Below, piece by piece: positions 1 through 64,000 of a DNA stretch of 64,000 nt. Origin of the DNA: Octopus bimaculoides (Eukaryota); contig NC_068986.1 in the NCBI RefSeq assembly GCF_001194135.2, positions 64,450,190 through 64,514,189 of the forward strand, given 5' to 3'. Position numbers and translations under genes: made by a program. The notes below the pieces were generated by a model. The model had not been told where the DNA came from. It ran no database searches and worked only from the letters and a program-made list of their open reading frames with translations. Within the stretch, counting starts at the first letter, position 1. Every line of letters starts with the position of its first letter.

Positions 1-430
1 ATTAAAGTCACAAACTGTGATAACAAGGCTACTATTTCTGAAATCCATATAGTTTTCGAGGGGTACTCAGAAATAGCCTTTTTGTTCATGTCATTCTTTA
101 TTGGAGTGATTATACTGAGATAACATTTGTTGCTATGTTACTTGTGACTAATCTAGGCTTAATTATTCTGACTCCTTCTGTTACTTTATCCATTTCTCTG
201 CCAAAAATATGCACCCACAGCACTATTTCCCACACAGAATTCACTCCCATGTTCTTTTCTTGTGAGCAATCTAGCTTAGGTTCCTCTCTTCTCTGTGTTA
301 TGTTTTGTACACGGCCAAAATCTATTCATCTCTATCCAACATTTCTGCAATCACTCCAGGTTTACTTCTCATTGTGCCAATGTTGATGGTGGAAATGATG
401 ATGTTTTGTATCTGAGTGAAGATGTGTTTT
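1..430 (-). mobile_element. Decayed RTE-clade LINE, AP-endonuclease N-terminus (runs off the window start)
   Basis: Minus-strand translation gives 'IISTINIGTMRSKPGVIAEMLDRDE*ILAVYKT', matching the APE start of RTE LINEs (T-x-N-[IV]-G-T-M ... E-M-L-x-R-R), followed by frameshifted endonuclease-like sequence. Confidence 0.5.
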
Positions 431-934
431 CAGTGGTTGGTGGGTTTGATGTCTCAAAGGAAATGAGGTAGTTCAGTTGTATGATGATAAAGAGGTTCCC
501 CATATGTCAGATGTTCCCACCTAACCACTCCCACTACTGTGTGAATCACTAACATGGTAGATGTTAGTGTTGTAAATGCAATTAGGGTTTTTCATTATGT
601 GATTGTCATGATTTTCATATGGTTTTATTGGCTTGGTGCCTTTCCTATATGAAGTTTGTGCATTTTGTGATCGCAACACTAGAGAGGTTGTCTGTAGAGA
701 AAGTAGTGCGGATGATAGAGAGATGTTGGAAGACATAACAACAGATATCTACTACTGAGTAAATGTGTTCAACAAACAGAGTTTAAAAATAATCATCACT
801 AGGTTTCAGAAAGAGTGAAATATAAGAAGGAAAGAGAAGTCATATCAAAGCCAAATGTTTGCAACCAATAAACAGATACAATGATAATTAATAATAGTAA
901 TAATAATACCAATAATTATTAGCTTGACATTTAT

Positions 935-1075
935 CTTATCTGAACTGGCATTAGGAAGAGCATCCAGCAGTATAAACCAAGCTAAAACAGATTGGAGCCT
1001 GGTGCAGCTCTCTGGCTTAGTATTTCTGGTCAAATTGTCTAACTCATGTGGCGGCAGTTTCTTCATTCCAGCACC
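935..1075 (+). mobile_element. Octopus SINE 3' fragment
   Basis: 'tggcattaggaagagcatccagcagtataaaccaagct...gcctggtgcagctctctggc...ggtcaaattgtctaactcatg' resembles a cephalopod SINE body/tail as I recall it. Confidence 0.4.
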
Positions 1076-1479
1076 AAATATCCTATGTAAAAATATTATA
1101 TGTAGAAACTGGAAGAGAGGGAGAGTGAAGGAGATAGGGTGGGATACTCATTTGAACACTCCTCTTGCAGGTTTTTTCACAGGGGTGGGAGATTGAGAAA
1201 AACACCAATTAGGGAAGGGAGATCACTACAATGGCAGGTTGATCATCTGCAGTAGCCATTGTGAAGGTGAGAGAAATATATTTGTATTTTTGGCTTAGCA
1301 TCAAGATCATATAACTTTTTACAGGTATGCCATTAGCTTTTACATGCAGACAACTGTAAGCATGGACAAGAAATTGGTACAGTGGTTATTGTGATCAATT
1401 TTCACATATTTTTACAACTTTCTGCATGTGATTTCACCCCCCCCCCCATTCCTTAGTGGTGTCTTTTTTCTTGAGGTAC

Positions 1480-4080
1480 CCTACTGTCCCTATACTGGAA
1501 CACTTGATTGCACCTTTATTGGGCATGGTGTTCCAAGTTAGGTACAATGTGTTTCAATATAGGGGCATTTTCTAATAGTCTTATTTAGTGTGTGACATAA
1601 ATATTAGCCTATACATAATGAACTTTGAAATTTCTTCACAAAATCAGTTGGAGGAAAAAAGACATTTCAGTTCACCTACAGTTTTGTCTAGACAAGAAGA
1701 GGATTTGGTGCATCACATTCTTTCACTGGAAGAAATGCTGTTTGGCATATCTAAAACTACTGTGCAGGAACTGTTGTCTCAAATTGCTTTGAAAAACAAT
1801 GCAGAACTTTTACACAAGTTCAATGGAGAAAGCAATGTGCAGGCTAGGAACAGTTTTCAAAGTTTCTTACCAGAAACCCTCATCTCAGTCTTCAAATACC
1901 TGAGGGTGCCAGCATAGCAAGAGCTACAGGGTTTAGCAGAAAAGTGTGAATAGGTTCTTTGACATCCTTGAGACAGTTCTTGACCATAACAAACTGGATG
2001 CATCTAGCATGTATGAATCATCTCTCAGCACTGTGCAGAAACCTGGAAAAATCATGGCAAAAAAGGCAAACAACAGGTAGATGCAGAAAGAGGAACCAAT
2101 GTCACATGTGTTAGCTGCATGAGTCCAAGTGGTTACTTCGTCTTTCCATTTGTGATCTTCAAACAAAAATGCATGAAGGAAGTCCTCAGAACTAGTACCC
2201 CTGCTGGAACAGGATTTGCAGTGCAGGAATAATGCTGGATGGATAAAGACACTTTCTGCATGTGGTTTAAAAACTTCATCAAATACACTAAACCTTCAAA
2301 GGATGCACTTGTCCTTCTTGTCCTTGGTGAGCACATAAGTCACACAGAAAATCTTCAGGTAATTGAAATTGCCACTGAACATGGAGTGCTGATACTCTCT
2401 CTTCCACTGCATTGTAGTCATCACATGCAGCCACTTGACTTCACTTGTTTCAAGCCCCTCTCTGCATACTTCAATCAGACTGCAGACAGATTCATGAAAA
2501 TTCATCCTGGATCAAGCATTCAGACAGAAAATATTGCTGGACTGCTTGCAGAGGATTTCAACCATGCTTCAGTGGTGGCCACAGTTGGGATTTAGCCACC
2601 AAATCGACATGTATTCACAGATGCTGACTTCATCACAACTTCAGAGGCAGCTGTTAAAAACAGAGAGCCTGGAAACCAGAAGGACTGCAGCTTTGAACAA
2701 CTTGAAACAGGCCAAAATGATGTCCATGATGAAGATCACCTGGGAAAGCATTTGAAAAAGGTCTGTCCGGCAAACCTACCTGTAGTCCACAGCCTCCACA
2801 GCAAGCTCAGCTCCAAATACCTCAGACGTCTTCACTTCCTAATGACATGCTTCAAGAAATTGAAATGTCCCCACAGATTGTAACAATGTTACTTCTTCCA
2901 GAGCATTGTGATTTGCATAAAAAGTGAACTTCAAATCACTCCGCAGTCAGCAGGCAGAAGTGCATCTTCAGGATTGGTTGAACTGAAGGAAACAGTTCTG
3001 GCAGATAGCCTCGGGCTGGTTGTTATGTCATCAATGCTAGCAAACATGGATGAGCTTCATGACTTGCTTGGACCAAATCAGTCAGAGATCATAAATTCTG
3101 ATGTGTCTGACCACATCCATTCTGTAAGCCTCAAGTATTGTATGAGACACATGTCGACCCCCAACTGCCACATAGGTGAACTGGAGATTGCTGCAACAGC
3201 AAAACACTTGGGGAAGACAATCATTATTGTCAGCAAGGATTTGCAAGTTATCAATGTTTACAATGATGAATACAATAGACAGATCAATAAATGTGTTGTG
3301 GTTGCCTTGACAAGGTTGGAGACAACATTGGACATTACAATGCTTTTCTACCACAGAACAGTTCTGATGGCACCACAGAATTTCAAGGAAGTGCACCAAA
3401 CAACAGCAGTGACTCTGGGAATGAATATGCAATGGTTTCACAGCCAGTCAACACCAGACCTCCAAGTAAACGTCCCAGAGAATTGTTGCAGATGATATCA
3501 TCCATTATTAAGAAAATTACCCAAGATCAATGGGAAATGCCATTGCCAGCAAACAGAGCTCACTGCATGAAGCCTATACAAGAAAAGGCTTCAAGATATG
3601 AAAGGTAGAAAAAAGACTTGCAGACAAACCAAACAAAAGTCTACCATGGCCAAGCAAAATGAAGTGAACAGTTGGTTTTATTTCATCTGTGGTGAAGACA
3701 TTCAAGAAAGCATGACACAGTGCTGATAGGTGCACATCAAATAAGCAGATCAAATGAAGCTGTTGAAATATGTGCGTGATGTGTGTTTGTAAACGCCTGT
3801 TGGTTTGACCTGAGAATTATAAGACAACATTTTTAATTTACCATTCACATTTGTTATATATCTGTCTAATGACCTATAAATTAAGTTTTTATTTTCTATT
3901 TGCTGAGATTTGTAACAAGTATTTCAATAAATTTATATTTTACATTTTACATTAGTCTTATGAATTATTTTATTGTTGACTGTTATTAACTATTATTAAT
4001 CCCCTTATATAAATGTGTATGCCGAATATAGGGACAGAAGTGTCTCTAATTAGGAACCACATTCCTAAATTGAAACACTT
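1480..4080 (+). mobile_element. Pogo/Tigger-type (DDE_1) DNA transposon, decayed; transposase with CENP-B-type HTH, DDE, OTU-like domain and PHD finger
   Basis: HTH region 'EEDLVHHILSLEEMLFGIS..'; 'PEGASIARATGF'; 'STVQKPGKIMA'; 'ERGTNVT'; 'VLLVLGEHISH'; 'LPLHCSHHMQPLD'; 'GI*PPNRHVFTDADF'; C-terminal 'ICGEDIQESMTQC**VH...KYVRDVC'. A GTGTTYCARTWTAGG-like motif is repeated near both ends. Stops and frameshifts throughout. Confidence 0.9.
2860..3350 (+). pseudogene. OTU (ovarian tumour) cysteine-protease-like domain embedded in the pogo transposase
   Basis: Cys-loop remnant 'gat tgt aac aa tgt tac ttc ttc cag agc att' (D-x-N-C-x-F-F-Q-S-I, 2876-2907), 'Y..RHM...HIGELEIAATAKHLGKTIIIV' (3135-3230) and His-loop 'VGDNIGHYNAFL' (His codon 3333-3335, after a frameshift), in canonical OTU order. 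Confidence 0.75.
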
Positions 4081-4469
4081 TTCAAATTTGTGAAAAAATT
4101 TCTTAAAAATCACACATGATGTTAATTTAGAAAATGCAGGTCGATGCTTTATTTGGTACTTATCTCTCATAGCCCTTTTATGATGACATTTGAGCAGATT
4201 TCAAAAACTCTAAGGGTCTTTGTGGTTAGTAATTGTACTAGTAATTGGACATGTTCACCAAACAGGCTTTGTAGGAACCAACAATAGACCTCAGGAAGAG
4301 AGAGAGAGAAAGGAAGAGGGTATGTAAATTAAAGCTAAAAGTTTGTAGGTAATAAACAGATATGTTTAAATATGATAATCTTAATTAGTAAATATGAGAC
4401 CTAGAAATGATACTACTTCAAATGATAACATAGGCCAAAAAAAGAAATTTCTCTGTTGCCAAAAGATTT

Positions 4470-5540
4470 GGGCCTGAACTAGGGGTTTTTTGACACACAG
4501 AATCTAAAAGTAACATCCTGTTATTACTACCATATCAAGATTTTAAGATACTGGATCTCAAGAATTTCATTCCTTTTTTCAATAAAACAGCTTAACAAGG
4601 CAGACATAACATACAAACATACATACATAGAAATTGGCTTTTCTTCAAAACCAGGCTGTTTCCTTAAATTCCTACTGAAAAACTAGTAAAATTCTTAAAA
4701 TTTCTACAGACAAATTACATCATTGTTTATTCTAAATTTCCCATGAATTTGCATTTGCATAATTTTCTTGAGTACTGAAGCTCAGGAAGCTCATGAGCCA
4801 AATTCCAGCAACAATCTGCCATTATGTGCAAGTCCCGTCTGCCTTGATACTTTTTTTCCATTGATTTTACGTCCTGATGGAAATGTTCTCCCCGCTCATC
4901 ATTTGTGTCACCAAGATTTTCAGAGAATTTATCAAATTGACTGTGGAGACACTGCAGCTTTATGCTCATATTTGCTCCCAACTTTTGAAAGTTCTCCAGC
5001 ATGTTATCAACTATTTTGGAATAGTTGGCTGCTTATTGCAAATGAATTCCATGTTACTGTTTCAGTTCATTTCATAGAATTTACAAAATTCCCATCTTTC
5101 ATTAATTTTCTGATTTGAGGCTCATCAAATACTCCAGTTTTTATCTTTCTGTTTCTTGGACCAAGAAATATGCTGCAGACATAATAAAAGCATGGTCCAT
5201 CTTTATCCAGAGCTTTAACAAACTGTTTTATAATGCCAGTTTTGATGTGGAGTGGAGGTAGGATAAGTTTTCCAGGTTGAACTAAAAATACCTTGGAACT
5301 AATGTTTGCTGTGACCATTCTTTGATTACCCAATGTTCTTCCCTGGCTCTGCTGTCCCACACACATAAATATTATAGCTATTTCACAGGTAAACAATGCA
5401 TTTTTCTGAAATTTGAAGAAAATTACAAAAATTGGAGTGGGGTTGGGTGAGGTTAAATCTAGGTGTGATGGTAAAAAATGAATTCCGTTTATGGAGTCCG
5501 CATATCAAAAAACTATAAAATCAGATATAAACGTCCTAAC
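4470..5540 (-). mobile_element. Internally deleted DNA transposon, probably Chapaev3 (CMC superfamily); C-terminal half of transposase
   Basis: ORFs 5396-5067 ('LPPLHIKTGIIKQFVKALDKDG...GVFDEPQIRKLMKD') and 5002-4727 ('NMSIKLQCLHSQFDKFSENLGDTNDERGEHFHQDVKSMEKKYQG...MADCCW'). Related subterminal sequences lie in inverted orientation at ~4480-4550 and ~5455-5535. Superfamily assignment is from recalled motifs. Confidence 0.65.
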
Positions 5541-5639
5541 AACAAAATATATAATATATATATAGGTATTGCAAATTTTAGAGGTAATAATTGTAAGCAC
5601 CTGTATATGCCAGATAGTGGCCGAGGTGAAAGAATATAT

Positions 5640-6310
5640 TAAAACGTAAAATTAAAACAAAACACAAAGGATTCCGTGGTACATGTGTTTCAAGCTTTAT
5701 ACACAAACAGTCGTTGCATCATTATATGAGTATATAATTGATATACAGGATGGTTTAAAGCTATCTTCAGCCGCAAATATATTCCGTCCCAAGATTACAT
5801 CACAAAGAAGAAATCACAAAGAAAAAAGAGCAAGAAAATGGGAAAGTCCACTCGGTATAATCCATAGTAATATGCTTATATTTACAAAAAGTTCTTCGGT
5901 ATTCAGAAATCTGTCCATATTGTACCACAATTCAGGGTAGAGTGAATGATAAATAAATATAACTAGCGTATATGAGATAGAAGGCGAGGATAAAAAAAGA
6001 AAGAAGTTGGAGGTTAAAACAATATAAAATACGAAAAAAACAATATAAAATAAGACATAAAATACACCAATAATAATACAAAAATAATAGAAGTCAGATC
6101 AAGGGTAATATAAGAAAAAATACGGATAATAAAGTAAGATGCATATAAAAGATTTAGTAGGGTTGGAATAAGGTAATAAAGGAAATAAAGGAAATTGGGT
6201 AAAGAAATAGAAGAAATAAAAAAAAAATGAAATAACAGAAGTAAACAGAAAGAGGAATAAGAAAAAAACCTAAAAATAGAAAAAGAGATAAAGAGAAATA
6301 AAGAGAGATA
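5640..6310 (-). mobile_element. Penelope-like element 3' fragment (decayed GIY-YIG end plus pseudo-LTR with hammerhead motif)
   Basis: Pyrimidine-rich minus-strand tract, weak GIY-YIG C-terminal-like translation ('IVVQYGQISEYRRTFCKYK') and a hammerhead motif at 5672-5778. Confidence 0.45.
5672..5778 (-). ncRNA. Minimal type I hammerhead ribozyme motif
   Basis: Minus strand: tttgcgg CTGAAGA t agcttta-[~56 nt]-taaagct t GAAA cacat GTA ccacgga. Stem II 7 bp, near-palindromic stem III, stem I 6 of 7 pairs. Confidence 0.55.
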
Positions 6311-6411
6311 ANNNNNNNNNNNNNNNNNNNNNNNNNNNNNNNNNNNNNNNNNNNNNNNNNNNNNNNNNNNNNNNNNNNNNNNNNNNNNNNNNNNNNNNNN
6401 NNNNNNNNNNN

Positions 6412-8330
6412 AATCACTGTTTCATCCACAACTGACTCATGGTTTAGGAGTTCAGGGAAGTGTTCAATTCAGAGACCTGTGATTTCTATTGATTTAGTAA
6501 ATAGAGCAGAAGACTCATAAGCCCATAAACTTGTTTCATAAGATGGTAAAGCTTCTTTCTGTTATTTGTATCAGCAGCAGCCTGAACATCAAAATCCTCC
6601 AACCAAGTGTTCTGCATCTTCCTGAGAGATCGCTGCAGTAGTGATTTTACACTGCTATAGTGGGCAAGTGCTAGATTTCGCTGCACAGTTGAAAGTCCTC
6701 TGTGGAGCAATACATTGTGGGCATGGCGCTTTACAACCAATAGTCACTGAACTTCAGCATAATTTTCATCAAACCAAATCTCTGTGTCTGGCAGTAGCAT
6801 ATCCCAGTGTTTCAGCAGTAGCATATCCCAGTGTCTCGAAAATTTTCTCATACTGTGGTATTTTCAATGCTGGACAAGCGAGTCTGAAGCACTTTTCTCA
6901 ACATAGCATCATTTTATCTTGTGGACATTCAGATGCTAAGAAATGCCAACTGGCCCACTTCTCTCTTTCACTTTAATCATCATCCGGAACTTTGCTCGCA
7001 CCAGACTGTGGTCTGTCCAGCATTCCGATCCATAAAAGGACTTGACGTTACAAATGTCATAGATGTCACGCTTGCGAATGATGACAATCCAGCAAGTGCC
7101 AAACTTTAGACCCTGGATGCGTCTACGTTGTTGTGTGATCACCTTTGTGCATAAAACGAGTGCTTGCAATGTAAAGTCCATGTTCATCGCAAAGCTCCAG
7201 CAACATGAGACCATTGCTATTCCTTTTCCCTACATCAAAACGTCTCAAAGAGTTCCATGTTTGCCAGTCTGTTCCAATCCTGGCATTGAAATCCCCCAGT
7301 AGAATGACTTTATCAGAATTGGGGATAATCCTAAGTATGGCTTTCAGCTGGGTATAAAAAATAGTTTTATCTTCATCACAACTAGTCAAAGTAGGTGCAT
7401 AGACTCTTATTAGAGTAGCAATCTACCCACCTTTCAGGTGCATTCGTAGAGTCGCTAGGCGCTCATTTATAGGAACAGGAAGCTCCTCCAACTTCTTAAG
7501 GATATCAGATCGAACTACAAAACCAACATCAGCTTCTCTGCGCTCCTCCTTCAGCCTCCCCTTTCAAAAAAGGTTTACCCACTTCCTACTGACCATCACC
7601 TTCTATATGAGTCTCTGAAAGTGCTGCTATATCAATGTTCTAGCGGTTCAGCTCGCGAGCAACAAGTGCAGTGCGTCTTTGAGGCCTACAATCACTCTTA
7701 TTATCCAACAGAGTGCGCACATTCCAACATGAAATATTCGAGTTCCATCCAGATTTTGTAAAAAAAGAATGTCTTTGATTATTGAGCGCAGAGTGGACAT
7801 CCATCAGTCGCGCTAAACTGATCAGATATAGAAAGACAGGCAATTTTTGGTTAACCTTTTTTAGAACCTCTCCGGCCTCCGGGTGAGCAGTGCCCTCTAC
7901 AGATGGAGTTGCTCAGACATCTATGCAGCAACCGAATCCTATCGCTGTCTTGGGAGATAAGGAGACGACTTAATATCTAGCATGGGCCGCCTACGTGCAG
8001 GTCGCTGACTATATGCTTCCAACCCGTCAGGTCTGCATGCTTCGTCACCTTCCCATCACCGCAGGACTTCCGAATAAAATAAAATAAATATATACAAAAA
8101 GTAAAGGTACATATATACTGAAAATAAAATAGATATATATATTGGGGGGGGGGGGAAAAAAGAAAAAAAGCAGCACATATCGAGCAGAGGTCTGCAGTGC
8201 CTGTGCAGAGTTTTAGGTCCAATAAGGATTGCACGACACCTCCATAGACCCTCTATTGACATTATCCAGAGACAAGCCAGAGCGAGATGTCTGGTGTAAA
8301 TATGAGTCGCAGGCTCAGGAATGTGGGAGC
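6412..8330 (-). mobile_element. RTE-clade LINE: 5' UTR plus AP-endonuclease, 3' part lost in gap
   Basis: 'WNVRTLLDNKSDCRPQRRTALVARELNR', 'KVILLGDFNARIG', 'NSNGLMLLELC', 'TTWMHPGSK', 'ECWTDHSLVRAK', 'AADTNNRKKLY'; frameshifted. Confidence 0.9.
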
Positions 8331-8333
8331 CCC

Positions 8334-8421
<88 letters not shown>

Positions 8422-8429
8422 TTTTATTC

Positions 8430-8815
8430 CTTTACACGTTTCTGTCATTTGACTGCGACCAAGCTGGTAAACCGTCTTAAAGGATTTTAGTCGAAGAAAT
8501 CGAGCCCAAGGCTTATTCCTTGTAAGCCTAGTACTTATTCTATAGGTCTCTTTTGCTGAATCGCTAAATTACGGGGATTTAAACACACCAGTATCGGTTG
8601 TCAGGCGATTGTGGGGTGACAAACAAAGATTCACACACATAAATATATATATGATGTGCTTCTTTCAGTTTCTGCTTACCAGATTCACCCACAAGGCTTT
8701 GGTCGGCCCAAGGCTATAGTAGAAGACACTTACCAAAAGTGCCACGCAGTGGGACTGAACCCGAAACCATATGGTTGGGAAGCAAGCTTCTTGCCACAAA
8801 ACCACGCCTGTGCCT
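8430..8815 (-). mobile_element. Octopus tRNA-derived SINE, family A
   Basis: Reverse complement has A box 'gtggttttgtggcaag', B box 'gggttcagtccc', body 'gtgtcttctactatagccttgggccgaccaaagccttgtg' and the family tail. Confidence 0.85.
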
Positions 8816-10344
8816 ACTCTCACACATACACACACACACACACACACAAGAAATGGAAACCAAAATGATATAATGAACACCCCTCCACATATATATATCA
8901 GGTCTAACACAAAAAATACAGATTTATTAACCCCGGTAAGTACACGTTCAAAATTAGAACTGCATTAGCAATTAAACTACCCAGTCTGCTGTTAACTAAT
9001 GAATAATTGAGTGGTTTACGCTATAGTTTGGTGCCATGGCCACTGCGAGGCTCTTCCTGAAAAGAAATATATTAAACAATTCTTTTAAAGCGAGTGCTCA
9101 GGTGAGTGTTTAGTCATAAAACAGTTAATCAAAGTTGCACAAATAAACAAATACATAATGCAACAATTGATTGCTACCGTCGCCGCTGCTGCTACTGCTG
9201 TTGTTTGTCTGTAATGAAGTGTGTGGTTTTACATGCCACAATATCCTGTACAGTTATGTAACTCAATATCTTACATATTGTTATAAATGCCAACATACCT
9301 AAAACAAATAAATCTCAGTGGATATTATAATAAATTTCCTGCTGTTTATTATAACATGATGCCAAAAAGAATATAATTACTGTTAGTCATCATCATAATT
9401 TCTTTCAGCTTAAGCAACTAGTTAGCGCTTGTTTCCAGTCTAACAAAGCCATTTTATTCCAACTTATGAACGATACATCATTAACTAGTCACTCTAGATG
9501 TTTATCTAAAACAGCTTCCTTTACTGTTTTTTACCATTCAAAAGCAAACAGGCAAACTAAGCTGTTAAGTAATTCATTTTTATTTTTCAGATTTTGATCA
9601 AAAATCGAACACAAATTCTCAAATACTTCAACTAATTTAACTAATTCTTTTTCAATGAATATCGAAAATTGATGCTAGAAGTTAGTCGTTTTATAACCCG
9701 TTGTATAACTAAAGACATTACTTGGAGAGTATTTGTCTTTTAATATATGCAGCACGAATAAATTTGATGTAGTCCACCCCTGTTCAGCAGGCAGTGTGAC
9801 GAAACTTCGATCAAGTATTCAGTGCAGATATTGCAAACTGCAATGCATTATACATCAGACGAAACTTGGGTAGATTAGATCATTTTGGAACAAAATATTT
9901 AGGCCTAGTACACAATATTGTACTGGTCATAAAATACCGAATGGTGACTATTTGTCTGCGTGAAGACTCCCTATAAGATAGGTTGTCAATTTCGTATGTT
10001 ACGCATTATACAGTTGTGTTGTATTACGCGTAATATTACTGCAGACATGTAAATATAACTTATTATAGACTGAAAATGTTATTACATAAAGAAGGCTGCA
10101 AAACGGCCGCAAGACTAAGGATAACAAGTGATTCAATAAATATATTCAGCATTTATAACCACTGACTTTTCAAGGTTTATACACTCATGAAATAATTTCA
10201 TCGATTGGATCTCCAGGATTTCAGCTGCATGGAACTCTGCATTATGCCCTTCTATGTAGTCTGTTACTATGGGGTCTGTTAGCTGAGTCCGCTAGAGGAG
10301 CTTTCTGTGATAAACATGACAAGATTCTATGAAACCACTTATCT

Positions 10345-10562
10345 GTTTCAAATTTTGGCACAAGACTGGTAATATCTGGAGAAGGGTAAGTCGATTGCAT
10401 CGATACCTGTGCTTAACTGATACTTATTTTATCGACCTCAAAAAGATGAAAGGCAAAGTCGACCTCGGCGGAATTTGAACTTAAAGTTTGAGTTTAAAGA
10501 CGGACGAAATGCCGCTAAGCACTTCACCCGGTATGGTAACGATTCTGCCAGCTCGCTACCTT
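10345..10562 (-). mobile_element. Octopus tRNA-derived SINE, family B
   Basis: 'gatgaaaggcaaagtcgacctcggcggaatttgaact...gacgaaatgccgctaagc...tctgccagctcgc'; B box 'agttcaaattcc' on the minus strand. Confidence 0.85.
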
Positions 10563-10689
10563 AATTCTATGAATTCATATATTACACAACAAATATAATT
10601 ACATAATATATATATATATATATACATACACACACATATATATATATATATATATACACATATATGTATATATATGTGTTGTATATACA

Positions 10690-11951
10690 TGTGTGGCCAT
10701 CCCATAAATAATGTGGTTTTTTCAATTGCATGAATTAAAAGTCAAAGGGGGAAGGGATAAACTACCTGCATCAACTTGCTATGAAAGCAGATAGTAATTT
10801 TACCTTTCCCTTATTCTTAGTGCAAGCTTTGAAGAGTGCATTTCGATTTTGACAGTTATGTTTTCAAAGCTATAATGGAAGTGACAAAGGAGTACATTCA
10901 GCATATTTTGCTTCATGGGTTCAATAAAGGCAACAACGTAACAGAAAGTGCGAGGAATATTAATGCAGTATATTGGACAATAAACGTAAGCTAATGTGAA
11001 CGGTGGTTCAAGAAATTCCGAGTCGGAAACTTCAGCCTTGAAGACAAGCCTCGTCCTGGAAGACTTGTAGAAATCGACGAAGACGTCCTGCAAACCCTGG
11101 TGGAACAAAATCCCATTGTTACTGTTCAGGAACTAGAAGCTTGGATTTGGTCATTTAACTATTCATCAACACCTGTGTGCTATCGGAAAAGCCAGCAAAT
11201 TGGGTCAATGGGCTCCGAGTCTAATCGCACGCAGAGAGTGAATGTGTGATATCTTTGCTGTCACGTCTCACGAATAAACCATTTTTGGACCAAATAGTGA
11301 CTGGTGGCGAAAAATGGGTTCTCTATAAATATATCAAACGCTGAAGAAGGTGGCTAGGGTAAGGAGAAACACCGGCACCCCACACTAAAGAAGGTCTTCA
11401 CCCACGTAAGGTGTTGTTATCTATTTGGTGGGATATGAAAAGTTTTTTCCACTTAGAACTTTTAAACCCAAACCAAATGATAACAAAGGAGATCTACTGC
11501 GAACAGCTTGAACGGCTTAAGTCAGCGCTAGAAGAAAAACGACCATGTTTGGTTTCAAGACAAAAAGTGTTCTTCCATCAGGATAATGCTCGGCCACTTA
11601 CAACGAGGATGACATTCTAAAGGCTGGAGCAGTTTGAATGGGAAACGATGCGCCAACCATCATATTCGCCGGACAATGTCCTAGATTATCATTTATAACG
11701 CATTCTTTAAAATCATTTGGTCGGAAAAAATATGAATTCTGTAGACGAGGTCAGAACAGTAGTGGGGGAGTATTTTTCGTTACGGACAAGTGAATTTTGG
11801 AAGAGGGGGCTTGCAAGTCTACCAGATAGATGGAAGAGCATTGTAGAAAATGAAGGAGAGTATATTTTAGATTAAAAAAGAACTTTATGTTAATTTTGAA
11901 AAATAAAAGACGTATAAAAAAAAACTGTATTATTTATGGGATGATCCTATA
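10690..11951 (+). mobile_element. Full-length mariner (D,D34D) element, ~1.26 kb, defective transposase ~10875-11875
   Basis: TIRs 'ggccatcccataaataatgtggtttttt' / 'aaaaaactgtattatttatgggatgatcc' with TA flanks; 'VTGGEKWVLY', 'KVLLSIWWD', 'FHQDNARP', 'YSPDNVLDYHL'. Confidence 0.93.
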
Positions 11952-12644
11952 TATAAGACTGACTTCTTGTTGAGCAATATGTATGTATGTATGTATGTAT
12001 GTATATATGTATGTATGTATATATGTATGTATGTGTGTATGTATGTATGTGTATATATATATATATACATNNNNNNNNNNNNNNNNNNNNNNNNNNNNNN
12101 NNNNNNNNNNNNNNNNNNNNNNNNNNNNNNNNNNNNNNNNNNNNNNNNNNNNNNNNNNNNNNNNNNNNNNNNNNNNNNNNNNNNNNNNNNNNNNNNNNNN
12201 NNNNNNNNNNNNNNNNNNNNNNNNNNNNNNNNNNNNNNNNNNNNNNNNNNNNNNNNNNNNNNNNNNNNNNNNNNNNNNNNNNNATATATATATATATATA
12301 TATATGTATGTATATATAGTGAGTGTGTGTATGTGTTTGACACAGAAAAACCTAGAACAAAGTTGCAAGGTAAACATCTCTGTTCGTGACAGAGAGGTTA
12401 ATAAACCTGTTACAGGTATATGCAATACGAAAGTGGTTATTCTGGTTATGCTCAGATTTGATGGTCAGTACACACACATACGCATATAACATGTATGTGT
12501 GAGCGCATATATGTATGTGTGTGTGTATAACATGTATGTACGCGCGCACGTAGTGTGTGTGTATTGCGTGTACTTGCTTGTGTATGTAAGTGATAGATAG
12601 ATGCACAGACAGCACAGTTTGGTTCAAATATAAGTTTGATAACC

Positions 12645-12790
12645 AGTGATGTTCCCGTAATTAAGCGGCTCGGCAAAAGTAATCAATAGGATAAGTACCT
12701 GGTTTAAAAGGGACCGATTCATTCGGTTAAAAATTCTTGATGGCGGTGCCCCAGCATGACCGCAGTTTAATTACTGAAACAAGTAAAAGA
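12645..12790 (+). mobile_element. SINE family A, 3' fragment
   Basis: 'cccgtaattaagcggctcggcaaaag...ggcggtgccccagcatgaccgcagt...ctgaaacaagtaaaaga'. Confidence 0.7.
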
Positions 12791-13669
12791 TATACTCTTC
12801 CCCACCGTTCTGATACATACAAAAAATAGTCTATCGATAAATACGACAAAGTATCTGAAGAAGATGTGAACTCACAACGCTTGAGTTGGATGCCTAATAC
12901 GTTAGTCGATCGGCCATTTTGCCTCTAAAAATATGATGACAATCGCAAAATAACTGGGGTGCCGTTAGATATGGGATCAGAAGTTATAGACATCGTTTGT
13001 AACTATATGCTGTAACTTTGTAAATATAAATAGGTTTAGTTTCAGTAAATGAAACTGTTATTTAAATTTAGCAGATACTTCCTTTAAAAAGAATTCCCAG
13101 TTGACTGCCAGAAAATCGTTATCATTTTGGCTGTTGTAGCATTTTAAACGGATCGTTTCAAAAAGCCATTTTCGTTTCTCTAACTAACGATTATCCTGTC
13201 ACTAAACTAAAGTTAAAAAAAGATAGAGAAGTTGATCCTAGTTTTATTGTCATCTCACTTTTAACTATACAATATATTCTTGGCAGATGCCAAACATTGA
13301 AAGGTTTTGCAGAAGGAAAGTAACCGAGGAAGTTTTCAACCGGAATTTAATAATTCATTAAATTACTGTCACAGACTACAGGAGGAAGGAATAACAACCA
13401 AATTAGAATGGAAACTGAAGATTTAAAAAAAAGAAAGGAAACAGATAAACTTATAATAAATTCTTTGTGTCAAATCTATTAATGCATAGCTTACAGTGTT
13501 TACAAACACACACACGCATTCACACACACACATGTATGTATGCATACATAAGTGTTTCTTTTTTGTTCGGTCTTTATACCTGTCTGCTCGCCTGTTTAAC
13601 TTTCTATCTGTCTATCTGTCTGCCTGTCTGTCTGTCTGTCTATTTATCACCTATCGTCGCTGCATGGTG

Positions 13670-14830
13670 GTTATGCTGACGACTGTTTCCGTACTATCAC
13701 CCTCATCAGGCAAAAGTTCGATTGGCTTAAAGTATTTTATTTTTACTATTTTTGCTCTTCAGAATTGACGTTTGAATCCAACAACTCCATTAGCTTTCTC
13801 GACATCTTCACTTAATAATCTCTACAGCTCACCTGTAGAAGTGATTCCCACTTCTACCTTCACTATTTCTTTTCTTGTCCCAAACACACCAACTCTATTA
13901 TACCATTCTCCCAATTCCTCTGTTTCGTCGATTCTGCAGCATCAGTTCGGATTTCGTATCCCCATGTGACAAAATTCGACATTTCTTAATAAAGGTTACT
14001 CTCGACGGGTTAAGGACCCTGCACTCTGCCGTACCTAAGCCATCAACAGCACCGCCAATCTCCTATTTTCTCTACGCACAACTACAGACCAGAGTTCACT
14101 CTCCTTTACCTTCCAACCGTCCGCTCTCTTCACTGAAACGCACACCCATTCACAACTTCCAGATCTCTGACTCCATAAGCACTTCGATCTTTTTCGCACC
14201 TACTTTCCTTGCCTTCAAGAAGAATAGAATCTCTGTTATCTTTAACTTAGAAGCATCATGGCACCCAGTCAAATACAGCCAAGTAATTTTAAAGCGTTCA
14301 CCGCACATGCAGCATATGTTCATACATCCACAATACAACAACCATTACTGTCCCTGAGTCACAGTACCTCATCATACAAAACTTCTGTGTACACCTACCA
14401 ACATTTTATACTGTATCGTTTGCAAACTTAAGTGTGCCGTTTAGATTATTGGTCGCAGCTTCGCCAATAGCTCTCGCGAACACCGTCAACACAACGGGTC
14501 ATTTCATGACCCCATTTATTGAGGACCGATATTTCTACACATATATTACCCTCTTTGGAAACGAGAACAACATATAGTATTGGAACTTGAAACTATGGAA
14601 CCTATGGTTCTGAATTAGACCTTTTCCTTCCTTTCCTTCAGCCACGCCTAATATAGTAAACGCGTCTTCACATTTCGCTTCACCTTACCCACATTCAGCT
14701 TCTCATTCCTTTTTTTCTTTCCTTTTCATTCGTCTTCTCTCACCAAGTTTATCTCTCATTCTACGTCCTACCACATATGTACTCTCGTTGTGATGCGTTC
14801 CCTAAGATGTGAAACTCTTCTAATTATCCT
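13670..14830 (+). mobile_element. Penelope-like element (RT thumb plus GIY-YIG), decayed, with inverted hammerhead-bearing segment at its 5' edge
   Basis: 'FLDI...SHFYLHYF..CPKHTNSIIPFSQFL' (RT thumb); 'ILYCIVCK...IGRS..NSSREHRQ'; 'KREQHIVLELETMEP' (GIY-YIG end); homologous to 60755-62228. Confidence 0.75.
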
Positions 14831-15177
14831 GTTTTCAAACTGTCATTTTCAAAGACAACAAGTATGAGAGATAACTTCCACAATATCAACTATCCATATT
14901 TTTGGAAAATATGTATTTATTTGAGATGAACATTATTTCCGGAAATGGACACGAGTTAGAATAAGAACAGTAATAAACGAGTGAAGAACGAATATATAAT
15001 GCGTGTGTTTATTTGGCAAAAAAAGACTATCCCTAAATACAACATTATACACACACACACGTGTGTGTGCGTGCGTGTGTGTGTATGTGTATCTGTGTAT
15101 GCACAAACCCCAGACCATTTCTATTTTCGGCTCTTATATTCTTCCTTCTTTACCATACGCATGCATACACACGCATG

Positions 15178-15330
<153 letters not shown>

Positions 15331-15729
15331 CGCACATAATTACGCTCATTATCAATCCTTGTAAATTCTGGTTGGTAAATATCATTGGAAATCTCAATGT
15401 GACACGTTTATTTTAATAGAAGATACGAAAAGTGAATGATTTATTTGCTTTGTAATGTTAGATATTAGTTTTTACTCTCAACCCCTTCACACCCAGAATC
15501 CACCATCGTCGAAAAACAAAGGAAATGTGTCGCATGTGGGAAGCATTTGTGACCCATTTGTCTAGAAGTGAGAGATGGAGACTTATTTGGGAAAACACAA
15601 ACTGACAGAGAATTGGGGTAAAATATGTTGATGACACAAACAAAACTATCGAAATTTATCAGATTCGAAAAAGACGATTATCTAAGTAAACTTAAAATGA
15701 ATGAATGAATAAATAAATGAATGAATAAG

Positions 15730-15760
<31 letters not shown>

Positions 15761-16019
15761 AGCAGAAAGTGTTAGGAAGCTAAATAATCTAATGTTTTCG
15801 AGGAACACGAAAGTCAATGCTTACTTTCAGTTTTTATAGCATTAAACACGCAGACAATTGTGCCTTTACGAAAGTCGCTTCGGTTTGAAACACGCAGCGT
15901 GGCACTTCACCCAAATGTCTCCTGTTGTAGTACAAACACACACACACACAAACTTTCCACTCCCCCCCACATATATGTGCGTGTGTATATACACAAGAAT
16001 ATATATATATGTATAGATA

Positions 16020-16481
16020 TCTACTACATATGTGGAAAATCGGTGTGTGTTTGTTTGTGGCGTTGTTAGCTAACTTCTCCTACATCGTTTTATTGATTTT
16101 GATGAAACTTGACACTTGAGTACAACTCATGTCTGGAAACCTCGTGACATATTTAGATTGTTGAAAAAATCAAATATTTTTTTAAACACTCAAGGGAAAT
16201 AACCCATAGCACCTGAACTTTATTTGGATTCTTACTATCGGGTAATTAATTTCATGTTATTACATAACAGACTTCACAATTTGGGTAATCATAACTTATT
16301 GGGAATTCCTAAAAACAAGATCCTGTGTAAGACAGTTTGGTATTCTCAATAAACGCAAAAAAAAAAACCTTTTGAGGGCTACATACTTTGTATTATTGTT
16401 ATTGGATTAGTGACATAATTATGAGAATGGAACCAAGGGATAAACCCCGCTTTCCCGGGAATTACCGGATACGTCAGCTAG
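16020..16481 (+). mobile_element. Non-autonomous Helitron (462 bp)
   Basis: Inserted between A (16019) and T (16482); 5' TC ('tctactacatatg...gtgtgtttgtttgt'); 3' 'ccgg gaatta ccgg' hairpin 9 nt before the terminal CTAG; no TSD. Confidence 0.7.
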
Positions 16482-16483
16482 TA

Positions 16484-16520
<37 letters not shown>

Positions 16521-16668
16521 NNNNNNNNNNNNNNNNNNNNNNNNNNNNNNNNNNNNNNNNNNNNNNNNNNNNNNNNNNNNNNNNNNNNNNNNNNNNNNNN
16601 NNNNNNNNNNNNNNNNNNNNNNNNNNNNNNNNNNNNNNNNNNNNNNNNNNNNNNNATATACCTGTGTA

Positions 16669-16703
<35 letters not shown>

Positions 16704-16789
16704 TTGTCTGTCTGTCTATCTATCTATCGAGCTAGCTAGTTATAAATTTTATGTTGGTAAAGTAACTCTTCTCGCTCTTCATTACCGGT

Positions 16790-17720
16790 AAATATTGTGT
16801 TCCAAGCAGAAGCAACGTGCTGTTATTAAGTTCTTAAAGGAAGGATGCAGGGTTTCTGACATCCACAGAATACTAGAGATTGTTTACGGAGATGGCACAA
16901 TTAACAAGGGCAATGTGCACAGATGGATGTAGTTTAAAAAAGAGAAACTAGCACTGAAAGCCAATTACGTAGTAGGAGACAATCATCTGCGACCACTGAC
17001 ACGAATCGCCAGCGAGTGGATGAAATGATTTGTGCGGATAAGATGCGCCACAATCTGTGAGCTTGTTGCACAACTGGATTATGGTCACAATGCACTACAA
17101 GAAATGCGTGCAAAGTGGCAGTTGACACTCGATTTAAAGGAAAAGAACTGTGGAAGTCTGCTGGAAGCAGGAGACGAAAGTCTGTTGGCGACAGGGGACG
17201 AAACATGGTTCAGAAGGCTCAGGCCATGGAATGGCGTTACATCTTTTTCTGTAAGGTCTAAAAAGTTACTGTCCAGCGATCAACGCAGAAAGTCATGGTA
17301 ACTGTCTTTTGGGACGACAAGGGCGTTATCCTCCATAATTTTTTTGGCAAAGGCTGTAACCCTAAACGGGGAACAGTATATTGAGATTCTGAAAAGGCTT
17401 AGAGAAGCCATTAAAAGAAAGAAATCAATCAAGAATCTGGATTGATCCACATTCACCATAATAATGCATGACCATATATACCTTTAGTCAGAAATCAGGC
17501 AACCTGGCGAGTGATCCTCCGTCAATTGCACTGCTTGGCTCTGACCACCTGTTTGGTGTTTCTTCGGAAACAAACTATTTGATGACACAGACGAGATGAA
17601 AGGGACTGTAAAGTAGTGAATATACATCGACTCAAAGAAAATTTCAGAATCGGGTTCAACAATGGCTCAAATGCATTGCATGTGATAAAGACTATATTGA
17701 ATGGCAATACTTAATTACGT
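16790..17720 (+). mobile_element. Mariner transposase remnant (second lineage)
   Basis: 'KQKQRAVIKFLKEG...IHRILEIVYGDGTINKGNVHRW', 'TDTNRQRVDEMI', 'KVMVTVFWDDKGVI', 'IHHNNA*PY'; heavily frameshifted, TIRs not resolved. Confidence 0.8.
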
Positions 17721-17979
17721 AGAGTTCCGTAGATTAGACCATTAGGTAGATTAGCGAATAAATGTCATTAGCGTTAATGGTTTTTCTTACTAAGGATATA
17801 ATTCTAATTCATTAAACATTCTTTTTAGCTCACTACATAAAGTATGATTGCTTGCACTTAACTCTATGTTCGTCATATCTATTTCTGAATAATAGTAGTG
17901 AATTTTAGCCCAAATCATAAGCTTTTGTCTTATTAAAAAACAAACAAAAACGCAGGACATATTGGATGATGTAGTTCTA

Positions 17980-17981
17980 CG

Positions 17982-18035
<54 letters not shown>

Positions 18036-18174
18036 CTATCTATCTATCTATCTATCTATTTGTCTGTATGTCTGTATGTCTTCCTGCCAGCCTGTCTGTC
18101 TGTTTGTCTGTCTGTTTGTCTGTCTGTTTGTCTGTGTGTTTGTCTGTCTGTTTGTTTGTCTGCCCGCCCGCCTT

Positions 18175-18205
<31 letters not shown>

Positions 18206-18216
18206 GCCCGCCCGCC

Positions 18217-18265
<49 letters not shown>
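17980..18265. repeat. Compound (TATC)n/(TGTC)n microsatellite
   Basis: Direct reading. Confidence 0.95.
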
Positions 18266-18802
18266 GGATTTGTTACTGTAAATAACCACTTCCCGTTCTC
18301 ATATAATTTTAAATAAATTTTAATTTCGAAGTTCTCTCCTTTGCCTTTCTTTGTAATTTTTTTCTCTTCTCATTATAGGTATAATCTCAACTGATGAAAA
18401 TAAAAAAAAAGTTTAGTTGGTTCGCTATATTACATATGCTATCTCTTGTTCAAAATGTCTACAGAGTTCTTAATCATTTCTACTAAACGATGAGAGTAAC
18501 AGTTAGACATATATTAGTATTACAAAGGCAGAAGTAGACTCCGCATTTTCTCACCGTCCACAAACACTGCAGACAAACCTCCTCTTCATGAGTCATACAT
18601 TTATCTTTGTTTCATAGTGTGGTAAGTGAAAGAAGGAAAACAAAAAAGATAGGAGACAAAAAAAGTGAGAAAATCAAGGAATGTAAACAAAATTCAGTAT
18701 ACACACACACACACACACACGCGCACGTATGTATATGTGTGTATATTATATCTATCTCTCTATCTGCCTGCCTTTCTGCCTGCCTGTTTCTCTGTCTGCC
18801 TG

Positions 18803-18845
<43 letters not shown>

Positions 18846-18951
18846 GTCTGTTTTTTAATGTTGAGTTATAACGAAAACAATTAAAAGTTAGAATGTAGAA
18901 TTACATATTATTTTTTGTTGAGTAAATAGTTATACTTTCACATGAAGAGAG

Positions 18952-18996
18952 TCGAAAGTTACTTCAAAGTTTCGGCCTACTTCGTCAGTCCACCGA
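18952..18996 (-). ncRNA. Degenerate minimal hammerhead motif
   Basis: Minus strand: tcggtgga CTGACGA agtaggcc GAAA ctttgaa GTA actttcga; stem III 'actt-tg-aagt', stem I 6 of 8 pairs. Confidence 0.45.
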
Positions 18997-19864
18997 AGGG
19001 TAACAGACCGAAACTTTGAAACATACACACATACACACACACGCGCGCGTGCACACACACATTTATATATTTATATGTATACATATATTTATATACACAA
19101 ATATATATATATATTTATACACACAAACCCACACGCACACACATATATTTTTATGTGTGTATACATGTATACGATCTTGTGTTTTCAAACCTGCATATGT
19201 ACACATACACGCGCGCACACACACGCGCGCGCAATTGCAATTCATGAAGTCTGTTGAGTCATATCTCTGAGTTTCATGTCACCAATTATTCAAGCGATTG
19301 ATGTAGGAAAGCTGCCTGACATTGTGTAAGCAAAATTATTTGAAAATATTACGAAATATACTTGGCCAATAATATACATAGTTTTGTTTGACTGTTGAAA
19401 ATAAGCTTAGAATATACATTATGTATTCATTTATTCTCTTGTCAGGTTTACTGGAAATTTTTAAAACAGATTCTCTCAGCATACCTATATATTCATCATC
19501 CAGAAAGACTACTCACTATTTCACAATTGAAATACATTGAAAATTTAACGGATTGTAATATTAACCATTACAAAATCGATTATTTCATAAAGAAACACGC
19601 GTCGTCTTTCATTAATGATCCCAGAATATGTGATATCTGAATTTTGGAGAGGAATTGAATATTCTAACAACTTTTTGCTTTTTCAACAAAGGATCAGAAT
19701 TGATATACTCAAACACATACTCCCATCACAATTAACTGAGGAATTTTTTCAATGGTTAAAATAATATATTTTCTAGGTAACAGATGTACCATACCTTAAA
19801 ACGTTATCATATGATTAAAAAACCATTAAATCATTCATTACATCTCAGATTTCATTAAACATAG

Positions 19865-19965
19865 CCGCTATAGTAAAAGGCATCTACCCAAAGTGCCATG
19901 CAGTGGGACTGAGCCCGGAACCATGTGATTGGGAAGCAAACTTCTTACCACACAGCTACGTCTGC
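19865..19965 (-). mobile_element. SINE family A head fragment
   Basis: 'aagtgccatgcagtgggactgagcccggaaccatgtgattgggaagcaaacttcttaccacacagc'. Confidence 0.75.
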
Positions 19966-20012
19966 GACTTTTTTATGCCCAAAGGTCGGATACCTTTTCA
20001 ATGCACCTCGTA

Positions 20013-21243
20013 TACGTATGAGCGCATTCTTTAAAATAATCTCAAAAAGTATCCGACCTTTGGACATAAAAATAAAAGAAACACAATTTCGTACATTTCG
20101 CAAATTACTTAATCCCCTTCAAAATACTCGCCTTGGACGTTCACTCAATTCTCTCACCGGTTCTGCCATTGCTGATAACATCTCTCTTACGCGTTTTCAG
20201 GAATGCTATGGAGTTCCGCTGTCGCTATTTTCTTAATTTCCTCTCGCGACTCAAATTGCTTCCCTTTCAGCGTGGTTTTCTGATTGGGGAAGATCCAGAA
20301 GTCACACGGTGCCAAGTCGGAAGATTATGGAGCCTGTCAGACAATATCCGGCCGCTTTCGACGCACAGCATCACGAAGGTGACGTATAACTTCCAGGTAA
20401 CATTCCTTATTGATTGTTTGCTCTTGTGGTGCGTATTCATGATGTACAAAACCACGGGAGTCAAAGAAACATGTCAATGTTACTTTCACATTACTACTAA
20501 CATGTAGCGCTCTTTTGGGCCTTGGTGATGATGGATGCTTCCACCGAGAGGACTGGAACTTGGTTTTCAGGACGACGTAACCATATACCTGTTACATCAC
20601 ATGTGATGATGGTCTTCATGAAGTCTTGGCCCAGCATCTCCTGAGCGATTTCATGTGGAGTTGCTTCTGCTGCTCAGCCAGCGCCTTGGGTACAAATATC
20701 GCTGAAACTCACCGCATGCGCAAATCTTCTGTTAAAATGGAATGCACCGATCCTATGTTAATTCCCACTTTGTGAGCAATATCCTGGATTGTTACATGAT
20801 GGTCTTTCATGACTATTCGCCGAACCTTCTCAATCGGCGCCTTGTCTCTGCTTGTGGATGGCCTGCCTGAGCGTGCCTTGCTCTCCACTGAAGCGCGGTC
20901 ATATTTGAAGCAGTTCTACCACTCTTTGATCTAAGTTTTGCCCATGGCATCGTCGCCAAAGACCTGCTGAATCTTCTGGATGAACTTGAGCAGCACGAAG
21001 CTTTTGTAAAATCTTGATGCAATATCTCTGCTTGATGCGTTCGGTCTTTTTACATAAAAACGAAAATCCAACGACAGCACACTACACGTCTATACTCTGG
21101 GAACTGTCGCGGCCTACCGGCATGATAGTTTTTACGAATGCCTTAGAAGAGTGGTGTCACCTTCCAGCCAAAGGATTTCGCCCACGCGGCATTAGTTTTG
21201 GCGGGGGGAAATAAAGTCGGATTCTTTTTGAACGCACCTCGTA
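20013..21243 (-). mobile_element. Mariner element (third lineage), near full length, defective
   Basis: TIR 'tacgaggtgcgttcaaaaagaatccgac' at 21243 and a matching 'tcaaaaagtatccgacctttgg' at 20042; minus-strand 'QQVFGDDAMGKT*IKEW', 'ESKARSGRPSTS', 'DLRMR*VSAIFVPK'. Confidence 0.85.
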
Positions 21244-21249
21244 TATTAT

Positions 21250-21400
21250 CTTTTCAGTTATTCCACTTCGGCCATGCAGGAGCACCACCTTGAATAGTCT
21301 TACTCGAGCAAATCGACCCCAATATTTATTTTTTTAAAAGCCTGGTACTTATTCTATTGATCTACCGATAAGTTACGAGGATATAAACAAACGATGATAG
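21250..21400 (-). mobile_element. SINE family A 3' fragment
   Basis: 'cggccatgcaggagcaccacc...tcgagcaaatcgacccc...agcctggtacttattctat'. Confidence 0.7.
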
Positions 21401-22147
21401 GGGAAAAACGCTACAGAATTCAGGAATCTGGGCTAATGAGCGCATGACTCTGGAGGGATCTCTGATATTTTGGTTTCATACACGTATATTTATACACTTA
21501 AACATATCTATATATATATATACTCATACATACATACATAATACATACGTACATACATACATGCATACATACATACATACATACATACATACATACATAA
21601 ATAAATGCATACATACATACATACATACATACATACATACACATATCGTATCACTAGCCAGCAATAGACACCGATTTTATTAACACCGACTTAATTCTGT
21701 GTGCGAGCGTATGTGCCCCAGATCACGCGTATGTGCGGTTCTATGTGCGTATGCATTTGTACGGGTGAGTGTTCGTACGACAGACCATGTAAGTGTGGGC
21801 GTTTTGTACATTCATATCTACGAACGGCTATATGTAATAATTTTTTCGCTGTATGGTGTATTTGTTTCTTTTTGTATCTCATCTTTGTTATGGATCTTCT
21901 ATAAGAATTAAGCTGTCTCCCTTGATTTGCCATTTCTGTTTACGAAGACCAAGAAGAAAACATGCAGAAATAAGTTCTGCGAAACAGAATTTATTATAAC
22001 GAGGTACCTATTGAAATCACTTGAGGAGACATATCTACACCGGGGATACACCTAAACCAGTTTTACAATATTCTACCCACGAGTGATCGATGTTAGATAG
22101 GTCGAAACGATTGTTGTGATCAATAAAAAATCTCGTATCTTCCATCT

Positions 22148-22185
<38 letters not shown>

Positions 22186-22201
22186 ATTAATCATTTATAT
22201 T

Positions 22202-22417
22202 TATAATCTTACATACGTAGGCGATTATATATCTATAATCTTACATACGTAGGCGATTATATATCTATAATCTTACATACGTAGGCGATTATATATTTAT
22301 AATCTTACATACGTAGGCGATTATATATATCTATAAACTTACATACGTAGGCGATTATATATTTATAATCTTACATACGTAGGCGATTATATATTTATAA
22401 TCTTACATACGTAGGCG
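22202..22417. repeat. 32-bp minisatellite (6 full plus 1 partial copy) ending in a SINE head
   Basis: Unit 'tataatcttacatacgtaggcgattatatat(c/t)'; the last 'taggcg' is the SINE 5' end. Confidence 0.95.
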
Positions 22418-22810
22418 TAGGAGTGGCTGTGTGGTAAGTAGCTTGTTTACCAACCACATGGTTCCGGGTTCAGTCCCACTGCTTGGCACCTTGGGCAAGT
22501 GTCTTCTACTATAGCCTCGGGCCGACCAAAGCCTTGTGAGTGGATTTGGTAGACGGAAACTGAAAGAAGCCCGTCGTATATATGTATATGTATGTATGCA
22601 TGTATGTGTTTTGTGTCTGTGTTTGTCCTCCCAACATCGCTTGACAACCGATGCTGGTGTGTTTACGTCCCCGTAACTTAGCGGTTCGGCAAAAGAGACC
22701 GATAGAATAAGTACTAGGCTTCCAAAGAATAAGTCCTGGGGTCGATTTGCTCGACTAAAAGGTGATACTCCAGCATGGCCAGAGTCAAAAGACTGAAACA
22801 AGTAAAAGAA
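22412..22810 (+). mobile_element. SINE family A, full-length
   Basis: 'taggcgtaggagtggctgtgtggtaag' (A box), 'gggttcagtccc' (B box), internal microsatellite, tail 'gactgaaacaagtaaaagaaaaaa'. Confidence 0.92.
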
Positions 22811-23689
22811 AAAAAAAGAGTACATACATACATACATACATACATACATACATACACACGCATATGCATACCCACACACATTATTCATACACAAGCTAGG
22901 TAAGAAAAAATATATAGGAAGGAGTAAGAAAGAAATATGTAAGAAAATATATAAGAAATCTATAAGTAAGAAAAATAAGAAAAGTGAATGAGGGAAAGAC
23001 AGCAGAGAAAAAAATGCATAAAATAACAAGACTAAAATGAAAACCCATGGAAAAGAGAAATATTTAAAAGGAGGCTTAGATATTCTTTTCCAAATAAGTA
23101 AACTAACGCTTGTAGGTTTGGAGTGTAAGGCAGATCTGAACGCTGTATTGTGATCGCTAAAACAGATGAAGTATTTTAGATAATCAGTTGTTAGCAATAT
23201 AAACTCTCCGAACTACATACACACAGACACACACAGGCACACACACACACACATATATATGTGTATATATGTGTGTGTGTGTATACTCACTCATGTATAT
23301 ATGTGTGTATTCGCACATATATATATGTATACATACATACATAATTATATACACACACACACATATATATATATACATGTATATACACACATGCACATAC
23401 ACACACACATGTATGTCCGTAGATATAGTGCTTTCCCTACCTTATCTCTTAAGTCTTTTCTTAGTAAACGAATCTCGTCTGCAAGGCTCTTTGTCATGTA
23501 CAGACGCCAAACCTTTCCTACATTATCATTTCCTTCTCGGTCCCCGTCAGAAATGTTATTTCTTCCTTAAACGAAACTTCACCCCATTAAAAAAATGCTA
23601 ATCGTATGCTTTCAGTCTGGTACAAGACCAAAATATGATAGGGAATGTGGTACAGTGGAAGACATAGATTCCAATATATTTAACTTTTA

Positions 23690-23860
23690 TTTTCTACTTC
23701 TTTCACTCATTGGACTGCGGCCTTGCTGGGGCACCACCTAAAAATGCTTGTTCGAAAAAATCGACCCAGTGCTTATTTTTTAAGACTGGTGTTTATTCTA
23801 TCGTCCTCTTTCGTAGAACCTGTAAGTTATGGGGACATAAACAAACCAATACCAAAATTC
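23690..23860 (-). mobile_element. SINE family A 3' fragment
   Basis: 'ttggactgcggccttgctggggcaccacc...aatcgacccag...aagttatggggacataaacaaaccaatacc'. Confidence 0.7.
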
Positions 23861-23950
23861 AAGCACACCAACACACGCGCGCACACACATCCGCACGCAC
23901 ACGCCCGCACGCACGCACACACACATACACACACGCGCACGCATGTACAT

Positions 23951-23987
<37 letters not shown>

Positions 23988-24359
23988 CATATATATATGA
24001 ACGGCATCCACAGTTTCCAGTTGCCAATTTAACATACGAAGAATTGGTTGGCCCAGGGGGGGCTGTTATTTAATTCTTTTAGAAAAGTTAGTTGAATGGA
24101 AAATTTCTCTCTGTATCATATATTCTATAGTGTATGTGTATAGGTATGCATATGCCAATCATGTGGGAAGAATGCTGGCAAGACATGCAACATGAATGAA
24201 GCTCGAACAATATTATTTGTTTACATATAACATGTAGTTATATAATTAGATATTTTTTCATACAGAATGAAAGCGAAGCGAAATATGCTGACATGTCGAT
24301 ATATAATAGCAATATAATCTTAGTATTACTTATGGTAAACTAATAGGCAAATATATACA

Positions 24360-24830
24360 AATGTGTCCCACCGATCTTACTTCTTCATAACTTCCAGAAA
24401 AATAGATATTTGTTAATGAAATTGTCTATCATAAATATGTTTTGACTGGCGTACGTTCCGATTATATCTGAATTTGTTGTGAAAAAAATATTTTTAGGAG
24501 AGTTGGGAGAGAAGTCTCAGAAAATTCACACGAGTCAGCATTGTTTCTTCGTAACTTCCCGAAAAATTGGTGTCTTTAGATGAAAATTTTGACAAACACT
24601 TCTGAAAGTGTGCTGGTTACGATTATATCAAAATTTAATATGAAAATAAAACTAGTGGGATGACACACATACATAATGGCATGAACAACATTTGTTTGAA
24701 AAATTTATTTCAAAATATTTACTTATATAAAAGGAATTTACACCATCTGAAGCATATTTGTAGAAAATTTTATTTAAAAAATCCATTTTTCTAGAAGTTA
24801 TGAGGAAACGTATGTGTAGGTATGGTGCAG
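24360..24830. mobile_element. Putative non-autonomous DNA element with repeated subterminal motif
   Basis: 'cttcttcataacttccagaaaaatag' (24380-24405), a direct copy at 24543-24570 and an inverted copy at 24783-24809. Confidence 0.45.
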
Positions 24831-36863: not shown

Positions 36864-38537
36864 TAAATATTGAGTTAGAAGCAGCTCTAATAATAAAAAA
36901 AATTTGATGTATATGTTTAGATTAAAGTTGTTCAGCTCCAGTATTTCGCCCAAGAGGGAAACGTCCCTTTCAGATGCCGGGTGTTAAAAACCCTGTATAC
37001 CTCAAAACTCATGTGAAACGAAGCGCTCCGCAAGTGAACGAGAAGAGTGGATAATGATATTTCACTGTTATTTCAGCTCATCGGCACTGTATGCTTGAGT
37101 TACACCTCGAAATGAATTCAACTCACTGGTCTGAGGTATTTATAGATAGCGTGAAATTTATCTGCTCATATGCAACAACTCCATTCGAGTAAAATAAAAT
37201 AAAATTTGAATGAGAAGCAGTTCTAATGATATAAACATTATTGATGTCACATGCTTAATGTATATGTTTTGTTTAAACGCTTTTCTGCTGCACTATTTCG
37301 TTCATGGAAAGTCCCTTTAAGATATCATTTCGAGGGTAACTCGATTATACGGTTCCGAATAGCTGAAATAACAGGTAAATATTGATGTCCATCTTTCTTG
37401 TTTACCTACAAAATTATTNNNNNNNNNNNNNNNNNNNNNNNNNNNNNNNNNNNNNNNNNNNNNNNNNNNNNNNNNNNNNNNNAATATATACATATATATA
37501 TATATTTATAAACACACACACACACTCACACACAATATATACATATATATATATAAGCGTATATTTATGCATATGTGTAGATGTAGACATATATGTGTGT
37601 ATGTCTATGTATATCTATATCTTCATACAGACGCAGACATATATGCGTGAATGTATGTGTGTGTATGTGCGTGCATACCTACCCATACATCAAATGAATG
37701 GGTGTGTACTACTTTTGAACCGTATGTAAACTGCAACTCAAACAAACGTGCACCTGTTCGGCACTCTATTTAGATGAGTTGCTCTAATTGTAGTTTTATC
37801 TTCAATGACGGTTTTATACTTTGTCTTCTTTTCTTTTCCTAATTCGACTTAGTTTTATTCTGAGAAAGATTGTTTAGTGAAAACAACCTTATCTTAAAGG
37901 CTCTTCATCAGTTTATTTTTTTGTTTCCGTGGTGCTGTGATCGCTGGGTGTGGATGCTCAGAGTAGTTTTCAGTCTAACATATTAAATCGTATAACGATC
38001 CAGTTAGAAATGCGGGGTGCATTATGAGAATTGTGGAGATTACGGTGAAGAATGCGGGAAAAAGTTCCACCAACATATCCGTAATATAGGAGAAACGTAT
38101 TAAAGACAATGTGACCCTAAGATGCAAGTAGATTAAGTGCCTAAAATACAGGGAAAATGAGCCATTGAAGACATTGCTTCATTTAAATTAGTTTATATTC
38201 ATGTTGATTTTCATCGTTAATTAAAACAGTTTTCCTATGTTAAGCAATAAATCTTTGTTTATGAATTTACCATTTCTTAACATTCAAATGCCATTAATTT
38301 AAACCAATTTTAATCAAAGTTTTATCAAATTCATTATAGCTGAAGAACTTCAGCTACTGACTATTTAGACTCGATAAGATAAAACTCTGACTAGAGAATA
38401 AATCGTTCAAAATACAAAACTCGGCTTGATATCTGATTGACCAGAGTGATTTCTATTGTAACTATTAATTGCCCGTTACAACTACTCTTTTCCGATTCTG
38501 AAATGTCTTTATATACATACATACATACATACATACA

Positions 38538-38573
<36 letters not shown>

Positions 38574-39104
38574 TANNNNNNNNNNNNNNNNNNNNNNNNN
38601 NNNNNNNNNNNNNNNNNNNNNNNNNNNNNNNNNNNNNNNNNNNNNNNNNNNNNNNNNNNNNNNNNNNNNNNNNNNNNNNNNNNNNNNNNNNNNNNNNNNN
38701 NNNNNNNNNNNNNNNNNNNNNNNNNNNNNNNNNNNNNNNNNNNNNNNNNNNNNNNNNNNNNNNNNNNNNNNNNNNNNNNNNNNNNNNNNNNNNNNNNNNN
38801 NNNNNNNNNNNNNNNNNNNNNNNNNNNNNNNNNNNNNNNNNNNNNNNNNNNNNNNNNNNNNNNNNNNNNNNNNNNNNNNNNNNNNNNNNNNNNNNNNNNN
38901 NNNNNNNNNNNNNNNNNNNNNNNNNNNNNNNNNNNNNNNNNNNNNNNNNNNNNNNNNNNNNNNNNNNNNNNNNNNNNNNNNNNNNNNNNNNNNNNNNNNN
39001 NNNNNNNNNNNNNNNNNNNNNNNNNNNNNNNNNNNNNNNNNNNNNNNNNNNNNNNNNNNNNNNNNNNNNNNNNNNNNNNNNNNNNNACATATATACATAT
39101 ATTG

Positions 39105-39260
39105 CGTCCTGCCTAGCTCTTCGAAACGCCGGTGTTAAAACGGAGGTAGCTGATGAAGTAGAATGTTCTCTATGTGGCTTGTGTGTTTTCTCGTCTCTGT
39201 TTTGTTTGCAATATCCTGTACCCAGATATGCACCTATACATACAGGTGGATGTCGGTATA
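39105..39260. repeat. Young interspersed repeat, with an inverted near-identical copy at 41556-41693
   Basis: 39122-39259 equals the reverse complement of 41556-41693 with one mismatch seen; contains 'cgaaacg' and 'ctgatgaag' motifs reminiscent of Penelope pseudo-LTRs. Confidence 0.7.
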
Positions 39261-39282
39261 TATATATGTGTATATATATCAC

Positions 39283-39548
39283 CTATTCTGATTATATGTC
39301 TGTGCACATGTTTGAATGTGGCGTGTGCCAGAGGGTTTGCAAATCCAATGGGGGCCTTAAAAGACATGTTAGGATCCACAATGAGCAGAACTTACCTGCA
39401 GGTATTGGTAGTGCAAATCAGAGGTGCAATCTGTGTGGGTGTTTTTTCAAAACACTGTCTGGTTTCAAAAGCCACATCAGACGCCATGAACGGGCTAAGG
39501 TGTAGGTGCAGGAGGTGGTCAAATTCTGTGTAAGGAGTAGACAACCAC
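39283..39548 (+). mobile_element. 5'-truncated 3' end of the zinc-finger RTE family (repeated at 39648-39908)
   Basis: 'FECGVCQRVCKSNGGLKRHVRIH', 'CNLCGCFFKTLSGFKSHIRRH' and the same 3' UTR 'gtggtcaaattctgtgtaaggagtagacaaccacc' as 36615-36651. Confidence 0.88.
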
Positions 39549-39554
39549 CATATA

Positions 39555-39586
<32 letters not shown>

Positions 39587-39913
39587 CATATATATATATT
39601 CTNNNNNNNNNNNNNNNNNNNNNNNNNNNNNNNNNNNNNNNNNNNNNTGATTATATGTCTGTGCACATGTTTGAATGTGGCGTGTGCCAGAGGGTTTGCA
39701 AATCCAATGGGGGCCTTAAAAGACATGTTAGGATCCACAATGAGCAGAACTTACCTGCAGGTATTGGTAGTGCAAATCAGAGGTGCAATCTGTGTGGGTG
39801 TTTTTTCAAAACACTGTCTGGTTTCAAAAGCCACATCAGACGCCATGAACGGGCTAAGGTGTAGGTGCAGGAGGTGGTCAAATTCTGTGTAAGGAGTAGA
39901 CAACCACCATATA

Positions 39914-39945
<32 letters not shown>

Positions 39946-40289
39946 CATATATATATATTCTAAACAAAACTGTCCGATAACCGGGAACGTGAAACTCTGA
40001 GTAACAGTTTTTGTGATATTTTTACTGCTTTTTAATAAGTGTGTATATATATTTCAAAAGGATGTGTTATAAAGCTATTCCGCACATAAAATAACAGCCA
40101 TCATCAGCTGTCCCACGGATATTACTATGGTTTCGACTTCTGGGCAGTACCATTCAATCCGGCGGTATCAACAGCACTATAATAAATATTGTTTGGGAAC
40201 AAACATACCTTAGAATCACTATATTCAATCAATCTTAATTCTAGGAAGGATTAAACACTAACATTATTAATTAAACTACAACAAAGAAA

Positions 40290-41474
40290 CACAGACATGA
40301 CAAAAGTAAATAGACACCCCATAAATCATCGTTTTATGTTTATTCTAACTCGTAATGGTTTATATTTTTTATTAATTGACATTTCTATGTTTCAGGTTCT
40401 ATATGTGACTTTTTAATCATAAAGAAGCCTTGGAGCTGTCTGAATTTCAAAGAAGCCGTATTGTGGACCATTCTGAAGATGGACATAATCAGCGTAATAT
40501 CACAGAAAACCTTGGGATCCCGCTTTCTACATTTAATACAGTGATTGTGCAATTCACCAGAGAGGGGAAGGAGTCCACATCATCTTGCCCAGATCAACCA
40601 GGGCCCTCTGACAAGACCCTTCTCTTTGCTAAAAGAAGTGTGGAGGATAATCCTCGTTGCAAGACCTCTGTCATAGCAGAACAAGTTGATGTCAGTTCCA
40701 GAACAGCTATCAGATATCTCCACAAACTTGGTAACTATTTTGGTTACTATTGCAGAGCAGCAAAAAGGAAGCCACTTCTTGACCAGTCAACATCAAGCGG
40801 AGAAAAGATTGGGCCAGTGAGATGGTGGAGGGGCCGCTAGCATTTTAGGACGTTGTCATATTCTCGGATGAGTCCAGATTTACTGTATTTCATGACAGTG
40901 GTCGAGTGTGGGTCTGGAGACTCTCTGATCAAGAATTTGATATGAAAAGATTGCAGCCAACAATGAAACATGGCAGCTATTCTGTGATGGTCTGGGGAGA
41001 AATTTGGAGCAATAGTTGATCAGAGCTGGTGGAGTGTGAGGGAAACAAACTCAGATAAAAATGTGTCCATATTGCACAAAGGCCTCATTCCAATCTTCTC
41101 CAGTGGTAAAATGATTAAAGAAGATTATTTATGTAAAATAGGGACCCTTGCCTCATGGCTGAGATTTGTTGGATGAGAATGGCATTAAACAACTTCCATG
41201 GCCAAACCTGTCACCAGATAGGAACCCTTTGAACACCTCTGGGACATAACGGACAGGACACTTAATAAAAAAAATAAAAGAAAGCATCTTTAAAGCCAAA
41301 TCTTTTGAGATTACTGCATGAAACTTGGCGAGAAATTCCGCCAGAGAATATTCGTCATCTGATCAGTAACATGCCTTATAAGGTGCTTGCATTGAAAAAT
41401 GCAAAGGACGTGTTTACTAAATATGAAATAGATTCTAATGATTATAGGTGTGTCTATTTATTTCTGTCATGCCA

Positions 41475-41476
<2 letters not shown>
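40290..41476 (+). mobile_element. Tc1-type (DD34E) element, full-length, defective
   Basis: TIRs 'cagacatgacaaaagtaaatagacac' / 'gtgtctatttatttctgtcatgccag' plus TA; 'ELSEFQRSRIV', 'RAAKRKPLL', 'VIFSDESRF', 'VMVWG', 'LPWPNLSPDRNPFEHLW'. Confidence 0.92.
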
Positions 41477-41512
<36 letters not shown>

Positions 41513-42636
41513 AAATAGTAAAAGAGTATATGCATATATACGTACAGGTATGTGCATACCGACATCCACCTGTATGTATAGGTGCATATCTGGGTACAGG
41601 ACATTGCAAACAAAACAGAGACGAGAAAACACACAAGCCACATAGAGAACATTCTACTTCATCAGCTACCTCCGTTTTAACACCGGCGTTTCGNNNNNNN
41701 NNNNNNNNNNNNNNNNNNNNNNNNNNNNNNNNNNNNNNNNNNNNNNNNNNNNNNNNNNNNNNNNNNNNNNNNNNNNNNNNNNNNNNNNNNNNNNNNNNNN
41801 NNNNNNNNNNNNNNNNNNNNNNNNNNNNNNNNNNNNNNNNNNNNNNNNNNNNNNNNNNNNNNNNNNNNNNNNNNNNNNNNNNNNNNNNNNNNNNNNNNNN
41901 NNNNNNNNNNNNNNNNNNNNNNNNNNNNNNNNNNNNNNNNNNNNNNNNNNNNNNNNNNNNNNNNNNNNNNNNNNNNNNNNNNNNNNNNNNNNNNNNNNNN
42001 NNNNNNNNNNNNNNNNNNNNNNNNNNNNNNNNNNNNNNNNNNNNNNNNNNNNNNNNNNNNNNNNNNNNNNNNNNNNNNNNNNNNNNNNNNNNNNNNNNNN
42101 NNNNNNNNNNNNNNNNNNNNNNNNNNNNNNNNNNNNNNNNNNNNNNNNNNNNNNNNNNNNNNNNNNNNNNNNNNNNNNNNNNNNNNNNNNNNNNNNNNNN
42201 NNNNNNNNNNNNNNNNNNNNNNNNNNNNNNNNNNNTTAGAAGAATGAAACCGGCGCTCTTGACAGACGATTCTCGTCTGCTACAATCTATGTGTGTGATA
42301 ACTATGTATCAAGCGCCTATATGAGGGTTTCTCTCAAGGCTAATAACGCAGTATTCGGTGTTCTAAAGTCGGATAAAAAGATTATCATTTGGTATTAATA
42401 CGGCTTCCGTCCCTAATAATTTATATATGTATGTACTATTTTATTAGAGCCGGAAAAACTTCAGTGACTGTTACTCAGAGCTTCATGTAACCGTTCATGA
42501 AACGGTTGTGATAGAGCAAACTATTGGCTAACTTATGTATGTATGTATGTATGTATGTATGTATGTATGTATGTATGTATGTATGTATGTATGTATGTAT
42601 GCATGTATGATATCTATATATATGTATATACGTATG

Positions 42637-42680
<44 letters not shown>

Positions 42681-42754
42681 ATGTATATATGTTTATATGT
42701 ATACCTGTGTATAAAATGAATTAATGTATGAGATATTTAGGTATATTCTTTTAT

Positions 42755-43125
42755 TGTTTTACTTGTTTAAGTCATTTGACTGCAGCTTTGCTGGAGCATC
42801 GCCTTGGCGGGTTTTAATCGAACAAATCGACCCCAAGATTTATTTTTAAGCTTTACACTTAATATATCGGACTCTTTTGCCGAACCGCTGTATTATGGAA
42901 ACGTAAACACACCAGCACCGGTTGTCAAGCGGTGATATCACGCGCGCGCACACACACACACACACATACACGAAAGGCTTCTTTCAGTTTCCGTCTACCA
43001 AACCCACTCACAAGGCTTTGGTCCACTCGAGGCTATGGTAGAAGACACTTGCCCAAGGTGCCACACAGTAAGACTGAACCAAGAACCATGGGGTTGAGAA
43101 GCAAGCGTCTTACCCTGCGGCTGTA
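42755..43125 (-). mobile_element. SINE family A
   Basis: Tail 'gtcatttgactgcagc...', core 'ttctttcagtttccgtctaccaaacccactcacaaggctttgg', head 'gactgaaccaagaaccatgg'. Confidence 0.88.
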
Positions 43126-43255
43126 TTTGCATATGCATAAATACATATATACATGCATACATATAAACCATATACGCGCGCGTGTGTGTGTGTGTGAGTG
43201 TTTGTGTGTATGTGTCTGTGTGTGTGTGTGTGTGAGTGTTTGTGTGAGTGTTTGT

Positions 43256-43293
<38 letters not shown>

Positions 43294-43918
43294 GCGATAT
43301 ACATAATTTGCTTTCCCTCGACTTATATCACTTAGCAGTCAGCTATTTTATGTTCCTAAATCGAAAGATCACATTCTCATAGACACACAGTTTTCTATAA
43401 ACTGAAATATGTTGTCCTTATACGACACACTTCTACCAACTGTCAGAGCCCACATACCACCGGCAAAAGAACAAAAAATGTTTATCCAGAGATTTTAATT
43501 TTAACTCTAAATACAAAAATAAAATAAAATAAACACCANNNNNNNNNNNNNNNNNNNNNNNNNNNNNNNNNNNNNNNNNNNNNNNNNNNNNNNNNNNNNN
43601 NNNNNNNNNNNNNNNNNNNNNNNNNNNNNNNNNNNNNNNNNNNNNNNNNNNNNNNNNNNNNNNNNNNNNNNNNNNNNNNNNNNNNNNNNNNNNNNNNNNN
43701 NNNNNNNNNNNNNNNNNNNNNNNNNNNNNNNNNNNNNNNNNNNNNNNNNNNNNNNNNNNNNNNNNNNNNNNNNNNNNNNNNNNNNNNNNNNNNNNNNNNN
43801 NNNNNNNNNNNNNNNNNNNNNNNNNNNNNNNNNNNNNNNNNNNNNNNNNNNNNNNNNNNNNNNNNNNNNNNNNNNNNNNNNNNNNNNNNNNNNNNNNNNN
43901 NNNNNNNNNNNNNNNNNN

Positions 43919-43984
<66 letters not shown>

Positions 43985-44095
43985 CTGCATATATATATAA
44001 ATGTATACATACATAGCTGCATACACACGTATAAATGTATATATATTTCTGTGTTTTCTGTTTATGCGCGTGTATAAGCATGTATACGTGTGTGT

Positions 44096-44130
<35 letters not shown>

Positions 44131-44885
44131 CATACACACAACATACATACACACATACAATATATAAACACGCACACAAATACATACATACATACCTGCA
44201 CCTTGCATAAATAATAGAAAAACTCCTAAAAGGTTTGACAATGCGGTGAAGTAGAGTCCTTGGTTATGGATACTTGAGTTGTAAAACTAACTTGTTAAGG
44301 GTCAACCACGTGTATGTTAATTCGCTATTTTCATCTCCAGCTGTGTAGGGTTTCGGTGGGTGGGGCTCAACTTGTTTTTATGGAAGGTTAGTTATAGCAC
44401 ACATTTGTTGTTTCTACCCTGTCTTTACTTCCTGAATAATCTCTAGCTTATACACACATACAGCAATATATATACATATATACGTGTGCATTCAGCTATG
44501 TATGTGTACATCTATATATATGCAGATGTGTGGGTATATATNNNNNNNNNNNNNNNNNNNNNNNNNNNNNNNNNNNNNNNNNNNNNNNNNNNNNNNNNNN
44601 NNNNNNNNNNNNNNNNNNNNNNNNNNNNNNNNNNNNNNNNNNNNNNNNNNNNNNNNNNNNNNNNNNNNNNNNNNNNNNNNNNNNNNNNNNNNNNNNNNNN
44701 NNNNNNNNNNNNNNNNNNNNNNNNNNNNNNNNNNNNNNNNNNNNNNNNNNNNNNNNNNNNNNNNNNNNNNNNNNNNNNNNNNNNNNNNNNNNNNNNNNNN
44801 NNNNNNNNNNNNNNNNNNNNNNNNNNNNNNNNNNNNNNNNNNNNNNNNNNNNNNNNNNNNNNNNTACATATATATATATATATAG

Positions 44886-45060
44886 GAGAATTTACGAGAA
44901 AAACAACAGACGAAGACAGGTGGTGTAAACAACAAATGGATGTATTAGTTTAACGCTCGGGAATAGAGAAAGCCTTTGACGTTTCGAGCTACGCTCTTCA
45001 ACTGAAAGGAACACAAAAAGAAATAAGGAGAGAAACAAGGAGAAAAAAATATATAAATGT
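44886..45060 (-). mobile_element. Solo Penelope-type terminal repeat with hammerhead-like motif
   Basis: The reverse complement of 44886-44950 matches the 3' tail of the Penelope element at 62170-62228; hammerhead-like core at 44973-45009. Confidence 0.65.
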
Positions 45061-45364
45061 AGTGGTCAGCGATCTATATACAACACATAAATTATATACA
45101 GAGTAGTGCATAAAAAATACGAAGAGATGAATATCATGTATGTCTACGTTTGAGATCAAATATAATAATTTTTTTTTAATATCGCCCCAAAACAGGTGTA
45201 GTCTTGAACACCTTAAATCTCCTTGTCTGAAGTGCCACCGATTGTGATAGTGAGCAGCATCAAAACCTTTAATATTACGCCCTATCCCTCAATAGTTTCG
45301 ACTGAAAGTTACCTGCGTGTTTGGAAAGTTGGATCAATAATAACATTATGCTGAAATAATCATC

Positions 45365-45570
45365 TTTAATTTAGGCACAGGCCACCATGTTAGAGGTGCG
45401 GGATTTAGTCAATATTACCGATCCCAGTATTTGATTGGTACTTTATTTTATCGGCTCCTATAGGATGAAAGGCAACGTAACCTCGATGGAGTTTGAACTC
45501 AGAATGTGAAGATCCAGAACAAATATTGCAAAGCAATTTTTCCGACGAACTAAGGATTCTGCCCGTATAC
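45365..45570 (-). mobile_element. SINE family B, diverged
   Basis: 'ggatgaaaggcaacgtaacctcgatggagtttgaactcagaatgt'. Confidence 0.75.
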
Positions 45571-47019
45571 AATAACAATAAAAGTATTTTATAAACCTGT
45601 CAACCCTAACTGAAACTACACCACAGCAAACTTAGCTGATATATACCGGCGACCATTTTCAACAACTGACGAACTGTAAACAATAGCCGGGTTCTATGGC
45701 GCGCTCTGTTTACTCTGCTTTCTCGCACAGCTTTGTCAGGTTGCTCAACCAGTCGCGGGCTTTTAGGACAAATGTGGGTTACAAGAATGTAATTAAATAT
45801 ATCGGTAGTTTGTACTCAGATTATTGACAAAACTTTTAGTGACCAGTTTGTATCCCTGAGGACAATCTTGTAGTTAATATTTTTAAACATTTCAAAGACA
45901 AGGTTTCTTGGAAAGACTCAATCTATTAGTCTCTCTATTGCACTGTGTTTGAGTGAAACATTAATCTCCAACTACAGTCAAACTCCATCATGGCTCCAGT
46001 TAATAAACGAGGGAAAATGAAGCTAGTTATTTACTGAAAGTGGTAGTATGTAAGACCTACAAACTGCACTGCAAGAAAATAATACAGTGTATCAGCGAAA
46101 TAAGCTTGGATACTAAAAGTAAATTTACTAAGGAATATACACGTGACAGAATATGTAATGAGAGTAAACAATATACTCTGACCGATCTAAGCATGCATGT
46201 AGCAGACATGCTCCATGAGTGGAACCGAAAAAGAGACGCTGTATCAAGAAACAAAGTTTGCATTTTCGCATGTAAGTGAGCTGAAGCTTGTCTTAACTCT
46301 AATCCTAACTTCATAGTATAGTCGTTTTATTATATAAGGATTTAATACTGTATCAGAAAACTAAAATAGCACAGAATTTGCCAGTAGATTTTCACGTTAA
46401 AATTATTGATTTCCATCATTTAAGTTTCTTTCTTGGGTTTACCCTTGCGACCATGCCTCTAAAGGGTAAATCTGATGGGAGTGATGGTGATGCATCATAA
46501 TAATCTATTAGGAACAGGACTTTCTATTAAGCAATATTGGCAGTATGGATGAAACGCCTGATAACTTTGATATCTTCGGTAATCCTGTAGACATGAGGAC
46601 ATAAAAAAGAAAAGATTTTGCAGAAGGAGTTTCAAGCATATTTTACCTAATAATAATTTTCAAAAGGAAAATGATGCATAAAATCAATTCCTCGTTTTTT
46701 TTTGTAGAAGGTAAGATGGATGGATTGATGATGTATGATCTAAGGAGCCTGTTGACTGGCTTTGAAAGATGAGAAGTCGAAATTCTTTCAAATGATTCGA
46801 AGGCTAGTCTTTCTCATAATTCGCTGTTAACTCCATCTTACAATGTATTTCAAAAACTGCTGATGTCACATGATGAGGATATACATTTTGAAGGATTTTA
46901 ATATATGATTAATGTAATAATAATTTTATTGAAATATACTATTAAGATTTAAATCTTTAACCTTATTTTACATTTAAACTATTTAAAATATTGAAAATTA
47001 ATATGTTGGGTTCAAATTT

Positions 47020-47195
47020 TGGGACAAGGTCAGCAATTTCGATGAGGGAGTAAGTCGATTACCTCGGCTCCAGTGCTAAACTTGTACTTATTTTATTGGT
47101 CCCAAAAAGGATTTAAACTTAGAACGTAAAGAGCCGGAAGAAAAGCTTCTAAGCATTTTGTCCGGCGCGGTAACGGTTTTACTAGCTCACTGCTT
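47020..47195 (-). mobile_element. SINE family B, diverged/deleted
   Basis: 'ttcaaattttgggacaagg...aagtcgatt...agcattttgtccggcgcggtaacgg'. Confidence 0.7.
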
Positions 47196-48810
47196 TATTT
47201 GTGAATTAATATATTAAGTGTGAATTATGTTTCTGTAACATGTTTTTATTCAGTAAGTGATATTTCTAATACACAAATAGCATGGAACTACAGGTGTAAT
47301 CAAATGAATTACTGTACCATAATACAGACACGACCTATGATCGATGTAAATAATCATGATGCAGTCATACGAATAATCTACAACAAGACAGAGTTTAAAA
47401 ATTAAAGAAAGCATCTGCACCGTATTTTATACTAACATTTCTAACATATGACTGTATGATATTTATATACACCGAAAACAGTGAATGCAATGCAAATAAA
47501 ATTATAGTTTACACCATTTTAACTCCTGTAAAACAATCAACGCCTCAGTGTCGTCTCTAGTGTTTACTTTACACAAGCCAGAAAACTTTGTTGAATGTTA
47601 AGGTAGATAATTGACAGTGTTTTGCCATTATTTGAAATGAGCTGTCCCAGTTTTAATAATCAAGACTGTTAGCTTAACAGAATCATTTCACTGCCTATAC
47701 AGCTGGTTGTTAAAGAGCTATACAACTTAAATTCTTGAGTTATTAAAATTATCTGAGCCTCTAGGATGTATCAAAATTACCAAATAGCAGTTAAGTCGAG
47801 GGTTACTTGAGATGGGGAGATAACCACAGGACTCAAGGATTCTATTTTTTTTTTGCATAAGTTTAAGTCTTTCGGCTACTGGAGAAAATTCGAACAATTG
47901 ACGCGATGGCGGCCATTGAGTTAGAAAAACGTGTCTTTTTATCTCCAAACAACAGCATCGCATCTTTGAAGAATTCTCAGGCGGTGCTTGTCTTAATTGC
48001 CCCTTGGTAACAATAATATATTTTCTGGAGGCGGAATTAATTTGAACAGAACAAAAATTCATGTTGTACGTTATTTGATATACGTGTACTTGTCTATGTT
48101 GTTCAAATACAGTATATGGTCACTCTGAGATATTTCCCTTAGCTCAAGCTCATTTTTGTTAAAGATCTATCAAGACAGTGAGGTGCCAGCGGTAAGAGAC
48201 TGCAGCGACTACATGATGGTTGCAGCATCATCCTTTTCACTAACTCAGAAACTCGATTATTTGTATGTAACTGTAGGACACATAAGCGCCTGAAAATACG
48301 CGTATCATCCATCCTGTGTAACATTTTTTAATACTTTCAACTAAAACCAACAGTTGTAACGTACTATGGTGAAATACTGCTGAGTAATCTGAGACAGATT
48401 AAAACTTACAAGTCACATGGAAATTATTGGCATCATCTTACGCGCGCGCGCGCACACACACACACGCACACACACGCACACACACACATACACACAGACA
48501 CACAAACACACACACGCACACACAAACACACGCACACACACGCACACACACGCACACACAGACACACAAACACACACACACACGCACATACACACACACA
48601 CATACACACACAGACACAGACACACACGCACACACATACACACACGCGCACACAAACACACACACACACGCACACACACGCACACACACACGCACACACA
48701 CGCACACACACACACATACACACACAGACACACAAACGCACACACNNNNNNNNNNNNNNNNNNNNNNNNNNNNNNNNNNNNNNNNNNNNNNNNNNNNNNN
48801 NNNNNNNNNN

Positions 48811-48876
<66 letters not shown>

Positions 48877-49997
48877 ATACACATTAGTGTATAGTATGCA
48901 TACATATTTGTCCTGGGTTTGACATTAAACTGCATTCGGTGGTGAGGTTCCATTTCAGGAGTTCTGGAGTTGTGGAGACCGTGGAGTCACCTTTTAATTA
49001 CAATTACTCCCAGGTCCGTTCTGACCCAAACGGTCGTAGCTGCCAGGGTCCCATCTATGGGTTAAATAGATTTCCTAAGAGCCGACGAGGCCCTCGCTAT
49101 TTTTGACAAAACTGTGGGGAAGTCAGCTCTTCTAGGAAGATTCTCTAACATAAAACATGCAGTCAAAATAGTCATGTTGTAATGTTTGTTTCTGGAATCT
49201 ACTATGGCGACCGAGAGAGTGACAAAAGTATTGTACCAACTTTTGTTGCTTAAATCCAATGGCGTACAAAAGTTTCACTATTAATTTCGTTTCTGAAAAG
49301 TCATATCCTCGCACAGCCAAGGATGGCAGTAAATCAGATCAATCAAGCTGAATGTGAGACGGATATCATCGGACAACATGTGAACACTTTAGCAGCTATA
49401 CTGGACATATCATATTTCAAGCAAATACGAGGACGGTCTAACGATGGAGCGTCTACGTCCTTATATTACATTATACCATCTTAAAAAGCAGGAATTAGAC
49501 CACGTGGTCCTCGAGCTGGTCACGTTTAAAATTTTAAGAGATAAGTAAATGAAGTGTAACATTCATGCCTTTTCCAGGAAGGCTAGCAGTACAGCGGATC
49601 AATGATCGAAGGTGTTCAGTCCATGAGCATTCCAATTTTTATTCAGACACAGTGCATTCAGGACCACATTAGCCAACGTATCATTCTTCTTTTAAAACAA
49701 TAGGGTGTAATTGGGAAATGTTGCTGGAATTTCTAGCAGGTCGAATGAATGCGAAAGGGCTTTCGTTCTTGGCAGTATAAGTAAAGTGAAATGGTTTCAA
49801 TCAGGGATTAAAATCGTGTTGTACTGTTTGAATTTTTGCAGTTTACTTCTTATTCCACGGTGCTTGCTACTGTTGTGCATAGTAATGCTTTCTAACTTAC
49901 AAGGCAACAAACATCAAGGGAAGAGTATAACAAAACGACTAAAAGTAGTGTAACTGTGGGGGACGGTCTACACCAGTGCCGTATTTTGGCAGCACTT

Positions 49998-50100
<103 letters not shown>

Positions 50101-63470: not shown

Positions 63471-63644
63471 AAAGGGATTCTTTACAGCCGGCAAGTCACT
63501 GTCATATGAAACAACTACAAATAAAACAGTTTGCATTACGTCATATGTTTCTAACTTTGTTGGTTAGACATACATACATACATACAGCAAGTACCAGTTT
63601 TTACGTATATACACTCGCATCTGAAACATTTAGTATATTTACTT

Positions 63645-63845
63645 TCATATTTTATCTTTTACTTGTTTCAGTCATTAGACTACAGCCATGCTGGGGAACC
63701 ACTCTGAAAATTTTTTACTCGAAACGAATCGACTCCAGTACTTTTATTTTAAGCCTGGTACTTATTCTATCGATAACTTAAGCCGAACAGCTAAGTTACG
63801 GGGATGAAAATCCACCTACACAAGCTGTCAAGTAATGGTGAGGGA

Positions 63846-63888
<43 letters not shown>

Positions 63889-64000
63889 GCACGCACACAC
63901 ACACACACACTCACACACACACACACACAAACACAAACGCACACATACGAAGGGCTTCTTTCCGTTTCCGTCTACCAAATCCACTGACAAGGCTTTGGCC
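63645..64000 (-). mobile_element. SINE family A (runs off the window end)
   Basis: Tail 'ttgtttcagtcattagactacagccatgctgggg', core 'tttccgtctaccaaatccactgacaaggctttgg'. Confidence 0.85.

What the first reader, a model, noticed from the sequence alone, without database searches (positions are those of the whole stretch)
1588..3795. Pogo-type transposase carrying an OTU deubiquitinase-like domain between the DDE domain and the PHD finger
Seen in sequence: the domain order is HTH, DDE_1, linker, OTU, basic stretch, PHD. The OTU shows all three diagnostic elements in order: Cys-loop remnant (D-x-N..C-Y-F-F-Q-S-I, 2876-2907), 'IGELEIAATAKHL' helix (3172-3210) and 'IGHYNAFL' His-loop (3327-3350). 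The DDE ORF (2239) and the OTU ORF (2908) are in the same frame, separated only by stops at 2593 and 2881, with no TIR, TSD or poly(A) scar around the OTU. Established: this pogo subtype normally ends DDE-linker-basic-PHD, and OTU or Ulp1 protease cargo is described for Helitrons and Ginger elements. I do not recall it for pogo. Inference: a transposase coupling a chromatin reader (PHD) to a deubiquitinase, which might remove histone or transposase ubiquitin to steer integration or evade degradation or silencing. This copy is decayed and inactive.
Basis: partly seen in the sequence, partly recalled or inferred. Interest (0 to 1): 0.88.

Follow-up and report, generated by a model that had tools for sequence, protein, structure and literature searches.

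The report
Pogo transposon relic with OTU protease domain
This is a dead copy of a cut-and-paste (pogo-type) transposon whose transposase natively carries an OTU deubiquitinase-type domain and a PHD chromatin-reader finger, a combination found in many copies in snails, limpets and a hagfish but not described in any paper I could find.

Summary
Window 1657-3790 (+) is a decayed pogo-superfamily transposase gene reading Tc5/CENP-B-type HTH, DDE_1, linker, OTU, basic motif, PHD. The Cys-loop, GELEI helix and His-loop motifs are at the stated coordinates.

The OTU is not a one-off insertion. A composite of the closest relatives aligns to window 2038-3786 as a single +1 alignment (41% identity, E=1e-124).

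A profile search found 161 relatives. At least 13 representative clusters have the pogo DDE upstream of the OTU. About 25 have the pogo basic/PHD tail downstream.

Taxa named include Littorina saxatilis, Patella caerulea and Myxine glutinosa.

OTU identity is firm:
- Relatives exceed the Pfam gathering score (38.5 bits).
- The family profile hits solved OTUD5 and Otu2.
- An AlphaFold model (pLDDT 86.7) matches only OTU deubiquitinases.
- The Cys and His are near-invariant, and dN/dS is about 0.25-0.35.

The C-terminal finger is a C4HC3 PHD.

One intact OTU-less relative is a secondary in-frame deletion that still transposed (TA duplication, matching empty site).

Transposon-borne OTUs are known in Ginger1 and Helitrons. 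I found no report for pogo. Deubiquitinase activity and role are inferred. I rate it a new variant of a known kind, of moderate interest.

The parts
1210..1237 (+). Candidate outer left terminal inverted repeat with TA (TA|GGGAAGGGAGATCACTACAATGGCAGG). Uncertain.
   Evidence: Resembles the family TIR TA|GGGGAAGGGGCCCTGTATTGGGCATG seen in L003 and L004. There is a 10-nt exact match to the L005 left end. No convincing right-hand partner was found.
1478..1566 (+). Left subterminal repeat block: three copies of a ~19-nt motif (TGTCCCTATACTGGAACAC, then GTGTTCCAAGTTAGGTACA and GTGTTTCAATATAGGGGCA in the opposite orientation). Probably transposase-binding sites.
   Evidence: Collinear with L003 9742-9830. 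Same motif family as L001 4967-5013 and L004 5080-5108. Inverted partners lie at 4019-4078 (pair I4).
1657..2077 (+). Remnant of the Tc5/CENP-B-type HTH DNA-binding region, split over three frames (1657-1869 frame 1, 1830-1943 frame 3, 1937-2077 frame 2). The upstream psq-type HTH (about 50 aa) is deleted. The first catalytic Asp is lost (NMDET to MYES, Tyr codon 2012-2014).
   Evidence: 52-54% identity to P0001 residues 52-196. P0001 and P0002 hit HTH_psq and HTH_Tnp_Tc5. The window piece itself gives no Pfam hit at E<=1.
2038..2667 (+). DDE_1 catalytic domain, frame +1. In-frame stops at TAA 2230-2232 and TAG 2593-2595. The second Asp is changed to Gly (2326-2328, LDGH to LGEH). The third Asp is kept (GAC 2437-2439, QPLD).
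   Evidence: Pfam DDE_1 E=5e-14. 55-57% identity to P0001 and L001.
2668..2875 (+). Linker between the DDE and OTU domains. It begins 'ITTSEAAVKNR', collinear with the L006 linker.
   Evidence: alignment. In relatives the linker is low-complexity and prone to tandem expansion (L002; Littorina P0029/P0160).
2876..3350 (+). OTU cysteine-protease domain remnant.
- Cys loop D-C-N-(+2 nt)-C-Y-F-F-Q-S-I at 2876-2907, with the catalytic Cys codon TGT at 2887-2889 and stop TAA at 2881-2883.
- GELEI helix at 3172-3210.
- His loop IGHYNAFL at 3327-3350 in frame 0, with the His codon CAT at 3333-3335.
   Evidence: Pfam OTU E=0.0048. 53% identity to P0017 with E=2e-39, and 36% to P0003. Family-level OTU proof.
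3496..3672 (+). Basic region carrying the conserved 'CQQ-E-L/I-TSSPYKK' motif (here CQQTELTA*SLYKKRL) and a Lys/Arg-rich stretch, frame +1. Stops at 3496-3498 and near 3569.
   Evidence: Aligns to P0001 386-460 and to P0003, P0017 and P0021 tails.
3673..3790 (+). Decayed PHD-type (C4HC3) zinc finger, WFYFICGEDIQESMTQC**VHIK*ADQMKLLKYVRDVCL*. The first Cys is changed to Tyr (3679-3681), there is a short deletion, and it carries three stops.
   Evidence: Aligns to P0001 762-803. In family alignment A5, C6 C9 C20 C23 H28 C31 C47 are invariant and C44 nearly so. The profile hits solved PHD fingers down to E=5e-9.
4019..4078 (+). Right subterminal repeat block (ATGCCGAATATAGGGACA, TGTCTCTAATTAGGAACCAC, ATTCCTAAATTGAAACAC). 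The outer right TIR was not identified.
   Evidence: Match to the family motif TGCCCAATATAGGG: score 12 against a shuffle maximum of 11. Matches L003, L004 and L005 right ends. Inverted partner of 1546-1563 at 89%.

Best explanation
Window ~1478-4078 (coding part 1657-3790, + strand) is a dead copy of a pogo-superfamily (Tigger/pogoR-like, IS630-Tc1-mariner) cut-and-paste DNA transposon.

Shown:
- Its single transposase ORF natively reads HTH, DDE_1, low-complexity linker, OTU-family cysteine protease, basic 'TSSPYKK' motif, PHD finger.
- The OTU is an inherited, selected part of the transposase lineage. It is not a nested insertion or a captured fragment in this copy.
- The family moves as pogo elements do, with ~26-31-bp TIRs and a TA target duplication.
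- This copy cannot move. Two of the three catalytic Asp residues are lost, both zinc-finger and OTU coding are broken, and the psq HTH is deleted.

Inferred mechanism for intact family members:
- The OTU is an active thiol isopeptidase for ubiquitin or a ubiquitin-like modifier, delivered to chromatin together with the transposase by the PHD finger and the DNA-binding domains.
- There it removes ubiquitin marks that would otherwise send the transposase to the proteasome, or that signal at the excision or integration break.
- This would raise the yield of transposition. It is not needed for the chemistry of transposition, because a natural in-frame OTU-less derivative has inserted.
For: Architecture and collinearity:
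- Searches give one +1 alignment over window 2038-3786 (41% identity, E=1e-124).
- L001 is near-intact: 860 aa with one frameshift and one stop.
- L002, L004, L005 and L006 keep the order DDE, OTU, tail.

Family breadth:
- The profile search found 161 proteins at E<=1e-3.
- Representatives include P0029, P0034, P0035, P0045, P0066, P0024, P0051 and P0060, which have the pogo DDE before the OTU, the pogo tail after it, or both.
- Taxa named by the sources are Littorina saxatilis, Patella caerulea and Myxine glutinosa.

OTU identity:
- Pfam OTU scores 38.5, 30.3, 29.2, 28.1 and 27.8 bits in relatives, against a gathering score of 23.3.
- 30 of 33 domain sequences hit OTU, best E=4.6e-11.
- The family profile hits solved OTUD5 (6e-5), Otu2 (1e-4), Otu1 and OTUD3.
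- The AlphaFold2 model has pLDDT 86.7 and pTM 0.80.
- The Foldseek top 50 are all OTU deubiquitinases at probability about 1.0.

Selection:
- DG-C-FRS and GH are conserved in at least 90% of sequences.
- dN/dS of the OTU is 0.35 and 0.24-0.25, similar to the DDE domain.
- OTU and DDE pairwise identities co-vary, r=0.49.

PHD: C4HC3 cysteines and histidine are conserved (seven invariant, one nearly so), with hits to solved PHD fingers.

Pogo behaviour: L003 has a 31-nt TIR at 94%, TA on both sides, and a matching empty TA site in L006.

Precedent for the inferred role:
- Ginger1 transposases carry OTU or Ulp1, one with a PHD (PMC2836005).
- Helitron-encoded VTD deubiquitinases were selected there for biochemical and structural characterisation. 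The authors propose that they protect transposition proteins from the proteasome (PMC9741609).
Against: - No enzymatic or transposition data exist for any member. PMC9741609 states that transposon OTU domains had not been tested for activity.
- The window copy alone does not reach the Pfam OTU threshold (17.8 against 23.3 bits), and its termini are only partly recognisable.
- An intact OTU-less derivative (P0001/L003) inserted after the flanking duplication. The OTU is therefore dispensable in cis, though it could be supplied in trans.
- In P0045 the basic TSSPYK motif lies before the OTU rather than after it. The module has therefore been rearranged or acquired more than once.
- The substrate (ubiquitin, SUMO, NEDD8 or a cis polyprotein site) is unknown.
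Confidence: 0.9

Rival explanations
1. The OTU acts mainly as a cis-processing protease, as some viral OTU or papain-like proteases do on polyproteins. It would cut the long linker to release a DDE transposase from an OTU-PHD chromatin factor, rather than acting as a deubiquitinase on host substrates.
For: - PMC9741609 notes that viral deubiquitinases often also process viral polyproteins.
- The DDE-OTU linker is long, low-complexity and highly variable.
- DDE-less OTU-PHD proteins exist as stand-alone genes in heterobranch snails.
Against: - Reading the linkers and tails by eye, I saw no conserved Gly-Gly or LxGG-type cleavage motif at the domain borders. I ran no formal motif search.
- The closest solved homologues are cellular deubiquitinases (OTUD5, OTUD1, OTUD3, Otu2), ahead of the viral OTUs.
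Confidence: 0.1
2. The OTU segment is a one-off event in this copy: a nested insertion, a captured host exon, or a neighbouring pseudogene of a host OTU-PHD gene next to an unrelated pogo relic.
For: - The window holds only one copy.
- An OTU-less relative with the same tail exists (P0001).
- DDE-less host-like OTU-PHD genes exist in heterobranch snails.
Against: - The same order and junctions occur in at least five loci from three other assemblies and in many database proteins.
- The window's OTU and DDE domains are about equally distant from the L003/L006 family, at 53% and 56%. This is as expected for co-inheritance.
- The OTU-less copy differs from an OTU-bearing paralogue, at 96-97% identity, by one clean 887-bp gap.
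Confidence: 0.02
3. The domain is a catalytically dead OTU-like scaffold kept for binding ubiquitin or partners, not for hydrolysis.
For: - Pseudo-deubiquitinases derived from transposon-borne domains are reported for the VTD family (PMC9741609).
- Pfam scores of many members are low.
Against: - The catalytic Cys in DGRC and the His in GHY are conserved in at least 90% of sequences.
- The residue two positions after the His is D, N or E in nearly all sequences (read by eye from the alignment).
- This holds across clusters below 50% identity, which is the pattern expected for an active triad.
Confidence: 0.08

Closest known systems
Ginger1 DNA transposons (Bao, Kapitonov and Jurka 2010, PMC2836005)
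   Same: A cut-and-paste DDE transposase fused in one ORF to a C-terminal OTU (PF02338) or Ulp1 protease. One family (Ginger1-9_HM) also carries a PHD finger. Found in invertebrates, including the mollusc Aplysia californica.
   Different: - The Ginger1 catalytic core is a Gypsy-integrase-like DDE with YPYY, H2C2 and GPY/F motifs. Here it is a Pfam DDE_1 pogo core with CENP-B/psq HTH domains, and relatives show a TA target duplication.
- In pogo the OTU is internal, between the DDE domain and the basic/PHD tail.
- The OTU profile search listed only pogo-linked and heterobranch proteins among its best 150 hits. Ginger1 sequences were not compared directly.
Helitron/Helentron elements with OTU and/or VTD deubiquitinase domains (PMC9741609; PMC2836005)
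   Same: A transposon ORF carries a papain-fold deubiquitinase-type domain with a conserved catalytic site. It occurs in animals including molluscs. The proposed role is to protect transposition proteins from ubiquitin-dependent degradation.
   Different: Helitrons are rolling-circle elements with a RepHel protein, no DDE transposase, no TIRs and no TA duplication. The VTD domain belongs to a different deubiquitinase class.
Canonical pogo superfamily elements (pogo, Tigger, pogoR, Passer, Fot, Lemi, Mover; Gao et al. 2020, PMC7386202)
   Same: N-terminal HTH domains, a DDE_1 (DDD) core, short TIRs and a TA target-site duplication. The spacing between the second and third Asp is 36 residues in L001, by my count from the sequence.
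   Different: That survey contains no mention of OTU, PHD or protease. Extra domains are reported there only for domesticated genes: KRAB in POGK, zinc fingers in POGZ, and a dimerisation domain in CENPB. Placement of this clade among the named pogo families was not tested.
Mutator-like elements with Ulp1 protease (cited in PMC2836005)
   Same: A DDE transposon carrying a ubiquitin-like-modifier protease of a papain-like class.
   Different: Different transposase superfamily, different protease family (Ulp1/C48, SUMO-directed), and in plants often on a separate ORF.

Membership tests
pogo superfamily (IS630-Tc1-mariner) DNA transposon | DDE_1-type transposase catalytic domain | tested here: met
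   Pfam PF03184 E=5e-14, 52.7 bits against a cutoff of 22, on window 2074-2880. 55-57% identity to P0001 and L001.
pogo superfamily (IS630-Tc1-mariner) DNA transposon | Intact DDD catalytic triad | tested here: not met
   - In the window, D1 is Tyr (2012-2014), D2 is Gly (2326-2328) and D3 is kept (2437-2439). This is decay of this copy.
- Relatives L001, P0001 and P0002 carry NMDET, LDGH and QPLD.
pogo superfamily (IS630-Tc1-mariner) DNA transposon | N-terminal CENP-B/Tc5 and psq helix-turn-helix DNA-binding domains | tested here: inconclusive
   - The window piece gives no Pfam hit at E<=1.
- It aligns at 52-54% identity to the P0001 region that hits HTH_Tnp_Tc5.
- The psq part is deleted in the window.
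- Relatives P0035, P0034 and P0066 pass the HTH_Tnp_Tc5 or HTH_psq cutoffs.
pogo superfamily (IS630-Tc1-mariner) DNA transposon | Short terminal inverted repeats and a TA target-site duplication | tested here: inconclusive
   - Met in relatives. L003 has a 31-nt TIR at 94%, flanked by TA on both sides, with an empty TA site in L006. L004 has a 26-nt TIR at 96%.
- In the window only the subterminal repeats (1478-1566, 4019-4078) and a candidate left TIR (1210-1237) are seen. No right TIR was found.
OTU cysteine protease / deubiquitinase (Pfam PF02338, clan CA) | Profile match at or above the Pfam gathering score | tested here: inconclusive
   - The window remnant scores 17.8 bits and P0003 18.4 bits, both below 23.3.
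- Homologues found with the family profile pass: P0045 38.5, P0103 30.3, P0035 29.2, P0073 28.1 and P0049 27.8 bits.
- 30 of 33 domain sequences hit OTU at E<=0.01.
OTU cysteine protease / deubiquitinase (Pfam PF02338, clan CA) | Cys loop (D-G-x-C) and His loop with catalytic Cys and His, plus an acidic or amide third residue | tested here: met
   - In A4, D5 G6 C8 F10 R11 S12 and G159 H160 are conserved in at least 90% of sequences. By eye, the residue at His+2 is D, N or E in nearly all sequences.
- The window keeps the Cys codon (2887-2889) and the His codon (3333-3335), with HYN.
- The window loop is nonetheless broken by a stop, a Gly-to-Cys change and a 2-nt insertion.
OTU cysteine protease / deubiquitinase (Pfam PF02338, clan CA) | OTU fold | tested here: met
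   - Tested on the closest near-intact relative (P0003 residues 237-415), not on the window remnant.
- AlphaFold2 gave pLDDT 86.7 and pTM 0.80.
- The Foldseek PDB top 50 are all OTU domains, led by OTUD5, OTUD3, OTUD1 and Otu2, with TM up to 0.64 and probability about 1.0.
- The sequence profile hits OTUD5 3pfy at E=6e-5.
OTU cysteine protease / deubiquitinase (Pfam PF02338, clan CA) | Isopeptidase activity on ubiquitin or a ubiquitin-like modifier | not testable with these tools
   Requires biochemistry. PMC9741609 states that transposon OTU domains had not been assayed.
PHD finger | C4HC3 zinc-ligand pattern and profile similarity to PHD fingers | tested here: met
   - In family alignment A5, C6 C9 C20 C23 H28 C31 C47 are invariant and C44 is conserved in at least 90%.
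- The profile hits solved PHD fingers PHF1 (5e-9), ARID4, PHF23 and MLL.
- Single sequences stay below Pfam cutoffs.
- In the window the finger is destroyed: the first Cys is Tyr, and there is a deletion and three stops.
Ginger1 / Helitron (the transposon groups already known to carry OTU) | Gypsy-integrase-like core (rve, GPY/F) for Ginger1, or a RepHel protein for Helitron | tested here: not met
   Pfam finds DDE_1, DDE_3, HTH_psq and HTH_Tnp_Tc5 in the window and in full-length relatives. It finds no rve, helicase or Rep domain.

The most novel reading that the evidence does not exclude
The reading has three parts.

- Pogo-OTU-PHD elements are a third, independent transposon superfamily that recruited an active OTU deubiquitinase.
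- The enzyme, tethered to chromatin by the PHD finger, counteracts ubiquitin-dependent host control of transposition (transposase turnover or break signalling) and measurably boosts transposition.
- The same OTU-PHD module was domesticated once in heterobranch gastropods into a conserved 770-1440-aa gene family.

If so, ubiquitin signalling would be a general, repeatedly targeted line of host defence against DNA transposons. The natural OTU-deleted sister element would provide a ready-made control.
Probability: 0.3. Interest if true: 0.72.

Novelty: new variant of a known kind. Interest (0 to 1): 0.55.

Why it matters
Protease and deubiquitinase cargo on DNA transposons is known for Ginger1, Helitrons and Mutator-like elements. 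Its function has never been established.

Finding the same kind of domain inside a pogo transposase adds a third or fourth independent case. Here it is under purifying selection, has a conserved catalytic dyad, and is paired with a PHD finger as in one Ginger1 family. This convergence argues that ubiquitin-pathway manipulation helps transposition.

Pogo and Tc1-mariner transposases are the easiest eukaryotic transposases to assay in cells. This family also offers near-intact copies and a natural in-frame OTU-less derivative that has transposed. The long-standing question of what the transposon-borne protease does therefore becomes directly testable.

The DDE-less OTU-PHD genes of heterobranch snails may be a new transposon domestication.

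The window copy itself is an inert relic with no expected function.

Tried and rejected
- **Word-indexed homology search with the decayed window OTU.** 280 candidates, none significant. Using the whole conceptual protein and then the intact P0003 OTU solved this.
- **PDB profile search with the shallow 11-sequence alignment A1.** No hits. The deeper alignment A4 gave OTU hits.
- **First AlphaFold run on the shallow alignment.** pLDDT 40.9, unusable. Not used for any fold search.
- **Conceptual translation with X and a repaired frame.** Exact window pieces were used instead.
- **Termini of the window copy.**
  - Inverted-repeat scan, short-word BLAST and local alignments recover only the subterminal motifs.
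  - The best partner for the candidate left TIR (4812-4839, score 13 against a shuffle maximum of 15) is not convincing. It lies inside another element.
  - I first considered 1473-4046 or 1495-4046 as the element ends. I rejected both because these blocks align to subterminal, not terminal, parts of L003.
- **Intron hypothesis for the OTU-less P0001.** Rejected. The 887-bp segment has no GT...AG borders, only a 2-nt 'AT' microhomology.
- **Source organism.**
  - Exact look-up of window ORF 2908-3495 is not on record.
  - The ENA assembly accessions appear in no paper.
  - The cephalopod origin remains untested.
- **No other copy of the element in the 64-kb window**.
- **Assignment to a named pogo family** (Tigger, pogoR and so on). 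Not attempted, for lack of reference sequences.
Full report
**1. What is in the window**

- Frame +1 runs from about 2038 to 3495, interrupted only by TAA 2230-2232, TAG 2593-2595 and TAA 2881-2883.
- The Cys-loop remnant is GAT TGT AAC (2876-2884), then two extra bases (2885-2886), then TGT TAC TTC TTC CAG AGC ATT (2887-2907).
- IGELEIAATAKHL is at 3172-3210.
- IGHYNAFL is at 3327-3350, in frame 0.
- Pfam gives DDE_1 at E=5e-14. For the OTU segment, OTU is the sole hit, at E=0.0048 and 17.8 bits, below the gathering score of 23.3.
- The window holds no second copy.

**2. Relatives**

A search with the decayed OTU alone found nothing. The whole conceptual protein found three proteins from ENA assemblies:

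- P0001: 508 aa, HTH-DDE-basic-PHD, no OTU.
- P0002: HTH-DDE plus linker.
- P0003: the end of a DDE domain, a linker, an intact OTU (GDGRCCFRSI ... GELEIVS ... IGHYNAVL), a basic stretch and the start of a PHD finger.

Their contigs show the following:

- L001 carries an almost intact 860-aa ORF with one frameshift and one stop. It reads HTH_psq/Tc5, DDE_1, linker, OTU, basic, PHD.
- L002 carries the same family, with a 48-bp linker repeat expanded to more than 2 kb.

Searching with the P0003 OTU found a dozen more fragments. Loci L004 and L005, from a third assembly, keep the order DDE, OTU, tail.

A profile search of 1.84 billion representatives found 161 proteins at E<=1e-3. Local domain mapping of 70 of them shows at least 13 with the pogo DDE upstream of the OTU and about 25 with the pogo tail downstream.

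Full-length examples are P0029 (804 aa), P0034 (825), P0035 (751), P0045 (855) and P0066 (822). All have Pfam DDE_1 plus OTU, several with HTH and weak PHD hits.

Names given by the sources place members in three species:

- Littorina saxatilis: KAK7099863.1 and KAK7091556.1.
- Patella caerulea: KAK6191253.1.
- The hagfish Myxine glutinosa: UPI0035902D71.

**3. The window's OTU is inherited, not inserted**

The closest OTU is P0017 on L006, at 53% identity and E=2e-39. I built a composite of P0001 plus the L006 linker and OTU. It aligns to window 2038-3786 as one +1 alignment of 637 columns, at 41% identity and E=1e-124.

The DDE-to-linker junction is conserved: window DADFITTSEAAVKNR against L006 DADFIATFLAAVEDR.

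The window is about equally far from this family in the DDE domain (56%) and the OTU (53%). Across nine sequences, DDE and OTU identities co-vary (r=0.49), with the OTU evolving faster (mean 34% against 49%).

**4. The OTU-less relative is a derived deletion**

L003 (P0001) and L006 come from the same assembly. They are 96-97% identical on both sides of an 887-bp segment, present in L006 (5663-6549, linker plus OTU) and absent from L003.

The junction shows only a 2-nt AT microhomology and no GT...AG borders. Because the more distant window element has the OTU, deletion in L003 is the economical reading.

L003 is a textbook pogo insertion:

- Its 31-nt TIRs (ATAGGGGAAGGGGCCCTGTATTGGGCATGTT) are 94% complementary.
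- TA flanks both ends.
- L006 holds the matching empty site with a single TA.

So an intact OTU-less transposase gene has moved. The OTU is not needed in cis for at least one insertion, although other copies could supply it in trans.

**5. Is it really an OTU?**

Yes, at family level.

- Relatives reached by the profile pass Pfam's own threshold: P0045 at 38.5 bits and E=2e-9, and others at 27.8-30.3 bits.
- 30 of 33 isolated domains hit OTU, best E=4.6e-11. Otubain (C65) is the only other family hit.
- The 33-sequence profile hits solved OTUD5 (3pfy, 6e-5), yeast Otu2 (7pl7, 1e-4), Otu1, OTUD3 and OTUD1. The Cys loop aligns to EDGACLFRAV and the His loop to HYN.
- AlphaFold2 on the P0003 OTU failed with 11 sequences (pLDDT 40.9). 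With alignment A4 it gave pLDDT 86.7 and pTM 0.80.
- Foldseek against the PDB returned OTU deubiquitinases for all of its top 50 matches. These include OTUD5, OTUD3, OTUD1, Otu2, Cezanne, A20 and viral OTUs.
- In A4, D-G-x-C-x-F-R-S and G-H are conserved in at least 90% of sequences. By eye, the residue two positions after the His is D, N or E in nearly all sequences.
- NG86 dN/dS for the OTU is 0.35 (L001 against L002) and 0.24-0.25 (L001 against L004 and L005). This is close to the DDE values.

The dN/dS figures rest on few sequences, post-insertion decay and near-saturated dS. I use them only as support.

**6. The PHD finger**

Nineteen C-terminal fingers align with C6, C9, C20, C23, H28, C31 and C47 invariant and C44 in at least 90%, which is the C4HC3 pattern. 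The profile hits solved PHD fingers PHF1, ARID4, PHF23, MLL and Jade-1, down to E=5e-9.

**7. State of the window copy**

- The psq HTH and start codon are deleted.
- The Tc5-type HTH is spread over three frames (1657-2077).
- D1 is Tyr (2012-2014) and D2 is Gly (2326-2328). D3 is retained (2437-2439).
- Seven residues (AVKGFEK) are missing near 2590.
- The Cys loop carries a stop, a Gly-to-Cys change and a +2 frameshift.
- The His loop is out of frame.
- The PHD finger has lost its first Cys, has a short deletion and carries three stops.
- Subterminal repeat blocks at 1478-1566 and 4019-4078 are collinear with those of L003.
- A candidate left TIR with TA lies at 1210-1237. I could not find the right TIR.

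**8. How it probably works**

Shown:

- A pogo transposase lineage carries a conserved OTU fold with an intact catalytic dyad, followed by a PHD finger.
- The lineage uses TA-targeted cut-and-paste insertion.
- An OTU-less derivative is able to insert.

Inferred:

- The OTU is an active isopeptidase for ubiquitin or a ubiquitin-like modifier.
- It is brought to chromatin with the transposase.
- It removes marks that would destabilise the transposase or alter signalling at the break, raising transposition efficiency.

This follows the proposals made for Ginger1 OTU and Ulp1 (PMC2836005) and for Helitron VTD deubiquitinases (PMC9741609). The latter paper notes that transposon OTU domains had not been assayed.

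A cis-processing role is the main rival. Reading the linkers by eye, I saw no conserved Gly-Gly-type site, but I ran no formal motif search.

**9. Comparison and novelty**

OTU cargo is documented for Ginger1 and Helitrons. Ulp1 cargo is documented for Ginger1 and Mutator-like elements (PMC2836005).

- The main survey of the pogo superfamily does not contain the words OTU, PHD or protease (PMC7386202).
- Full-text searches combining pogo or Tigger, OTU or ovarian tumor, and transposase or DDE returned only the Ginger paper and irrelevant hits.
- The fusion proteins are already in public databases, but only as hypothetical proteins.
- Repbase and Dfam could not be consulted.

I rate this a new variant of a known kind. 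The window copy itself is an ordinary dead transposon.

**10. Side finding**

The same OTU clade, followed by a similar C4HC3 finger but without any DDE domain, occurs in 770-1440-aa proteins of heterobranch gastropods. The genera are Biomphalaria, Bulinus, Lymnaea, Aplysia and Plakobranchus.

- They share N-terminal motifs (FLCRPAxG, CPCDVD).
- They form one clade in an unrooted NJ tree of the OTU, without bootstrap support.
- This looks like a domestication, or possibly the donor of the module.

Noticed in passing
Proteins P0049, P0050, P0073, P0103, P0121, P0123, P0128, P0143, P0168 (not in the window): Heterobranch gastropod proteins of 770-1440 aa carry the same OTU clade and a C-terminal C4HC3 PHD-like finger but no DDE domain. 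They share N-terminal motifs (FLCRPAxG, CPCDVD).

Sources:
- Biomphalaria glabrata XP_055893600.1 and XP_013074361.2, whose consecutive LOC numbers suggest neighbouring genes.
- B. pfeifferi Bpfe_029498 and Bpfe_029499.
- Bulinus, Lymnaea, Aplysia and Plakobranchus.

They form one clade in an NJ tree. They are a candidate domesticated gene family, or the donor of the module.
   Followed up: partly
L003 9380-12222 and L006 5100-5180: An intact OTU-less copy (P0001, 508 aa) is flanked by 31-nt TIRs and TA on both sides. A 96-97% identical paralogous or allelic segment in L006 shows the empty site with a single TA. L006 also carries a 5'-truncated OTU-bearing copy 144 bp downstream of that empty site.
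   Followed up: yes
L002 11400-13400; also Littorina proteins P0029 and P0160: The DDE-OTU linker is a hot spot for tandem expansion. A 48-bp unit (PESTQQQEQRNNEMAQ) is repeated over more than 2 kb in L002, against three units in L001. 'SNRTNDAF'-type repeats differ in number between the two Littorina loci.
   Followed up: partly
Protein P0045 (855 aa): The conserved basic motif 'ATVITSSPYKQKL' lies before the OTU in this protein, whereas it follows the OTU in all other members examined. This implies a rearrangement or a second acquisition of the OTU module.
   Followed up: no
L002 1-6600 (minus strand): The flank of one relative carries genes with rve integrase, a faint Pox_A32-type ATPase hit and DNA_pol_B_2. 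This is the gene set of a Maverick/Polinton-like element. I noted it from the gene table only. I neither read nor assembled it.
   Followed up: no
window 4727-5396 (minus strand): Two adjacent minus-strand ORFs (91 and 109 aa; '...GEHFHQDVKSMEKKYQGRRDLHIMADCCWNL', '...LPPLHIKTGIIKQFVKALDKDGPCF') look like the remnant of a different transposable element lying just downstream of the pogo relic.
   Followed up: no
window 59553-60158 (+), 41305-41430 (+), 34529-35152 (+): Other mobile-element debris, judged by eye:
- A mariner-like transposase C-terminal remnant ('FHQDNARSHTA').
- A Tc1/mariner-type C-terminal fragment.
- A reverse-transcriptase fragment.

The window also has many N gaps and long (CA)n/(TA)n-type microsatellites, typical of a draft repeat-rich animal assembly.
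   Followed up: no
Protein P0028 (Myxine glutinosa, UPI0035902D71): A hagfish protein of 516 aa reads HTH, OTU, basic motif, PHD with the DDE core missing. It is either an internally deleted copy or a gene model. It shows that the family reaches a vertebrate, which hints at horizontal transfer or great age.
   Followed up: no
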